Positions 1 through 64,000 of a DNA stretch of 64,000 bases are shown here, in pieces; the first letter of the stretch is position 1, and the number at the start of each line of letters is the position of its first letter. Location of the stretch: NCBI GenBank assembly GCA_021813025.1, contig JAKAME010000001.1, positions 2,201-66,200 of the forward strand, written 5' to 3'. The notes under the pieces were generated by a model, which was not told the DNA's origin, ran no database searches, and was given only the letters and a program-made list of their open reading frames with translations. This DNA is from Candidatus Micrarchaeota archaeon. GTDB taxonomy: Archaea > Micrarchaeota > Micrarchaeia > Anstonellales > Anstonellaceae. A program made the translations under genes and the position numbers.

Positions 1-32
1 TTGGGCATAGAAGCGGAATGGGGAGACGCCAT

Positions 33-1263
33 TTATAATTCATATAACTCTTCGATGCGGCGCACCATGTGCTGGATAGAGAACTCTTCCTTCATCCTCA
101 ATTTCCCGCTGTCGCCCAGGCGGGCGGCCAGTTTGGGGTCGTCATGCATTCGCAGCATGGCGCCCGCCAGTGCCCCCGCATCCCCGGGCGGCACCAGCAG
201 GCCGTTCTTTTCGTGCTCCACAAGCTCGGGAATGCCCCCGACCGAGGTGGAAACGACCGGAAGCCCGGCGAACATGGCCTCTATCAGGGAATAGGGAAGC
301 CCCTCGCGGATTGAGGGGCAGACGAAGAGGTCGGAGGCGCAAAGCCACTGGCGCACCGTTTCCTGCGGGCAGAAGCCTGCGAAAATCACGCGCTCGGAAA
401 CGCCCGCCTGCCGGCAGAGCTCCTCGATGCCCGCCTTGGTCTTGCCGTCCCCAAGCAGGACAAGCTTGGATGCCGGAACTGCCTTGGAGAATTGGGCGAA
501 TGCCTCCACAAGCTCCCTATGGCCCTTGACAAGCTCGAACACCGCAACGTCGCAGATGAGATAATCGCCGCCCGCCACGCCGTTTTCGCGCCTGAATTCT
601 GCAGAATCCAGCTTGCCAATCCGCGCATCCGGCCTGCGGGGGGCGGTGTAGACCACCTGTATTTTTTCGGGCGGAAGGCCGCGGAGGGAGCGCAATTCCT
701 CCCCTAGATATTTTGCATCAGGCAGGAACAGGTCTACCGAGCGCGAAGTGAGGGCGTCCAGCAGGCGGTCGAGGAGCGGGACCTGGCGCGCGAACGGGGT
801 GTTCAGCACGGAGAAAAGGATTTTTTTCGCCCCCGCAAGGCGGCCTGCCAGCGCTGCGGAATGGCAGGAGAATGCTGCCGGGTAGCCGCCGTTCATGAGA
901 TGCAGCACCGAGCCGCGCGAGCCGCGCAAATGGATGAGGAAGAGGAGGGTGTTGGGCAGGTAAAACAGGTAGCGGAAGCCGAAAAGCCCTGCGCGCATCA
1001 GCAGCTTGGCCGACTCTGGCAGGCGGGAGTGAAGAATCCGGTTGACCAGCCCGTTGGCGCTGAAGAAAAAGACGGAGCGCACCGGAATGGAGGGATGGAG
1101 GTTCTGCCGGATGCGGCCAATGAACTCGCGCTGGCCGTTGCACATGAGCAGCACGTCGTATCCGTCCGCGCGGAGCGAGTTGCACAGGTCGAAGAGGCAC
1201 TGCTCGGCCCCGCCGTGCTGCTGGCTCTCCATGAACAATATGATTTTCCTGGGGGCAGTCATG
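33..1263 (-). CDS. Glycosyltransferase family 4 (GT-B fold)
   Basis: C-terminal EGLPYSLIEAMFAGLPVVSTSVGGIPELV...NGLLV motif typical of GT4. ORF trimmed to the MTAPRKIILF start at 1263. Confidence 0.8.
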
Positions 1264-1278
1264 GGATAAACCCGCACG

Positions 1279-2085
1279 TCAGGCTTTTTTAGCTGCTGCC
1301 AGCACCCGGGCGGCCGCCTGCAGACAGAGGCTCTTGTTTTGGCCGTTGCATGCAACCACGCCTGCCTTCAGGCGCCGGGAGGCATAGGAGATTGGCCAGC
1401 CGTCCAAGCCGTATGCAGAGCCGCCGGCTTGGGACAGAATAATTTCCGGGGCGCAGAGGTCCCAGGCGCCAAGGGCTGCGAAAGTGGCGTAGACGTCCGC
1501 CTCGCCCCGCGCGATTAGCCCGAGCTTTATGCCGATGCTGCCGGTTTGCCGCACATGCCTGATGCCGGCAAGTCTGATGAAGTCCTTCTCGCTCTGGGTG
1601 AGGTGGTTTTTGCTCAAAACTGCCCGCAGCTCTGGGGGCAGACGGCGGGGGGAAACCGAGAGGCGCGCGGGCGCCGAGTTGCCGATTGCGCGATAGGCCC
1701 CCCGGCCAGCCTGCGCATACAGCATTTCATCGGACGCGGGCGCGTAGACGGCGCCAAAAGATGGGCGGCCTGAGAGCAGCAGGCCTGCCATGATGCAGAA
1801 CTGCCCGTCATGGCGGATGAAGTTGGAGGTTCCGTCCAGAGGGTCGAGCAGCCAGCATGAGGGGGGAAGGCCGGCGGGGCCCTCGGTTTCCTCAGACACT
1901 ATGGGATATTCCGACAGGCTGGCCAGCCCGTCCTGCAAAACATGGTTGGAGGCATCGTCGGCTTTCGTGACCGGGCTCTGGTCGCTTTTCTCGCCTGCCC
2001 CAAGCTCGCCGGAGCGGTAAATCTCCATCACGGCAGCGCCCGCGCTGCGCATAAGAGGCAGGATGGAGGAGGGCTGCAAATCCAT
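1279..2085 (-). CDS. Inositol monophosphatase / CysQ-family phosphatase
   Basis: IVSEETEG...WLLDPLDGTSNF metal-binding motifs of the IMPase/CysQ family. Sits inside the glycan cluster. Confidence 0.7.
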   Translation of the reverse strand: MDLQPSSILPLMRSAGAAVMEIYRSGELGAGEKSDQSPVTKADDASNHVLQDGLASLSEYPIVSEETEGPAGLPPSCWLLDPLDGTSNFIRHDGQFCIMAGLLLSGRPSFGAVYAPASDEMLYAQAGRGAYRAIGNSAPARLSVSPRRLPPELRAVLSKNHLTQSEKDFIRLAGIRHVRQTGSIGIKLGLIARGEADVYATFAALGAWDLCAPEIILSQAGGSAYGLDGWPISYASRRLKAGVVACNGQNKSLCLQAAARVLAAAKKA

Positions 2086-2183
2086 GCACAGAGGATGGCT
2101 GGATTATTTATTAAATGGGAAGCGCCAAATTGTGGACGGAGCTGGCGGCAAGCGCGAATGGACGGACTGAACGGGGGATCGGC

Positions 2184-2984
2184 ATGCGCGTAATCTACAT
2201 GGCCAAGAACAAGGCCTCATGCATCGGGGGCCTGCGCTACCTGCTGGAGAAGGGCGTGGAGGTGGCGGCAGTGGTTGCCCCGCCCAAGGACGACCCTTCG
2301 ATGGGCGGGCGAAGCCTGGCCGAATTCGCCAAAAGCAGGGGGCTCAGGCTGGCGACTGACCAGGAGCTCTACGATGCGCTGGAAGGCAAGCCCTCGCCGG
2401 TGCCGAAATCGGCTCTGGAAAATGTTGATTTTGTCATTTCTTTCCTGTTCTGGAAGCGCATCCGCGCGCCCCTCATCCGCCTGCCGAAATTTGGGTGCGT
2501 CAATTTCCATCCCGCCCCCCTGCCAGATTTCCGCGGCGTGGGAGGATACAACGTGGCCATATGCGAAGGATTCCCCCAATGGGGCGCTTCAGTCCATTTT
2601 GTGGACGAGGCTCTCGATACCGGCGACATCATCCGCGTAGAGCGCTTCCCCATAGACCAGGAGGCAGAAACCGCCCTGTCTCTGGACCGCAAGACGCAGA
2701 ATGTGCTGCTTGGCATGTTCAGGGATTTCGTTGACCATGCCGTGCGCGGGGAGAAGTTCCCGCGCATGAAGCAGGGCCCGGGCAGGTATGTGAAAAAAGA
2801 GGAATTCGAGGCTTTGCGCAAAATCGGGGCGCATGAGGACGCCGCTTCCATAGGCCGCAAAATACGCGCGTTCTGGTATCCGCCCTACCCCGGCGCCACG
2901 ATTGAGGTGGACGGGAAGGCCTACACGCTTGTTGACGAGAAGATGATGAAAAAAATCGGCGAGATGGTGCACAAGGAAGATTGA
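2184..2984 (+). CDS. Formyltransferase (Fmt/ArnA-N-like), putative sugar N-formyltransferase
   Basis: Formyl-transferase fold with an N-terminal Rossmann-like region and a catalytic segment containing FHPAPLPDFRGVGGYNVAICEG. Context is amino-sugar genes. Start taken at MRVIYMAK. Confidence 0.75.
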   Translation: MRVIYMAKNKASCIGGLRYLLEKGVEVAAVVAPPKDDPSMGGRSLAEFAKSRGLRLATDQELYDALEGKPSPVPKSALENVDFVISFLFWKRIRAPLIRLPKFGCVNFHPAPLPDFRGVGGYNVAICEGFPQWGASVHFVDEALDTGDIIRVERFPIDQEAETALSLDRKTQNVLLGMFRDFVDHAVRGEKFPRMKQGPGRYVKKEEFEALRKIGAHEDAASIGRKIRAFWYPPYPGATIEVDGKAYTLVDEKMMKKIGEMVHKED

Positions 2985-3013
2985 ACAATGACTGGACTAC
3001 GTATATAATTTTT

Positions 3014-4189
3014 TTATTCGTCCATCATCTGCTTCTGGAACAGCTTGGCGTCCAGCGGAATATCGCAAAGCACTTTCACTATGCGCTCTGACGCATGGCC
3101 GTCCCCATAGGGCGAGGCGCAGCGGGCTGTGAGGGATTTGCGGAAAGACGGCGACAGGGCTTTCTTGACAGCTGATTCTATGGCCTTCCTCTCATGCCCC
3201 ACGCTGAGCACGTTGCCCCCCTGCTCCCGGCCTGCCTGCCGGGGGCCGATGTTCACCGCAGGCGTGCAGAACGAGGGGGCCTCCAAAATGGCGCTTGAAG
3301 TGTTGCCAACCATGGCCCCGCAATGCTTCATTAAGGAAAGGTAATCGGCATATGGCACGCTTGGGCAAATCCTCACGAGCGGCAGGCGCTTCCTTCTCTG
3401 CTCGATAACCTCAATCATCTGCCTGCCGCCTGCATCTGAGTTGGGGTAAATCAGCACCGCGGGCAGGCGGAGGCTTTCAAGCACGCTGAGGGTGAGGCCC
3501 ATCTGGGAGGCGGCCGCATCAGGGCTTGTGGAGAGAGGATGCTGCAGCACAAGCAGGAAAGGCTTTTTCGGCTCAAGACCGTATTTGCGGCAGATTGAGT
3601 CTTTAGAATCAAGCTTTTGCGAGAGTATGAAATCCACGGCAGGCGAGCCTGCGCGGAAGATGCGCCACTTGGCCTCGCCCATCCTCAGCAGGCGGGCCTC
3701 GCTCTTCTTTGAAACAGGGAAATGGATTTGTGCCAGCTTGGTAATCGCCCCGCGAGCATACTCGTCCAGCCCGCCGGTGGCATTGTCGCCCCCGTGCAAA
3801 TGGGCGAGGGGGATGGACATGTAGGTGGCGGTGATGGCGGCAGTGAGCATCTCGATGCGGTCGCCCAGCACAAGCACTATGTCCGGTTTGAGGCGCCTGA
3901 ATTCGGCAGCCATTCCCTCCACGCCGCGCGAGATGGAGAGGGTGCGCTCATAGGGCGTTTCTTCCTCTTCGTTCATGTTCTGGACCTCGGCATCCGCATC
4001 GAATCCGTCCGCGCGTATCTGGGCTATGGTGTGGCCAAATCTCTTGAGCAGATGCATGCCGCATACCAGAAGCTGCAATTTCAGCCTAGGCTCTTTCCGG
4101 ATTGCACGAAGCAGGGCTGTGAGGATGCCGTAGTCGGCCCGCGTCCCGGTAATCACGCAGATTTTCCTTTGCATAGTCTGCACCTGCAT
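3014..4189 (-). CDS. UDP-N-acetylglucosamine 2-epimerase (hydrolysing), NeuC/LegG-like
   Basis: KICVITGTRADYGIL N-terminus and GDRIEML...HLHGGD motifs of the NeuC family. Confidence 0.8.
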   Translation of the reverse strand: MQVQTMQRKICVITGTRADYGILTALLRAIRKEPRLKLQLLVCGMHLLKRFGHTIAQIRADGFDADAEVQNMNEEEETPYERTLSISRGVEGMAAEFRRLKPDIVLVLGDRIEMLTAAITATYMSIPLAHLHGGDNATGGLDEYARGAITKLAQIHFPVSKKSEARLLRMGEAKWRIFRAGSPAVDFILSQKLDSKDSICRKYGLEPKKPFLLVLQHPLSTSPDAAASQMGLTLSVLESLRLPAVLIYPNSDAGGRQMIEVIEQRRKRLPLVRICPSVPYADYLSLMKHCGAMVGNTSSAILEAPSFCTPAVNIGPRQAGREQGGNVLSVGHERKAIESAVKKALSPSFRKSLTARCASPYGDGHASERIVKVLCDIPLDAKLFQKQMMDE

Positions 4190-4192
4190 TGC

Positions 4193-5308
4193 TCATGCTT
4201 CTACATCCTTCTTATAGATGGGGGCCCCGCTGGCTATTGCAGTCCTGAGCCGCCGGCCAACCAGAGAATACAATTCCTCTGATTTGAATGCCCCCTCAAG
4301 CATGGGCCGTTTTGAAACCAAATCCTCCTCGTGGATTATGCCGCCTGCCTTCAGCCCGCGGGTGGCGAACACGCTTTTTCGCACCAGCTGCCGCGTTGCC
4401 AGCTCGGAAGGCACGGGTTCTTTTTCATGCCTGCCCAGCATAGCAGCATTCTTGTCCAACAGGTGCCTTGACTCTTCTTGCGCCCGGGGCGTCTTTAACT
4501 CCAGCCTGCGTATGAGGGCGACCATCTCCCCCAGCCCGCCGGGCTCCAGCGAGGCGGCATGGTCAGGGCCCTGCATCTTTCTGTCCAGGGTGAAATGCTT
4601 CTCGATTATGCAGGCGCCCAAGCCGACTGCCAGCGCCGGGGCCTCGATTCCCCTGCTGTGGTCGGAATAACCTATGGGAACCGGAAATTCCTTTTTCAGG
4701 GTCAGGATGTTGTTCAGGTTCAGGGAGGAGGGGGGGGCGGGATATTCGCTGGTGCAGTGCAGGATGGCCAGCTGGGTGCAGCCATTGGACTGCAGGAATT
4801 CGTATGCTTTTCTGACCTCCTGCAGGCTGGACATGCCTGTGGAGAGGATGACCGGCTTTCCGCTCTTGGCAGCAGCCTTGAGCAATTGCAGGTTGGTGAT
4901 TTCACCAGACGGGATTTTGTAGGCAGCCACGCCCAGCTTTTCCAAAAGCTCGAAGCTGACGAGGTCAAATGGTGAGGAGAGGAAGAGGATGCCCTTCTTT
5001 TCGCAATAGGTTTTGAGCGTTCGGTAATCCTCTGCCTTGAGCTGCAAACTCTTGAGCATCTCCTGCTGGTTGGCATGGCGCTTGTCATTGGTTTTCTGGT
5101 ATTGGGCTTTGCCGGCCAAGGGGGAGGCGAGCTGCTCAGCCACAAAAGTCTGGAACTTGACCGCGTCTGCCCCCGCCGCATGGGCCGCATCAACAAGCTG
5201 GAGCGCAAGCTTTACGCTGCCGTTGTGGTTGACGCCCGCCTCGGCTATTATGAAGCACGGATGGCCCCGCCCTATGAGCCGGCCTGCGACTGAGAACTCC
5301 TTCTTCAT
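4193..5308 (-). CDS. Nonulosonic acid synthase (NeuB/LegI/PseI family) with C-terminal SAF domain
   Basis: CFIIAEAGVNHNGS...AVKFQTF signature. The C-terminal portion is consistent with an SAF/antifreeze-like domain. Start taken at MKKEFSV. Confidence 0.85.
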   Translation of the reverse strand: MKKEFSVAGRLIGRGHPCFIIAEAGVNHNGSVKLALQLVDAAHAAGADAVKFQTFVAEQLASPLAGKAQYQKTNDKRHANQQEMLKSLQLKAEDYRTLKTYCEKKGILFLSSPFDLVSFELLEKLGVAAYKIPSGEITNLQLLKAAAKSGKPVILSTGMSSLQEVRKAYEFLQSNGCTQLAILHCTSEYPAPPSSLNLNNILTLKKEFPVPIGYSDHSRGIEAPALAVGLGACIIEKHFTLDRKMQGPDHAASLEPGGLGEMVALIRRLELKTPRAQEESRHLLDKNAAMLGRHEKEPVPSELATRQLVRKSVFATRGLKAGGIIHEEDLVSKRPMLEGAFKSEELYSLVGRRLRTAIASGAPIYKKDVEA

Positions 5309-5368
5309 GAACCTGATTTGGCGGGCCCAAGCATTAAAACCCAAGCATTTTGGGGAGGATTGGTGCGC

Positions 5369-6100
5369 CTATTTCTTCCTGCGCTCGCGGGCCCAAAACT
5401 CGGCCCACTTAAAATCCATTTCGTCGTCAATCTCGATGCTGAACTCGCCCCCCACCACAACGTAGCGGGTCTTGTCCGTGATAAAGCGCTTGAGTTGCTC
5501 GTATGCCGCAGTCTCGATGAGGTAGAACGGGCCGCCGAAGTAGGCCTTGGGCAAATCCTGATGGCGGGCGTAATACTTGTCAGGATAGAGGGCGCGCAGA
5601 AGGCCTGTGCCGTCGTCCACTAGGGTCCAGAACGGCGGGTCCTTGGCCTCGAACACCCCGAACACGCTGTCGCAGCGGGGGTCGGTGCGCAGAATCCCGA
5701 TTGCCTTGGCCACGTCCTCCCGCCGCCTGAACGGGGTGGTGGGCATGAGCAGGGCGAAGGCGAGGGGGTATTTGCCATCCTGCCTGAGCAGGCCCAGCCA
5801 GTGTTCCACCACTTCTTTCATTAGCGAGGTGTCCTTGGCAAATTCGGCAGGCCGCTCGATGGCGCGCGCGCCAGCCTTTTTCGCAAGCTCCAGAATCTCC
5901 GCATCGTCGCTGCTCACATACACCCCGCTGAACAGCCCGCTCTTTATGGCGAAATCGATTGTGTGCAGAATCAGCGGCTTGCCGTCAAGCTCGCGCAGGT
6001 TCTTGCGCGGGATTGTCTTGCTGCCCCCGCGCGCGGGGATGAGGCAGGGCATCTTCAGGCTCTCGAAACCTGGCTTGAATGCGACGGCGCTCTTTTTCAT
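5369..6100 (-). CDS. CMP-nonulosonic acid synthetase (acylneuraminate cytidylyltransferase, NeuA/LegF family)
   Basis: IPARGGSKTIPRKN motif. Start ambiguous between 6052 and 6133. Confidence 0.8.
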   Translation of the reverse strand: MKKSAVAFKPGFESLKMPCLIPARGGSKTIPRKNLRELDGKPLILHTIDFAIKSGLFSGVYVSSDDAEILELAKKAGARAIERPAEFAKDTSLMKEVVEHWLGLLRQDGKYPLAFALLMPTTPFRRREDVAKAIGILRTDPRCDSVFGVFEAKDPPFWTLVDDGTGLLRALYPDKYYARHQDLPKAYFGGPFYLIETAAYEQLKRFITDKTRYVVVGGEFSIEIDDEMDFKWAEFWARERRKK

Positions 6101-6111
6101 ACATATCACCT

Positions 6112-7551
6112 TCATAACAATCTGCTGAACCACTGCAGCATGCGCATGCCCACCTCGCCGCTTTTTTCAGGGTGGAACTGGGTGCCGAAAACATTGCCTT
6201 TGCGTATGACAGAGCAGAATTCCTGGCCCCCGTGCACCGAGCTGGCCAGCACCGAGCCCCCGTCCTCGGGCGCCGCGTAGAATGAGTGCACGAAATAGGC
6301 TTCCGAGCCGTCGGGCACGCTCTCAAGCGGAGTTCCATCCCATTGCGCCCCCTTCGGCTTTGAAATCTGGTTCCAGCCGATTTGGGGCACGCGGTAGCCC
6401 GGCTCCCTGACCTCGGGCACAGGCTTGAACGGCAGCACGCGGCCCGGTATTATGCCAAGCCCCCCATGGCGGCCGAATTCGAGACTTTCGGAGAGAAGCA
6501 GCTGCATGCCGAGGCAGATGCCGAAAAACGGCCGGCCGCTCTTCACATAGCCGCGGATGGGGGCGATGAGCCCGCGCTTTTCCAGCTCGCTCATGCCGAA
6601 CCCGAACGCCCCGTCGCCGGGAAGCACGAGCAGCTGGGCCTGCTCTATCTCGGCCGCGCTCGTCACAAGCTTGACAGGATTGCCAAGGTTGGAGAAGGCG
6701 GTGCGCACGCTCTTGAGGTTGCCCGCGCCGTAGTCGATGATGGAGACCTCTTTTGGATTCGGGGAGGGGTTGGCCTGCACGCGGGCAAGCATTGCCTTCC
6801 TTGTCGCGATGCCGGCGCGCGCCAGCTCCTCCTTCACTCCCCCTATGGTGGCGCGGTTGTAGTGCAGTATGGAGGCAAAGCAGGCGCCGTCGCATCCGGT
6901 TTTGCGCAAGCAGTCGGCCACGTCGGCCCCGTCCCGCGCCCCGCCGCAGGCGAGGACAGGGACTGAAACCGAGGATGCGATGCGGCCCAGAAGCTCGTGG
7001 TCATAGCCGGACATCGTCCCTTCCCTGTCCACCGATGTTACCAGAAGCTCGCCGGCGCCGAAGCCCGCCAGCTTTTTCGCCCATTCCAGCGCGTCAAGCC
7101 CCGTGCGCTCGCGGCCGTTGTCAACGTAGCATTCCCATTTCCCTTCATTGAATTTCGCCTCTATCGAGCCGACTATGCACTGCGAGCCGAAGATTTCTGC
7201 AGCCTTGGTAATAAGTTCCGGGTTTCTGGTGGCTGCGGTGTTGATGGCCACCTTGTCCGCCCCCGCGCGCAGGAGCGTGCGCACGTCCTCCACGCTGCGT
7301 ATGCCCCCGCCAACGGTGACAGGTATGTAGATGCCGTTGGACGCCATGTTCTCCACTATTTCGGTGAGGTTGTTGCGCTCATAGAGGCTGGCCACCGTGT
7401 CTATGTAGAGGATTTCGTCAGCTCCCTGCTCGTAATAGCGCTTGGCCAGAACGGCCGGGCTGCCTATGACGCGCAGGCCCTCGAGCTGGATGCCCTTGAC
7501 GACGTTGGGGCCCTTGATGTCCAGGCGGGGTATGATTCGCACCCGTTTCAT
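6112..7551 (-). CDS. Fused imidazole-glycerol-phosphate-synthase-like protein (HisF cyclase domain N-terminal + HisH glutaminase domain C-terminal), glycan-modifying amidotransferase paralogue
   Basis: N-terminal half [10 protein letters not shown]...VTVGGGIR is HisF-like. C-terminal half [11 protein letters not shown]...[11 protein letters not shown]...FVHSF...QFHPEKS is a HisH-like class-I glutamine amidotransferase. Lies between NeuA and the aminotransferase. Confidence 0.8.
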
Positions 7552-7702
7552 AGCACGACCTTTTAGGATAGAACAAGCCTCATGCGGCCAGCTTCATTTC
7601 AAGCGTTCTGTGGAGACCGACCTTTATAACGTTTAATCGCCGGCGATGGGCGGCTTTTTATTCATTCTATTCGAAATAAAAGCAGGATTTTGGCGTGATT
7701 GC

Positions 7703-8839
7703 ATGCCTTTTCGCATACCCCTGCACAAGCACTTTCATGACGAGGCGGACAGCGAAGCGGTCCTGTCGGTGATCCGCCGCGGCATGCACTGGGCCAACGG
7801 GCCGGAAATAGAGCAGCTTGAGAAGGAGCTGGCCGCGTATTCTGGCCTGCCGCACGCGCTTGCGTTCAGCAACGGCACCTGCGCCCTGCACGCCCTGATG
7901 CTGGCAAGCGGCATTGGGCCGGGCGACGAGGTCATCGTCCCCTCATTCACCTTCATAGCCACCGCCAACGCCGTCCTTTTCACTGGAGCCAAGCCGGTGT
8001 TTGCTGACATCGAGCCAAATACGCTGGCGCTGGACGCGCAGGACGTGCGCAGGCGCATCACCAGGAAAACAAAGGCCATCATGCCGATTCATTATGCAGG
8101 CACGCCCGCCTCGCAAATAAACGGGCTTGCGGCCCTTGCAAAGGAGAAGAATCTTCTGCTTCTGGAGGACGCTGCCGAGTCCATTGGCGCGAAGCTGGGG
8201 GGGAAGATGACAGGCGCCTTCGGAGATGCGGGCGTCTACAGCTTCTGCGCCAACAAGGTGATTACCTCGGGGGAGGGCGGGGCGGTGGTCACCCGCTCTC
8301 GCGAGATGCATGAGAAGCTCAAGCTTTTGCGCTCGCACGGGCGGGCCGAGACTGAGAACTACTTCGAGTCCAGCCAGCACATGGATTACGTCGCTCTGGG
8401 ATACAATTTCCGCATGCCCTCCATGGTGGCCGCGCTGGCCCTCTCGCAGCTGCGCAAGATAGACAAAATAATTTCCCTGCGCCGCTCGGTAGCCCAGCAT
8501 TACGGCCGCCTGCTCGCGCCCCTGAGCGGCGTCACGCTGCCCGCCGACGGCGGCGAACTCTTCAGCGTCTACCAGCTCTACACCATCCGCCTCAAGGACA
8601 GGGCCGCGCGCGACGGGCTGAAGAAGCACCTGGAGGGCGCTGGCATCATGTGCAAGGTGTATTTCGAGCCCGTGCACCTCACCCATTTTTACAAGAACGT
8701 GCTCAAATACTCGGAGCGGCTGCCGGTCACTGAGGAGACCGCCTCGCGCGTTCTCTCGCTGCCGATTTATGCTGACATGAAAAAGGAGGAAATCGAGCTG
8801 GTGTGCGGGGAAATCAAGCGCTATTTCCAGGGGGGATGA
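7703..8839 (+). CDS. DegT/DnrJ/EryC1-family PLP sugar aminotransferase (PseC/LegC-like)
   Basis: Family-typical N-terminus and a PLP-binding lysine region FCANKVITSGEGG. Start moved to MPFRIPL. Confidence 0.85.
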   Translation: MPFRIPLHKHFHDEADSEAVLSVIRRGMHWANGPEIEQLEKELAAYSGLPHALAFSNGTCALHALMLASGIGPGDEVIVPSFTFIATANAVLFTGAKPVFADIEPNTLALDAQDVRRRITRKTKAIMPIHYAGTPASQINGLAALAKEKNLLLLEDAAESIGAKLGGKMTGAFGDAGVYSFCANKVITSGEGGAVVTRSREMHEKLKLLRSHGRAETENYFESSQHMDYVALGYNFRMPSMVAALALSQLRKIDKIISLRRSVAQHYGRLLAPLSGVTLPADGGELFSVYQLYTIRLKDRAARDGLKKHLEGAGIMCKVYFEPVHLTHFYKNVLKYSERLPVTEETASRVLSLPIYADMKKEEIELVCGEIKRYFQGG

Positions 8840-8840
8840 C

Positions 8841-9881
8841 ATGGCACAGAACCTGAAAACATTCTTCGACAAAAAAACCATCCTGGTCACCGGCGGGGCC
8901 GGCTCAATCGGCAGCGAGCTGGTGCGCCACCTGGTCAAGAACTACTCGCCGCGCGCGGTGAGGGTGTTTGATTCCAACGAGACCGCGCTTTTCGAGCTTG
9001 AGCAGGAGTTCGGGGTGGGCAACAGCCCCATCCGCCTGTTCGTGGGCGACGTGCGGGACCGCGACCGCCTGCGCATGGCCATGGACGGAGCCGACCTCGT
9101 ATTCCACGCGGCCGCCCTCAAGCACGTCTATCTCAACGAGTACACGCCCGCCGAGGCCGTCAAGACCAACGTGCTGGGCACCCAGAACGTGATTGACATG
9201 GCGCTTGAGAAAAACGTCGAGCGTGTGATAAACATCTCCACAGACAAGGCAGTGGACCCCACCAGCGTGATGGGCACCACCAAGCTGCTTGCCGAGAAGC
9301 TCACCACCGCGGCCAACGGCCAGCGCGGCTCGCGGCGCACGGTGTTCGCATCCGTGCGCTTCGGCAACGTGCTTGCCTCGCGAGGCTCGGTGCTCCCGCT
9401 CTTCGTCAGCCAGATAAGGAAGGGAGGCCCGGTAACGGTGACAGACCCCAAGATGACGCGCTTCTTCATGACCATTCCGGCTGCGGTGTCGCTCATACTT
9501 GAGGCGACCGCGAGGGCGTCGGGGGGCGAGCTGTTCATACTTCGCATGCCATCGATGAAAATCGGCGACCTGGCCGAGGCGGTGGTGGAGAAATACGCCC
9601 CCCGCCTCGGGCGCAAATCATCTGACATCAAAATCAAGGTGATTGGCGCGCGCAAGGGGGAGAAGATGCACGAATCCCTGCTCACCGAGCATGAGCGCCT
9701 GTTCGCCCGCATGAGCGGCGGGCTGATTTGCATCCATCCCGAAATCCTTTCCAGGCACGGCACCGTGCCGGCGCCGGAGGGGCGGCCGGCGGACTGGGTG
9801 GAGGACGCGCTGGTCAGCAGCAGGACTAACAACCTCTCCAAGGCTGAAGTGCGCAAGATGCTGGACGAAGGCGAGGGCTAG
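8841..9881 (+). CDS. UDP-sugar 4,6-dehydratase, CapD/PseB/LegB-like (short form)
   Basis: ILVTGGAGSIGSEL Rossmann motif and MGTTKLLAEKL catalytic YxxxK-like region of the polysaccharide-biosynthesis CapD family. Confidence 0.8.
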   Translation: MAQNLKTFFDKKTILVTGGAGSIGSELVRHLVKNYSPRAVRVFDSNETALFELEQEFGVGNSPIRLFVGDVRDRDRLRMAMDGADLVFHAAALKHVYLNEYTPAEAVKTNVLGTQNVIDMALEKNVERVINISTDKAVDPTSVMGTTKLLAEKLTTAANGQRGSRRTVFASVRFGNVLASRGSVLPLFVSQIRKGGPVTVTDPKMTRFFMTIPAAVSLILEATARASGGELFILRMPSMKIGDLAEAVVEKYAPRLGRKSSDIKIKVIGARKGEKMHESLLTEHERLFARMSGGLICIHPEILSRHGTVPAPEGRPADWVEDALVSSRTNNLSKAEVRKMLDEGEG

Positions 9882-9974
9882 CGCCGGCGGGCGGGCGGCA
9901 GATTTTTGCGCGGCTTGCAATTAAAACTTCCCCTTATCCGCCTGGCATAAATAACTGCGCCCCGCAATTGGACC

Positions 9975-11240
9975 ATGGCCATCTCCATCGAAACCGCCGC
10001 CTTGGCGAATTTCTTCGTCGCGGTGCTGATGCTGCTCTTTTCGTCCCACTTCTTCGGATACCTCTTGGGGCGCTTTTCAATTCCGCGCGTGGTGGGAGAG
10101 ATTTTCGGGGGGCTGGTGCTCGGACCCACCCTGCTGGGCCACTTCTTTCCCCAAACCTATGCCGCCATCTTCCTAGACCAAGGGTTGCTGCTGGCCGGCC
10201 TGTATTGGATAGGGCTTGTGCTGCTGATGTTCATCTCGGGCTTTGAGCTCGCGCCCGGAGTCGAGAGTAAAGACAGGCGCACCATAGCCGCCCTTGTGCT
10301 CGGCACCACCACCATCCCCCTCCTGTGCGGCTGGGCCTTGACCTCGTTCTTTGACCTGGGGGCCTGGATGGGCCCGGCACAGAACGAGCTGGCGCTCAAG
10401 CTCGTCGTCACAGTGGCGCTCGCAGTCACGTCGATTCCGGTCATCTCCAAGATTTTCCTGGATTTGGGCGTCATCCAAACGCGCTTTGCCAAAATCGTGC
10501 TGGCGACCGCCACTATCCATGACATCATCCTATGGGTCTTCGTTTCGGTGGCCACCGGCCTGGTCGCCGCGCAGGCCCTGTCGCTGGCCGGCATTGCATC
10601 CTACGTGCTGGTGACCGTCCTGTTCTTCATGGCGGCCCTGCTCCTCATGCCCCGGATTTTCAAACTCGTTTCGGAGAGGAAACCCCACCTGATTCCCGAC
10701 AGCTATGAGTCCGCGTTCATGGTCCTCATCCTGCTGCTGTTCACGGCCGTAGCTGGCGGGCTGCAGGTCAATCTGGTGTTCGGCGCGCTGCTGGCCGGCG
10801 TGGTGGTCAATTCCATCCAAAGCCGGCGGTTTGAGGACGCCAAGCGCCACGTGAAGGAGTTCTCGATGGCGTTCTTTGTTCCAATCTATTTCGGGGTGGT
10901 CGGCCTGAAGCTCGACCTCTTGCGCCATCTCGACCCGGTCTCCGTCCTGACCTTCATCGCGTTTGCGATGGCGGTGCAGACCGCCGCCGTGCTGCTGACC
11001 ACGCGCCTGCTCAGGTATGACTGGCGTTCCGGCTTCAACTTGGCCATGGCACTTAACAACCGGGGCGGACCCTGCATCGTGCTGGCGACGCTGGCGCTGG
11101 ATGTCGGCATCATCAGCGGGGCCTTTTTCACCGCCTTGGTGCTGCTGGCCATCTTCACCTCCATGACCGCCGGGCTGTGGCTGAAATACGTGCTGGAGAG
11201 AAAGTGGCCCCTGCTGCAAGGCGAGCAGGCAGATGGATGA
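9975..11240 (+). CDS. Cation:proton antiporter (CPA2/Kef-NapA type), polytopic membrane protein
   Basis: Multiple TM helices. N-terminal FGYLLGRFSIPRVVGEIFGGLVLGP is typical of Na+/H+ exchanger family proteins. Confidence 0.75.
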   Translation: MAISIETAALANFFVAVLMLLFSSHFFGYLLGRFSIPRVVGEIFGGLVLGPTLLGHFFPQTYAAIFLDQGLLLAGLYWIGLVLLMFISGFELAPGVESKDRRTIAALVLGTTTIPLLCGWALTSFFDLGAWMGPAQNELALKLVVTVALAVTSIPVISKIFLDLGVIQTRFAKIVLATATIHDIILWVFVSVATGLVAAQALSLAGIASYVLVTVLFFMAALLLMPRIFKLVSERKPHLIPDSYESAFMVLILLLFTAVAGGLQVNLVFGALLAGVVVNSIQSRRFEDAKRHVKEFSMAFFVPIYFGVVGLKLDLLRHLDPVSVLTFIAFAMAVQTAAVLLTTRLLRYDWRSGFNLAMALNNRGGPCIVLATLALDVGIISGAFFTALVLLAIFTSMTAGLWLKYVLERKWPLLQGEQADG

Positions 11241-11273
11241 GCGGATGGCCTGCCGCCGCCCGCTTGGACCGGC

Positions 11274-12269
11274 TCAAACCTTGACCATGAGCCCGCTGCG
11301 GGCCGATGACTTTTTGGCAGCATCCGCTATTTGCACGTCAGACAGGCCGTCGGCGAGGGGGCAGGCGGATTTCTCCTTGCCGTCCAGCACCCGGATGAAA
11401 TGCTCCATCTCGCGCACATACATCCGGTTGCGGTCTTCATGGAGGTCCTGCTCCTGCGCGGCGACCAGGCCTGTGCGAACAACGGCTTTCCCGCTTATGA
11501 AATCGTACGCTGCCGCCCCTTCGGTTCCAATCGCCTTCACCCAGCGGGCCGGCAGGCGGCTGAGATAATCCAGGTGGACGGCCGAGCGGGCGCCGCCCGC
11601 GTGCATGAGCACCACGTCAGCCGTGTCCTCTGTTTCGATTCCCAAGCCCCCGCAGGTGCCGCAGAGGCAGGAGACGCCCGAAACCCGGCCTGCGAGGGCG
11701 CGAACATAGTCGATTTCGTGTATGCCGTCCAGCAGTATGCCGCCGCCAGTGGCCTTTTTGGCCGCGTAATTCTTCAGATAGTCGGTGCCCGGCCGCCATT
11801 CAGGCAGATAGGAGCTGTTGTGGGCCAGCAGCTGGACGATGCTGCCCAGGCGGCCTGAGCGCACGATGCGCTCGAACTCAATGAAGCCTGCATTGAAGCG
11901 CATGTTGCAGCCCACGAGAGTCTTGAGCCTTCTTTTGGCGGCTGCCTTCAGCACCGGCCCAGCGCCGGCCGAGGACATGAACGCGGGCTTTTCCAGAAAG
12001 AAATCCAAATCATGCGACAGGCACAGCTTCACGTGCTGCATGTGCAGGTGATTCGGCGAGCAGATGAGGGCTGCGTCATAGTTGCCGGCTTTCTCGAATG
12101 CCTTCTCGATGCTTGTGAAGGCCTCTGCCCCGCTTGCCTGCGATATTTGCCTCGCCTTTTCCGGGGAGGGGTTGAACACGCCCCCAAGCGTCTCGCCCAG
12201 CTGCACGAGGTTGCGCGCGTGCCGCTGGCCGATGGAGCCGGCGCCGATGAGAAGAAAGGAATAGGTCAT
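11274..12269 (-). CDS. Gfo/Idh/MocA-family NAD(P)-dependent oxidoreductase
   Basis: LLIGAGSIGQRHARNL N-terminal dinucleotide-binding motif and LCSPNHLHMQH...EKP region. Confidence 0.75.
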   Translation of the reverse strand: MTYSFLLIGAGSIGQRHARNLVQLGETLGGVFNPSPEKARQISQASGAEAFTSIEKAFEKAGNYDAALICSPNHLHMQHVKLCLSHDLDFFLEKPAFMSSAGAGPVLKAAAKRRLKTLVGCNMRFNAGFIEFERIVRSGRLGSIVQLLAHNSSYLPEWRPGTDYLKNYAAKKATGGGILLDGIHEIDYVRALAGRVSGVSCLCGTCGGLGIETEDTADVVLMHAGGARSAVHLDYLSRLPARWVKAIGTEGAAAYDFISGKAVVRTGLVAAQEQDLHEDRNRMYVREMEHFIRVLDGKEKSACPLADGLSDVQIADAAKKSSARSGLMVKV

Positions 12270-12306
12270 GTCGACACATCTCGTTTGGGTTAAATAAGGA
12301 TTTTAT

Positions 12307-12418
12307 AGGGAGGAGATGGGGAGGGGGTCAGGAGGAACCTGAAACTGGGGGGAGGGGGAACCCCTCCCCGCGGTTCGGGCACAAGCTTTATGAGCTTGGG
12401 CCGAACCGGATTTAAACC
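12307..12418 (+). repeat. Copy A of about 110-nt element: gggagggggtcaggagga + G-rich palindrome (ggggggagggggaacccctcccc) + gcggttcggg + tRNA-3'-end-like tail
   Basis: About 75% identical to 24018-24160, which ends in the genuine 3' end of the intron-containing tRNA. Confidence 0.55.
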
Positions 12419-13372
12419 ATGAAAATAGTCATCACCGGCGGGGCGGGCTTCATAGGCTCTCACCTGGCGGAGCGGCTCTGCCCACGGCACGAGGTCGTGG
12501 TCATAGACAACCTCTCAAGCGGCAGCATGGAGAATCTGGCCGGGCTGAAAGGAAGAATCAGGTTCGCTCGGGCGGACATCACCTGCCCCGGCGCGCTGGC
12601 GCCGCATTTCTTGGGGGCTGACGCCGTCCTGCACCTTGCCGCCCTGACTTCGGTGGGCGAGAGCGTGAAAAACCCGCAGCCCACGCTCAAGACAAACGTG
12701 GAGGGCACGCGCAACGTGCTGGAGCAGGCGCGCAAATCCGATGTCGGGCGGGTCGTGCTGGCAAGCTCGGCGAGCGTGTACGGGGACGCCAGCAGGCAGC
12801 CTGTGGCCGAGGACGACCCCCTCGCCCCCATGAGCCCCTATGCCGAGTCAAAGATGGTCAACGAGCTGGACGCGCGGGAATATTTCGAGCGCTACGGGCT
12901 GAAAACCATCTCCCTGCGCTATTTCAACGTCTACGGCCCGCGCCAGAGGCCTGACTCGGACTATGCGCCCGTGATTCCCAAGTTCATTTCCTCCATGACA
13001 AGCGGTCGCCGGCCGGTGATTTACGGCGACGGGCGGCAGAGCCGGGATTTCATTTTCGTCAGGGACGTGGCAGGAGCGAACGAGAAGGCGCTGGCGGCCA
13101 GGAAAGGGTTTGGGGAGGCTTTCAACATCGCGTCAGGAAAAAGCGTCAGCATACTCGAGCTCTACCGCGCCATCGCCCGCGAGATTGGATTTTCCGCCCC
13201 GCCGCGCTTCGGGCCCGCGCGGAAGGGCGACATACGCAAAAGCGAGGCCAGCATCGGCAAGGCCAAGGCGGTGCTGGGCTTCTCGCCCTCCACCGGCCTC
13301 AAGGACGGCCTGAAGGAAACTGCCCGGTGGTTCGCCGGCAGGACGGATGCCGAAAAGAGTGGTTTGGAATGA
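12419..13372 (+). CDS. NAD-dependent sugar epimerase/dehydratase (SDR extended family)
   Basis: MKIVITGGAGFIGSHL and YAESK catalytic motif. Confidence 0.85.
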   Translation: MKIVITGGAGFIGSHLAERLCPRHEVVVIDNLSSGSMENLAGLKGRIRFARADITCPGALAPHFLGADAVLHLAALTSVGESVKNPQPTLKTNVEGTRNVLEQARKSDVGRVVLASSASVYGDASRQPVAEDDPLAPMSPYAESKMVNELDAREYFERYGLKTISLRYFNVYGPRQRPDSDYAPVIPKFISSMTSGRRPVIYGDGRQSRDFIFVRDVAGANEKALAARKGFGEAFNIASGKSVSILELYRAIAREIGFSAPPRFGPARKGDIRKSEASIGKAKAVLGFSPSTGLKDGLKETARWFAGRTDAEKSGLE

Positions 13373-14379
13373 AAGTCCTCTACTTCGTCCACACGTTCTA
13401 CCCGGAGCTCAACGGCATCTCTATCCACCTGCATTACCTGACGAAAAATCTCGGAGCCAACGTCGAGACGGTCGTCATGCCGGGCAGGGGTTTCGCCATT
13501 CCGGGCTTTTCATCAATGCGCCTCCCGCTCGCCGAGTTTTTCAGCGCGCTGGGCGCGCCCTGCGACCTGGTGCATGTGCACGGCTACAGCTTTTTCAGCG
13601 GCGCGGGCGCTATTCTGGCCCGCCTGCGCGGCAAGCCGCTGGTGTGGACAGTGCATGGAGTGCCAAAATTCAAGGACAGGCGCAAGTGGCTGCTGGCCCT
13701 CTACGATTTTCTCTTCCTTGGCTGGCTAAAGTCGGCGGACGCGATAATATCGGTCAGCCATGACGCGAAAGTGAAGGAGTGGGAGGGGCAGGGCAGGCCG
13801 ATAAATTATCTGCCAAACGGGGTTGACACCGACTTGTTCAGGCCTGCCGGCTCCTACCGACAGGCGAAATACGCGGCCTACTTCGGCCGCCTTGACAAGG
13901 ACAAGGGAGTGGAGGAGATGATGGGGATACGCTCGCTCCCGGTTCTGCTGGTCGGGCCTGACGAGGGCATGCTTGACAAGCTCAGGGCCATGGGCGGGCT
14001 GCAATACCGCTCGGCCCCGCACGAGGAAATGCCCTCCCTCTACAGCCAGTGCCGCTACGTGCTGCTGCCCTCTCGCTATGAGGGCTACCCGCTCACCATG
14101 CTTGAGGCGCTGGCGTGCGAGCGGCCTTTTGTCGCACGGCCTGTAGGCGAGATTCCGCAGGTGATGAAGGAGCTGCTCGGCGGGGACAAATGGCGGAAAT
14201 ACATGATAGGGGATGACGAGCCTCTGGAAGCGCCGCTCGCCCGCCTTGAGAAGGAGAATCTGGAGCCAGAGCTGAAGGCTGCGCGCAGAAAAATAGAGCA
14301 AACCCTATCATGGAGCGCGGCTGCGGCCCGGACTTGTGCCATTTACGAGCAGGTGCTGGGGAAAAGAAGGCAGAAATAG
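13369..14379 (+). CDS. Glycosyltransferase family 4
   Basis: GT-B N-terminal domain. C-terminal SRYEGYPLTMLEALACERPFV motif. Start ATGA-coupled to the upstream epimerase. Confidence 0.75.
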   Translation: MKVLYFVHTFYPELNGISIHLHYLTKNLGANVETVVMPGRGFAIPGFSSMRLPLAEFFSALGAPCDLVHVHGYSFFSGAGAILARLRGKPLVWTVHGVPKFKDRRKWLLALYDFLFLGWLKSADAIISVSHDAKVKEWEGQGRPINYLPNGVDTDLFRPAGSYRQAKYAAYFGRLDKDKGVEEMMGIRSLPVLLVGPDEGMLDKLRAMGGLQYRSAPHEEMPSLYSQCRYVLLPSRYEGYPLTMLEALACERPFVARPVGEIPQVMKELLGGDKWRKYMIGDDEPLEAPLARLEKENLEPELKAARRKIEQTLSWSAAAARTCAIYEQVLGKRRQK

Positions 14380-14393
14380 GCTGTTTCCCCATT

Positions 14394-16025
14394 CTATTTC
14401 GTTTCTTCTCCGGCATGCAGGCGCGCGTCCCAGAACACCATGCGGGCCAGCGGCGTCTGCCATGCGCGCGGCACCCCGAATTTGGAAAGTATTTTGCCGA
14501 ACACCGCCCTGTCCTCAGGCTCGAAAAGATGCAGCACGTTGACAAGCACAAGGTAGAGCAGGCTGCCCGCGCCCAAAAACACGCCAAGAACCGCCATCTT
14601 GATTAGCTTGTCCAGCACGCCGCCAAGCAGCGCGGAGTCGGGGATGATTATCGGGAGGTGGACCAGCGGGTCATAGGCCGCCAGCTCGATTAGCATGAGC
14701 ACTGCCAGCACCACGGCGCCCGCAAGCAGGTTTTTCCACGCGCTTTGGGGGAATGAGAAGCCCATGCGCCTGCTCGCGTAGTGGTGGTTGACCAGGCTCA
14801 TCACGCTGAAGGCTGCCAGGCTCGCCACGGCGGCGCCGTTGATGCCATAGGCGGGGATGAGCAGCAGGCAGAGCAGGACGTTGACTGCAGCGCCGCAAAT
14901 CATGGAGTAAAGCTCGATGCGCACCAGGCGCATGCCTGCCAGGGCCGTGCGCTGGATTGCGCCCATCGCGCTGGCGAGGGTGCCAAGGCTGAACAGCACC
15001 AGCACCCAGGCCCCTGCCTCGTAGCTGGCGCCATAGAGCGAGCGCAGGATGGGGGCCGCGAAGGCGCAGACGAAAGCCGCGATGGGAACGGAAGAGAACA
15101 GGGTCCAGCGCAGGGCGGTCTGTGACATGCGCTGCACGCGGGCGCGGTCCTCGCGGCCTATCAGTTCGGATACCACAGGCAGGAAGATGGGCGTGATGGA
15201 GCCTGCGAAAATCAGCACCAGGCCGGCGAAGCTGGAGGCTATGGTGTAGATGGCGATTTGGGGGTTTACGTCGCTGGACAGGTAATAGCCCAGCAGCACC
15301 CGGTCGGTGTAGGCAACGAAGTTGGAGAACAGCACCACGCCCACGATGGTGAGGCCGAAGGGGACCATCTCGCGCGCGATGGGCCAGTATGTTTGGAGCG
15401 GGAAGCGCGGATGCTGGCCCAGCGAGGACAGCGGCTTGAGCAGGGCCCACATCAGGTAGAAGCAGGGGATGACGAAGGAGAGCATGTAGGTGATGGAGAG
15501 CGAGCGGGCGTCCACGCCAAGGGTGAAGATGAGGGAGAGCAGCAGGAGGATTTTGAGCACGTTCTGCGCGCTGTAGCCCACAGAGTATGCGTGCAGCTGC
15601 TTGAAGGCGACCAGCAGGCTGAGCAAAATGTTGAATGCGGCGTAAATCGAGAGCTGGATGGCGAGCAGCTGCATCACGGGCCCGAGGCCGGGGTTGTGGA
15701 AGAAGGCGGCGAAGGCGTCCGCCAAGAGGAAAGTGGCTACGCTGCAGAGGGCCAGCAGCGCGGTGCCGGCCGTGACTGAGAAGCGGATGACCTGCTCGGC
15801 GACTGCCTTCTCCTTGCGGCCCAGATGGTAGGGGATGTAGCGCTGAATGGCGGTGGAAAGGCCGAAATCCGCGAAAATGCCCATGATGCCCACGATGCTG
15901 AGGCCGAAATAGAACAGCCCGACCTGCTCCTGCGCGGCGAGGCGGGCTACGAGTATGGTGTAGACAAAAGAGCAGAGCTTGACTATTATGCTGGAGAGGT
16001 TCTGCCACATCGTGCCCTTGGCCAT
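14394..16025 (-). CDS. Polysaccharide/oligosaccharide flippase (Wzx-like, MOP superfamily), 12+ TM
   Basis: Long hydrophobic protein with the Wzx-type topology. Start ambiguous (16010-16070). Confidence 0.7.
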   Translation of the reverse strand: MAKGTMWQNLSSIIVKLCSFVYTILVARLAAQEQVGLFYFGLSIVGIMGIFADFGLSTAIQRYIPYHLGRKEKAVAEQVIRFSVTAGTALLALCSVATFLLADAFAAFFHNPGLGPVMQLLAIQLSIYAAFNILLSLLVAFKQLHAYSVGYSAQNVLKILLLLSLIFTLGVDARSLSITYMLSFVIPCFYLMWALLKPLSSLGQHPRFPLQTYWPIAREMVPFGLTIVGVVLFSNFVAYTDRVLLGYYLSSDVNPQIAIYTIASSFAGLVLIFAGSITPIFLPVVSELIGREDRARVQRMSQTALRWTLFSSVPIAAFVCAFAAPILRSLYGASYEAGAWVLVLFSLGTLASAMGAIQRTALAGMRLVRIELYSMICGAAVNVLLCLLLIPAYGINGAAVASLAAFSVMSLVNHHYASRRMGFSFPQSAWKNLLAGAVVLAVLMLIELAAYDPLVHLPIIIPDSALLGGVLDKLIKMAVLGVFLGAGSLLYLVLVNVLHLFEPEDRAVFGKILSKFGVPRAWQTPLARMVFWDARLHAGEETK

Positions 16026-16111
16026 TACGGCCGTCTCCTCGTCAAGCTCCATAGCAAACCAAAGGGGCATAGCACGGCGACCTTTTAATAATCAAATCAC
16101 ATGATTCGGCC

Positions 16112-16660
16112 ATGAAGCTCCGCCTCTCTCCCACCCTCTCCTACCTCATAGGCCTGTGGAAGCACTGCCGCACGCGCGAGGGCATCGGCATAGTGGGAAA
16201 CGAAGCCATGCGCACGGCCTTCCTCTCCAAAGTGATTGAGGCCGGGCTCACTCCGGCCGACAAGGTTGTGGTGGAGGACAATGCAACCTATTTCCACCAC
16301 ACCGCCTACCGCGCGTTTTTTGAGGAAGTGCTGAAAGAGGAAACCGAGCGCTTCTGCCATGCGAATGATTTTTCCGCCGCATTCCTGGCCGGCCTCTATG
16401 ACGCCAACGGCGGGACGGAGAAGGGCAAGCTGTATTTGGGCAGATGGGACCAGCATGACGAGATGGTGCTGCTTAGGCTCAACTTCATGGCTGCAAAGGC
16501 TGGCGGGAGGCTCTGGGTGGGGCCTGCGGACGTGTTTTTGAAATTCACAAAGGAGTGGAGACAGGTGGACAGGCCGAGTGTGAGGGTGGAGAGGACGGAC
16601 AGGCGGGGCGAGAGGGGGCGAGGATTGGATAAAGAAGAAGGCTCTAAATATCCAGAATAG
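16112..16660 (+). CDS. Degenerate LAGLIDADG homing-endonuclease-like protein
   Basis: Motif LAGLYDANGG followed by KGKLYLG resembles a LAGLIDADG block with the second acidic residue replaced by N. A weaker first block SYLIGLW lies about 85 aa upstream. Confidence 0.4.
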   Translation: MKLRLSPTLSYLIGLWKHCRTREGIGIVGNEAMRTAFLSKVIEAGLTPADKVVVEDNATYFHHTAYRAFFEEVLKEETERFCHANDFSAAFLAGLYDANGGTEKGKLYLGRWDQHDEMVLLRLNFMAAKAGGRLWVGPADVFLKFTKEWRQVDRPSVRVERTDRRGERGRGLDKEEGSKYPE

Positions 16661-16741
16661 GCCGGATAGATGCGCCATCCACAGGTGTGGTAATAATACA
16701 AACGATATGTTTATATATCGCTTTGGGCAGAATAATAGACG

Positions 16742-17404
16742 GTGAGATTCATGACTTCCCCATGGACGCTGATGCAAAAACCACAGATGCCACCGCGAAA
16801 TCCACAAATGGCAATGGCGCAACGACCGAATGAATTGGTTCTTAGACAAAGTCGAGTTTTAACAAGACAAAATCCATTTTTAACAACCTTGGAAGGGCAC
16901 ATGAAACAAGAGGCAGGCCTGAAATTGGACTTAATACGTCAAAAGCTCTTACGTGGCGAATTTCATGATTACTTAGAAGTGCAAGCAACGACTCTGAGAT
17001 GGATAGAAGATTTAGATATGAACTTTAGAGGGATGGCGGTAGGACACGTAGCCGCCGACATTGCCAACAAATTTGCGCCTGACAGAACACAAATAATTGG
17101 TGACGAACTGAGGGTCATTGTAAAGAGAAACGCCCGCGGCTATACGCTGGATGAGGTTGCAAGGGAGTCTGCAAAACTTGGCAGGCAGCTTAAGCAGATA
17201 AAAATTGAAAAGGGCGCCAGTGTCAAATACGGGCTGTATTATGTTTTAGCCAAAAAGATTGACCAGCAAATGAGAAAGCGCACGAAAGAAAACATCTCCA
17301 GAGCACTAACAGGCATTAAGGAACTCGACAGCCTCATCGAGGATATTGAAAAGAAAATTGACGGCCTGTACATGCTTCCGAAAAGCGAGGGTTTGATTAA
17401 ATAA
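16742..17404 (+). CDS. Hypothetical protein in AT-rich islet
   Basis: ORF with a clear GC drop relative to its flanks. No recognisable family. Followed by a hairpin plus T-tract. Confidence 0.5.
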   Translation: MRFMTSPWTLMQKPQMPPRNPQMAMAQRPNELVLRQSRVLTRQNPFLTTLEGHMKQEAGLKLDLIRQKLLRGEFHDYLEVQATTLRWIEDLDMNFRGMAVGHVAADIANKFAPDRTQIIGDELRVIVKRNARGYTLDEVARESAKLGRQLKQIKIEKGASVKYGLYYVLAKKIDQQMRKRTKENISRALTGIKELDSLIEDIEKKIDGLYMLPKSEGLIK

Positions 17405-17405
17405 C

Positions 17406-17440
17406 GCGCAAAAACAAATGCGCGTATTTTATTTATTGCA
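17406..17440 (+). terminator. Candidate intrinsic terminator (hairpin cgcgca-aaaacaaa-tgcgcg followed by tattttattt)
   Basis: Perfect 6-bp inverted repeat immediately after the stop codon, followed by a T-rich tract. Confidence 0.45.
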
Positions 17441-17497
17441 TAGCGGGAGCCATGAGCGGCCACAGCACCAGAACCGATGATATGGGCAGCACGATTT

Positions 17498-19063
17498 CTA
17501 CTTTGTCACAATGAGCTGCGCATTCTTGCCCAGAAGCAGCACAAGCTCGCCCGGCTGGCCGCCCGGCACGGGATTTGACTTCACCCAATAGTCCACCATC
17601 GCGTCGCGCAAAGAGAGCAAGTCTCCGGGCTTGATGCCGTCCGCGCGCGGGGGCTGCACGTAAAGAGGCAGCTGGTGCTTGCCGTCTGAGAGAAGCAGGC
17701 GGTTGTAGGCCAGCAGCTTCTTGCCGTGCGGCACGGATACCACCATGTTGTCCAGAACTTCGAGCGGCAGGGTGGAGAGTTTCTTCAAGCCCGGCTTGAG
17801 GCCGGAGAGGTTCTCGATTCCCTCCTGGTGCGTGCGCTTGACAGCTATTTCAAAGGCAAGCTCGATGTCGGATTTTGCCTCCTTCATGAGCCTCTCCTTC
17901 TCCTTCTTTATTTCCGAGGCCTTGATGCCGGGCGTGAGCGCAATCGCATAGGCGAGCTTGTAGTAGTAGAGCGCGTGCCTCGGCATCTTCACGCCCTCCT
18001 CGTCCATTGACTGCGGCTCGGCAGGCTCCTCTGCCAGCATGGAAGGGATTGCGGCAGTCGGCGAGGGGGCTTTGGGCTGGAGGTATTCGGGGATGGGGAA
18101 ATTGGTGGCTTCCTCCATGCGGGATTGCATTGAAGGGGAGGAAGAGGAAAGGGACGGCTGGCGGGATGAGCCGGCCTCTGCCTGGCCAGAATAACCCGCG
18201 TGCGCGCCCCTCATTCGCCGCAATTCTTCCGGCGAGCGCAAATGCGCAGGCACGCCCACGTCTGCTTCGGCCTGCTCAAGCATGCTGGAGCGCGCAGCGC
18301 GGATGGCTTCCATGCCCGCCATCGGGTCGCGGGCGGGAATGGGAACCGATGCGGGAACAGCATCAGAGGAGTCGTCATCTCCTGCATCTTCCCCCTCAGC
18401 CTGCATCCGCGCAGCTTCCTCGGCCTGGGCAGCCCTGGCGCTCTCGGCCTGCTGGGCCCTTGCAGTTGCTTTCTCCTCGTCGCTCAGGTGCGCAGTAGCA
18501 ACCTGCTCGAAAGAGGGGCGTGAAGTGGAATGGCCTGCCTCGGCCGGGCGGGAGGCCGGAGTTTGGGAGGGCGCAGCCCCGCCGGGCGCGCCGGGCATCC
18601 ATGAAAACAGCTTCTCGATAGAGGGCAGAAGCCTGTCTCGCGCCGCCTTGTTTTTGGAGAAAAGGCGCTCAAGGGATGGAAGGAGCTTCTGGCGCGCCTC
18701 GGCCATGTCCGCGGGCGGAGGCTTGCCCTCCTGCCTTGCCTCGAAAATCTTCTCAAGGCTCACCAGAGCCTCCCTCTCCTCGCCCTTGAAGCTGTCAAGG
18801 GCTGCGCGCGCCATCTCCTGCACGCCAGGGTCCTTGTCTGCCCCCAATTCGAGCAGGGCGAACACCGCGCGCGGGTCGTCCAGCCCGGCCAGCTCCTGCG
18901 CCGCCCGGCGGCGCACGTCTGGGTTGGAATCATAGGTAAGGGAAACAAGCTTGTCTATACGGGCGCTCTCGTCCTGCGCGGGCGGAGGGGCGGGGGGGAG
19001 GTGGGACTGGCCTGCAGAGGCTGCGGCGCTGCCCTTTGTGCCTTTGCGCTCGCTCATGGCCAT
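17498..19063 (-). CDS. HEAT-repeat (PBS-lyase type) protein with low-complexity A/E/S-rich linker and uncharacterised C-terminal domain
   Basis: NPDVRRRAAQELAGLDDPRAVFALLELGADKDPGVQEMA HEAT-like repeats at the N-terminus. Confidence 0.65.
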   Translation of the reverse strand: MAMSERKGTKGSAAASAGQSHLPPAPPPAQDESARIDKLVSLTYDSNPDVRRRAAQELAGLDDPRAVFALLELGADKDPGVQEMARAALDSFKGEEREALVSLEKIFEARQEGKPPPADMAEARQKLLPSLERLFSKNKAARDRLLPSIEKLFSWMPGAPGGAAPSQTPASRPAEAGHSTSRPSFEQVATAHLSDEEKATARAQQAESARAAQAEEAARMQAEGEDAGDDDSSDAVPASVPIPARDPMAGMEAIRAARSSMLEQAEADVGVPAHLRSPEELRRMRGAHAGYSGQAEAGSSRQPSLSSSSPSMQSRMEEATNFPIPEYLQPKAPSPTAAIPSMLAEEPAEPQSMDEEGVKMPRHALYYYKLAYAIALTPGIKASEIKKEKERLMKEAKSDIELAFEIAVKRTHQEGIENLSGLKPGLKKLSTLPLEVLDNMVVSVPHGKKLLAYNRLLLSDGKHQLPLYVQPPRADGIKPGDLLSLRDAMVDYWVKSNPVPGGQPGELVLLLGKNAQLIVTK

Positions 19064-19139
19064 CCCTCGCTATAGGAGGGGGCAGAGGCAGCCAAACCTT
19101 AAAAGACGCTTCCAGACGACGAAGAGGCTTTGCGGGGTG

Positions 19140-19195
19140 GGCGTCGCTAGTATATTTTTATACAAAAATGTTTATATTTAGAAAGCGGAGCAGGA
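19140..19195. promoter_or_regulatory. AT-rich archaeal TATA/BRE-like promoter region (possibly bidirectional)
   Basis: tatatttttatacaaaaatgtttatatttag in otherwise GC-rich DNA, upstream of the HEAT-protein start. Confidence 0.4.
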
Positions 19196-19566
19196 GTAGT
19201 TGGTGATGATTGTGAACAGTTTCATGCCCAGAAAAATCCCGCAGCCCGCCATATTCGTGGTGCTCAACAGCCAAAAGCGCGAGGAGAAGGCGAGGGAAAA
19301 AGCGCCTGACTCCAACTCCTCGTTCGGGGGCTATCGGCAGTTCGCGTTCAAGCGGGGCGAGGGGCTCGGCAGCGAGCTGATGGGGCGGCAAAAAAATCCC
19401 ATGACAAAGTCGGAGCAGAATGAAACGCCCAAGGACAAGACGCCGGCCAAAAGCGAGGAGACGGCCAAAAGGCCGGCCAATGTTGAAAAGGAAAAACACA
19501 GATTTGATTATGGCCCGGAGGTGCAGCCTGGAGGATTCAGAATACCGCCCGGGACATACTGCTGAT

Positions 19567-19638
19567 TGGACTCGGAGGGATTTGAACCCTCGACCTTTCC
19601 GTTGCAAACGGAACGCGCTACCGCTGCGCCACGAGCCC
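19567..19638 (-). tRNA. tRNA-Ala (anticodon UGC)
   Basis: Reverse complement folds as a cloverleaf GGGCTCG...anticodon loop TTTGCAA...GGTTCAAATCC, with the G3:U70 alanine identity pair. Confidence 0.9.
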
Positions 19639-19730
19639 GCATTAAAATTGGCGCATTTGGGGCTAATAAACAATATGGACGGAAATCCGCCCCCCTCGCC
19701 CATAAAAAGAACTGGGCCTCAGAAAAAGGC

Positions 19731-21113
19731 ATGGATGATTCGCCGGCCCCCCCTCTTTCCCCTCCCGCCAGATGGGGGGAATTCTTGGCGCGCGCGCAGG
19801 AATGCCACGAGGTGGTGGAGCGGATGAAAAGCCCGCTCATAGTCAACCACTACGACTGCGACGGCCTGACTTCGGGGGCAATAGTGTGCGCCTTTTTGGA
19901 AGAAAGAAAAATTCCTTATCGGATTAACACCATACGCAAGCTCGATGAAGCCGTGCTCAATGAAATCAGGCGCGAGCCGGAGCTTGTTTTCACTGATTTG
20001 GGCGGCGGAACTGACGGCGTGCAGGAATTGGAAGGAGAGGTGGTTATTTTCGACCACCATCCAATTGCCCCAAAAAATGCGCGCCTGCAGCTCAACCCGC
20101 ACATGTTCGGGATAGATGGTGGGGCGCAGATGTGCGGAGCCACCACCGCCTATTGGAGCCTGCGCGCCCTGCCTGAAGCGGCCATAGTGGGCGCGGTGGG
20201 GGACGTGCAGTCCCCCATGCAGGGGCCCAACCGCCTGCTGCTGCAGGAGCTGCAGGCGGCGGGAGTGGTGCAGGCACCAATCGACCTCAAGATGTACGGG
20301 CGCATCAGCAGGCCGCTGCCCCAGCTTCTGGCCTATGCGGACGACCCCTATTTGCCCGGCCTTAGCGGGCATGAGGAGAGATGCGCCCAGTTTCTGGAAA
20401 GCATTGCCAAAAGCTTTGGAAAAAAGGATGCTGGGTGGAAGACTTATGGCGAGCTGGATGCGGAGGAGCGCAAAAAGCTCATAGGCGCGCTGGCAGTGCA
20501 TCTGGCGGAAAGCGCAGGGGGCAGGGCGGCCGCCTCCCGCCTGGTTGGCGAAGTCTATCTTTTCCCAAGATTTGCAAACACGCCTGAATTGTATGAGGCG
20601 GGAGAATTCTCCACCCTCATGAACGCCTGCGGCAGGCATGAGCAGCCGCAGCTTGGGATAGACATCTGTTTGGGCAGGGCGGAGGCGCTGGAAAAAGGCG
20701 CTGCCCTGCTTGCCCTGCACCGCAGGCTCCTGCGCGAGGGCGTGGAATATGCTTATGCCAGCGTGCGCGACTGGGGGCCTTTCCTTTTCCTTGACGGCCG
20801 CGGAGTGATTGACGACGGCATAATCGGAGTGGTGGCAGGCATGCTTTATCCGGGCGGGAGGCAGAAGCCCATAGTGGCAATCGCGCTTGACAGGGAGGGG
20901 AAAATCAAGGTTTCCATGCGCGGCACCAAGAAACTTGTGTCACAAGGCCTTAACCTCGGCCTTGCCCTGCGCGAAGCCTGCATGCCGTTGGGCGGGGCGG
21001 GCGGGGGGCACGCCATAGCTGCCGGAGCGAGCGTGCCGCCCGACAGGCTGGACGAGTTTTTGAAGAGCTTTCCGAAAATTTTGCAAAAGCAGATGGTGAA
21101 AGCGGGTGAGTAG
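19731..21113 (+). CDS. DHH-family phosphoesterase with DHHA1 domain (archaeal RecJ/GAN-like or NrnA-like)
   Basis: NHYDCDGLTSGA, FDHHP and C-terminal GGGHAIAAGA motifs. The ORF track N-terminus overlaps tRNA-Ala and was trimmed to MDDSP. Confidence 0.7.
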   Translation: MDDSPAPPLSPPARWGEFLARAQECHEVVERMKSPLIVNHYDCDGLTSGAIVCAFLEERKIPYRINTIRKLDEAVLNEIRREPELVFTDLGGGTDGVQELEGEVVIFDHHPIAPKNARLQLNPHMFGIDGGAQMCGATTAYWSLRALPEAAIVGAVGDVQSPMQGPNRLLLQELQAAGVVQAPIDLKMYGRISRPLPQLLAYADDPYLPGLSGHEERCAQFLESIAKSFGKKDAGWKTYGELDAEERKKLIGALAVHLAESAGGRAAASRLVGEVYLFPRFANTPELYEAGEFSTLMNACGRHEQPQLGIDICLGRAEALEKGAALLALHRRLLREGVEYAYASVRDWGPFLFLDGRGVIDDGIIGVVAGMLYPGGRQKPIVAIALDREGKIKVSMRGTKKLVSQGLNLGLALREACMPLGGAGGGHAIAAGASVPPDRLDEFLKSFPKILQKQMVKAGE

Positions 21114-21120
21114 GCCCCGG

Positions 21121-22551
21121 TCAAACTTTTTGGCGCAGATAAAACATCAGCAGCAGGCCCGCCCCGAGCATCAGCAGCCCGCCGGCGGCAGGCGCAAGAG
21201 AGGATGGCTGGAAATAATCCGCCTGCGCCCCGCGCCAGGAATTTGAATTTGATAAAAGGACGCGGATAAGGCCCCGATAGGGGGAGGATTGGAGTGAAGC
21301 TGCATGCGCTCTTTCATCTGCCAATATTGCGGTTGCATTTTCCGCCACAGCGCCCGCTATTCCCGATGGCGCGCGCGTGAGAAGGGGGAAGGAGGCGTTC
21401 CATTTGTCGTTGAAATCATCGCTCCACTCAAGCGTGAGGTTTGACCGGCCAAGCGGGAATGGATAGAGCATCTGCTGCGAGTACTGGTAAGCGAAAGCGC
21501 GGCCTTGCGAATCAAGCTCGGATGGGGAGAGGAAAAGATGGCTGAAATTGGTTGAAATTGAAGGCGAGAAAGACATGGAATCATTTGGCTTGTTCGGCCA
21601 TTCGCTTGTGTCGTTCTCCTGCCTGCTTATGCTCCAAAAGCCGACTTCGTCTTTTAGCATGGAGTAATGCGCATAGCGGGTGGAGGAAATCGGAATGCCG
21701 TTCAGGGCAAGAACTGAGGAAAACGGCAGGCGGCTGGAAAGGTCTGCGCGCCAGAAGCCTGAGGAGAGGGAAAGCTGCTCTCTGTCTGCTGGGCGCAGCT
21801 TGAGGAAAAGAGGCTCGCCATGCTCCACCCCATAGGCGCGGGCGGAATGCACGGGCAGGGCGAAAGTCACGAGTGCTGAGGAGCGGGATGATTGGCAAGA
21901 CTCGATTGCGTTGCCTGCTGCATCGGCTGATTTGACCAGATAGTGCTCTTCCACTTCCTTCATGTACGGCACCTGCACCGTGCCTGAGAAGGAAATGGAG
22001 AATGGGGGCAGGATTGCTGATTTGTTTTGGCCTTCTGTTGTGCTAAGCGAGGCCCATGCCGAAGCCGGCAGAGGGTTTTGCAGCAGGGCGGGCGCATGGT
22101 CGTCAATAGGCTGCACCACAGATGCGCCCGGCAAAGACCATGTTAGCGTGCCTGACAGCGCAGGCTTGCCAAATTCGCTTAATGAAATTTTTGACTGGCC
22201 GCATGAGGAGTCAAGAGTGTAATAGGAAACAACGAATGGCGCATGCGATTCGCCCCATGTCCAGAAGAAAACTGGCGGATGGAGGCTGGAAACCCGCCCA
22301 TCCACTGACGGGCTGGCCGGGCTAAGCTCTATGAAAGCCCACTCGATTGGCTGTGAGGTGGTTGGCGCAACCGGATGCACCCAAGAGGGAGGAGAAGAGA
22401 GCGGGGAAGAAGCCGCCGAGCCTGCATTTGCCTGCCGCATCCAGACATGGTCTGGAAAATCTGTTGTTTGGGCGGAAAGGGGAGGAATGAAAAAAAGGAG
22501 AAAGAGGGGGAGAAAGGCAAAAAGCGCCCGACCGGCACATGGCCATCCCAT
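21121..22551 (-). CDS. Secreted/surface protein with signal peptide, at least 7 N-glycosylation sequons and C-terminal TM anchor (S-layer or surface glycoprotein candidate)
   Basis: N-terminus LFAFLPLFLLFFIPPLSA. Sequons NKS, NDT, NDS, NFS, NLT, NAS, NAT. C-terminus AAGGLLMLGAGLLLMFYLRQKV (hydrophobic stretch plus basic tail, archaeosortase-signal-like). Confidence 0.6.
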   Translation of the reverse strand: MGWPCAGRALFAFLPLFLLFFIPPLSAQTTDFPDHVWMRQANAGSAASSPLSSPPSWVHPVAPTTSQPIEWAFIELSPASPSVDGRVSSLHPPVFFWTWGESHAPFVVSYYTLDSSCGQSKISLSEFGKPALSGTLTWSLPGASVVQPIDDHAPALLQNPLPASAWASLSTTEGQNKSAILPPFSISFSGTVQVPYMKEVEEHYLVKSADAAGNAIESCQSSRSSALVTFALPVHSARAYGVEHGEPLFLKLRPADREQLSLSSGFWRADLSSRLPFSSVLALNGIPISSTRYAHYSMLKDEVGFWSISRQENDTSEWPNKPNDSMSFSPSISTNFSHLFLSPSELDSQGRAFAYQYSQQMLYPFPLGRSNLTLEWSDDFNDKWNASFPLLTRAPSGIAGAVAENATAILADERAHAASLQSSPYRGLIRVLLSNSNSWRGAQADYFQPSSLAPAAGGLLMLGAGLLLMFYLRQKV

Positions 22552-22560
22552 CTTTTTCCC

Positions 22561-23076
22561 TTACACCACCAGTTCGTACGTGGAGAACAGCCTCTCGCAA
22601 TAGGCGCAGCGCAGGCGGCCCTTCTCTGCTGAGAACACGCTCGCCTCGCGCTCAAGGCGGCTGATGCAGGAGGGGTTGGGGCAGGCGGCGATGTCCTCAA
22701 GCTTTGAGGGCAGCTTGACGTCGACCTTCTGCACCACCTTGCCTGCGCGAATGACGTTGAGACGCGCGCGCGGGGCGATGAGGGCTATCTTGTTCGCCTC
22801 CACCGGCTTGATTTCCCTGCCCTCGATTTTGAGTATGTCCTTGCGGCCCATGTGACGTGACGGCACGTTGATGACAAGAGCCACGCGGTGGGCCAAATCT
22901 GGCTTGGCTGGAGAGGCGGGGCTGCGAGAGGATTTTTCATTGCCTGAAGCCTCGCTCTGGCGAGCCGCCTGATTTGACGGCACCAGCTTGAGGATTTCCA
23001 ATACATGTATTCCGGCGAAAGCCTCGATTCGGTCAATCACCGTGCCCTGCTCTATGCGTTCAACCAAGAGCGGCAT
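22561..23076 (-). CDS. pyrI: Aspartate carbamoyltransferase regulatory subunit
   Basis: C-terminal zinc domain CPNPSC...CAYCE. N-terminal allosteric domain. Confidence 0.9.
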   Translation of the reverse strand: MPLLVERIEQGTVIDRIEAFAGIHVLEILKLVPSNQAARQSEASGNEKSSRSPASPAKPDLAHRVALVINVPSRHMGRKDILKIEGREIKPVEANKIALIAPRARLNVIRAGKVVQKVDVKLPSKLEDIAACPNPSCISRLEREASVFSAEKGRLRCAYCERLFSTYELVV

Positions 23077-23077
23077 G

Positions 23078-23980
23078 TCATCCCTCCTTGAGAGCGTGCT
23101 CCAGCACGGCCATTCTCACCGGCACCCCGTGGCTGGCCTGCTGGAAGTAGTGCGCGTGCGGCGAGGCGTCCACCTCTGCCGGTATTTCGTCTATTTTCGG
23201 CAAGGGATGCAGCAGAATCATGTCCTGCTTTGCATCCAGCAGGAGTTCGGGCATTATGCGGAATGAGGCCTGCATCTTGGCGGCCTGATAGGGGTCTGAG
23301 AAGCGCTCTTTCTGTATTCTGCACACATAGGCCACGTCAGCGCCGGCCAAATCAAGCTGCTCTGATGCCTCCACCTGCGCATCGAATTTCTCCTTCACTT
23401 CCTCCACAATCTGCGAATCCATCTCCAATCCTCGCGGGGCGATGAGCTTGACTTTGGCCCCGAACATGGCAAGGCCGTAGAGCAGGGAGCGCATGGCGCG
23501 CGCGTGTGATAAATCTCCTATGAGCGAGACGTTGAGGCCTTTTATTTTGCCTTTCGCCTTCTGGATTGTGTATAGGTCGATGAGCGTTTGGGTGGGGTGC
23601 TGGTTGCCCCCGTCGCCGGCGTTGATTACAGGGTGGCGGCACACCTCGGCAGCATAGCGTGCGGAGCCTTCCGCAGGGTGGCGGATTACGAGAAGGTCTG
23701 CATAGCCGTCCACGATTTTGAGGGTGTCGCTCAAGGACTCGCCCTTGGTGGAGGAGGAGGCGGCGTGGTAGTAGGGCACCACGCTCATCCCTAAGCGCTG
23801 TGCGGCCGTTTGGAAGGAAAGATGCGTTCTCGTGCTTGGCTCGAAGAAGAGTGTGGCCGCCACTTTGCCCGGGAACTTGTCGTAGGAGGTGAAAAGGTTT
23901 TTCTCCATTTTTTCTGAAACCGAAAGCAGCTTCTCGATAGTCGGCTTGTCCAAATCCCGGATTGAAATCAGGTCGGCCAT
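23078..23980 (-). CDS. pyrB: Aspartate carbamoyltransferase catalytic subunit
   Basis: STRTHLSF, HPTQ and HPLP motifs. 2-nt spacing to pyrI. Confidence 0.9.
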   Translation of the reverse strand: MADLISIRDLDKPTIEKLLSVSEKMEKNLFTSYDKFPGKVAATLFFEPSTRTHLSFQTAAQRLGMSVVPYYHAASSSTKGESLSDTLKIVDGYADLLVIRHPAEGSARYAAEVCRHPVINAGDGGNQHPTQTLIDLYTIQKAKGKIKGLNVSLIGDLSHARAMRSLLYGLAMFGAKVKLIAPRGLEMDSQIVEEVKEKFDAQVEASEQLDLAGADVAYVCRIQKERFSDPYQAAKMQASFRIMPELLLDAKQDMILLHPLPKIDEIPAEVDASPHAHYFQQASHGVPVRMAVLEHALKEG

Positions 23981-24017
23981 CCCAGCACCTAATTATTGGC
24001 GAGTTTGAGATTTAAAA

Positions 24018-24138
24018 AAGGGGGGGAGGGTCAGGAGGACAATCGACGGCCCTTGTTGGCCGTCGGTGCACCGGCGCGCTCGGGCGCGCCGGTTGACCAG
24101 GAACTGGGGAGGGGGGCTTGAGGCCCCCCTCCGCGGTT
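24018..24138 (+). repeat. Copy B of the same element, immediately 3' of the intron-containing tRNA
   Basis: gggggggagggtcaggagga ... ctggggaggggggcttgaggcccccctcc gcggtttggg. Confidence 0.55.
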
Positions 24139-24252
24139 TGGGCCCGAAGGGATTTGAACTCTTGACCACCTGCTCTCCTCGAGAGCTCATCCGACAATCC
24201 GGACGAATCCACATATAAGACAGGCGCTCTAACCGGGCTGAGCTACGGGCCC
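24139..24252 (-). tRNA. Intron-containing tRNA (about 39-nt intron after position 37); positional anticodon UAU, so candidate tRNA-Ile(UAU)
   Basis: Reverse complement gives GGGCCCG-TA-GCTC-AGCCCGGTTA-GAGC-G-CCTGT-CTTATA[intron]A-GCAGG-TGGTC-AAGAG-TTCAAAT-CCCTT-CGGGCCC-A. U33 and purine 37 are in place. One A-C mismatch in the T stem. Confidence 0.65.
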
Positions 24253-24349
24253 GATAAGATTAGGGAAAACGGCGTTTATAATCACTTGGCAAGATTCCCG
24301 TTCTTGTCCACTGAAGCGCTTTCTCTTTTCACAGGAAAGAAAATGACCC

Positions 24350-24388
24350 AAGACAGGCACTATGAACCGGGCTGAGCTACGGATCCGG
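24350..24388 (-). other. Degenerate duplicate of the 5' half of the adjacent tRNA (non-functional fragment)
   Basis: ccggatccgtagctcagcccggttcatagtgcctgtctt versus the tRNA 5' half gggcccgtagctcagcccggttagagcgcctgtctt. The D-stem is disrupted. Confidence 0.6.
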
Positions 24389-24415
24389 AATGAATGGCGA
24401 ATGGAACTTTGTGAA

Positions 24416-25681
24416 CTACCACGTCCTGATGGGTGCGGCTTCCGGCGTTCCATCCGAAGGATGCTCATCCGGCCGGTTCAGGGCCAGTCCACAGGTGGCC
24501 CCGCTTCCGTCCATATAGGGCAGAAGCCTCTTTCCAATGTTGATGGCACCATTAAGGTCGGCGTTGTATTGGCCGCAATTTGAGCAGACAAAACAGCCCT
24601 GGCTCTTTCGCTGGCCTTCCAGACCGCAGGCATGGCAGGTGCGGCTGGTCATTCTCTCGTCCACAGCCACAACTGGAATGCCCAATAGCCCTGCCTTGTA
24701 TTCAATCATCGACCGCAGCTTATAGAAAGGCATTGAGGAAACAATGCGGTTGAACCGCTTTCCCCTGCCTCTGGCCCCCTTTCGGATGCCACGCAAATTG
24801 CCCAAGGCAATGCAGGAATTGGAAGCCACGGCAGCATCCACAAGGTGGCGGCTGACGCAGTGGAGAATGTCGTTTACGCGAATTCTCTCCCGCGCTCCAA
24901 TCCTTTTCACTACCTTTAGCAACTTGCGCTCCTGCAGCCTCTTTCGCAGCCAGGCATGGTGCCTTCGTATTCCCCTGATTTCCCGGCCCAAGAACATGGG
25001 CTTCATCACTTGGCCTTCCCACAGCAGCACCGCAGTCGCGGGGGTCCGCTCGCCCATGTCAATGGCCAGAACAGAGGAAAAGTGAGTTTTGAGTTTGGTA
25101 GGGATTTCATAGACCAGATTGGCTATGAATTTCCCCTTTCTTTTGAACAATTTGCTTTCGCACAATTTGGCGTCGACAGGAATAGGCCGATGAGGCTTGA
25201 AGGGGACTTTGATGCCGCCCCGCTGGCCTGCTACTGGGATTCTCAAGAAGTAGAAACTCTTGCTTTTTTGCACATTAATAAGGTCATTTCTCAGACTGAG
25301 AGGATATTGGACGCCTTTCTTGATTTTCTTGTAGAAACGCAGGGCCTGCTGTTTGTGGGCAGAATAGAGAGGGGCATTCCCTCCTTGCAGAACGATTTGG
25401 AGGTTGGCATATTCCCTATCCAGAAGCTGCTGCTTGCGCTGGGTGAGCTTGATGAGGCCGCAGCGGATGGTCAGGCGCATGAGAATTTGCCGGTTTGAAA
25501 CGCCTTTAAGATTTGGAGAGGGTGACTTTCCGCTCGTCGGAGAAGGGAGAGTCTTCATCAGGCGTCTGAAGGCGCCGATTTTCACGAGAGCGAGAGCATA
25601 TAAGATTGAACTGCCCATACCTCTTTCATGTTCCACCGCCTCTTCTATCCCCGCCAGACCTGCATGCTCGCGGCCACGCAC
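24416..25681 (-). CDS. tnpB: TnpB (IS200/IS605-family OrfB, RNA-guided RuvC-like nuclease)
   Basis: RuvC-I (LAIDMGE), a zinc finger (CHACG...CSNCG) and a RuvC-III-like block (DLNGAINIGKR). No tnpA nearby. True start may be internal. Confidence 0.85.
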   Translation of the reverse strand: MRGREHAGLAGIEEAVEHERGMGSSILYALALVKIGAFRRLMKTLPSPTSGKSPSPNLKGVSNRQILMRLTIRCGLIKLTQRKQQLLDREYANLQIVLQGGNAPLYSAHKQQALRFYKKIKKGVQYPLSLRNDLINVQKSKSFYFLRIPVAGQRGGIKVPFKPHRPIPVDAKLCESKLFKRKGKFIANLVYEIPTKLKTHFSSVLAIDMGERTPATAVLLWEGQVMKPMFLGREIRGIRRHHAWLRKRLQERKLLKVVKRIGARERIRVNDILHCVSRHLVDAAVASNSCIALGNLRGIRKGARGRGKRFNRIVSSMPFYKLRSMIEYKAGLLGIPVVAVDERMTSRTCHACGLEGQRKSQGCFVCSNCGQYNADLNGAINIGKRLLPYMDGSGATCGLALNRPDEHPSDGTPEAAPIRTW

Positions 25682-26281
25682 GAGGACAAGTCCAATGTAA
25701 CCGTTGTTGACTGGGCCACGCCTGTGTCTGTCAAGCCTCCCATGCTGGCAGTTGCCCTCAACCTCAAGAGCTACAGCCTCGAGCTGCTGCTGGCCTCGCG
25801 CTGCTTCACCCTCTCGGTGCTGCCCGAATCAATGGCAGACAAGGCGGCTGCGGTCGGCTCGGCCACGGGCAGGGTGATTGACAAGGTGGACGAATACCAG
25901 CTCAAGCTCAAGCCGGCCAAATCGGTGAAGGCGCCCCGCCTTGACGGCGCGATGGCATGGGTGGAATGCGAGCTTCAGGGCGTGTTCAGCTCCGGCGACC
26001 ACGCGCTTGTTGTGGCCGAGGTGATGGAGACTCATTTCCCTGACGAGGAGGCTGGCAAGACGCCGATGCTGTTCAACTGGGGCAACAAGAATTACTTTGG
26101 GATTAAGAGGGAGTGGAAGGAGGAGAAAGGGAAGGAGAGGGAGGAGAAGAACGGCAGGGAGAAAGACGAGAAAAAAGAAGATACTCGTCTCGTGGTTGTG
26201 AAAAAGGAAGAAAAGAAAGAGGAAAACAAAAAAGAAAAAGAGAGTTCGACCACGGAGAAAAAAGAGGAAAAGAAATCTTGA
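25664..26281 (+). CDS. Flavin-reductase-like (FMN-binding split-barrel) protein with long K/E-rich C-terminal tail
   Basis: Flavin reductase-like domain (VTVVDWATP...SGDHALVVAEV) followed by about 70 aa of KEEK low-complexity sequence. Confidence 0.65.
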   Translation: MLAATHEDKSNVTVVDWATPVSVKPPMLAVALNLKSYSLELLLASRCFTLSVLPESMADKAAAVGSATGRVIDKVDEYQLKLKPAKSVKAPRLDGAMAWVECELQGVFSSGDHALVVAEVMETHFPDEEAGKTPMLFNWGNKNYFGIKREWKEEKGKEREEKNGREKDEKKEDTRLVVVKKEEKKEENKKEKESSTTEKKEEKKS

Positions 26282-26293
26282 TGCTGGTTCTCT

Positions 26294-26620
26294 ATGTCCA
26301 AATTCAAATCCAGCCTCGACCCCCTGCCCGTCATCGCCAATCGGAGAATCGACACCCTTCTGGCATTTGCAAAATCCGAGGTGCGCGCCCACCCTGATTT
26401 GGCCAAGCGCTATGTGAAACTGGCGCGCGCGATTGCGATGCGCCACCGCGTGCCTCTTGGCAGGGGAAGAAAGCATTTGTTTTGCCAAGAGTGCAATCTT
26501 CCATGGGTGGTCGGCTATAATGTGAAGGTGAGGCTGGAGCCCAAAACTAGGCGGATGATTTATTCGTGCAAGTGCGGAAAGAGGACGGCATTTGTTTATT
26601 CGAAAAAGCGGGCAAAATGA
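26294..26620 (+). CDS. RNase P protein subunit Rpp21/Rpr2 (zinc ribbon)
   Basis: LAKRYVKLARAIAMRHRV then CQECNLPWVVGYNVKVRL...CKCGK, the typical Rpr2 architecture. Confidence 0.75.
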   Translation: MSKFKSSLDPLPVIANRRIDTLLAFAKSEVRAHPDLAKRYVKLARAIAMRHRVPLGRGRKHLFCQECNLPWVVGYNVKVRLEPKTRRMIYSCKCGKRTAFVYSKKRAK

Positions 26621-26741
26621 CCCCGCCTGCCCCCGCTCACCCCGTCCCCATAGTCTTTTATACCCCAAATTCCCATTACTGACGTCTATTTCCCCAGGGA
26701 TTAGACCATCGCCCGCAAGGGCTCACATTCAGAGGTGGAAC

Positions 26742-27167
26742 ATGGTTACAGCCTACGATGCTAACCCTCACCAGCTAGTCCGCGCGACCGCGGCACGCTT
26801 GGAGAAAATCGAGGGACTGACGCCCCCCAAGTGGGTGGGCCTCGTGAAATCAGGAGCGCACAAGGAGCGCCTGCCGCAGGACGACAAGTTCTGGTACATG
26901 CGCTGCGCGTCTTTGCTATACCAGGCCTACTGCCACTCCCCAATCGGAGTCTCGAGCCTGCAGAGCCACTACGGCGGAAGACAAAAGCGCGGAGTGGCAC
27001 GCGAGCACTTCAGGCGCGCCGGCGGCAACATGATTCGAAAAGGGCTGCAGGCCATGGAAAAGGCCGGCCTGCTTGCCAAGAAGAAGGTTGGCAGATACAT
27101 CGCCCCCAAGGGGCAGCAGATGCTTGACGCAGTTGCAAAGGAACTGGCCAGCGTGAAGAAAGAGTGA
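26742..27167 (+). CDS. rps19e: Ribosomal protein eS19 (S19e)
   Basis: MVTAYDANPHQLV start. VSSLQSHYGG...RGVAREHF...GNMIRKGLQAMEKAGL signature. Confidence 0.9.
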   Translation: MVTAYDANPHQLVRATAARLEKIEGLTPPKWVGLVKSGAHKERLPQDDKFWYMRCASLLYQAYCHSPIGVSSLQSHYGGRQKRGVAREHFRRAGGNMIRKGLQAMEKAGLLAKKKVGRYIAPKGQQMLDAVAKELASVKKE

Positions 27168-27173
27168 TGAGAA

Positions 27174-27509
27174 ATGCCGGACGAGCAGGACATCCAAGCC
27201 TTGCGCCAGAAAAAGATGGCAGAGGCATACCAGCAGGCGCAGGCACGGGCAGAGCAGGAGGAACAACTGCGCTCGGCCCTGAGCCAGATGCTGGAGCCAG
27301 CCGCCTATGAGAGGCTGATGCTGGTGAAGATGTCCAGCCCGCCCACATTTGCGAAAGTGGTGCAGGGCCTGAGCTACCTGCAGCAGGCGGGGCAGCTGAA
27401 AGGCCGCATCAATGACGCGCAGCTCAAGGGGCTGCTGGGAAAGATGGCGGGCTCCAAGCCCGAGCCGACCATCACAATCAGGAGAAAAGGCGGCGAGGAG
27501 AAAAAATAG
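27174..27509 (+). CDS. PDCD5/TFAR19-like double-stranded-DNA-binding protein
   Basis: Conserved archaeal partner of S19e. Family-like helical protein with the ILTPEARERLxxL-type block AYERLMLVKMSSP. Confidence 0.7.
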   Translation: MPDEQDIQALRQKKMAEAYQQAQARAEQEEQLRSALSQMLEPAAYERLMLVKMSSPPTFAKVVQGLSYLQQAGQLKGRINDAQLKGLLGKMAGSKPEPTITIRRKGGEEKK

Positions 27510-27521
27510 GAGGCGCATGCT

Positions 27522-27854
27522 ATGTACCACCCCGGAAAAGTGATTGAAGTCCTGCGGCCTGCCGACAAGGACGTCAAGGCGTCAGGCGCGGACACGCAGG
27601 CCACGGTGCGCATGTGGGACGACAACATACTCACGCTTCTGGTGGCTCCGAAGCTGGCGGCCGCCATCAAGGCAGGGCAGACGGTGCTTGTGGACTATAG
27701 GCCCATGCCGGACTTCCGCGCGGCCGTGCCAAGCCACACGGTGGTGAAAATACTGGAGGGCAAGAAGGCGGAGACCGTGTGGATGGCGTACCGCGACATG
27801 CACGATCGGCAGAAGCGTTCGGCCACGCCGCCCGCGCAGAATTACATAGGATAA
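27522..27854 (+). CDS. Conserved hypothetical protein in ribosomal operon
   Basis: Fills the slot between the PDCD5-like gene and L39e with good spacing. No family recognised. Confidence 0.5.
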   Translation: MYHPGKVIEVLRPADKDVKASGADTQATVRMWDDNILTLLVAPKLAAAIKAGQTVLVDYRPMPDFRAAVPSHTVVKILEGKKAETVWMAYRDMHDRQKRSATPPAQNYIG

Positions 27855-27874
27855 GGTTTACTGAGGTGGATGAA

Positions 27875-28033
27875 ATGGGTATCAAGACGCCGAAGAAGAA
27901 AGCGCGCCTCGCGCGTGCTATGAAGACCAGCCGGCGCGTCCCGGTGTTCGTGATTGCAAAAACCAACCGCCGGGTGCGCTACCCGACGAGGAGCCGCAAC
28001 TGGCGGCACAGCCGGCTGCAAATCAAGGACTAG
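27875..28033 (+). CDS. rpl39e: Ribosomal protein eL39 (L39e)
   Basis: 52-aa basic protein MGIKTPKKKARLARAMKTSRRVPVFVIAKTNRRVRY. Confidence 0.85.
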   Translation: MGIKTPKKKARLARAMKTSRRVPVFVIAKTNRRVRYPTRSRNWRHSRLQIKD

Positions 28034-28036
28034 GTG

Positions 28037-28606
28037 ATGCTGATGGCAGAAGAAAACAAGGTTACTTCCAAGAAACTGGAGCGCATCTACACCGTGCCGT
28101 TCGGCAAGGCGTACGAGTATTTGCGCACGCGCCGCACACGGCGCGCCATGAAGCTGCTGCGCGCATTTTTGTCGCGCCACTTCAAGGTCAAGGACGAGGC
28201 GGTGCGCATTTCACAAGGCGTCAATGACGCCATGTGGCGCGACGGCATCCAAAAGCCCCCCCGCTCGCTCAAAATAAGGGGCGTGTTCGAGGACGGCAGG
28301 CTTACCGCATGGATGATTGGCGAGGAGGAGAAGGTCAAGAAGGCAATGGATGAGAAAAAGGCGGCAGAGGAGAAGATGAAGAAGGAGAGGGAAGCCAAAA
28401 AGCCGGCTGAAAAGAAAGAGGAGAAAAAAGAAAGCAAACCTGCCCCGGCCAAAACAGAGGAAAAGAAAGAAAACAAGCCCGAGGCGGCCAAGCCTGCTTC
28501 AGGCTCGCCCGCTCCTGTCTCAAAAACAGCCGAACCCAGAGCCGGCGACGTCAAGCCCATGCCCAAAACATCGGGCGGCCCGCTGCTTGGGCGCAAGCAA
28601 ATCTAA
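28037..28606 (+). CDS. rpl31e: Ribosomal protein eL31 (L31e) with about 90-aa K/E/A-rich C-terminal extension
   Basis: L31e core (YTVPFGKAYEYLRTRRTRRAMKLLRAFL...) then a KEEKKESKPAPAKTEEKKENKPE tail. Confidence 0.8.
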   Translation: MLMAEENKVTSKKLERIYTVPFGKAYEYLRTRRTRRAMKLLRAFLSRHFKVKDEAVRISQGVNDAMWRDGIQKPPRSLKIRGVFEDGRLTAWMIGEEEKVKKAMDEKKAAEEKMKKEREAKKPAEKKEEKKESKPAPAKTEEKKENKPEAAKPASGSPAPVSKTAEPRAGDVKPMPKTSGGPLLGRKQI

Positions 28607-28617
28607 GAGGAACAACC

Positions 28618-29283
28618 ATGGCGGTCTGGAGAGGGCATTATGAAGGCAATCCGTACGTGGGCCTTTATGCCAAAGCCACAGACCGCCTGTGCCTGATTCC
28701 GCGCGGCGCGCCAGAGAAGTTCATGCGCGGCGCGTCCGCGCTGGGCGTGCCCCTCATCCAGGCGTCGGTGGACGGCTCGCCATACGTCGGCCTCTATTTT
28801 GCCATGAATTCGAACGGCATACTTGCCCCTCCGTTTTTGAGCAAAGAGGAGCGTGGAGTGCTTGAAGAGGCAGGCTTGAACGTGGCGGTGATGCGCGACA
28901 GCCGCTTCTCCGCCCTTGGAAACAACATTGCATGCAATGACCATGGCGCGCTGGTGAATCCCGACATACACCATGAGGATGCTCGCCTGATTGAGAAAAC
29001 GCTTGGCGTGCCGGTGCGCTATGGAGCAGTTGCCGGCTACCACACGCCGGGCAGCTGCCTTGTTGTGAGCAACAAGGGCTGGCTGGCCCACAACCGCATC
29101 TCTGAGCTTGAAGCCGGCATGCTCAAGGAGCTGTTCGGATGCGACGGCCTGAACGGCACCACCAACATGGGCAGCGCGTTTGTCGGAATCGGGGCGGTGG
29201 CCAATTCGAAGGGAGTCATTGTGGGCGAGAGCTCGTCGGGATTCGAGGAATCGAGGATTACGCAGGCGCTGGATTTGGTGTGA
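28618..29283 (+). CDS. eif6: Translation initiation factor 6 (aIF6)
   Basis: GNPYVGLY...SPYVGLYFAMNSNGILAPP pentameric repeat signature. Confidence 0.9.
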   Translation: MAVWRGHYEGNPYVGLYAKATDRLCLIPRGAPEKFMRGASALGVPLIQASVDGSPYVGLYFAMNSNGILAPPFLSKEERGVLEEAGLNVAVMRDSRFSALGNNIACNDHGALVNPDIHHEDARLIEKTLGVPVRYGAVAGYHTPGSCLVVSNKGWLAHNRISELEAGMLKELFGCDGLNGTTNMGSAFVGIGAVANSKGVIVGESSSGFEESRITQALDLV

Positions 29284-29285
29284 AC

Positions 29286-29696
29286 ATGGAATTCGTCGAC
29301 AAATACCTCATGCCCCATAAAAGAGCGCTCATGCTGCTATTGGCCATCACGTTCATACCTCTGGGAGGTATCGTTGGGTATTTGGCCGTGCTTGTCAATT
29401 TTGGCACGTTTATCTGGATAGGTTTTGACGGCCAGCGACGGCTTGGGTATGATTTTAGGGAAAGCGTCAAAACGGCCTTTGTCATCGGTGCGTTGTTTGC
29501 GGTATTAATGATCGTTTTTAGGATTGTGACATTAAGCCCAAAACCATTGGATGACACCATACGACTCGACATATTCAGTGGAATTGGCGATGGCATACTC
29601 GTTCTAATCGGATATGTCATCGCCCGGTATCTGGCCCCAAAACAGCCAGTTGCCAGCAAAACCAAACACAAACCAGTTTCAAAAAGAAAGGATTAA
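29286..29696 (+). CDS. Small membrane protein (3-4 TM), lower GC
   Basis: Hydrophobic segments LMLLLAITFIPLGGIVGYLAVLV and AFVIGALFAVLMIVF. Inserted between eif6 and rplX. Confidence 0.5.
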   Translation: MEFVDKYLMPHKRALMLLLAITFIPLGGIVGYLAVLVNFGTFIWIGFDGQRRLGYDFRESVKTAFVIGALFAVLMIVFRIVTLSPKPLDDTIRLDIFSGIGDGILVLIGYVIARYLAPKQPVASKTKHKPVSKRKD

Positions 29697-29721
29697 AGCA
29701 TGCTAATACTAAGGTGATGTC

Positions 29722-29898
29722 ATGAAATACACTGTCTATGGCTCGATGAAAATCAAGCGCGCGTGGAAGCCATTCGTCAAGGAGATGGAGGCCGCCAGCG
29801 AGTCCCGCTGCCGCGAGACGGCGCTTGCCACCATCGGCTCGGACCACCGGCTGCCCCGCACGCAAATCAGGATTGACAAGATGGAGGCGGTGAAGTGA
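29722..29898 (+). CDS. rplX: Ribosomal protein LX (L18Ae family)
   Basis: 58-aa protein MKYTVYGSMKIKRAWKPFVKEMEAASE...GSDHRLPRTQIRI, matching LX at its canonical operon position. Confidence 0.7.
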   Translation: MKYTVYGSMKIKRAWKPFVKEMEAASESRCRETALATIGSDHRLPRTQIRIDKMEAVK

Positions 29899-30335
29899 GC
29901 GTGCAAGACGACGAGAAGGACCTCAACCAGATCGCCATCCAGGCGCAGCTTCTCCAGCGCCAGGGCGGCACCCTGCAGAACCAGATTGAGGTGATGCAGA
30001 CCACCCTCAACGACTTGCAGGCCACAATCGAGACCTTGGAGAACCTGTCCAAGGCAAAGGAGCTGGGCCTGCTGCCCGTGGGCTCGGGCGCATACATCAC
30101 CTGCAAGCAGGTGGACACCGATTCTGTGCTGCTCTCGGTCGGCTCAGGCCTCATAGTAACCAAGAAGGCGGCTGACGCGGCTGAAGTCCTGCGCAAGCGC
30201 TCCAAGTCCCTGCTTGAGGCGCTGGACAAGGCGAACACGAGCATGGCCAGCATCAACCAGCAGATGCAGGACCTCAACGCCAAGGCCTCGGTGCTGGCGG
30301 CGAGGATTGAGGATGTTCGGCCTTCTCAAGGATAA
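29895..30335 (+). CDS. pfdA: Prefoldin alpha subunit
   Basis: Coiled-coil/beta-hairpin/coiled-coil architecture and operon position. GTG start overlaps the rplX stop. Confidence 0.8.
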   Translation: MSVQDDEKDLNQIAIQAQLLQRQGGTLQNQIEVMQTTLNDLQATIETLENLSKAKELGLLPVGSGAYITCKQVDTDSVLLSVGSGLIVTKKAADAAEVLRKRSKSLLEALDKANTSMASINQQMQDLNAKASVLAARIEDVRPSQG

Positions 30336-31884
30336 ACTCGCCGGCTTTGTCAACAAGCTGATAAGGCGGGAGGAGGACAAGGCGCCAGTGCAGGCGCCAG
30401 TCGTTCCCTCGGAACCTGTTTCTTCTCCTCCGAAAAAGGAGGAACCTGCGCCAATCGTAAAAGTGGAGCCAAAAAAAATAGAAACTCCAAAGCCGGCTCA
30501 GAAAGTTGCGCCAATTATTTCCGCGCCAAAACCTGTTGAGAAGCCCGCGCCGGTTATTTCCATTCCCCAACCGAAGCCGGCCGAGAAAGCAGCGCCTCCT
30601 GTCTTTGTTCCAGAGCCGAAGCCCGCTCCAAAAATTGAGCCCGTTGTTTCCATGCCGGCTCAGAAGCCTGTTGAGAAACCAGCGCCTCCAACCCCTGTTT
30701 CGGAACCCAAGAAAAACATCCTTTCATCAATCTGGCCGTTTGGCGGAAAAAAGGAGGAAAAGAAAGTTCCTGCGCCGCAGCCGGCGCCTAAACCTATTCA
30801 AACAAGCTCGCCGGCTGTGATGCCTGAGCCAAAGAAAGAAGGGCCTGCCCCGGCAATGAAGACTGCCCAGACCATAGCCGCTTCCCCTGCCATCACAACT
30901 GCCGCAAAACCAATCGAAACCGCCCCTGAAATCGATGACGCAGGCTTGGCGCGCTTGGAGAAAAAATCAATGTCTGATGCCGAGCGCGAGATGAAGGTGA
31001 GGATGGGGCTTGGAAAATCCATGCTTGGCTTCATCGCGCCAACAGTAACTATAGAGGAAAACGACGTGCGCGACTTGCTTGACGAGCTTGAGCTGTCGCT
31101 GCTTGAATCAGACGTGGCTGTTGAGGTTTCAACTGAGGTGACCAAGCGCCTGCGCTCCACTCTTGTTGGCATGAAAGTAGGCAAGAATGAGATGCAGGAG
31201 GAAGTGCAGAGGCAGCTGCGGATGGTCCTGACAGATGTCATGACTTCGGCCAGCGCCTTCAACTTCCTTGAGAGAGTGCAGCAGAAGCCAAGGCCCGTGA
31301 AAATCCTTTTCGTAGGCCCAAATGGGGCTGGCAAGACCACCACAATGGCCAAAATAGCCCATCTGCTGATGGAGGCAAGGCTGAGTGTTGTATTTGCGGC
31401 AGGAGACACATTCCGTGCGGCAGCAATTGAGCAGACCGAAGTGCATGCCAAGCGCTTGGGCATACCAGTGGTCAAGTCAAAATACGGCGCAGACCCCGCC
31501 TCGGTGGCTTGGGATGCGGTGAATTACGCGAAAGCGCACCAGACAGACGTCGTGCTGATTGATTCGGCAGGCAGGCAGGACACCAACGCCAACCTGCTGG
31601 ACGAGCTGAAGAAGATAAACAGGGTAATTTCGCCTGACTTGAAAATCTACATAGGCGAGAGCATAGGAGGCCATGCTCTGATGGAGCAGGTGCGCGCATT
31701 CCATGAGGCCATTGGAATAGATGGCGCAATTCTCACCAAGCTTGACTGCGACGCAAAAGGCGGCACGGCTCTTTCACTTACGCATGCCACCGGAGTGCCC
31801 ATCCTCTACTTGGGCACGGGGCAGGGCTATGAGGATTTGGAAAAGTTCGATGCAGACAAGGTGGCTGGGCAGATACTGACGTGA
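30313..31884 (+). CDS. ftsY: Signal recognition particle receptor FtsY with long P/K/E-rich repetitive N-terminal region
   Basis: NG domain: FVGPNGAGKTTT, DTFRAAAIEQ, DSAGR, TKLD. Confidence 0.9.
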   Translation: MFGLLKDKLAGFVNKLIRREEDKAPVQAPVVPSEPVSSPPKKEEPAPIVKVEPKKIETPKPAQKVAPIISAPKPVEKPAPVISIPQPKPAEKAAPPVFVPEPKPAPKIEPVVSMPAQKPVEKPAPPTPVSEPKKNILSSIWPFGGKKEEKKVPAPQPAPKPIQTSSPAVMPEPKKEGPAPAMKTAQTIAASPAITTAAKPIETAPEIDDAGLARLEKKSMSDAEREMKVRMGLGKSMLGFIAPTVTIEENDVRDLLDELELSLLESDVAVEVSTEVTKRLRSTLVGMKVGKNEMQEEVQRQLRMVLTDVMTSASAFNFLERVQQKPRPVKILFVGPNGAGKTTTMAKIAHLLMEARLSVVFAAGDTFRAAAIEQTEVHAKRLGIPVVKSKYGADPASVAWDAVNYAKAHQTDVVLIDSAGRQDTNANLLDELKKINRVISPDLKIYIGESIGGHALMEQVRAFHEAIGIDGAILTKLDCDAKGGTALSLTHATGVPILYLGTGQGYEDLEKFDADKVAGQILT

Positions 31885-33137
31885 AAAGGGGCTATGGCGC
31901 TGCCAAAGGCGCCTTCCGCGGGGCCGCCGCCACTTTAATTAACCTCCTCCTCCAACCCACCATCATGACGGTCCGCCTCGAGCAGATTGTCCCCCGCGCG
32001 GTGCTTGAGCAGGTGCACCGGATAAACGAGCAGCCGGGGGAAGGCTACTTTTCCTCCGGCGCGCCAGTGCGCAGAAACGCAGGCTTTGGCGGCGAAACTT
32101 CCCGCTTCACTGAGCTGGAAAACGGCCAACTGGCCGGCGCGCCCGCCGAGGACGGCATGCCTCCGCTGCCAAGCCTTGACTTCATAGCCCCGCCGCCCAT
32201 GCCAAACCCGCTGGCGCAGCAGGGGCTGGCCGAGGTGGGAATTGCCCGCAGCTTCATGGAACAGGTGGAGCGCCGCCTGATTGAGAAAAGCAGGCACGGG
32301 GCGCCCAAACCTTGGCTTACGCCCACCCGCACGCCTGACGAGGAAATAGCCGAGCGCCTGGCGCCATCCATCAGCCAGGCGGCAGGGGCGGTGGCGCAAT
32401 GGCTTAATCAGGACTGCAACGGCAACATGGCATTGATGCAGAGGGTGCTGGACCGCTTCTGGGCCAAATGGGCCGTGGAGCGCTTCGCCAGCCCGGATTT
32501 GAGCAGCTTGCTTATGATGGCGTATGAAGAGGTGCTGTCTGAAGAGGGAGGCAAGCCTGTGCAGGGCTTGGAGAGCTGGCCTGCTTTGCGCATAGAGCCT
32601 GCGGTGCTGAGGCCCCTGAGCGAGCCCATGGCTGTGAGCGTGCAGACCCAGCAGATACTTCTTGCCACCCGCCACGGGCCGGAGAGGCCTGATGAGGGGG
32701 GCGGGCAGGAGCCTGCCTCAATTGCGGGAGTGCAGCCGGCCATAGGCCCAAGGCGGGAGGATGAAGTGGAAGTGCGCCTTGTTTCTGTGCGCGAGATGCT
32801 GCGCAGATATTTCCAAGGCAGGCCTGCCGAATACGCGGCCGCTCTGGCTGGCGCGCTTGATTTGGAGAGGGGCAACTGGAACGCCTCGCTGATTGGCGCG
32901 CGCCTGAGCAGCGAGCGCTCGCGTGTTGGCGCTGCGGGCGTGTGCATAAAGCTTTGGCAGGTGGTGCGCGGCAGGCACAGCACGCCTCCGCGCAAGCCTC
33001 AGGAGGTGGCCGCATGGGGGGCGGCTCCATTGGAGGAGCCGATGGTGTGGGAGCTTGCGCCGCGCTGGCTGCCCCTTGACTTGGGGCAGAAGCTGCGCCT
33101 GCTCATGGGCTGGATTGAGCAGAGCGAGGCAGGATAA
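31881..33137 (+). CDS. Hypothetical protein (GTGA-coupled to ftsY)
   Basis: 418-aa ORF with no recognisable family. A competing antisense ORF exists, so the coding strand is not certain. Confidence 0.4.
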   Translation: MKRGYGAAKGAFRGAAATLINLLLQPTIMTVRLEQIVPRAVLEQVHRINEQPGEGYFSSGAPVRRNAGFGGETSRFTELENGQLAGAPAEDGMPPLPSLDFIAPPPMPNPLAQQGLAEVGIARSFMEQVERRLIEKSRHGAPKPWLTPTRTPDEEIAERLAPSISQAAGAVAQWLNQDCNGNMALMQRVLDRFWAKWAVERFASPDLSSLLMMAYEEVLSEEGGKPVQGLESWPALRIEPAVLRPLSEPMAVSVQTQQILLATRHGPERPDEGGGQEPASIAGVQPAIGPRREDEVEVRLVSVREMLRRYFQGRPAEYAAALAGALDLERGNWNASLIGARLSSERSRVGAAGVCIKLWQVVRGRHSTPPRKPQEVAAWGAAPLEEPMVWELAPRWLPLDLGQKLRLLMGWIEQSEAG

Positions 33138-33142
33138 GAAAC

Positions 33143-34828
33143 TCATTCTGTGACAACAACCCCGCGCCCCATCAGCGCAGAGGCCTGCAGTTCGAATAGC
33201 GCGGCTGGCTGCTCAAGGCCGAATGACTCCAAAACTGCAGGGTGCACTTCGCCAATCAAGCCGATTGGGGAGGAGAGCACAGAGGCCGACTGACTGCCCG
33301 CCGGTTCGGCCGGGCCTTCGCCGCCCCCGATTCGCAAACACACCCGCGCCGAGCGGCCCGGAATGAAGCCTTCCATGTCGGTTTCCTCCAGCGCCAGCGC
33401 GATGCCCAGAGCCGAGCCAACGCCCTGCAGGTGCGCCCAGCTTTCCGAAAAGCAGGATTTCGGATGCATTGCAATTGCGGCGAAATGCTCGGACTGGACA
33501 AAGTCGGCCGCCTTTGACGCGCCCGGCCCGCCTTCCGGCTCCTCCACAGGCCCCACCTCGTAGAGATAGATTGGCAGGGGCTGGGATTTGGAATGTGAGA
33601 GGATGCCGAGCAGGTTTGGATAAAGCCACGGGCGCAGGGTGGTGAATTCTTCAGTGAGAGGATTGCTCACTTTGAGCGCAGGCCCTTCTGCGCGCGAGTT
33701 GGCAATGACTTGCTGGTTGGTGAGAATCCAGCTCATGGCCTCGAAATAGCCCAAGCCGAGCGCAGCCTCGTGCAGCGGGCCTGAGGAGTCCTGCCGCGCG
33801 CCCGTTGCGCCGAATGACGGCAGGTGCATGGGCAGCTCGTTGTAGCCAATCGAGATGGCGATGTCTTCTATCAGGTCGGCTTCCCCAAGCAAATCCGCGC
33901 GGAAAGCCGGCGAATGCACGCTGCGCCCGCTGACTGCGTGCCCCATGCGCGAGAGATGGCGGGCAATGGCGGGCGCGTCCAAATCAACGCCAAGCAGCTT
34001 TTTGGCAGAAGCGATTGGCAGGGGCGTCACCTGCGGCTCGAAGACGCGGCAGGGCTTGGAATTGATTTTCACTTCCTCCACCTGCCCGCCCCGGTCGGCC
34101 AGTGCGGCGCAGAGGATGCTGACAGTCACTCGCACCGCCTGCTCGCTGGTGCCTGTGCAGTCTATGAGCAGGTCATGGCTTGAGAGGGTGACGCGCGTGC
34201 GCTCGCCGTTGATTATGGGCGGGAATGAGAGCACGTCTCCGTCCGCATCCACAATCAGCGGGCATCGCTCGCCGACCAGGTGCGCATAGGCGCGCCCCTT
34301 CTCATGCTCGACAAGTATCTGGCCCGGAGTCATGGGCGCGCTCTTGCCCAGCGGGACGAAGCGCGCCTCGCTCCGGCCAACCGCCTTGTATGTGAAAGGC
34401 GGGCGTATTGCCATCATGTCATGCAGGCCTATGGCCATCTTGCGCCTGCCCCTGCCCAGAGTGTCGTGCAGCTTTTCCTGCAGCTGGATGAGCGACTGGA
34501 GGGACTCCTCGTCGAGAACCACGTTTCGCACAAGCGCGCTGCCCAAGACAGGACGCACGTTGCGCACAGACTCGTCAAGCGCAAAATGCACTTTGGCTGG
34601 ACCGGCTTTGTAGATTTTTGGCTTGGCGGTGCGCCAGCTAAAGCAGGAGCGCGCGATGCCCTCAACAGAGAGCCAGTCGGGCCTGTTGGGGGTGATTTCA
34701 AGCGCCAAGTCGTCGCCCTCCTGCCCCTCCAGCGGGATTCCCAATGACGTGAGCGTGGGCTCTATCTGTTGGGGTTTGAGGCCTGAAAGCTTGCACAGGC
34801 TGCTGGCGGAGACGTGGATGAGGGCCAT
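33143..34828 (-). CDS. pheT: Phenylalanine--tRNA ligase beta subunit (archaeal type)
   Basis: Archaeal PheT length and B3/4-B5 region. ITPNRPDWLSVEGIARS motif. Confidence 0.9.
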   Translation of the reverse strand: MALIHVSASSLCKLSGLKPQQIEPTLTSLGIPLEGQEGDDLALEITPNRPDWLSVEGIARSCFSWRTAKPKIYKAGPAKVHFALDESVRNVRPVLGSALVRNVVLDEESLQSLIQLQEKLHDTLGRGRRKMAIGLHDMMAIRPPFTYKAVGRSEARFVPLGKSAPMTPGQILVEHEKGRAYAHLVGERCPLIVDADGDVLSFPPIINGERTRVTLSSHDLLIDCTGTSEQAVRVTVSILCAALADRGGQVEEVKINSKPCRVFEPQVTPLPIASAKKLLGVDLDAPAIARHLSRMGHAVSGRSVHSPAFRADLLGEADLIEDIAISIGYNELPMHLPSFGATGARQDSSGPLHEAALGLGYFEAMSWILTNQQVIANSRAEGPALKVSNPLTEEFTTLRPWLYPNLLGILSHSKSQPLPIYLYEVGPVEEPEGGPGASKAADFVQSEHFAAIAMHPKSCFSESWAHLQGVGSALGIALALEETDMEGFIPGRSARVCLRIGGGEGPAEPAGSQSASVLSSPIGLIGEVHPAVLESFGLEQPAALFELQASALMGRGVVVTE

Positions 34829-35068
34829 GAGGATTACCTAGATTTTTCGCCGAGTGAGCCAGTCGCGCGCGGCAGCCAGCGGGCTTGCCGGGCCTGACAT
34901 CACGCGGTATTGGCGCGTCGGGAGTTGGGCTTGAATGATTTTAAAGCGCATGGACGGCTCGGACGTCGGAAAAGAGCGGGATGGAAAAGATGGAGGGGAG
35001 GCACGGCGAAGGGAAACCTGGCCGGGATGGCCCGCTCTTTTTGCTTTTTTATTTTTTCGCGCAGCCAT

Positions 35069-35902
35069 TCATTTCACCCTCTGTATCCTGCCGGCCTTGC
35101 AAAGCTTGTCCAGCGCGTCCTCCACCCGCTGGCCGCCCACGCCAAGCGAGCGGGCCACCTCGCGGATGCTCATCGAGCCGTCATGAGCGCGCAGCCATTC
35201 CATAAGCTCCTCCTCAAGCACCGAATCCGGCAGGTGCTCGAGATGGCGGATGCGGGCCTGCAGGGACTGGATGGCCTGCGCATCAAGCAGGGCGCGCTTG
35301 GCATCAGCCTCGCGCTGCGCTTCCATCGGCCTTATGCGGGCCTGCAGCTCCTTGAGCTGCTTTCCCATGGCCTCGAGCTGGAGATGCATGGCCTGCGAGT
35401 CTTCGGAAACAAGAGCCAGCGCGTCAGAGAGAGCCTGAGAGAGGTGGCGGCTGAATTCGCCGGAGGCAGGCATTGCGCCGGAGGCCGAGAGGGTGAGCAA
35501 GAGCAGATGCCATGCCTGCAGCCGCCGCACGGCAGGATGCTGGTCCGCTCTGCGCGTGTATTCGGCCTCCGCGCCCCTGCGCGAGAGGCGCAGGCGGATG
35601 AACTGGTGAGGCCTGCCCTGCAAATCCAGCGCTTCGGCCAGCTCAAGCAGCAGGCCGTCGCGCGATTGCGAGAGGCTGCTGAAGCCCAAGTCGGCAAGAC
35701 CGGATGCCCACTGCTGCGGGGAGCCCGCCAAATTTAGCGGGACTGAGAAGTGCTCTGCTGAGACATCGGCCGGCGAGCCGGAGGGAAGCAAGCGGCGAAG
35801 CTGGTCTGCAAGAGGCTGGGCTGGGTCCGGGAGGGAAGAAGGAACAGACATTGATTGGATGTCTGCGGGTGCGAGGCCTGGCTTAGTTCTTTTTTGGCTC
35901 AT
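35069..35902 (-). CDS. Coiled-coil protein with C-terminal winged-helix DNA-binding domain
   Basis: C-terminus SIREVARSLGVGGQRVEDALDKLCKAGRIQRV is wHTH-like. Central heptad-like region. Start may be at 35851. Confidence 0.5.
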   Translation of the reverse strand: MSQKRTKPGLAPADIQSMSVPSSLPDPAQPLADQLRRLLPSGSPADVSAEHFSVPLNLAGSPQQWASGLADLGFSSLSQSRDGLLLELAEALDLQGRPHQFIRLRLSRRGAEAEYTRRADQHPAVRRLQAWHLLLLTLSASGAMPASGEFSRHLSQALSDALALVSEDSQAMHLQLEAMGKQLKELQARIRPMEAQREADAKRALLDAQAIQSLQARIRHLEHLPDSVLEEELMEWLRAHDGSMSIREVARSLGVGGQRVEDALDKLCKAGRIQRVK

Positions 35903-37490
35903 CAGACACCTCGATTAAGACCAGTTCGTTTGGCGACACGCCAAGCGAGCGAGCGGCAAGGCGCGAGAAGAGGGACACCAGCGGCTCCTCAGGCACGCCA
36001 ATGCCGCGCATGAATGAGAGAATTACCGAGCGGCTCAGGCCCCAGCCAAGCAGCAGGCGGGCCAGCTCGTCGGCAGCCAGCGTGCGGTCGGCACGCTCGA
36101 AAGCATCGCACACCTGGCTGATTTGCGGGTCGGTAAGCCCGAGGCGCCAGAGGCGCTTGCGCAGCACTTCACGCTCCACTTCAATGTCCATGTCACCCAC
36201 CCTCATAATGAACGATCTGGCCGGCTCCTCCCCCTCGATTCGCACAAGGAATGGCGCGGCAGCCTCGTCCGGCCTGTCCCAGCCCAAGCGCAGCAGGGCG
36301 CAGCCCACCGGCAGGCGCTCCAGCTCGTCCGACAGCCCCTGCGGAATCTGCAATGACTGGCGCAAGGATTCGCGATACTCATGCAGACTAAGCCTGAAGG
36401 CAAGAAGGGTGCCCGCGTTTGAGAAAATCGTCTTGGAAAGGTCTGTCGGGTTCTGGCTGGCCACTATGAGGCCGAAGGCGTATTTGCGCCCCTCGCGCAG
36501 GATTGCGACCAAATCCGAGCGCTCGTCCTGCGCGATTTTCCATGCCTCGTCCGCCACAACCAGCAGGCGCAGGGAGCGGCTCGCGCTCCAGCCTGACGAG
36601 CGCATGCGCTCCTTGAGCATTTGCAATATTGTGAGGCCGGCCAATGAGCGGTGGGCTTCGTGCGGCAGGCCGGAGAGGTCGACAGACACCACGCCGCTGC
36701 CTATGAGGTCGTCAAGGCGCAGGCCGCCGGAGCGGGAGAAATAATCCGCGCCTGGCGGGCAGAAGAATTCGAGGGTGGAGATGGCCAGCATCAGCTCCTC
36801 GTCATCCTTGCTCTTTTTGGCCCGCTTTTTGAGCAGGATGAGGGCATCACGCAGGGTGGGCAGGCGCGATGAGGATAGCGAAGCCTTGAGAGGCTTGTCC
36901 GGCGCGAGTCTGCGGCGCTTGAAAGACTCCTGCATCACTTCCTGCAGAATTCTTGCGGCGCGCGGATGGCCGTCAAGCCCGCCGAGGATTTTGAAAGATT
37001 CCACAAGCTGCTCGATGCGGAAGCGGGGGGTGTGGGCAAAGGGTGAGTGGGAATAGGGATGGGCAGGGGCGGTTTCATTTTTTCTTTTTCTCTTCTCTTT
37101 CTTTTCCGGCCTGCAGTCCAGCACGTTGAGGCCCGCGCCGCGCGCAAGCGGCACTACCCTGCCGCCCGCCTGCTCCACCCAGGGAGTGTATTCTCCTGCC
37201 CAGTCAAGAATTAGCGAGGGAGTTGCCCACTGATGCCACGCCCGGGTGATGAATGCCTTGATGAAATAGGATTTGCCGCTGCCTGTCATGCCTACCACTG
37301 CCAGGTGCGGGTTGGCCAGAGTGTGGAAGTCCCAATAGACAGGCACTGCCATCAGGCGGCTGCGGCCCAGATAAAGGCCGGCATCGGAGGAGGCGAGAAG
37401 GAGGTGGGCAGGGGGCTCGGGCGGACGCACCCAGATGCGCCTGCGCGCGAGGTCGCGGCTGTAAAGGGATTGGGGCTGCAAAACGCTCAT
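35883..37490 (-). CDS. HerA/FtsK-superfamily ATPase (DUF87-like) with C-terminal extension
   Basis: Walker A AVVGMTGSGKSYFIK, Walker B LLVVADEAWK, sensor ASQNP. Confidence 0.75.
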   Translation of the reverse strand: MSVLQPQSLYSRDLARRRIWVRPPEPPAHLLLASSDAGLYLGRSRLMAVPVYWDFHTLANPHLAVVGMTGSGKSYFIKAFITRAWHQWATPSLILDWAGEYTPWVEQAGGRVVPLARGAGLNVLDCRPEKKEKRKRKNETAPAHPYSHSPFAHTPRFRIEQLVESFKILGGLDGHPRAARILQEVMQESFKRRRLAPDKPLKASLSSSRLPTLRDALILLKKRAKKSKDDEELMLAISTLEFFCPPGADYFSRSGGLRLDDLIGSGVVSVDLSGLPHEAHRSLAGLTILQMLKERMRSSGWSASRSLRLLVVADEAWKIAQDERSDLVAILREGRKYAFGLIVASQNPTDLSKTIFSNAGTLLAFRLSLHEYRESLRQSLQIPQGLSDELERLPVGCALLRLGWDRPDEAAAPFLVRIEGEEPARSFIMRVGDMDIEVEREVLRKRLWRLGLTDPQISQVCDAFERADRTLAADELARLLLGWGLSRSVILSFMRGIGVPEEPLVSLFSRLAARSLGVSPNELVLIEVSDEPKKN

Positions 37491-37502
37491 GCGCCATTCC
37501 CC

Positions 37503-38294
37503 CTAGAACGTCTGGTCCTCCAGCTCTTCCTTGCTCATGGGAATCCATTTCTGCCATTCTGCCGCGCGCAAGAATTCTTCGCCTCGCAGGGGTGCTACTG
37601 AGCATGAAAGCGAACCGGACAGCACGGCCGAGGCTTCCTGCGCCTGCGAGCGGGCGCGCTGCAAAGCCTCCTCGCGCGTGAGGCCGGCGGCGGTGGTGAG
37701 AGCCCATGCCGACACCTTCATCGGCCGCTCTCCTCCCGTGAGGCGGCGGATTTGGGCATTGCATGACTCGATGTCGCGCTCCAATTTGGCCGCCTCGTCA
37801 GAATCCTTCTGCCCCCGCAGGCGCGCGCGCCGATGCTCTGCCAGGCTGCGGCGCTCCTCCAGACGCTGGATTTGCTGTGAAGTGTCAAGCGGGCACACCA
37901 GAAGAGTGAGCGAGAGAGGATAGCGCAGGCCTCCAATCGCCTTCTCGAACAGCTCCATCATCAGAGCCTGCTGCCCCTGCGTGGAGAGAGTGGCCGAGTC
38001 GCGAAGCTGCACGCCCAAGCACACGCTGGCCCGCCAGCCACCCGAAGTGCGCTGCAGCATCACATCTTGTGAGGGGGGGAATTCGCAGTCTCCTTCAGAC
38101 ACGCGCAGGCGGGAGGCGGAGGCAAGGGCAGGGCCCAGCATCCAGCCAAGGCGCCACACAAGAAGGGAGAGAAAGAAGAGGAGAGCTGCGGGAAGAAGAG
38201 CCAGAGGCTCGCCCAAAACCCAGGCGGCTGCCATGCAGAGCAGCCCGCCCGCCAATCCGGCGAGGGTGATGGATTTGTTCGATGCCGCATCCAT
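37503..38294 (-). CDS. Membrane protein (2 N-terminal TM helices + coiled-coil soluble domain)
   Basis: Hydrophobic LAGLAGGLLCMAAAWVLG and LALLPAALLFFLSLLVW. 12-nt spacing to the ATPase gene. Confidence 0.55.
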   Translation of the reverse strand: MDAASNKSITLAGLAGGLLCMAAAWVLGEPLALLPAALLFFLSLLVWRLGWMLGPALASASRLRVSEGDCEFPPSQDVMLQRTSGGWRASVCLGVQLRDSATLSTQGQQALMMELFEKAIGGLRYPLSLTLLVCPLDTSQQIQRLEERRSLAEHRRARLRGQKDSDEAAKLERDIESCNAQIRRLTGGERPMKVSAWALTTAAGLTREEALQRARSQAQEASAVLSGSLSCSVAPLRGEEFLRAAEWQKWIPMSKEELEDQTF

Positions 38295-38304
38295 GAATGG
38301 GACC

Positions 38305-38934
38305 TTAGAGCAGTATGCGCACGTCCGTGCTGGGCGAGCTTTGCGCCACAAGGCGCTTGAACTCGGCCGGGTCTATGCGCAGGTCTGAGAGGTAATTGTA
38401 ATGATACGGGACGACTACCTTGGGCTTGATGTCAGCCACTGCCGAGGCAGCCTCGGCCATGTCCATCGTGTAAGTGCCGCCTATGGGCAGGATGGCCACG
38501 TCGCACTTGTAGCCTGCCATCTCTTGTATGCGGTCGGTGTCTCCTGCAACATAGACGCGCACGGGCGGAGAGGAGCCGAAAGCGAGTATGTATCCAACCC
38601 CTGTTCCGCGCGGATGGAATTGCTTGCTTGGATTGTAGGCCTGCACCGCCTGTATTGTGATTGAACCCAGTTTGAAAGACTGGCCGGGCGAGACTGACTG
38701 GCCCGGATGCTTGCAGCTTGGGCTGGCGATGAGCGTGGTGTTTGGCTTGAGGATTGATGGGGCGGGAACGCAATGGTCGAAATGGCCGTGGGTGTGAAGC
38801 ACAAGGTCGGCGGGCTTGGCGCCCCGCGGCAAAACATAGGGGTCTACATAGATGACTAGGCCCCCGTACTCGAAAGAAACGCTGGAATGCCCATGGCAGG
38901 TGATTCGCACGCCGCCGACGGTGGTGGTGTTCAT
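38305..38934 (-). CDS. Metallo-beta-lactamase-fold hydrolase (UPF0173-like)
   Basis: HTHGHFDH metal-binding motif. Confidence 0.8.
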   Translation of the reverse strand: MNTTTVGGVRITCHGHSSVSFEYGGLVIYVDPYVLPRGAKPADLVLHTHGHFDHCVPAPSILKPNTTLIASPSCKHPGQSVSPGQSFKLGSITIQAVQAYNPSKQFHPRGTGVGYILAFGSSPPVRVYVAGDTDRIQEMAGYKCDVAILPIGGTYTMDMAEAASAVADIKPKVVVPYHYNYLSDLRIDPAEFKRLVAQSSPSTDVRILL

Positions 38935-39002
38935 GGCCTCCCCATTAGAGAAGGAAGATGGGTTATAAGAAGCTGATGGAGAAAAGCCGCCTTTTTCTTT
39001 TT

Positions 39003-39338
39003 CTAAATCCCGCGCTCGCTGAAATCCGAATCCTGCCCGCCGACCGCCACGAAATGAATCGGCATGAGGGCGTCCAGCGGATTGCCCAATTTCGGCGAGG
39101 CTCCGGCCTGAGGCTCGTAATACACCATCTCGCGGCCGCGCTGCACCACGTGCGAGAGTATGCGCCCGTCAGGCTCTGTAACTGTAAGAGTGGTTGTGCC
39201 GGGGCCGACGCCTATGTTGATTATGCGCTTCTGCTTGCCCACCTCAACTGAGAAGGAGTGGAAGGCGCCGTTCTGCGAGACTGAGATGCGCTTGACCTTG
39301 GTCCAGTCGACCTTGGAGAGGAAGGCGCGCAAATCCAT
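39003..39338 (-). CDS. Hypothetical small protein
   Basis: ORF trimmed to MDLRAFLSKV. No family recognised. Confidence 0.35.
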   Translation of the reverse strand: MDLRAFLSKVDWTKVKRISVSQNGAFHSFSVEVGKQKRIINIGVGPGTTTLTVTEPDGRILSHVVQRGREMVYYEPQAGASPKLGNPLDALMPIHFVAVGGQDSDFSERGI

Positions 39339-39339
39339 C

Positions 39340-39570
39340 TTAAGCCCTCCGATGGCGGGGTGGCGAGGCGGGCGCGTAGCGCGCTGCTTTGTCTGCAAAA
39401 TCCTCGATGAATTTGAGGGTGGGCGCAAAAGTCGGGCTTTTTGGCGTGAGCTCGGTTGTTTTTGTGACATGCACGCCTGCAAGTTTGAGGGTGTCTGGGG
39501 CCAGCTCGGCCTGCTCAAACGCCTTGCGCGCCTCTTGCGCGGCTTTCTTTCCAACGGGAGCCGGAACCAT
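39340..39570 (-). CDS. Hypothetical small protein
   Basis: ORF from MVPAPVGKKAAQEARKAFEQ. Directly upstream of 39003-39338 and possibly co-transcribed. Confidence 0.3.
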   Translation of the reverse strand: MVPAPVGKKAAQEARKAFEQAELAPDTLKLAGVHVTKTTELTPKSPTFAPTLKFIEDFADKAARYAPASPPRHRRA

Positions 39571-39773
39571 GTATAAAATGGCGCGCTGGGGACTTAAAAA
39601 GATGGAGGATGCGCCAGAAAACAAAAGGATTGGAAATGTGCATGCGAAAGGAAAATGCGCGGGGCAGAATTTTCGTTCGGAGTGAGAATATATTAAATAT
39701 ATACAGATGTATCTTTTAGCAATACATCAACAAACCACCTGGGTTTTTTAGCCGACAGGAAAAACAGCAGCCC

Positions 39774-39923
39774 ATGGCTCTCTCCGAATGCCCCAAATGC
39801 GCAATCCACATCATCCGCCACCCTGACTGGAAAGAGGGCATGGTTGTCGAATGCCCGGAGTGCGGCGCCAAGCTTGTGGTGTCAAGCCTTGAGCCACTCG
39901 AATTGGAAGAGGCGCAGGAATAG
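39774..39923 (+). CDS. LysW-like zinc-ribbon protein (third paralogue, lacks the EDWGE tail)
   Basis: MALSECPKCAIHI...VVECPECGAKLVVSSLEPLELEEAQE. CxxC...CxxC spacing and acidic C-terminus as in LysW. AT-rich promoter-like sequence upstream. Confidence 0.5.
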   Translation: MALSECPKCAIHIIRHPDWKEGMVVECPECGAKLVVSSLEPLELEEAQE

Positions 39924-40054
39924 GCGAGCCGGTGCGCATGGACGCAGGAATGGCATTTTGCGCTTTTTGACGAACCTTCTTTAACTTTCATCCCCCACTT
40001 AAGCGCCATAATGAACGACGGGCCGTGGGAGACTCGTTTTTGAGGAGAGCATGC

Positions 40055-41254
40055 ATGACAACTCCTTCCATTTCGCGACGAACTCAGGGCTTGGGCACCG
40101 AGAACGCGTTCGAGGTGCTGGCTGAAGTGAACAAGCTCAAGCGCGAAGGAAAAGACGTTGTGAGCTTCTGCATAGGCCAGCCGGATTTCGGCACGCCAAA
40201 CCACATCAGAGAGGCCGCAATTGAGGCCATCAAGGCAGGCAAGAGCGGCTACACCGATTCTGCCGGCATTCTGGAGGCTCGCGAGGCGGTGGCGCGCTAT
40301 TTTTCGCGCACGCGCGGAATTGAGGTGAAAGCACAGGATGTTGTAATCGCCAACGGAGCCAAGCCATTCATTGGATATGCTATAGCCTGCGCAACAGACC
40401 CCGGCATCGGGGATGAAGTGATTTGCCCTGTGCCGGGCTATCCAATCTACCAGTCGCAGGTGGTGGCGCACGGCGCAACGGCAGTGGGGCTGCCTCTTTC
40501 GGAAGAAAAGAAATTCAGCTTTGATTTGGATGATTTGCGCGCGCGCATAAGCCCGCGCACGCGCCTGCTGATTCTCAACACCCCCCACAATCCGACCGGA
40601 GGAGTAATTGGCAGAAGCGATTTGGAGGAAATTGGCGCGCTGGCCAAGAAACACGATTTCTGGATTTATGCTGACGAAGTGTACAGCCAAATCATTTATG
40701 ACGGCAAATTCGAAAGCATCGCGTCCGTGGAGGGAATGTACGAGCGAACCATCCTCTCGGACGGCGCGTCCAAATCCTATGCAATGCCCGGCTGGCGCTT
40801 GGGCTTTGCTGCCAATCCAAGCCTTGCCCCGCATTTGGCGCGCTGGGTGACAAACACAGAAAGCTGCGCGAATCACATGACCCAGCATGCAATAATACGC
40901 GCGCTGGACGGGCCTCATGACGACACGCATGCCATGGTGGCCGAGTTCAAGCGGAGGCGCGATGTCATGGTGCGCCTGCTCAATGAGATGGACGGCGTGA
41001 GCTGCCAGATGCCGGCCGGGGCTTTCTATGCCTATCCGAACATGAATGGCGCGCTCAAGAAACTGAACCTTCGCAGCGCGGAGCAGCTGCGCCAGATGCT
41101 GCTCAAGGAAGGCGTGGCCGTGCTGGCGGACCACCACTTTGGCAGGCGCGAGCCGGGAGAGAAAAACCACTACATTCGCCTGAGCTATTGCACTTCAATG
41201 GAAAACATCGAGAAGGGCCTGGCGCGCATGAAAGGAGTGCTGGGCGCGAAGTAA
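40055..41254 (+). CDS. Class-I PLP aminotransferase (AspC/LysN-like)
   Basis: Aminotransferase class I/II fold. Has the family-typical N-P-T-G block and SKSY-type PLP lysine. Confidence 0.85.
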   Translation: MTTPSISRRTQGLGTENAFEVLAEVNKLKREGKDVVSFCIGQPDFGTPNHIREAAIEAIKAGKSGYTDSAGILEAREAVARYFSRTRGIEVKAQDVVIANGAKPFIGYAIACATDPGIGDEVICPVPGYPIYQSQVVAHGATAVGLPLSEEKKFSFDLDDLRARISPRTRLLILNTPHNPTGGVIGRSDLEEIGALAKKHDFWIYADEVYSQIIYDGKFESIASVEGMYERTILSDGASKSYAMPGWRLGFAANPSLAPHLARWVTNTESCANHMTQHAIIRALDGPHDDTHAMVAEFKRRRDVMVRLLNEMDGVSCQMPAGAFYAYPNMNGALKKLNLRSAEQLRQMLLKEGVAVLADHHFGRREPGEKNHYIRLSYCTSMENIEKGLARMKGVLGAK

Positions 41255-41266
41255 GCAGGTGGATGG

Positions 41267-43276
41267 ATGGGCATCATCGGAACAGACGGAAAGGAGAAGG
41301 CTTTTTCTTCGGCACAAATCAAGCAGGCTGCCGCCGAAATGCGCGGCTATGCCCTGATTTCGATTCATTGCGCAGGCTCAGGCCATTCAGGCGGCACGCT
41401 CTCTGCAATGGATGCGCTGGCCGCACTATATTTGCGCGTCATGAAGCACAAGCCGTCCGAGCCTGACTGGGCAGGGCGGGACAGGCTGTTTTTCTCTGCA
41501 GGCCACAAGGCTCCGGCATGGTATGCCCCGTTGGGCTGGTGCGGCTATTTTGACGTGAAGCAGACTGCAACCCTGAGAAAGCTTGGAAGCTCGTTTCAGG
41601 GTCATCCAGACAGGAGGAAATGCGCAGGAATCGAGCTTTCGTGCGGAAGCTTGGGACAGGGCCTGAGCGTGGCTGTGGGAGACGCGCTGGCTGCCCGCCT
41701 GCGCGGGCAAAATTATCGCGTGTACTGCCTGATGGGGGACGGCGAGCAGCAGGAAGGCCAGATTTGGGAGGCTGCCATGGAGGCAGGCCACTACAAGCTG
41801 GACAATCTTGTGGGAATTGTGGACAAGAACGAGCTGCAGATTGACGGATGGGTGCGCGAAGTCATGGACATCGACCCCATAGCGGACAAATACCGCGCAT
41901 TCGGCTGGCATGCAATTGAATGCGATGGGCATGACATTGATGCGCTACTTGCTGCATTTGAGGAGGCAGGGCGCACGAAAGGAAAACCAACCGTGATTAT
42001 TGCGCGCACCATCAAGGGCAGGGGAGTCTCGTTCATGGAAAAGCAGGCGGGATGGCATGGAAAAGCGCCAAATGCTCAGGAGCTGGATACGGCGCTCAAG
42101 GAGCTTGGAGTGGAGCACCTGCCAAAAGACGAGATGAAGGCAATTGCCGCAGCGCACCAGAGGAAGGCGGAAAGCGAGCTGGCAGATTCGATGCCAAAAT
42201 TCTCCAAAAATTACTGGTGGAACGCGCAAGAGGACATGAAAGTGGAAATGAAGCCGACGCGCACGGGATTCGGGGAGGCTTTGCGCGACAGCACAAACCC
42301 CAATGTGGTGGCGCTTGGGGCGGACATTTCCAGCTCAATCAGCATTTCCATGTTCCATGAGGGCAAGCCTGAGCGAAAAGGCCGCTGGTTTTCGATGGGA
42401 ATTGCCGAACAGTCAGGCACCTGCGTTGCCGCAGGCATGGCCAAGGAAGGCTTCATACCATTCTTCGGAACTTATGGAGTGTTTGCGGCAGGGCGGGCGC
42501 TTGACCAGCTGCGCACCACCGTAGCTTATGGGAACTACAATGTCAAGATAGCGGGCGCGCACGGAGGCGTGTCGGTGGGGCCAGACGGGGCAACCCATCA
42601 GGCATTGGAGGAGATTTTCCAGATAGCAGGTTTGCCGAACATGAGCCTGCTCACGCCATGCGACGCAGAAGAGACAAGAAAATGCACCGAAGCCATTATC
42701 GCTCGCGATGGGCCGTGCTATCTGCGCTATGCGCGCGAGGCAACGCCGGTTGTGACAGATGGGAAGACGCCTTACAAATTCGGCGAGGCCACAGTGATAA
42801 GGTATCGCGGAAAGAAAGCAAAATTCGCGGATGCGTATGAACACATGCTTGCATCAGAGGCCAAGAACGAAGCTGAAGCAATCGCCATCATTGCCTGCGG
42901 GCCGCAGGTGCCTGAGGCAATGCGCGCGGCCTGGATTTTGAAAGAGGAATACGGAATAAGCGCGCGCGTAATCAACATATCCACCATCAAGCCGCTTGAC
43001 AAGAGCGCCGTCATTGCGGCGGCGCGAGACACAGGCTGCGTGCTCACGGCAGAGGAGCACCAGAAAGGCGGGCTTGGAAATCTTGTCTCGTCCGCCATAC
43101 TCTGCGAGCCCTCGCTTTACGGCCGGCCAGTCATGTTTGACATGATTGGGGTGCCTGACACGTTCGGCGAGTCTGGCGCGGCATGGGAATTAATCAAAAG
43201 ATTCGGATTGAGCGCAGAGCATATCGCTCAAAAGGCGAAAGAAATGATTGATAGGAAAAAGAAGGTGATTGAATGA
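41267..43276 (+). CDS. tkt: Transketolase (full length, N- and C-terminal halves fused)
   Basis: ThDP-binding motifs GSGHSGG and GDGEQQEG, plus pyrimidine-binding and C-terminal domains. Confidence 0.9.
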   Translation: MGIIGTDGKEKAFSSAQIKQAAAEMRGYALISIHCAGSGHSGGTLSAMDALAALYLRVMKHKPSEPDWAGRDRLFFSAGHKAPAWYAPLGWCGYFDVKQTATLRKLGSSFQGHPDRRKCAGIELSCGSLGQGLSVAVGDALAARLRGQNYRVYCLMGDGEQQEGQIWEAAMEAGHYKLDNLVGIVDKNELQIDGWVREVMDIDPIADKYRAFGWHAIECDGHDIDALLAAFEEAGRTKGKPTVIIARTIKGRGVSFMEKQAGWHGKAPNAQELDTALKELGVEHLPKDEMKAIAAAHQRKAESELADSMPKFSKNYWWNAQEDMKVEMKPTRTGFGEALRDSTNPNVVALGADISSSISISMFHEGKPERKGRWFSMGIAEQSGTCVAAGMAKEGFIPFFGTYGVFAAGRALDQLRTTVAYGNYNVKIAGAHGGVSVGPDGATHQALEEIFQIAGLPNMSLLTPCDAEETRKCTEAIIARDGPCYLRYAREATPVVTDGKTPYKFGEATVIRYRGKKAKFADAYEHMLASEAKNEAEAIAIIACGPQVPEAMRAAWILKEEYGISARVINISTIKPLDKSAVIAAARDTGCVLTAEEHQKGGLGNLVSSAILCEPSLYGRPVMFDMIGVPDTFGESGAAWELIKRFGLSAEHIAQKAKEMIDRKKKVIE

Positions 43277-43480
43277 GTATGAAAAAGAGTCCAGTGAAGC
43301 GCAACCCGGATGCCCCGGGCATGCGCAGCGAATTTCCATACAATATTTATTTCAGCAAAAAGAGTGGCGAGAGCATCGCGCGCCCGGAGTGCAGGCGCGA
43401 AAAAGCCGAAATGCACAAAGGCGAGGTGGTGGACCCGGAGCCAGATGCCCGCGAAATAAGGCAATGATGCGCGGCTGGCT

Positions 43481-43942
43481 TCACCCGTCATATTTTTTCA
43501 TTGCCTTCAATTTGTCAACATAGCTTTGCGCAGAGAAGTCTATCCTCTTCAAATCATCCTCGCTCGCTTGGCGCACAACCTTGCCCGGCACGCCCATCAC
43601 CACAGAGTGCGGCGGGATGACGGCGTTTTCGAGCACCAGCGCGCCGGCGGCTATGATTGAATGCTCGCCTATTTGGCATTTGTTTAGCAGGGTGGCGTGC
43701 ATTCCAATGAGCACATGGCTGCCGACAGAGCATCCGTGCACAATCGCGCCATGGCCCACAGTAACATAGGAGCCGATTTTGACCCTGTGGCCATGGACTA
43801 CGCATGACTCCTGCACAGAAGTGCAGTCTCCTATTTCTATCTCGCCCTCATCAGCGCGAATCGCGGCAAAGGCGGCAACATAGACATTCCGGCCGAGTTT
43901 TGCCCTCGAATCAACTTCTGATTTTGGGTGGATGAAGGACAT
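43481..43942 (-). CDS. Hexapeptide-repeat (LbH) protein, gamma-carbonic-anhydrase/PaaY-like
   Basis: Left-handed beta-helix repeats with His ligands (VHGHRVKIG...HGAIVHG). Confidence 0.8.
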   Translation of the reverse strand: MSFIHPKSEVDSRAKLGRNVYVAAFAAIRADEGEIEIGDCTSVQESCVVHGHRVKIGSYVTVGHGAIVHGCSVGSHVLIGMHATLLNKCQIGEHSIIAAGALVLENAVIPPHSVVMGVPGKVVRQASEDDLKRIDFSAQSYVDKLKAMKKYDG

Positions 43943-43951
43943 TGGGATGCC

Positions 43952-45076
43952 TCATTTTGCGTGGCTGGCCAGAGCGGGCTGGTGCAAGAACTTCTCCAGC
44001 ACAACAATGGCCTTCTCATAGTCCGCCCATGCAAGATATTCCGCATCCGTGTGGTCGAGCTTGGAATCTCCCGGCCCGTAGGCAATGGTGGGGATGCCGG
44101 CCGCCATGGACAGGTTCATGTCAGCGCTGCCGGACTTCTTCAAATAGCGCGGGGTGAGGCCGGAGGAGCGTATGGCGGCCACCATGGCGCGCGCAAGCGG
44201 ATGGTTTGGGGAAAGCTCGCAGCCTGCGAATGATTCGGTGATGGTAACCTTGAGGCCGGAGGGGGCGGAGGAGCGGAAGAGGTGGATTATGTCCTCCACC
44301 TTCTTGGAGGGCGGCACGCGCACGTCCATGAAGAAATCCATATGGCCCGGAATGACGTTGAGCGCGTCGCGGCGGCCGTAGTCCACGTGGGTGATGTTGA
44401 AGATGACTGAGTCAAAGGCGTGGTTGCGTGGGAAGTGGCTGCGCAGCTTCTCGTAATACTCGATGGTTCGCTCAATAGGATTCTCGGCATGCGAGCCGGC
44501 GTGCATGGGCGTGCCTTCCGAGCGGCATTCGGCCAGTATGCGGCCCTTGTAGGCAATTGTGAGGCCGTCGCTGTTGGATGGCTCGCCATTGAGCGCGAGG
44601 CGCGGCTTGAGACAAGCGAGCAGGTGCTTGGCTCCGCGAGAAGTTGGGGCCTCCTCTTCAGTAACTCCGGCCACCACAAGCTTGAGAGAGGAGGGGGAGG
44701 CCGGACGGGCCTCGCGGCCGCCGGCGTGGGCCCCGTCCCGCGGGGGCATGACGCTTGCGCCGGCCTCTATGAATGAGGCAAGGCAGCCCTTGGCATCCAC
44801 TGCGCCTCTTCCAGATACGCCCTTCTCATCTGCCTTGACAAGCCAGAAGCCGCCCACTGTGTCCAAGTGGGAGAAGAGCAGCAGGTCGCAATGCGGGTCG
44901 CGGGTGTAATCGTAATTGCCGCCCACCACATTGCCGGCCTCGTCTATTCTGACGTGCTTGTAGCCAAGCTCGCGCATGCGCTGGGCGCACAGCAGCGCTG
45001 CGGCGGATTCCTTGCCAGAAAAGCTCTTGGTCTTCACCAGCTCGATCAGGAACTTGCGGCTTGCGGGCATGGTCAT
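43952..45076 (-). CDS. argE: [LysW]-lysine/ornithine hydrolase (M20 peptidase, ArgE/LysK)
   Basis: M20 family HxD...D motif region LLFSHLDTV and GRGAVDAKG. ATGA-coupled to argD/lysJ. Confidence 0.8.
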   Translation of the reverse strand: MTMPASRKFLIELVKTKSFSGKESAAALLCAQRMRELGYKHVRIDEAGNVVGGNYDYTRDPHCDLLLFSHLDTVGGFWLVKADEKGVSGRGAVDAKGCLASFIEAGASVMPPRDGAHAGGREARPASPSSLKLVVAGVTEEEAPTSRGAKHLLACLKPRLALNGEPSNSDGLTIAYKGRILAECRSEGTPMHAGSHAENPIERTIEYYEKLRSHFPRNHAFDSVIFNITHVDYGRRDALNVIPGHMDFFMDVRVPPSKKVEDIIHLFRSSAPSGLKVTITESFAGCELSPNHPLARAMVAAIRSSGLTPRYLKKSGSADMNLSMAAGIPTIAYGPGDSKLDHTDAEYLAWADYEKAIVVLEKFLHQPALASHAK

Positions 45077-46275
45077 GCGGGCAGCACCTCGTCCAGTGTT
45101 TGCAGGGCTTGCTCGAAATCCTCGCGCGGCGTGTTGAGTGGGGGCAGAAGGCGCACCACCAAATCTCCGGCAGCAAGCACAAGCAATCCCCTGAGTTGAG
45201 CGGCTTGCAGCACTGGCTTTGACTCGCTCTTGAGCTCGATGGCCAGCATGAGGCCCATGCCGCGTATTTCGGTGATGGATGCATGGCGGGCCTTGAGAGC
45301 GTTGAGCCGCTCCATAAGCCATGAGCCGTTTTGGGCAGCCATTTGCAGAACATTCTCCTTCTCCATAACATCCAGCATGGCATTGGCTGCGGCGCAGGCG
45401 AGCGGATTGCCGCCAAAAGTGGAGCCATGCTCCAGAGGCTTGAAAGCACAGACATCTTCGCTGGCGATGAGGGCGCCGATGGGCACGCCTCCACCCAATC
45501 CCTTTGCCAGAGTGACTGCATCAGGCGAGATGCCATAATACTCGAAAGCAAAGAAGCGGCCAGTCCTGCCGCAGCCGGTCTGGATTTCGTCTATGATGAG
45601 CAATGCGCCGGCAGAAGTGCAGATTTCGCGCGCAGCTTGGATGTATTCCTGCGTGGCCGGCCTGATGCCGCCCTCGCCCTGAATGACTTCAAGGAAAACT
45701 GCCGCAGTGTCGGAATTGACTGCTGTGCGCAAGCCCTCGATGTCGTTGTAGCGCACGCGGGTGACTGGCCCGATGAGCGGCTCGAAGCGCTCGCGGTACT
45801 TGGGCTTGAATGTAAGGCTTAAGCTGCCGGTGCTTCTTCCATGGAACGCGTTCATGGCTGCTACAAAGCCCTTTCTTCCGGTCTTGGCGCGGGCAAGCTT
45901 CATGGCTGCTTCAATGGCCTCGGTGCCTGAATTGCACAAGAAAATGCGGCCGGAAGAGCGAGTAGCCTGATTCCAGAGCTTCGCCAGACGCTCAAGCAAT
46001 CTTGCCCTCTCGTCATTTGCAAAAGACTCGTTGCAGGTGATGAGCGTGTTGGCTTGCCTGCCCACTGCCTCCACTATTCTCGGGTGAGCATGGCCCAGAA
46101 TGGCGATGCCTATGCCTGAAGTGAAGTCTATGTATTCCTTTCCATCCGCGTCCCAGACATGGCTTCCGCTGCCGCGCACCAGCGCGATGCCGCGCTTTGG
46201 GTAGACGCCAATTTCGTGCGCTGTTTCGGAAGCGATGAGTGAAGAGTTTGTTTGGTTGCCAGTCATTTCAATCAA
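45073..46275 (-). CDS. argD: Acetylornithine/[LysW]-aminoadipate-semialdehyde aminotransferase (class III)
   Basis: Class-III aminotransferase motifs (DEIQTGCGRTG, PLP lysine in TLAKGLGGG). Confidence 0.9.
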   Translation of the reverse strand: MIEMTGNQTNSSLIASETAHEIGVYPKRGIALVRGSGSHVWDADGKEYIDFTSGIGIAILGHAHPRIVEAVGRQANTLITCNESFANDERARLLERLAKLWNQATRSSGRIFLCNSGTEAIEAAMKLARAKTGRKGFVAAMNAFHGRSTGSLSLTFKPKYRERFEPLIGPVTRVRYNDIEGLRTAVNSDTAAVFLEVIQGEGGIRPATQEYIQAAREICTSAGALLIIDEIQTGCGRTGRFFAFEYYGISPDAVTLAKGLGGGVPIGALIASEDVCAFKPLEHGSTFGGNPLACAAANAMLDVMEKENVLQMAAQNGSWLMERLNALKARHASITEIRGMGLMLAIELKSESKPVLQAAQLRGLLVLAAGDLVVRLLPPLNTPREDFEQALQTLDEVLPA

Positions 46276-46276
46276 C

Positions 46277-47122
46277 TCAATTCTTGGTGATGTGCGTGCC
46301 TGCGCCTGCGAGCAGGCTGGAAATTGGCGAGGCGACCGTGCCGTTTCCTATAATGACTTCGCGCACGCCCCCATTGATGGCTTCGATGCAGCCCATGAGC
46401 TTCTTCTTCATTCCGCCCGAGGCTGCGCCAGCACCAGCATTCTTCATGGCTGCCTCAAGCTCTGAAGCAGTAAGGCTCGGCACGAGGTCGTTGGGGAAAT
46501 TCCGATAATAGCCATCAACATCAGTGAGTGAGATGGCCATGTCTGCATGCAGGGCGGATGCAAGGGCGGCCATGAGCCTGTCGCCGTCAATATTGAGAGG
46601 CTGATTGGACTCGCCAATAGCCAAGGCCGCGAGGACGGGAGTATAACCGGCCGAAAGCAGGGTTTGCAAAAGCTCGGCATTCACCTTCTCAATCTTGCCA
46701 GTATAATCATCTCTTATGATTTTCTGCTTGCCGCTCTCATCAACAGATGTGATGATTTTCTGCCTTGCAGTAACGGCCCGGCCATCAAGGCCGGTGAGGC
46801 CGATGGCATTCACGCCAGCTGCCTGAAGCGCGCAGACGATTTGAGAATTTGCCTGCCCGCCGCAGGCCATGGCATAGAGCGAGATGATTTGCGCATCAGT
46901 GGCGCGCGACTTGATGCCGGCAGGGGAGGTGTAGAACTTGGGCGCGATGCCAAGGCGCTTGCACAGCTCGTTTGTCTGGGAGGAGCCGCCATGCGCAAGC
47001 ACGAATGAGTATTGCGAGCTGAGGCTGGCCATGTCTTGCGCAATGGAGGCAAGAGCAGCCGGATTGCCGGCTGTGGAGCCGCCAATCTTGAGCACGATGA
47101 TGGGAGTTTGAGCCATGGGCAT
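46277..47122 (-). CDS. argB: [LysW]-aminoadipate/glutamate kinase (ArgB/LysZ)
   Basis: Amino-acid kinase fold IIVLKIGGS...LAHGGS. Confidence 0.85.
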   Translation of the reverse strand: MPMAQTPIIVLKIGGSTAGNPAALASIAQDMASLSSQYSFVLAHGGSSQTNELCKRLGIAPKFYTSPAGIKSRATDAQIISLYAMACGGQANSQIVCALQAAGVNAIGLTGLDGRAVTARQKIITSVDESGKQKIIRDDYTGKIEKVNAELLQTLLSAGYTPVLAALAIGESNQPLNIDGDRLMAALASALHADMAISLTDVDGYYRNFPNDLVPSLTASELEAAMKNAGAGAASGGMKKKLMGCIEAINGGVREVIIGNGTVASPISSLLAGAGTHITKN

Positions 47123-47131
47123 CCGTCCTTT

Positions 47132-48202
47132 CTAGATTGGATGGAAGCCAGGCACCCAGAGGCCGGTCTTCTCGTCCAGTCCGTGCATCAGGTTGAAGCA
47201 CTGGATGGCAGGTCCGGCCGAGCCGCGCACCAAATTGTCGATGGCTGACATTACCACTATGCGCGGATGAGTTGCATCCAGCTCAAAGCCGATGTCTGCA
47301 AAGTTCGTGCCCGCGACTGGCTTGGGCTCCGGGTAGCGGTAGAGGGTGCCCTTGTCCTTGACCAGGCGGATGAAGGGGGAATTTGCATAGAAGGAGCGGT
47401 AGGCCTTCCAAACTTCGATGTCGGTGAGAGGCCGGACCACAGGAGCATGAATGGTGGAGAGTATTCCTCTTACCATTTCTACTGCGTGCGGTGAGAATCC
47501 AACCGACACATTGGCTGGATGCCCTGCACCAACCGCAATCTCATTGAGCTCCTGCTCCATCTCAGCCGTGTGCCTATGTCCGGTGGGCTTGTAGGCGCGC
47601 ACCGTGCCCTGCCTCTCTGGGTGATGGGTGGAAATGTCGAAGGCAGCGCCTCCGGCTGAAGAGCCGATTTTTGAGTCGGCGATAATGCGCGAGGCATCGA
47701 TTAGGCCGGCATGCACAAGAGGCGCGGTTGCAAGTATGACTGAGGAGGCCAGACAGCCCACACCAGATACCAGCTGCGCCCCCCTGATTTGCTCACGGTG
47801 CAATTCGGGCAGGCCGTAGACTGCTCTTGGCAGAAGCTCGGGGCAGGGGTGGGGCTGGTAGTACTTTTCATAGGTGCGCGCGTCATGCAGGCGGAAATCG
47901 GCCGAGAGGTCGATTATCTTCACGCCGGTTTCGATGTATTGCTTCACAAAAGGCGCAGACACCTTGTGAGGCAGGCACAGGAAAAGCGTGTCAACATCTG
48001 TGTTGAGCTGCTTGGATGACACGAATTCTGCCTGCGTAAAGCCGCGCAGATTCGGGTTGAGCTTGGTGACTGGGGTGCCGGCAAACCGCTCTGAAGTCAC
48101 TTGCGCGATTTGCATTTCTGGGTGCAGGAGCGCCCAGCGCATAAGCTCGCCGCCCGTGTAGCCGGACGCGCCGATGATGGAGACTGTATAGGCCATGTGC
48201 AT
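47132..48202 (-). CDS. argC: [LysW]-aminoadipyl/glutamyl-phosphate reductase (ArgC/LysY)
   Basis: VSIIGASGYTGGEL N-terminus. Catalytic Cys region GCLASS. Confidence 0.9.
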   Translation of the reverse strand: MHMAYTVSIIGASGYTGGELMRWALLHPEMQIAQVTSERFAGTPVTKLNPNLRGFTQAEFVSSKQLNTDVDTLFLCLPHKVSAPFVKQYIETGVKIIDLSADFRLHDARTYEKYYQPHPCPELLPRAVYGLPELHREQIRGAQLVSGVGCLASSVILATAPLVHAGLIDASRIIADSKIGSSAGGAAFDISTHHPERQGTVRAYKPTGHRHTAEMEQELNEIAVGAGHPANVSVGFSPHAVEMVRGILSTIHAPVVRPLTDIEVWKAYRSFYANSPFIRLVKDKGTLYRYPEPKPVAGTNFADIGFELDATHPRIVVMSAIDNLVRGSAGPAIQCFNLMHGLDEKTGLWVPGFHPI

Positions 48203-49056
48203 TACCTCTTTGCTGCTGAAACGAAATATTCAATCATCCTGCCCGGAATGTCGACGCCGGTTGGCGCGACTGAGTTGCGGAATTCGGTGGTGTGGTTGAC
48301 TTCGTGCACCACGAGCCCGTTCGCCGACTCCATCATGTCAACTCCATAAATTCCTTCGCCGAAAACATTTGCAGCACGAACTGCAAGGTCGCCGAGCTCG
48401 TCGGACACCTCGCACTTGCTGGCCGTGCCGCCTCTTCCCGTATTTGTTATCCACCCAGACTTCTCTGTCGAATTGCGGTAGATGGCGGCAATGCACTCAT
48501 TGCCCACCACAAAGGCGCGGATGTCGCGCCCCGGCTTGTCGATGTGCTCCTGTAGGTAATACACCTTCTGGAACGCATGCCCCATCTCCTCGCGGTTCTC
48601 AAGCTCTGCCTCCAGAGCTTCGCGGCTCTGGATTTTGTGAACCATGCGCGCCCACGAGCCGAACACCGGCTTGGTGACAAGGGGGAAGGAAAGATGCGCG
48701 GCAGCCTGGGTGGCGGATTCGGGCGAGAACGCCCCGTATGTCTTGGGCGTGGGTATTCCGGCCTTGGCCAGCAGGGTGGAGGCAAGAAACTTGTCGCCGC
48801 ACAGCTGGTGCGCCCTGTATGGATTGCACACGAACGCGCCCGCCTGCTCGAACCAGAACGAGGTGTAGAGGGTGCGGGCATAGGAGGAGGAGCGCTGGAG
48901 GATTGCGTCATAGTCTGTGTGCGGTTCGGTGAGCTCAAGCTGCAGCTCGCCATCAGCCAGGCGCTCAAGCTCCAAGCCCCTGGCCTTCGCTGCCTCGATG
49001 AGAAGCTTGTTCTCGGCCGATATGATGGTGTAGAGCAGTGCGGCACGCATAGACAA
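48202..49056 (-). CDS. lysX: Alpha-aminoadipate--LysW ligase LysX (RimK-type ATP-grasp)
   Basis: ATP-grasp fold. Adjacent to lysW. Confidence 0.85.
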   Translation of the reverse strand: MSMRAALLYTIISAENKLLIEAAKARGLELERLADGELQLELTEPHTDYDAILQRSSSYARTLYTSFWFEQAGAFVCNPYRAHQLCGDKFLASTLLAKAGIPTPKTYGAFSPESATQAAAHLSFPLVTKPVFGSWARMVHKIQSREALEAELENREEMGHAFQKVYYLQEHIDKPGRDIRAFVVGNECIAAIYRNSTEKSGWITNTGRGGTASKCEVSDELGDLAVRAANVFGEGIYGVDMMESANGLVVHEVNHTTEFRNSVAPTGVDIPGRMIEYFVSAAKR

Positions 49057-49071
49057 CAGACTCCGTTCTAC

Positions 49072-49242
49072 TTATTCGCCCCAGTCCTCGTCCACGTTGG
49101 GGGCTTTCTGCAGGAGGAGTGGTGAGACTGATTTTACCTCGAGTTTGGCCCCGCAGTCCGGGCAGGCGAGTATTTCGCCGACTTCAAGATTGGGGCGCGG
49201 CGTTATATGGCCGGCGCATTCTGGGCATTCGGACTCAGGCAT
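49072..49242 (-). CDS. lysW: Amino-group carrier protein LysW
   Basis: 56-aa MPESECPECAGHI...ACPDCGAKLEV...EDWGE with the characteristic EDWGE C-terminus. Below the ORF-track length cutoff. Confidence 0.8.
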   Translation of the reverse strand: MPESECPECAGHITPRPNLEVGEILACPDCGAKLEVKSVSPLLLQKAPNVDEDWGE

Positions 49243-49280
49243 GATTATCACCAGATTATACGACGCCGGCTTATAATAAA

Positions 49281-50529
49281 TACATAATGTTGTGAATGTA
49301 ACATATCGGCACCAACCAGAACGACCGGAATCCTACCCTCTACAAACCCACATAGGCTAGCTAGGCTTTATCTTAGTTATGAGAGCTTACCGCTTTCGCC
49401 TCTACCCCTCCAAATGGCAGGAGAAGGAGTTGCTTCATCATCTCTTTATAGAGAAAAACCTCTGGAACATGCTTCTGGAGAAAACCAAGAAAAAATATAA
49501 CGAAGAGGGGAAATTCTACTCCAAATCCGAGATTCAACTTCTGGTTAAAGACAGCGGCCTGTACTCCCAATCGGCCCAAGCCATCGCTCATCGCCTCCAC
49601 CATGCCCTCCAGGCAAAAGTTCGGGCCAAGAACAGAGGTCAGAAGTGGGGGTTCCCAAGATTCAAATCCATCGAGCGCATGAAAAGTATCTACTACCCCC
49701 AATCTGGTTTTTCTCTTGGCCAAAAGCTCAAGGTCTCACCATTCGGAGAAATTTCTATCGTTCGGCATCGGATAATCAAAGGCCGTATCAAAACCCTCAC
49801 ACTCAAGAAAGAAGCTTCTGGTAAGTGGCATGCCATTTTCATGGTTGAGGAAGAATCCGTTCCTCAAAAACCCAACAACGGTCCAACTGTTGGATTGGAT
49901 TTGGGCCTCAACCATCTGGCTACTCTTTCTAACGGGAATTTCATTGAAAATCCACGCATTTTCAGCCAGTTTGAGAACGAGCTTGCACGGACCCAACGCC
50001 ATCTGTCCAGAAAGCGCAGAGGAAGCCACAATCGAGAGGAATCTAAGAAGAAAGTGGCTCGAGTCTATGAATCTTTAGCCAACGCCAGAAAAGACTATCT
50101 TCACAAGGCAGCCAACGCCCTTCTTTCTCAATACTCTAAAGTTGCTATGGAGGATTTGAGGATACAGAAGATGGCCAGAGAGGGTCATGGTAAAAACATT
50201 CATGATGCCTCATGGGCCCTGTTCACAAATATGCTCTGCTACAAGGCTGAGAGTGCCGGTTCAGAGATTGTGTTTGTGGACCCAAGGAATACGTCAAAAG
50301 AGTGCAGTCGTTGCCATTCAATTGCCAGCAAAAGCCTGTGGGAGCGAACTCATCAATGCTCCTCTTGCGGTCTGGTGCTTGACCGGGATGTCAATGCTGC
50401 CATCAACATACTCCAACGAGCTACGGCCGGGATGGCCGGAAGTAACGCCTGTGGAGATGGAATAGAGATTCCGTCTTTGAAGCAGGAAGCCGCGCCCAGT
50501 ATGGCGTGGTGATTCACTACATAATGTTG
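49281..50529 (+). mobile_element. IS200/IS605-family (IS1341-type) tnpB-only element, lower GC, flanked by 12-bp direct repeat tacataatgttg
   Basis: Repeat copies at 49281-49292 and 50518-50529. A single TnpB gene inside. Inserted between the lysW promoter and argF. Confidence 0.65.
49379..50512 (+). CDS. tnpB: TnpB (IS605 OrfB family)
   Basis: N-terminus MRAYRFRLYPS. C-terminal zinc finger CSRCHS...CSSCG and DRDVNAAINILQRA (RuvC-III). Confidence 0.85.
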   Translation: MRAYRFRLYPSKWQEKELLHHLFIEKNLWNMLLEKTKKKYNEEGKFYSKSEIQLLVKDSGLYSQSAQAIAHRLHHALQAKVRAKNRGQKWGFPRFKSIERMKSIYYPQSGFSLGQKLKVSPFGEISIVRHRIIKGRIKTLTLKKEASGKWHAIFMVEEESVPQKPNNGPTVGLDLGLNHLATLSNGNFIENPRIFSQFENELARTQRHLSRKRRGSHNREESKKKVARVYESLANARKDYLHKAANALLSQYSKVAMEDLRIQKMAREGHGKNIHDASWALFTNMLCYKAESAGSEIVFVDPRNTSKECSRCHSIASKSLWERTHQCSSCGLVLDRDVNAAINILQRATAGMAGSNACGDGIEIPSLKQEAAPSMAW

Positions 50530-50535
50530 CGATAG

Positions 50536-51447
50536 CTACTTGCGCCCAGCCAGCCAGACCAGCAGCCCCTTCTGGGCATGCAGGCGGTTGTTGGCCTGTT
50601 GGAAGACAATGCTTTGCGCCCCGTCCAGCACCTCGCTTGCCACTTCCTCGCCCCTGTGCGCTGGCAGGCAGTGCATGAAAACAGCTGTTGGTTTGGCATA
50701 AGCCATGAGCTTGGAATTGACTTGGTATGGGGCAAAGAGCTTGAGGCGGGCGGCTGCTTCCTTCTCATCGCCCATCGAAACCCACGTGTCTGTGTAGACG
50801 ATGTCTGAATTGGCGAGACCGGACGCTGCATCAGAAGTAAAAGAAACATTTGTACCGAATGCTTTCGCATTTTTCAAATATTCCGCCTTTGGCTTTGCTT
50901 TCTGCGGCCCCACAAGGGAAACGCCCATACCCATCATTGCACAGCCGAGCATGAGCGAGCGGGCCACGTTGTTGTCGCAGTCGCCGGCATAGGCAAGTTT
51001 GCGGCCCTTCAGCTCGCCAAGCTTCTCCTGTAGTGTAAGCAAATCCGCAAGTATTTGGCACGGATGCTCCTCGTCAGTAAGCCCGTTGATGACAGGGCAT
51101 GGCGAGCCGGAGGCCAGCGCTTCGAGGTCGGCGTGGCTGTTCAGCCTTGCCATGATGAAGTCCGCCATTCCGCCCAGAGCCGCGCCGGTGTCATAATAGG
51201 ATTCGCCGCGTGAGGTTTGCGACGCGCGGGCGTCAAGAAAAATCGCATGCCCGCCAAGCTGGGCCATGGCTGTTTCGAAGGAGACGCGCGTGCGGCTGGA
51301 GTTTTTCTCGAAAAGCATGAGAAGTGTTTTCTTGCCCAGCAGGGGGGGTGCGCGGCCTTTTGCATAGTCTGCCTTGAGCTTGGAGGAAATGGCGAGAATT
51401 TCGCGCAGTTGCGCGGGCGTGATGTCGGTTATTTTGAGAAAATCCAT
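50536..51447 (-). CDS. argF: Ornithine carbamoyltransferase
   Basis: SSRTRVSFETA, HCLP and DxxxSMG motifs. Confidence 0.9.
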   Translation of the reverse strand: MDFLKITDITPAQLREILAISSKLKADYAKGRAPPLLGKKTLLMLFEKNSSRTRVSFETAMAQLGGHAIFLDARASQTSRGESYYDTGAALGGMADFIMARLNSHADLEALASGSPCPVINGLTDEEHPCQILADLLTLQEKLGELKGRKLAYAGDCDNNVARSLMLGCAMMGMGVSLVGPQKAKPKAEYLKNAKAFGTNVSFTSDAASGLANSDIVYTDTWVSMGDEKEAAARLKLFAPYQVNSKLMAYAKPTAVFMHCLPAHRGEEVASEVLDGAQSIVFQQANNRLHAQKGLLVWLAGRK

Positions 51448-51457
51448 GGAGACCGCT

Positions 51458-52369
51458 TCATTTCTTTGCTTTTGCGAGGGCGAATTTCACTATTTTTTCA
51501 GCCACCTGCCCTGCCTTCTCCCCGGCAGATTTGGAGAATTCGGGCGCATGGTTCACTTCCAGCACGGCCGCATGGCCGTCCGGGTATTCGATGAGGTCAA
51601 CGCCATAAATACCTGCTCCAAAGCAGCTGGCCGTCCGATGCACCAGCTCGGCCATCTCGTCCGTCATGCTGAATTCCTCGGCCGCGCCCCCGTGATTGAG
51701 GTTGGTGATGAAAGAGCTTGAGCTGGTCTCTGATATTTTGCGGTAGATGGAGAAGGCAACTTCGTCTCCCACCACAAACACCCGTATGTCGCGCTGGGGC
51801 TTGTCAACATATTCCTGAACATAATACACCTTGTCAGTGTAATGGCCAAGGCTGTCCTTTAGCCCCACCACGGCTTCGGCTGCGTGCTTGTCGCTGATTT
51901 TGCACACCATGCGCCCCCAGCTGCCCACCGGAGGCTTGATGACGCAAGGGTATCCCATCTGTTCAACTGCCTGAAGGGCGGAGGATGGTGAGAAGGCAAG
52001 CAGCACTTTTGGAGTGGGAATGTTTTTTTGCATCAGAAACGCGCTGGTGAGCGCCTTGTCGCCACACAGTGACTGGGCTGAGCTGGAGTTGATGGTGGGC
52101 ACGCCGGCATATTCGGCCAAGCGTGAGAGGTAGAGCGAGCGGGTGAAGGAGGAGGAGCGGGCAAGAATGACATCAAGATTGGAGAGGGAAGGCTCGCCAT
52201 GAAGTGAGAAGGGCGCCTGCTCGTCCCGAATTATGGAAAGCTGGGCGCCGGCCGCCTCGGCCGCCTTTTTGATGGCCATGTTCTCAGGAGTGAGCATGGT
52301 GCAGACTAGACCAAGTTTCGCCATAGCGCCCATCCGTCCATTTGCTGGTAAATCAAAGAAACGAAACAA
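51458..52369 (-). CDS. Second LysX-type ATP-grasp ligase (glutamate--LysW ligase, ArgX-like)
   Basis: Paralogue of the 48202-49056 protein. Adjacent to the second lysW and to argF. Confidence 0.8.
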   Translation of the reverse strand: MFRFFDLPANGRMGAMAKLGLVCTMLTPENMAIKKAAEAAGAQLSIIRDEQAPFSLHGEPSLSNLDVILARSSSFTRSLYLSRLAEYAGVPTINSSSAQSLCGDKALTSAFLMQKNIPTPKVLLAFSPSSALQAVEQMGYPCVIKPPVGSWGRMVCKISDKHAAEAVVGLKDSLGHYTDKVYYVQEYVDKPQRDIRVFVVGDEVAFSIYRKISETSSSSFITNLNHGGAAEEFSMTDEMAELVHRTASCFGAGIYGVDLIEYPDGHAAVLEVNHAPEFSKSAGEKAGQVAEKIVKFALAKAKK

Positions 52370-52372
52370 CCC

Positions 52373-52549
52373 CTACTCGCCGAAGTCCTCCTCGATTTGC
52401 GGCGCGTGGCCGATTTGCATTGGGATGAGGGAGAGCACTTCCAGGCGCGCGCCGCAGTCCGCGCAGCTTAGCAGCTGGCCGACTTCGGTCTGGGGTGCGA
52501 GGGCCTTGTGGCCGCCGCAGTCCGGGCATTCGATTTGGTTTGCGTTCAT
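52373..52549 (-). CDS. lysW: Second LysW-family carrier protein
   Basis: 58-aa MNANQIECPDCGGHK...CADCGARLEV...EEDFGE. Confidence 0.75.
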   Translation of the reverse strand: MNANQIECPDCGGHKALAPQTEVGQLLSCADCGARLEVLSLIPMQIGHAPQIEEDFGE

Positions 52550-52700
52550 GGCGTGGCACCTCTGCCGGGTTTGTTGAAAGAGATGGGCCGGCTTCGCGGA
52601 TTTAAAAGCTAGGTGAATTTGGGGACAAAATTGGTTTGAAAAGTATTAATTGAAACAAGAAGAGAGAGGTTAGAGGCTCGCGCGGATGGCGGCGGGTTTT

Positions 52701-53750
52701 TCAGAGGTTGGCGCGGATGGCTTCAACCATCTGCGCCGTGCTGGCGCTCCCGCCAACATCCTTGGTAACGATGCGCTGCTCATAGGCGCGCGCAATCGCC
52801 TTCTCCAGCCGGACGGCCTCCTTCTTGCAGCCGATGCGCTCCAGCATCATGGCTGCCGAGCGCAGCATGCCGGTGGGGTTTGCAATGCCCCTGCCTGCGA
52901 TGTCTGGAGCCGAGCCGTGCACAGGCTCGAAGAGGGAGTGCTTCTCGCCGATGTTGGCGGATGGGGCCACGCCAAGCCCTCCAATCAGCGCGCTGGCCTC
53001 GTCAGAGAGGATGTCGCCGAAGAGGTTGGTGGTTGCGATGACCTGGAAATCCTGCGGGCTCTTCACCAGGCGCATGGCAACTGAATCCACAATGGCGTCG
53101 TCGCAGGAAATGCCGGCGCGGGCGTATGACTTGGCGATTTCGCGGCCTGCCTCCAAAAACAGCCCGTCGGTCTTGCGAAGCACGTTGGCCTTGTGAACCA
53201 GAGTGACGCGGCTGAACTTGCGCGCCTTGGCGTAATCGAAGGCGAACTTGACTATTCTCTCACTGGCGTGGCGGGTAATCACCCGCAGAGCGGTGGCCCG
53301 CTGGCCGTCAGACTCCTCTATGCTAGAGTAAAGGCCTTCGGTGTTTTCGCGCACTATGGCGAAATGGAGAGGGGAAGCCGAAGGCGGCTGCTGGAGGCCG
53401 CCAGATGCCCAAGCAGGCACCGACACGTTTGGCAAAGAATCGAACGGGCGCAAATTGGCGTAAAGGTCAAGCTCTTGGCGCAGGGTGATGATGGCGCTCT
53501 TGTAGTTTGGTATGTTGGGAGGAGTGGTGACTGCGCAGAAGAGGACGGAATCGCAGGCGCGTGCGGAATCTATGGTGGCCTGCGGCAGGGGGGTGCCCTG
53601 CTGCTTGAATGTGGCATAGCCAGCATGGCCCTCCACCCATTCGACGTCTACCAGCTCGTCTATGACTGAGCGCGCGCTGGCCATGAGCTCGGGGCCGACG
53701 CCGTCGCCGTTGATGTATAGGATGCTTTTGGTCATGGGAATCAAATCCAA
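52701..53750 (-). CDS. Homoisocitrate/isopropylmalate dehydrogenase (beta-decarboxylating dehydrogenase family)
   Basis: ICDH/IPMDH family motifs (NLFGDILSDEASALIGGLG). Confidence 0.85.
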   Translation of the reverse strand: MDLIPMTKSILYINGDGVGPELMASARSVIDELVDVEWVEGHAGYATFKQQGTPLPQATIDSARACDSVLFCAVTTPPNIPNYKSAIITLRQELDLYANLRPFDSLPNVSVPAWASGGLQQPPSASPLHFAIVRENTEGLYSSIEESDGQRATALRVITRHASERIVKFAFDYAKARKFSRVTLVHKANVLRKTDGLFLEAGREIAKSYARAGISCDDAIVDSVAMRLVKSPQDFQVIATTNLFGDILSDEASALIGGLGVAPSANIGEKHSLFEPVHGSAPDIAGRGIANPTGMLRSAAMMLERIGCKKEAVRLEKAIARAYEQRIVTKDVGGSASTAQMVEAIRANL

Positions 53751-53756
53751 TTCTGA

Positions 53757-54386
53757 TTAGAGCCTGCGCTTGCGCGAGGATGGTTTTGTGGCAGAGGGCT
53801 TCCTGCCAGGGCTCGCCGAGGCCGGCGTTTGGCCATTTTTTGTGGCCGGGCCATTTCCAACTCCGGCCGGAAGCTCGCTCTCACCGCTGCCGGCGCTGGA
53901 TTCCAGTTCCTCGATTTTGTGGCTCTTGAGGAAATTCAAAATGCCTCCAAATTCACGCAGCTTTTGCATGAGGGGCGGGATGGAGACTGGGGCCGAAGTG
54001 CGCCGCGTCTTGTTCACCAGCCGCCCATTCTCTATCGCCATCTCGTCCCCATCCTGCACCGAATCCACGAATGCTGCAGGCGCGACCAGCGCCATCACCC
54101 CGTTGTTGATGCAGTTGCGGTAGAAGATGCGCGCATAAGACTTGGCCACGATGGCCATAAGGCCGTTGGCCTTGAGCGCATATACTGCCGTTTCGCGCGA
54201 GGAGCCGCAGCCGAAATTTCGGCCTGCCACCAAGAAGTCGCCTGACCTGACGCCCTTGGCATATTCCGGCCTGTGCTCGATGAAGGCTATTCGCCCAAGC
54301 TCGGCCATGTCAAGTGTCATGTTGTAGCGGCCAGGGGTGATGAGGTCGGTGTTGACCGAGTCTGCGAACTTCCATGCGCGTGCCAT
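53757..54386 (-). CDS. Homoaconitase/3-isopropylmalate dehydratase small subunit with about 50-aa basic disordered C-terminal tail
   Basis: LeuD-like swivel domain. The tail SAGSGESELPAGVGNGPATKNGQTPASASPGRKPSATKPSSRKRRL is atypical. Confidence 0.85.
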   Translation of the reverse strand: MARAWKFADSVNTDLITPGRYNMTLDMAELGRIAFIEHRPEYAKGVRSGDFLVAGRNFGCGSSRETAVYALKANGLMAIVAKSYARIFYRNCINNGVMALVAPAAFVDSVQDGDEMAIENGRLVNKTRRTSAPVSIPPLMQKLREFGGILNFLKSHKIEELESSAGSGESELPAGVGNGPATKNGQTPASASPGRKPSATKPSSRKRRL

Positions 54387-54402
54387 AGTATCACATCCGA
54401 TG

Positions 54403-55668
54403 TCATGCCCTGAAGTACTTGCGCGGGTCGGCCAGCTTGCCTTCTATTGCCGAGGCGGCGGCCGTGGCAGGCGAGGCGAGATAGATTTTGGCCTTTGGCG
54501 AGCCCATCCTGCCGGTGAAATTGCGGTTGGAGGTGGAGACGCACACGTCGTCATCATCCAGCACGCCCATATGGCGGCCCAAGCATGCGCCGCAGCCTGG
54601 GGAGGTGATGATTGCGCCCATGCGCGAGAACTCGGCTAGTAGGCCGCGCTCGAGCGCCTGCTCAAACACCTGGCGCGAGGCGGGCGTGATGATGAACTTG
54701 AGGTTTTTGGCTATCTTCCTGCCCTTGAGGATGTTGTAGGCGACTTCCAAATCCTCAATCCTGCAATTGGTGCAGGAGCCTAAGAAAACTTGGGTGATGG
54801 GCGTGCCTGCCACTGCTGAGACCGGCACGTCGCGGTCGATGTCTGGCGGGCAGGCAACAGTTGGCTCGATTTTCGAGACATCGTATGTGAGGGTTTGCTC
54901 GAATTCAGCGTTTGGGTCGGAAGCCGTGCGCTCAAAGGGGCGATAGCGGCCCTGTCTTCGCAAATATTCCTCAGTTCTCCTGTCTGCCGGCACGATGCCG
55001 GTCTTGGCCCCTATTTCAGCGCACATGTTGGTGAGAGTCATGCGAGAGGGCACGTCGAACTGGGCTATGGCGCTGCCGCCGAATTCCACCACCTTGTAAT
55101 TGGCCCCCTCTGCCGAGAGGTCCTTGGCAATGGAGAGGATGACGTCCTTGGGATAGACGCCGCCGGGCAGCTTGCCTTCCAAATTAATGCGAATGGTGCC
55201 AGGCACGCGCGTCCATATTTTGCCCGTAGCCATCGCAACGGCCGCATCGGTGGAGCCAAAGCCCATGCACAGCGCGCCCGTGCCGCCGCCGGTGGGCGTG
55301 TGGCTGTCGGCGCCGGCCAGCAGGGTGTTTGGATAGAGGAAGCGCTCTGACATCACCTGATGGCATACTCCGTCCGTAATGATGGGAATGCCCTGCTCCT
55401 GCGCGAACTTCCTAATCTTGGTCTGCAATTGCGCGGCCTGCACGCTGGGGGCGGGGTAGGCGTGGTCGAAGAAGATGTGGATTTTCTTCGGGTCAAAGAC
55501 CTTTTTCGCTATCTGATGGAATGGCTCGATGGCCCATGCGCAGGTGGTGTCGTGCGCCAGCACGTAATCCACCCTCACCACTGCCAAATCCCCGACTGAG
55601 AGCGGGCGGCCCGCATGGGCTGAGAGAATCTTCTGCGCCAGAGTCTGGGGGGAGGTGCGGGAAGCCAT
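54403..55668 (-). CDS. Homoaconitase/3-isopropylmalate dehydratase large subunit
   Basis: Aconitase family with Fe-S cysteine motifs (CGACLG, GSCTNCR). Confidence 0.9.
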   Translation of the reverse strand: MASRTSPQTLAQKILSAHAGRPLSVGDLAVVRVDYVLAHDTTCAWAIEPFHQIAKKVFDPKKIHIFFDHAYPAPSVQAAQLQTKIRKFAQEQGIPIITDGVCHQVMSERFLYPNTLLAGADSHTPTGGGTGALCMGFGSTDAAVAMATGKIWTRVPGTIRINLEGKLPGGVYPKDVILSIAKDLSAEGANYKVVEFGGSAIAQFDVPSRMTLTNMCAEIGAKTGIVPADRRTEEYLRRQGRYRPFERTASDPNAEFEQTLTYDVSKIEPTVACPPDIDRDVPVSAVAGTPITQVFLGSCTNCRIEDLEVAYNILKGRKIAKNLKFIITPASRQVFEQALERGLLAEFSRMGAIITSPGCGACLGRHMGVLDDDDVCVSTSNRNFTGRMGSPKAKIYLASPATAAASAIEGKLADPRKYFRA

Positions 55669-55674
55669 GGCGGG

Positions 55675-55944
55675 TTACACCTCATTCGCCCCGTGCGTGT
55701 CAAGCACCAGATAGGAGGTGGCCTGCAGCACGCCGGGGCTGGCGCGCACTGCCTCGACCACGTCATTGATGGCCTGAATTGAGGGCGAGCGCACAAGAAC
55801 GAGAAGGTCGAGCGAGCCGGTGAGCTCCCAGACCTGACTGACGCCATTGATTTTGAGCAGTGCTTCGGAAATGGACGCGGTTTTGACTTTCTCGTCCGTG
55901 ACCGCGCCGATGAAGATGCTGATGTTGTTTTCCACATGAATCAC
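55675..55944 (-). CDS. Stand-alone RAM (Lrp/AsnC C-terminal ligand-binding) domain protein
   Basis: 89 aa with a beta-alpha-beta-beta-alpha-beta pattern. ISEALLKINGVSQVWELTGSLDLLVLV resembles AsnC C-terminal domains. No HTH. Confidence 0.55.
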   Translation of the reverse strand: MIHVENNISIFIGAVTDEKVKTASISEALLKINGVSQVWELTGSLDLLVLVRSPSIQAINDVVEAVRASPGVLQATSYLVLDTHGANEV

Positions 55945-55962
55945 CTTGTGCTTTTCCGCTCC

Positions 55963-57045
55963 TCACACTTCAAATTCAAACATGTCGCCTTCCTTTTCCT
56001 TTAGGCGGATGAGGGCCTTGGCGACCTGCTCGTCTGTCAGATGCAGGCCCAGAGCGTCGGACAAATATCTTACCACGTTCTTGCCGGAATACTCGCCCAC
56101 CACCACGCGCCGGCGTATACCCAAAGAGGTTGGGGAGAAAGCCTCATAGGCCTTGCCATCGGTTCGCAGCACCGCGCCCAAGTGGGTTCCTCCCTTGTGG
56201 CGGAATACGTTTTCTCCGACTATGGGGCTGAAGGGGTCGGCCGGAAGGCCGGTGATGGATGAGAAAAGGCGCGAAAGCTTCGGAAGCTCGACTGCCTTCA
56301 TCTCGTTTCGCTGGCCATAGAGCACTTGGAGAGCCATAACCACTTCGGCCAAGCGCGGGATGCCTGCGCGCTCTCCCGCGCCGTTGATGGAGGCGTGGAT
56401 GCAGTCTGCTCCGGCTTCTATTCCAGCCAGCGAATTTGCAAGCGCAAGGCCCAAGTCATTGTGGCAGTGCAAATCTAGGCCAATGTTTGGAAGGGCGGCG
56501 CGCACGTGGCGGATGAGGGCATGCATGCTCGAAGGAGTCATGATGCCGACAGTATCAGTAATAGATATTCTATCCGCTCCCGCCTCGGCCGCCACTTTGG
56601 CAAACTGCATCAGCTCCTCCATGTTGGTTCTTGACGCATCCTCGCATGTGAAGCGCATTTTCACCCCATGGCTTTTGGCATACTCAATCATTTTTCGCGT
56701 CTGCTCCAAGGCAGCTTGCCTGTCCATGTGCAGCTTGTGCTCCAGATGAACCGGGGAGGTGGAGAGGTAGATGGCAATCCATTGGGGGTCGAATTTGAGC
56801 AGGAGGTCGATATCGGATTGGGTGGCTCTTCCGTGGAGGATGACATTGGAGCGGAAGCCTGCTTGCAAGAGGTCTTTGGCTGTCTGCTCGCTTCTCTGGC
56901 TCACTATTGGAGAGTATTCGATGAAATCCACACCCAAGGTGTTGAGGCCGTGGGCTATCTTGAGCGCCTGCTCGGGGCTGAAACGCACTCTTGTGGCCTG
57001 CGCGCCCTCGCGCAGGGTGGAATCTAGCACCAGAATGTTTTGCAT
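55963..57045 (-). CDS. Homocitrate synthase / 2-isopropylmalate synthase family (short form without LeuA regulatory domain)
   Basis: DTLREGAQ N-terminus. HxH metal motif LHCHNDLGLA. About 360 aa. Confidence 0.85.
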   Translation of the reverse strand: MQNILVLDSTLREGAQATRVRFSPEQALKIAHGLNTLGVDFIEYSPIVSQRSEQTAKDLLQAGFRSNVILHGRATQSDIDLLLKFDPQWIAIYLSTSPVHLEHKLHMDRQAALEQTRKMIEYAKSHGVKMRFTCEDASRTNMEELMQFAKVAAEAGADRISITDTVGIMTPSSMHALIRHVRAALPNIGLDLHCHNDLGLALANSLAGIEAGADCIHASINGAGERAGIPRLAEVVMALQVLYGQRNEMKAVELPKLSRLFSSITGLPADPFSPIVGENVFRHKGGTHLGAVLRTDGKAYEAFSPTSLGIRRRVVVGEYSGKNVVRYLSDALGLHLTDEQVAKALIRLKEKEGDMFEFEV

Positions 57046-57411
57046 AAGTTGGAATGAGGCTGGCTTTAATTAAATACTAAATGTTGCAGGTATAACAAAA
57101 TAAGATGAGGAGGAACGGACGGACTGATACCTTTTCGTTAGCCTGACCGACGGGGTTGTTTGGCTGATGACGAGTTTTGGACTAGTGAAACTTCGACACG
57201 CCCCTAAAAGAAAACGAAAGACGCGGAAATCATAGGAAACCACGGGAGAAAACCAGAACTGTTCGATAGTTTAAAACGTTCCTACTGCAATTTCTGTCAG
57301 ACTATGGATATCAAGATAACGCAGATAACCAAAATAGAGTGCAAACAGTGCGGGAAAACGAGATTGATAACAACAAGGATAAAATAACCTCAAGAACGGA
57401 TAAGTGATTGA

Positions 57412-58056
57412 ATGGCAAAAGTAATTGAAAAAAGAGAGGTAATAATCGCAGGAGTAGGTGCAGGTCGCATGATTTTATCCGAGATTGCAGACTGTGCGCA
57501 TGAATTCGGGGGCGGTAGATTACCTGCTGTATTGTATGATACACATATGGGAGGTATCGCGTGCGCCAAATCGCCGACTAAAGGCGTTTTAATCGGCAAA
57601 GAAATCTTTGGAGGGAGCGGTGCGTTTGGAGAAATTAAAAAATGCAGAATTTCCGCCTTAAAAGAACGGAAAAAGATTGGCGATGCAATTGCAGGTTCAA
57701 AAGTTGTAATCGTTGTGACATGTCTTGGAGGCGGCACTGGATCCGGCATTGCGCCGGTTGTGTGCGATATTGCAGGCAAACAAGGCGCATTTGTGATTGC
57801 GGTTGCCACTTATCCTGCGAAGTGTATCCCTAAGACATGGAAAAAATGCAGAGAGATGGCAGAAACAGGGCTGGATGGACTCAAAAAACATGCAGACGTT
57901 TTGATGATAGTGGATAGTGAAAAGATACGCAGGCATATGGAAAAAAATACCGAGTGGCCGGATTTGTGTTTGGTTTGTAATCGTATTGCGGCAAGGATGG
58001 TCTGGGACATATGCAAGGGTAAGGGCTTACAGCAAGTGTGGGATGCAAAGGATTGA
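57412..58056 (+). CDS. Tubulin/FtsZ-superfamily GTPase-domain-only protein (214 aa, lacks the C-terminal T7 domain)
   Basis: T1-like IAGVGAGRMILSEI. Tubulin signature VVTCLGGGTGSGIAPVV (GGGTGSG). FtsZ-like ADVLMIVDSEKI block. Confidence 0.5.
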   Translation: MAKVIEKREVIIAGVGAGRMILSEIADCAHEFGGGRLPAVLYDTHMGGIACAKSPTKGVLIGKEIFGGSGAFGEIKKCRISALKERKKIGDAIAGSKVVIVVTCLGGGTGSGIAPVVCDIAGKQGAFVIAVATYPAKCIPKTWKKCREMAETGLDGLKKHADVLMIVDSEKIRRHMEKNTEWPDLCLVCNRIAARMVWDICKGKGLQQVWDAKD

Positions 58057-58088
58057 CAACTGAGAAGGAAAATATCGAGGACAAGAAA

Positions 58089-58700
58089 ATGAACGACTCT
58101 GACGAAAATTTTTATAAATGCGGCACGCCCATGTCCAAACGGCATAATGAACGATGTAAAGAGTGCAAAACGCGGGTTTTCCAGCTACTATGTGGGCTAT
58201 TCGGAGAAGTAAAACGTGAGCATAATTTGGGGATTAGCAGCGGTTTAGATTCGTTCGAGCATTCCACAAACTATGCTCACTTGAGTAACATCCTCCATAT
58301 GCTTCAGGAATATCGTGGCTACAACAACTTCGTCAGAAGAAGGCGGATGACCAATGTGGATTTTTTTGTTCCCGCCCACGGGCTTATCGTTGAATTCGAT
58401 GAATCCCAACACTTCACTAAACCCCGTCAAATCGCGTTAGATAACTATCCTGCCGACCTCAAACTTGGATTTAATCGGAAACAATGGGTTGAACGATGCG
58501 TGCATCTGCATAAGACGGACAACGACCCGCCCTACCGCGACGAGACACGGGCATGGTATGACACATTGAAGGACTTTGCGCCGTCAATCCTCGATTTGAA
58601 GCCTACCGTTCGTTTATACTCCAAAGATTGTGTTTGGTGCGAATTGGATCTGGGGAATAGCGGAAACATAGCGGAGTTCAAGAGGAGGTTGGGCGTATGA
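58089..58700 (+). CDS. Zinc-ribbon protein with Vsr/DUF559-like (PD-(D/E)xK-related) nuclease-fold motif
   Basis: YKCGTPMSKRHNERCKECK zinc ribbon. VDFFVPAHGLIVEFDESQHF resembles the D...(I/V)E(V/F)DGxxH core of restriction-endonuclease-like proteins. Start ambiguous (58038 or 58089). Confidence 0.4.
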   Translation: MNDSDENFYKCGTPMSKRHNERCKECKTRVFQLLCGLFGEVKREHNLGISSGLDSFEHSTNYAHLSNILHMLQEYRGYNNFVRRRRMTNVDFFVPAHGLIVEFDESQHFTKPRQIALDNYPADLKLGFNRKQWVERCVHLHKTDNDPPYRDETRAWYDTLKDFAPSILDLKPTVRLYSKDCVWCELDLGNSGNIAEFKRRLGV

Positions 58701-59530
58701 AATGCGCAGTGGTTTCATTTATTATGCATGTAGATGGCGGAACTTCAAGCAAGCCGAAACGCGCTGGCAAAGCCAAACGCGGAAATAGGACGCCGAACAA
58801 CGCTGACCTCGTGTTGGAAGTTTTAGAAAAGACCAAAGATTTAGCGATGGTTCTATTCTCAGGCTGGACGCTTGATAATGAAAACGAGTTGAATCGCGTG
58901 ATTGATGGCCTCCACGCGCCTCATCCGACATTCATTTTAGAAGTAGGTAGCGGATACGATACAAACGACAATCCACATTCTCCAGCAGGTTTTTACGTGA
59001 TTCAAGATGGCAAACTCAAACTCAATAAGGTGAAACAGTGGTTTGCTACGAGCGAAGAAGCCAACCGTAATGAAAAAAATCTTATAGAAAACTATCTGAC
59101 TACGCTAGAAAAAGATAGATGTTTTAGTGTCGATGGTAAGCGAGTTCGTCTGATTATCTGTGGTGAGAATAACGTCCTCCGAAACGAACAATCTCATAAT
59201 AACAAAGTTTATTGCCGAGCGGAAGACAAAGAATCGCAGACAAAGCTGGAATCGATACTTAACGACACCGACATCTTCATCAACCCGGCTCACACGCCGA
59301 TGGGCAACTTGGGAAAGATGAAAAAACGCTGGAAGTTCTTGAGTGAAACCAACAGGGTGCTATTGTTCGTAACTAACGAGTGCGCGAAGGCAGGAGTGAA
59401 AAATTTCGAGCCAAACTTATCCAAGCAGTCGCTCAAGTACGCATTTATCAACGGAAAAGAAACTGAATTCTCGAAATTGGCGTCTGGGAAACAATATCAA
59501 ATATCACAGGTTGATATTCCGACAAATTGA
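58697..59530 (+). CDS. Hypothetical protein (277 aa) of the island operon
   Basis: ATGA-coupled to the upstream gene. No family recognised. Confidence 0.45.
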   Translation: MKCAVVSFIMHVDGGTSSKPKRAGKAKRGNRTPNNADLVLEVLEKTKDLAMVLFSGWTLDNENELNRVIDGLHAPHPTFILEVGSGYDTNDNPHSPAGFYVIQDGKLKLNKVKQWFATSEEANRNEKNLIENYLTTLEKDRCFSVDGKRVRLIICGENNVLRNEQSHNNKVYCRAEDKESQTKLESILNDTDIFINPAHTPMGNLGKMKKRWKFLSETNRVLLFVTNECAKAGVKNFEPNLSKQSLKYAFINGKETEFSKLASGKQYQISQVDIPTN

Positions 59531-59650
59531 CCCATAAACGAGAGCAGCCCTAGGGACACCTCCCTCATTTCCGCGTCTTGGGCTGTTTTAGGCGTTTTTC
59601 GCGTAGCTCAGGCAGACGAGTTCTCTCCTAACGGACGGACTGCCATCCCT

Positions 59651-60730
59651 TCATCTCTTATACACGCAAATCACGTCCCCGTCTTGAAGAACGTGGTCCA
59701 ACCCGGCCTTTTGCCCCGGAAATTTGGCGGACGGCCCCCACACCTGCGCGTAGCGGAACAGCTTCTTCAAATCCCGGTGCAGCCGCTCGCACGCATCCCC
59801 GACGTTGGAGCCTGCGCGCATCATCATGGGGGTGGAATCGGCATCCTCATTTCTGCGTTTGGTGTAGATGCGAATGAGCTGCAGTTTCTCCCATATTTTC
59901 TCCTTAAGCTCCTCCACCCCCTGATTTTTCTCTGCGGAAAGCGGCACGAAGCCGTAGGGAATTGCCTTGAGGAACTGCGGCTGGACCAAGTCGATTTTGT
60001 TGAGAAGGGTAATCGAGGGAGTGTATTTGCGCGAGCCTTCCAGCACGTCGATGAATTCATCAACAGTTGCATCCTGGCGAAGCATCACTTCGGCGTTGTG
60101 GATGCCCTGCTCGTGCAGAATAGCGATAATCATGCGCTCGTTCAGGTGCGTGAGCGGCACGGTGGCATGTATGTTGACGCCTCCGCGCAGCTTGGGATGC
60201 ACCAGCAGGTTGGGCCTTGACTTGTCCACGCGTATGCCGATGCCCTCAAGCTCCTCAATCAGCTTGGGCCGATAGAGAGGGTCGAATACGTCGAGCAGGA
60301 GCAGGATGAGGTCTGCGTTTCGCGCCACCGCTAAAACTTCCTTGCCACGCCCGGAGCCCTCTTTCGCGCCTGCAATAATGCCGGGCAGGTCCAGCAGCTG
60401 GATTTTCGCGCCCCGATAATCCAGGGCGCCGGGCACCACGGTCAGGGTGGTGAAGTGGTAGGCCGCAGTCTTGGATTTGGCGCCGGTGAGCGCGTTGAGA
60501 AGGGTGGATTTGCCGGTTGAGGGCAGGCCGATGAACACCACTGTTGCGTCGCCTGACTTCTTGACGTCAAACCCGCCTGTCTGCAATCCTGATTTCTTGG
60601 GGGCGGAGATGGCTTTCTTCAGGTGGGCTATTTTGGACTTGAGGATGCCGATGTGGAATTCGGTGGCTTTGTTTTTCTGGGTGCGGGCCAGCTCGTCCTC
60701 TAGCTCCTTGAGTTTGTCGGCAGAACCCAT
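59651..60730 (-). CDS. DRG/Obg-family GTPase with C-terminal TGS domain
   Basis: G1 GLPSTGKSTLLN, G3 DLPGII, G4 NKID. TGS-like C-terminus. Confidence 0.85.
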   Translation of the reverse strand: MGSADKLKELEDELARTQKNKATEFHIGILKSKIAHLKKAISAPKKSGLQTGGFDVKKSGDATVVFIGLPSTGKSTLLNALTGAKSKTAAYHFTTLTVVPGALDYRGAKIQLLDLPGIIAGAKEGSGRGKEVLAVARNADLILLLLDVFDPLYRPKLIEELEGIGIRVDKSRPNLLVHPKLRGGVNIHATVPLTHLNERMIIAILHEQGIHNAEVMLRQDATVDEFIDVLEGSRKYTPSITLLNKIDLVQPQFLKAIPYGFVPLSAEKNQGVEELKEKIWEKLQLIRIYTKRRNEDADSTPMMMRAGSNVGDACERLHRDLKKLFRYAQVWGPSAKFPGQKAGLDHVLQDGDVICVYKR

Positions 60731-60817
60731 GAGAGAATGAAGCGGTGGGGGAATAAAAATCAGGCGGGAGAGGAAAATCTGGCCAGAGAGGCTCGGGTTT
60801 CTGAGGTGGAGGACAGC

Positions 60818-61501
60818 TCAGGATTTGGAGGTAGTCACAATATCGTGCACCAGCGCACCGGCCTCCACTAACACCCCATTACTGAGGTCGCGCCAGTTGC
60901 CGACGAAGACCTCCCAGCCGGCACCAGATATGTTGTCATAGCCGGCACTGCGCCCAAGCGAGCCGAATTCGCTCCGGAATGAACGGTAGAGAGCATTTGT
61001 GCCAAAAGGACGCGAAGCCTGGCTTCCAGGCATACCTTCAACTGCGGAAAACCACCCTTTTGTTTGGGGTTGGTTGGCATAGAATTTGAGGAACTGGCGC
61101 CTATCCGCTGTGAATTCCTTGGAGACGAAAAGGCCAAAGTCGACGACGCAGATAGAAGGGTTGATAACCAAGAGGGGGTTCTGGGCCTTCAGCTCGTCTG
61201 GAGTGAGGACTTTCTCTGCATTGGGCAGGTGGAAGTCACCACCATTGCCGCGCACGGTGAGAGTGCCAGTCTTGGTGTTGATGGACTCACCCAAAGGCTT
61301 TTCGGTGTTGACCGAGAAACCCATAAAGAGAGGCATTTTGAGCGCTTTGAGTGCTTCGGGATTCTGCTGGGCGAACCGCTGCACTTCGGCCGGACCGAGC
61401 ATCTTTTCGAAGAATTTTTTCCCAGAGGTGTCGAAGGCAGTGATGCCTTTGATCAAATCGACCCCAGAAGCAACGCGCTGGGTTCGGAAGTTTAAAGCCA
61501 T
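60818..61501 (-). CDS. Hypothetical protein
   Basis: 227-aa ORF with good coding appearance. No family recognised. Confidence 0.5.
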   Translation of the reverse strand: MALNFRTQRVASGVDLIKGITAFDTSGKKFFEKMLGPAEVQRFAQQNPEALKALKMPLFMGFSVNTEKPLGESINTKTGTLTVRGNGGDFHLPNAEKVLTPDELKAQNPLLVINPSICVVDFGLFVSKEFTADRRQFLKFYANQPQTKGWFSAVEGMPGSQASRPFGTNALYRSFRSEFGSLGRSAGYDNISGAGWEVFVGNWRDLSNGVLVEAGALVHDIVTTSKS

Positions 61502-61616
61502 AGATACATCTCACTTGACGTAATTATTGTGTATTTTTGTGTTTAAATAAGTATCTGTGAAGCGACGGATGGGTGAGAGATTTAACAAGCTTAAGACCGG
61601 CCTCGAAGAGAAGCCC

Positions 61617-63980
61617 CTAGTTTTGGCTCTCTTCGCCAGCCGGTTCTTCGCTCGGGGCGGCTTCCTCCTCTTCTGCTTCCAGAACTTCGTCAGCTTCGAG
61701 AGGAGTTGATTTTGAGGCACGGGCGCGGGGCGCATTGTCTTGGCCGGATGGCGCAGGAACCGGCCGGCGGGCGGATTTTGCAGGAGCTGCCTTTTGCGCC
61801 GAAGCAGATGCCCCCGTTTTCTTTGTTTTTTTCTCCTGTCCGGTTGTTTGCGCAGTGGTTTCGCGCTCTTTCAATTCATCCGCCAGAATCTGGCTGAACT
61901 CGCCCACCAGCAGCTTGTCATAGGCGCCCCAGTCCGGCTCCTGCCCGGAATGCTCTTTCAAAATCCGATTCGCTGCCATGAGGCATTTGAGCACGAAGTC
62001 AAGCTCTATGAGGGCAGGCTCGTCATAATCCACAGAGGCATGGTAAATCAGGTCATAGAGCTTGCCTTTGTAGAATGCCTCCATGACATAGTCTTTCGCA
62101 GGCAGGCCGGTCTCGTCGGCGCGCCTCTGCAATGCGGGCGGGACGAACTTGAGCTTGAGGCGTCTGGCAATTGAGCCCAAATCGGCGTTGTAGAGCTCCT
62201 GCGCGCTTGCTTCAGGCAAATCGCAGAACAGGCATTGCAGGCGCGTGGAGGCAAGGTCCTCGCCGCGGTGCAAATCAAACACCTGCGCATACTGCCGCTT
62301 GTCCAAATCAGTCTCGTATTGGAAGCCCAGCATGCGGTAGACGCGCGACTTGCGGCCAAAGCGCACTTTCTTCAAAAATGAGTAGCGGTCGGTTGAATAC
62401 ATCGAGGCCGCAGGCATGCCGAACACCAATTCCAGGCGGTCCTGGATGTCTTTCAATGACTGGGCGTGAAGGTTGTAAAGCAAAAAGATGCCCGGCTGGG
62501 TGTTGAGCATGTTGATGACTCCCTGAATGGCGGTGCGGGAGCGTATTTCGTTGATAATGACGCAGGCGTCTCCCATGCGCAAAGACGCGTTGGTCATTGA
62601 AACTAGGTCAAGCTCGGAGCTTGTCTGCTGGGTTTCCTCATGCTCTGAGGAAGCCACGCGGATGGCGCCAATGTGGAAGCCGCGCTTGCGGTAGGCGCGG
62701 GTGGGGATTTCCTCTATGTCCTGAATCGGCAGGATGCGCCGATGCAGGCCGATGGCAGAGATTTTGGCTGAAGTAAAGGCCGTTTTGCCCACGCCTTTGA
62801 GGCCCAGCACCGCTTCCGAGCAGCCCAAGCCCACCATGACGTCGTCATAACCTGCGAAGAAGGGGGTGAAGGAGGAGTATTTGAGGTATTCGGCATAGGT
62901 GAAGGGCTGCTCTTTCATCAGCCTTAGCGCAGCCTGCAGTTCGCCGAATGTGGCTGGCGGGCGCTGGAGATGGCAGCGCATTGCAAGCCTTGTGAGCACG
63001 ATGTCGATTACCGGGTTGTCTTTGTCGAATTTGCGCCCGCCCCCTAATGAGATGACGATGTTGCGGAAAGCGCGCTCAAGCATTTCCGGCGAATACTGCC
63101 ACAAGGTGTGGCAGAGGCCGAACTTCTGGTGCTCGACATAGATTGGCGCATTGGGCGCGTCGATATAGACATCGGTGAGATTGTCGCGGTCCATTGCCAG
63201 GTTTTCCAGCGGGGAGCCAAGGCCCACTGTCCACGCAGCAGCTTCGCGGCCCATTGCAAGAGCCTGCTCTGAAGTGATTTGGATGTTCTTGAGCTGGGCC
63301 TGGTCTATGAAATGCTGGCGCAGGGTGCGCATCTTCGAGTCAAAGATTGTGGTGTAATCAACGGTTTCCTTGACAGCCTTGAGCTCGTCTGTTATGGTGT
63401 CCTGAAGCAGGGTGACAAGCGCCGGCGGCAGGCTTTCGATTATGGGATTGCGCAAAGAGTAGAGGTAGGCTTCTGAGCCGGGAGCCTCGTAGATTTCCAC
63501 CTGCACCCCATAGGGCAGCTCGTATTTGCCGCCCTCCAGCAGTTTGGCGCCGGCCGGGATGGTCTTGAGGAAGGTTTGTGAGTATGGCATGGCCTTGAGG
63601 CTGAGGAGCGAGAGGAACACCTGGCGCAAATCCTCCTCTTTTGAGGCAAGGGAATACATGCGGCTCTGCTGGTAGGCCGCGAGGATTCCATTCACCCACC
63701 CGCGGAAGGTGCGCCACCCTTCCACGAACACGGCGCGCTCTGGGGAGGCTTCCTCGTATTCGCGCAGCACTCTGGCCGCCTCCACCGGGCTTTGGAACAT
63801 TGACTCGTAGAAATCCTTGAGCAGCTTCTGGCGGCTTCTGTACTGCTCGTCCTGCTCATGGCCATAGACTTTGGGGTCGAGCATGATTTGCTCCACTTGG
63901 CGTATGATTGCGACATATTCCCAGAAGATGGCCGACTTGTCCTCGTCCAAGTCTATGATGACTTCCTCCTCATAGCGCAT
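61617..63980 (-). CDS. Large secretion-ATPase-superfamily (FlaI/VirB11/GspE-like) protein with atypical Walker A, about 470-aa N-terminal region and acidic/lysine-rich C-terminal tail. 5' end may extend beyond the window
   Basis: Walker-A-like GLKGVGKTAF. GEIR-box analogue ACVIINEIRSR. His-box-like NTQPGIFLLYNLHAQS. No in-frame stop between the annotated Met and the window edge. Confidence 0.5.
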   Translation of the reverse strand: MRYEEEVIIDLDEDKSAIFWEYVAIIRQVEQIMLDPKVYGHEQDEQYRSRQKLLKDFYESMFQSPVEAARVLREYEEASPERAVFVEGWRTFRGWVNGILAAYQQSRMYSLASKEEDLRQVFLSLLSLKAMPYSQTFLKTIPAGAKLLEGGKYELPYGVQVEIYEAPGSEAYLYSLRNPIIESLPPALVTLLQDTITDELKAVKETVDYTTIFDSKMRTLRQHFIDQAQLKNIQITSEQALAMGREAAAWTVGLGSPLENLAMDRDNLTDVYIDAPNAPIYVEHQKFGLCHTLWQYSPEMLERAFRNIVISLGGGRKFDKDNPVIDIVLTRLAMRCHLQRPPATFGELQAALRLMKEQPFTYAEYLKYSSFTPFFAGYDDVMVGLGCSEAVLGLKGVGKTAFTSAKISAIGLHRRILPIQDIEEIPTRAYRKRGFHIGAIRVASSEHEETQQTSSELDLVSMTNASLRMGDACVIINEIRSRTAIQGVINMLNTQPGIFLLYNLHAQSLKDIQDRLELVFGMPAASMYSTDRYSFLKKVRFGRKSRVYRMLGFQYETDLDKRQYAQVFDLHRGEDLASTRLQCLFCDLPEASAQELYNADLGSIARRLKLKFVPPALQRRADETGLPAKDYVMEAFYKGKLYDLIYHASVDYDEPALIELDFVLKCLMAANRILKEHSGQEPDWGAYDKLLVGEFSQILADELKERETTAQTTGQEKKTKKTGASASAQKAAPAKSARRPVPAPSGQDNAPRARASKSTPLEADEVLEAEEEEAAPSEEPAGEESQN

Positions 63981-64000
63981 GGTCTTCCAAGGCTTGTCAA

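Follow-up and report, generated by a model that had tools for sequence, protein, structure and literature searches.

The gene at 57412-58056 of the 64,000-nucleotide stretch of DNA analysed here (the window) encodes the nucleotide-binding half of FtsZ as a stand-alone protein, a variant of a known superfamily. The 214-aa product, called FtsZ-NBD below (stand-alone FtsZ nucleotide-binding domain plus helix H7), is a true member of the FtsZ/tubulin superfamily, with a Rossmann-like nucleotide-binding domain fold followed by the core helix H7. Its gene and landmarks are:

57412-58056, + strand: FtsZ-NBD gene, 214 aa
nt 57451-57468: T1-like loop of FtsZ-NBD
nt 57727-57747: T4 of FtsZ-NBD, GGGTGSG
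nt 57955-58017: core helix H7 of FtsZ-NBD, residues 182-202
nt 58018-58053: vestigial tail of FtsZ-NBD at the T7 position

The Tubulin/FtsZ GTPase domain profile PF00091 (Pfam) matched residues 39-174 with 66.1 bits (E 6.5e-18), above its cut-off of 33 bits. The ftsZ profile TIGR00065 scored 92.1 bits, a partial match over profile positions 62-201 of 353 that lies below the equivalog cut-off of 295.2 bits, and the top PDB sequence match was M. jannaschii FtsZ (E 8e-16). When an AlphaFold2 model of the protein (pLDDT 84, pTM 0.85) was compared with known structures by Foldseek, the best matches were the FtsZ proteins of S. aureus, B. subtilis and M. jannaschii, with query-normalised TM scores of 0.76-0.83 over ~195 columns. 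These results confirm an earlier, sequence-only reading, which had described an FtsZ/tubulin homologue with the GTP-binding domain only and had proposed the PF00091 search and the structural comparison as checks. The motifs that it quoted are all present in the translation of 57412-58056: the T4 signature is VVTCLGGGTGSGIAPVV, with GGGTGSG (residues 106-112) unchanged throughout the family; IAGVGAGRMIL occupies the T1 position; and the FtsZ-like block is there, ADVLMIVDSEKI making up strand S6 and loop T6. A fortuitous GGGTGSG in a non-tubulin Rossmann protein is ruled out by the profile and structure evidence.

The protein keeps the entire nucleotide-binding domain and H7, with no break inside the GTPase domain. 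The 214-aa start is correct, as homologues align from residue 5 with the T1 loop included; a 195-aa database version would drop that loop. At the other end, a low-confidence 11-residue tail (pLDDT <50) lies where FtsZ has its T7 loop. The tail, GLQQVWDAKD, aligns with FtsZ GLINLDFxD when shifted by one residue. The T7 synergy loop of canonical FtsZ, NxDxxD, is absent and is replaced by this short stretch with one acidic position (D/E) conserved across orthologues, whose tails read LFEQK, IFEKR or LFEK and retain the acidic residue in 4/4 cases. No match to PF12327 (FtsZ_C, the C-terminal GTPase-activating domain) was found in FtsZ-NBD with Pfam, and helices H8-H10 and strands S7-S10 are missing. 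The earlier statement that the protein ends before T7 was thus right about the lack of a C-terminal activating domain and too strong otherwise, since H7 is present and the tail lines up with the T7 region. Its corollary, that canonical self-activated GTP hydrolysis is not to be expected, follows from the missing activating domain and stands. When the ORFs from all six frames of the window were searched with an HMM of full-length FtsZ, 57412-58056 was the sole match, which leaves no frameshifted or split C-terminal domain in the neighbourhood.

Orthologues of FtsZ-NBD were found in four other contig families (L001/L002, L007, L025 and a partial copy, P0004) at 66-73% identity. All full-length orthologues stop within 4 residues of one another, and pairwise dN/dS ranges from 0.21 to 0.33. 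Because the ends coincide and dN/dS is low, the protein appears to be maintained in its truncated form. These sequence comparisons indicate that FtsZ-NBD is a functional truncated gene under purifying selection and not a broken one; a pseudogene, frameshift or split gene is ruled out by the common end, the dN/dS values and the absence of any C-terminal-domain remnant in any frame of the window. Members of the family are very rare: they form one 50%-identity cluster among 1.84 billion representatives, and they score 393-434 bits against the family profile. An FtsZ-ankyrin protein in L001 and a 199-aa FtsZ-like protein in L021 score 65 and 35 bits, no nearer to the family than generic FtsZ, which rules out a recent duplication from either.

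The most conserved parts of the family are elements of the nucleotide face: T1 (GxGAGRLILSEI), T2 (DTH), T4 through H4 (TCLGGGTGSGIAPVVCDIA) and PKTWKK. The block IV(D/N)xEKIRR, which varies at a few positions only, is also among the best-conserved stretches. As compared with canonical FtsZ (TIGR00065; M. jannaschii FtsZ1, 1W58; S. aureus FtsZ, 3VOA), the nucleotide-binding domain and H7 share the same fold (TM ~0.8), with 30-36% identity over the domain and an identical T4, GGGTG(S/T)G; the nearest full-length sequences are archaeal FtsZs. Canonical FtsZ carries the PF12327 domain, a linker and a C-terminal peptide, and FtsZ-NBD lacks all three. Its loops also differ: throughout the family T1 bears a 3-residue insertion, T2 is changed from NTD to DTH, T3 from GAGG to GA(F/Y)G and T5 from PFxFEG to P(A/T)xxxPKT, with loss of the ribose-binding Glu. 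The changed residues are ones important for the canonical interface and for Mg2+/gamma-phosphate handling. In S. aureus FtsZ, D46A, which is equivalent to the T2 change, abolished assembly (PMC8936486).

A suggested kinship with FtsZL1-type proteins did not survive comparison. The FtsZl1 proteins are ~1000 aa long and contain a coiled coil as well as a C-terminal domain of alpha-helical structure. Inserts particular to their family separate T1 from T4, they can be aligned only to H5 and not over T6-H7, and their genes share an operon with those for a protein with a vWA domain, a distinct GTPase and members of the OmpA family (PMC2875224, Makarova and Koonin 2010). The FtsZl1 proteins are likewise divergent members of the FtsZ superfamily without the elements beyond H5-H7 that make canonical filament contacts, and they are non-essential and present in both archaea and bacteria (PMC2875224). 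FtsZ-NBD, by contrast, is a single domain of 214 aa with neither coiled coil nor such inserts; S6, T6 and H7 align with canonical FtsZ, to which it is much closer than FtsZl1 is. Among its neighbours there were no vWA or OmpA profile matches, and nuclease-fold and nitrilase-fold genes are found instead. FtsZL1 membership is ruled out by length, architecture, alignability over H6-H7 and operon content, and the membrane association suggested with it is not indicated for FtsZ-NBD.

The gene lies in a low-GC island, the features of which are:

55963-57045, - strand: homocitrate synthase gene, left of the island
57100-59652: mosaic island, 45% GC against 58% for the window
57114-57126, + strand: exact 13-bp direct repeat AACGGACGGACTG, left copy (matches expected in the window: 0.03)
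57218-57230: left arm of an exact 13-bp inverted repeat, partner arm at 59567-59579
57232-57390, + strand: remnant of a CxxC...CxxC zinc-ribbon ORF, with no canonical start codon before the first CxxC
58089-58700, + strand: gene 2, DUF7255 family, 203 aa, with the DUF559/Vsr-like endonuclease motif VDF...IVEFDESQH
58697-59530, + strand: gene 3, divergent nitrilase/carbon-nitrogen-hydrolase fold, 277 aa, with invariant Cys155 in ICGEN
59630-59642, + strand: right copy of the direct repeat
59651-60730, - strand: DRG-type GTPase gene, right of the island

A sister Marsarchaeota MAG, GCA_023488825.1 (L020), is 90-91% identical to the window at the nucleotide level up to position 57099 and again from 59653, and holds at the island site an unrelated gene for a 344-aa SIR2-like (defence) protein. 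Three further assemblies carry the island in identical form. Taken together, the sequence data indicate that the island is mosaic and horizontally acquired, and that its site is a variable, horizontally exchanged hot spot. The 13-bp direct repeat is absent from L020 and may be an integration or duplication scar; each arm of the inverted repeat lies about 50-90 nt inward of a direct-repeat copy, in a roughly symmetrical layout. The zinc-ribbon remnant, in which only a 27-aa ATG ORF (57304-57387) survives, is 82% identical at the nucleotide level to a 51-aa gene at 5820-5958 of L021. A viral or plasmid origin of FtsZ-NBD found no support: IMG/VR held no relative, GenBank phages and PLSDB plasmids yielded ordinary FtsZ only, at <=37% identity, and BFVD full-length phage FtsZ/PhuZ only.

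As the sequence-only reading had proposed, FtsZ-NBD heads the island operon. No intact gene precedes it in this co-directional, low-GC set of three; 32 nt separate it from gene 2, the end of which overlaps gene 3 by 4 nt. There is no full-length FtsZ partner in the island. Gene 2 appears to encode a Vsr/DUF559-like nuclease fold, given profile matches that are weak but convergent: the DUF7255 profile matched at E 0.003 (its homologue P0028 at 29 bits), DUF559 at E 0.0012 and the PDB 'endonuclease-like protein' 3hrl at E 0.66 over the same motif. The four Cys residues invariant in its alignment form a probable Zn site. Homologues of gene 2 fall into 612 database clusters, with named members in bacteria and archaea. 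For gene 3, which has 17 homologues, the AF2 model (pLDDT 84) matched nitrilase-superfamily amidases or glutaminase domains of NAD synthetase in all of the Foldseek PDB hits (E to 3e-6, TM ~0.5). PADLOC-DB 2.0 returned a marginal mREase_II match for gene 2 (E 0.007) and none for FtsZ-NBD or gene 3. Genes 2 and 3 make up a widespread module, represented in several hundred other database clusters and usually found without FtsZ, an FtsZ-like gene being absent at 4/4 inspected loci; this argues against the two genes being dedicated activators of FtsZ.

FtsZ and tubulin have a two-part design: the nucleotide-binding half of a subunit becomes complete when the next subunit adds its activating half, which couples GTP hydrolysis to polymerisation. 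Oliva, Cordell and Lowe reportedly found in 2004 that the N-terminal domain of T. maritima FtsZ binds nucleotide by itself and needs the C-terminal domain for GTPase activity. To judge from its residues, FtsZ-NBD probably binds guanine nucleotide: it has an intact T4 and a T1-like loop, alongside the altered T2, T3 and T5 and the lost Glu. The changes in T1, T2, T3 and T5 make its fit to a generic FtsZ bottom face doubtful and nucleotide binding itself less than certain. Established FtsZ biochemistry implies that, with no activating domain, it cannot stimulate hydrolysis in a neighbour or offer a 'bottom' face, and with no such face it could be only the terminal subunit in any FtsZ-type head-to-tail contact. 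Alone, FtsZ-NBD is probably unable to activate GTP hydrolysis or to build normal filaments, and it probably acts on another protein.

We tentatively propose, as the preferred among several possible functions and inferred from these features, that nucleotide-loaded FtsZ-NBD serves as a 'terminal subunit', capping or sequestering an FtsZ-family protein of full length. FtsZ filaments grow at the bottom end, which exposes T7, and incoming subunits join through their GTP-bound top face; mutants of the bottom interface are toxic and block division, and MciZ caps the growing end (PMC8936486, PMC9897490). FtsZ-NBD would work in trans, its nucleotide face docking onto the T7 face of the target, that is, the growing end of FtsZ filaments, and the outcome would be capped filaments or sequestered monomers. 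As the target we envisage either the division FtsZ of the donor lineage or an FtsZ-fusion protein from the same kind of hot spot, and a mobile or defence-type island would carry the gene as a growth-arrest or regulatory factor. FtsZ-NBD would then be the natural counterpart of engineered bottom-face mutants. Its predicted behaviour is shared with these mutants, with engineered FtsZ fragments and with MciZ; however, the engineered mutants and fragments are laboratory constructs and MciZ is an unrelated peptide, whereas FtsZ-NBD is a naturally selected family with diverged top-face loops.

Several observations speak against capping, among them the altered loops and the lack of a full-length FtsZ partner in the island. 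The present host is a Marsarchaeota (TACK) archaeon and no other FtsZ was seen in the 64-kb window, so that an FtsZ target may be absent in this host. In addition, the FtsZ-like proteins co-located in L001 and L021 are no closer to the FtsZ-NBD family than generic FtsZ is.

The main rival to a terminal subunit places FtsZ-NBD in a defence or restriction-like module built on a nuclease, as its GTP-sensing or switch subunit. The FtsZ domain would bind GTP, or sense GTP depletion or a viral factor, and gate the neighbouring nuclease without any contact with cytoskeletal FtsZ. We consider this doubtful, although several aspects of gene context favour it. In 4/4 distinct genomic contexts FtsZ-NBD has a co-directional follower of ~180-213 aa after a gap of 14-42 nt. 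In the window this is the candidate DUF559/Vsr-like nuclease, and the L001/L025 and L007 followers carry D...ExK-type motifs (CDIVL..WIEIKP and CDIVAD..WIELKF; a motif reading only). In the sister genome the hot spot is occupied by the SIR2-like defence gene, and the L001 neighbourhood includes an MmeI-type R-M system, a CARF-HTH protein, a Schlafen/AlbA_2 protein and a HerA/DUF87-type ATPase. Fusions of FtsZ domains to effector domains also exist: a TIR-FtsZ protein (P0143), which adjoins a ThsB-type TIR gene and a transposase, and an HD-CE-FtsZ protein (P0155) among the nearest database relatives. Against this, the follower genes are not conserved and comprise three mutually unrelated sequences, and L021, in a slot without FtsZ-NBD, keeps a 197-aa follower of unrelated sequence before its RNase J gene. 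The DUF7255 protein and its partner are self-contained, as the breadth of the gene 2 clusters and the FtsZ-free loci indicate. The L001 and L007 followers had no match in Pfam, NCBIfam, PADLOC or the PDB, leaving their assignment as nucleases unconfirmed by profile or structure; among FtsZ-NBD and its followers, the marginal mREase_II match of gene 2 is the sole one from PADLOC.

The placement of the orthologues bears on a further alternative. In L001, L007 and L025, FtsZ-NBD sits in a variable slot between conserved genes for a HAD-type hydrolase (TIGR02253) and an MBL protein that is a beta-CASP ribonuclease of the RNase J family; in L025 the genes for IleRS and RFC come next. The HAD hydrolase, FtsZ-NBD, a variable gene and the MBL protein were considered as a conserved four-gene system. 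This was set aside, because the identities of the two flanking proteins and the adjoining IleRS and RFC genes make the frame look like housekeeping genes around a variable slot. Such synteny, frame-gene identity levels comparable to that of FtsZ-NBD, the purifying selection on the gene and the many non-canonical FtsZ paralogues of unknown role in archaea (PMC9723716) would suit an ordinary lineage-specific paralogue, a regulator of division or shape in an uncultivated euryarchaeal-type lineage and a passenger in Marsarchaeota with no role in conflict. We regard this as improbable. At the L021 locus, which is closely related, the same slot is occupied by other genes, with a nitrilase-fold gene in place of FtsZ-NBD, although its RNase J gene is 89% identical to that of L007; FtsZ-NBD thus behaves as an accessory gene. 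It has also moved across phyla into a hot spot that carries the SIR2-like gene in the sister genome, and extreme rarity sets the family apart from lineage-wide paralogues such as CetZ. It is very improbable that FtsZ-NBD is an intact gene with no role or partner in Marsarchaeota and heading to decay: the donor-like, un-ameliorated GC of the island, the adjacent zinc-ribbon ORF already without its start codon and the lack of another FtsZ in the window fit such a fate, but the ORF is full-length with all family-invariant residues intact, the island recurs in other assemblies, and the idea concerns the present host only and leaves the family unexplained.

FtsZ modules do occur in what their sequences suggest are conflict-type architectures among the nearest database relatives and neighbours of FtsZ-NBD. 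Besides the TIR, HD-CE and ankyrin proteins and the 199-aa protein of L021, there is another independent protein consisting of the nucleotide-binding domain only (P0158, 215 aa), which is present on 12 contigs near an FtsK/HerA-like ATPase and ends at the T7 position. All five have FtsZ nucleotide-binding domains outside the canonical division protein and lie in element- or defence-like neighbourhoods; their scores of 35-98 bits with the family profile place them in other families, as truncations or fusions that arose independently. No characterised member was found among them, and our literature search found nothing on FtsZ/tubulin domains in defence systems or on natural FtsZ proteins with the nucleotide-binding domain only. 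It is conceivable, if rather unlikely, that the FtsZ-NBD family and the TIR-FtsZ, HD-CE-FtsZ and FtsZ-ankyrin proteins represent a hitherto unrecognised class of conflict-system components in archaea and bacteria that derive from the cytoskeleton, with GTP-dependent head-to-tail association as the switch and the truncated proteins as chain terminators or decoys. If so, such decoys would regulate the switch or sense viral interference with FtsZ. The travel of FtsZ-NBD through variable, defence-type hot spots, together with its TIR- and HD-fused cousins, makes recruitment of cytoskeletal GTPase modules to archaeal conflict a testable proposition.

A naturally selected protein that consists of the first half only is a clean natural experiment on the two-part design of FtsZ and tubulin. 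FtsZ-NBD could turn out to terminate filaments as a built-in factor, to act as a GTP-binding switch uncoupled from polymerisation or to have found a new activating partner, and any of the three would widen the known functions of the superfamily. Were it a potent capper, it would offer a ready-made genetic tool with which to block FtsZ-based division in archaea.

Translation confirmed the open reading frame at 57412-58056 (+), 214 amino acids (aa) long, and the sequence quoted for it in the sequence-only reading. Its product, referred to hereafter as FtsZ-NBD (NBD, nucleotide-binding domain), matched PF00091 in Pfam at 66 bits against a cut-off of 33 (E 6.5e-18), while the NCBIfam ftsZ model gave a partial match of 92 bits over profile positions 62-201 of 353. 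M. jannaschii FtsZ was the top PDB sequence match (E 8e-16). An AlphaFold2 model, built from an input alignment of 11 sequences, had pLDDT 84 and pTM 0.85, and Foldseek superposed it on FtsZ of S. aureus, B. subtilis and M. jannaschii with query-normalised TM scores of 0.76-0.83 over ~195 columns. Because these independent lines agree, the GGGTGSG motif is not a chance occurrence in another Rossmann protein. By profile, signature and fold FtsZ-NBD is a member of the FtsZ/tubulin superfamily, as had been proposed from the sequence.

The nucleotide-binding domain is present in full in the model (S1-S6 and the associated helices), followed by core helix H7 (residues 182-202) and an 11-residue C-terminal tail modelled at low confidence. 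In an alignment with full-length archaeal FtsZs, the protein ends at the position of the T7 loop. T7, H8-H10 and S7-S10, which make up the GTPase-activating domain, are missing, as are the linker and the C-terminal peptide; the earlier statement that there is no activating domain thus holds. When every six-frame ORF of the window was searched with the full-length FtsZ HMM, this single ORF alone matched, demonstrating that no split or frameshifted C-terminal half is present. The main sequence elements compare as follows.

Sequence elements of canonical FtsZ and their counterparts in the FtsZ-NBD family.
T1: GGGGxN in canonical FtsZ; GxGAGR with a 3-residue insertion in the family
T2: NTD in canonical FtsZ; DTH in the family
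T3: GAGG in canonical FtsZ; GA(F/Y)G in the family
T4: GGGTG(S/T)G in canonical FtsZ; unchanged and invariant in the family
T5: PFxFEG in canonical FtsZ; P(A/T)xxxPKT in the family, with the ribose-binding Glu lost
T6: Asn in canonical FtsZ; Ser in the window protein, Asn in its orthologues
H7: N/D position in canonical FtsZ; Asn retained in the family

A one-residue shift aligns the tail GLQQVWDAKD with GLINLDFxD of FtsZ, and a hydrophobic-aromatic-acidic-x-basic motif is kept there in all orthologues (VWDAK, LFEQK, IFEKR, LFEK). Judged from this alignment, the motif could be a vestige of T7; we do not take it as a sign of activity.

FtsZ-NBD is not a canonical FtsZ on any of the three counts tested: its equivalog score falls short, and both the C-terminal domain and T7 are missing. 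Membership of FtsZl1, which the sequence-only reading had proposed together with a membrane-associated operon, was rejected, as FtsZ-NBD differs from that family in its size and architecture, in the content of its operon and in being alignable beyond H5. In function it would be closest to laboratory N-terminal-domain constructs and to bottom-face FtsZ mutants. A literature search found no paper describing FtsZ proteins that naturally consist of the NBD alone, nor any on FtsZ domains within defence systems. FtsZ-NBD is a new architectural variant in a well-known superfamily.

The family is very small. A word-indexed search of 5.8 billion protein clusters returned four close relatives, an exhaustive HMM search against 1.84 billion representatives clustered at 50% identity yielded one family cluster (434 bits), and a metagenome scan added one further locus, L025. 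The runner-up in the HMM search was a tandem FtsZ-FtsZ protein at 131 bits and the remainder were generic FtsZ at ≤116 bits. Among the best non-family matches were tandem proteins of 730-840 aa (P0140-P0142, P0144), a TIR-FtsZ fusion (P0143, L032 2686-4083) adjoining a ThsB-type TIR gene and a transposase, an HD-CE-FtsZ fusion (P0155) and several complete short FtsZ-domain proteins, notably P0158. Three short proteins consist of the nucleotide-binding domain only: P0158 (L029 5001-5648; 215 aa, in 12 contigs), which ends NLDIPDR at the T7 position and has an FtsK/HerA-like ATPase gene (836 aa) ~1.6 kb upstream; P0147 (L027 106-789); and a 199-aa protein at L021 192-791, whose gene adjoins that of a CARF-HTH regulator. 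A second FtsZ relative in L001, an FtsZ-ankyrin fusion (5054-6706), reads GISWSN at the T7 position, with no acidic residues. These short or fused proteins score 35-98 bits against the family profile, as compared with 393-434 bits for members, and are independent of the family. They make it clear that FtsZ modules recur both in NBD-only form and fused to effectors.

Identity among the four full-length orthologues (window, L001, L007 and L025) is 66-73%. They end within four residues of one another and have pairwise dN/dS of 0.21-0.33, which excludes both a pseudogene and an artefact of assembly. Conservation is strongest in the loops of the nucleotide-bearing face and in the T4-H4 segment.

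In the window the gene lies in an island with 45% GC, as compared with 58% for the window. Its borders were set by the sister Marsarchaeota genome GCA_023488825.1 (L020), in which nucleotide identity of 90-91% breaks off at 57099 and resumes from 59653, giving an island of 57100-59652.

Features of the island and its left flank.
51458-57045, minus strand: complete-looking alpha-aminoadipate lysine biosynthesis cluster (ORF translations, with Pfam labels on L020 only)
57114-57126 and 59630-59642: exact 13-bp direct repeat AACGGACGGACTG (chance expectation in the window, 0.03)
57218-57230 and 59567-59579: exact 13-bp inverted repeat
57232-57390, plus strand: CxxC...CxxC zinc-ribbon remnant, 82% nucleotide identity to a 51-aa gene at L021 5820-5958
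57250-57388: small zinc-ribbon ORF segment, blastn 82% to L021 5820-5958
57400-58028: FtsZ-like gene segment, blastn 77% to L001 and L007
58089-58700, plus strand: gene 2, 203 aa, of a large, strongly conserved family
58656-59520: gene 3 segment, blastn 80% to L021 5960-6824
58697-59530, plus strand: gene 3, 277 aa, nitrilase fold

The archaeal lysine cluster forms the left flank and a DRG-type GTPase gene the right, and the products of the flanking genes are at least 90% identical to Candidatus Marsarchaeota MAG proteins. The cluster comprises a LysX-like ATP-grasp protein, a 58-aa LysW-like zinc-ribbon carrier, homoisocitrate dehydrogenase, homocitrate synthase, both homoaconitase subunits (small and large) and an AsnC-type regulator. 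Between homocitrate synthase and the DRG GTPase, L020 carries instead a gene (4899-5933) for a 344-aa SIR2-like protein, which has a CxxC...CxxC zinc ribbon and whose matches are to PADLOC SIR2 models (E 1e-6) and, weakly, to Pfam SIR2. The island thus lies at a variable site, occupied in the sister genome by a gene of a defence-associated family. Both 13-bp repeat pairs lie roughly symmetrically just inside the borders and are absent from the L020 version; they may mark a recombination or integration scar. The blastn matches show the island to be a mosaic of three segments with different relatives; the zinc-ribbon ORF and the gene 3 homologue are contiguous in L021, whereas FtsZ-NBD and gene 2 lie between them in the window. 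The zinc-ribbon remnant is reduced to a 27-aa ORF (57304-57387), since no ATG, GTG or TTG precedes its first CxxC; the gene is probably in decay, or else starts at a non-canonical codon.

At the orthologue loci (L001/L002, L007 and L025) FtsZ-NBD is flanked by HAD-type hydrolase genes and by a variable gene of ~180-213 aa, which abuts or overlaps the start of a 460-aa beta-CASP metallo-beta-lactamase gene. The latter encodes a ribonuclease of the RNase J family (TIGR00649, 132 bits), and the larger of the HAD proteins is a hydrolase of TIGR02253 type; IleRS and RFC come next in L025. Because of these identities, we take the stretch from HAD to RNase J to be a housekeeping frame, from a lineage of euryarchaeal type, within which one slot varies. 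Although the RNase J genes of L021 and L007 are 89% identical, the L021 slot holds zinc-ribbon proteins of 156 and 51 aa together with the gene 3 homologue in place of FtsZ-NBD, which therefore behaves as exchangeable cargo. The ~180-213 aa gene is itself hypervariable in L001, L007, L021 and L025, with unrelated sequences between lineages whose flanking genes are 70-89% identical; D...ExK-like motifs occur in its L001/L025 and L007 versions. The wider L001 neighbourhood resembles a defence island: it holds an MmeI-type R-M system, a CARF-HTH regulator, a HARE-HTH/PD-(D/E)xK protein, a ClpP-like protease, a HerA/DUF87-type ATPase and a Schlafen/AlbA_2 protein.

The gene 2 family comprises 612 clusters, with named members from bacteria and archaea, some carrying an extra N-terminal domain (precomputed PF26345). 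The 21 aligned homologues are 44-59% identical to gene 2; HxERCxxCK, VDF...VEFDESQH, DNDPPYRDEQRAWYD and four cysteines are invariant. Profile matches, weak but all in one direction, to DUF7255, DUF559 and PDB 3hrl ('endonuclease-like protein', which shares the VDF...IVExDxxQH motif) indicate a putative Vsr/DUF559-type endonuclease fold. Gene 3 (17 homologues, model pLDDT 84) has its invariant Cys in ICGEN, and its PDB neighbours are without exception nitrilase-superfamily amidases (E down to 3e-6). A partner gene abuts or overlaps the end of the gene 2 homologue in all four loci inspected (window 58089-59530, L014 2301-3648, L016 5001-6564, L018 5001-6581); these partners fall into two or more unrelated types, one with a nitrilase fold (~270 aa), another an unassigned protein of ~335 aa. 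At the three loci from unrelated genomes, no FtsZ-like gene lies upstream of the gene 2 homologue. Genes 2 and 3 thus form a mobile module complete in itself, and a dedicated role for them in activating FtsZ-NBD is unlikely; the widespread pair looks like an undescribed restriction-like or defence module.

In FtsZ filaments, one subunit presents nucleotide on its NBD face, hydrolysis requires insertion of the T7 loop from the next, and the second subunit's interface is mostly C-terminal domain (H10, S9, H8 and T7) (PMC8936486, PMC9897490). Incoming subunits join the T7-exposing end by their GTP-bound NBD face, MciZ caps that end, and bottom-interface mutants block division and are toxic (PMC8936486, PMC9897490). 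From these facts we infer that an NBD-face-only protein should bind nucleotide without stimulating hydrolysis, should be unable to propagate a filament and, in any FtsZ-type contact, could be the last subunit only. Our preferred reading, a tentative and somewhat doubtful one, is that FtsZ-NBD caps or sequesters a full-length FtsZ-family partner. The main weakness of this proposal is that T2, T3 and T5 on the top face differ from canonical FtsZ at assembly-relevant positions (the equivalent of S. aureus D46 is His); any partner must therefore be specific, and GTP binding is a prediction. A second is that no other FtsZ was found within the 64-kb window. The chief rival reading makes FtsZ-NBD a subunit that senses GTP for the nuclease-like gene next to it; this accords with the closely following co-directional gene always present after it, but that gene is not conserved and the gene 2/gene 3 module is autonomous; we consider it unlikely. 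Two less interesting possibilities are that it regulates division in a particular lineage and came along as a passenger, or that it is a passenger with no function in its Marsarchaeota host. How FtsZ-NBD works is directly testable, in a protein that is extremely rare, under selection and travelling in variable defence-type hot spots.
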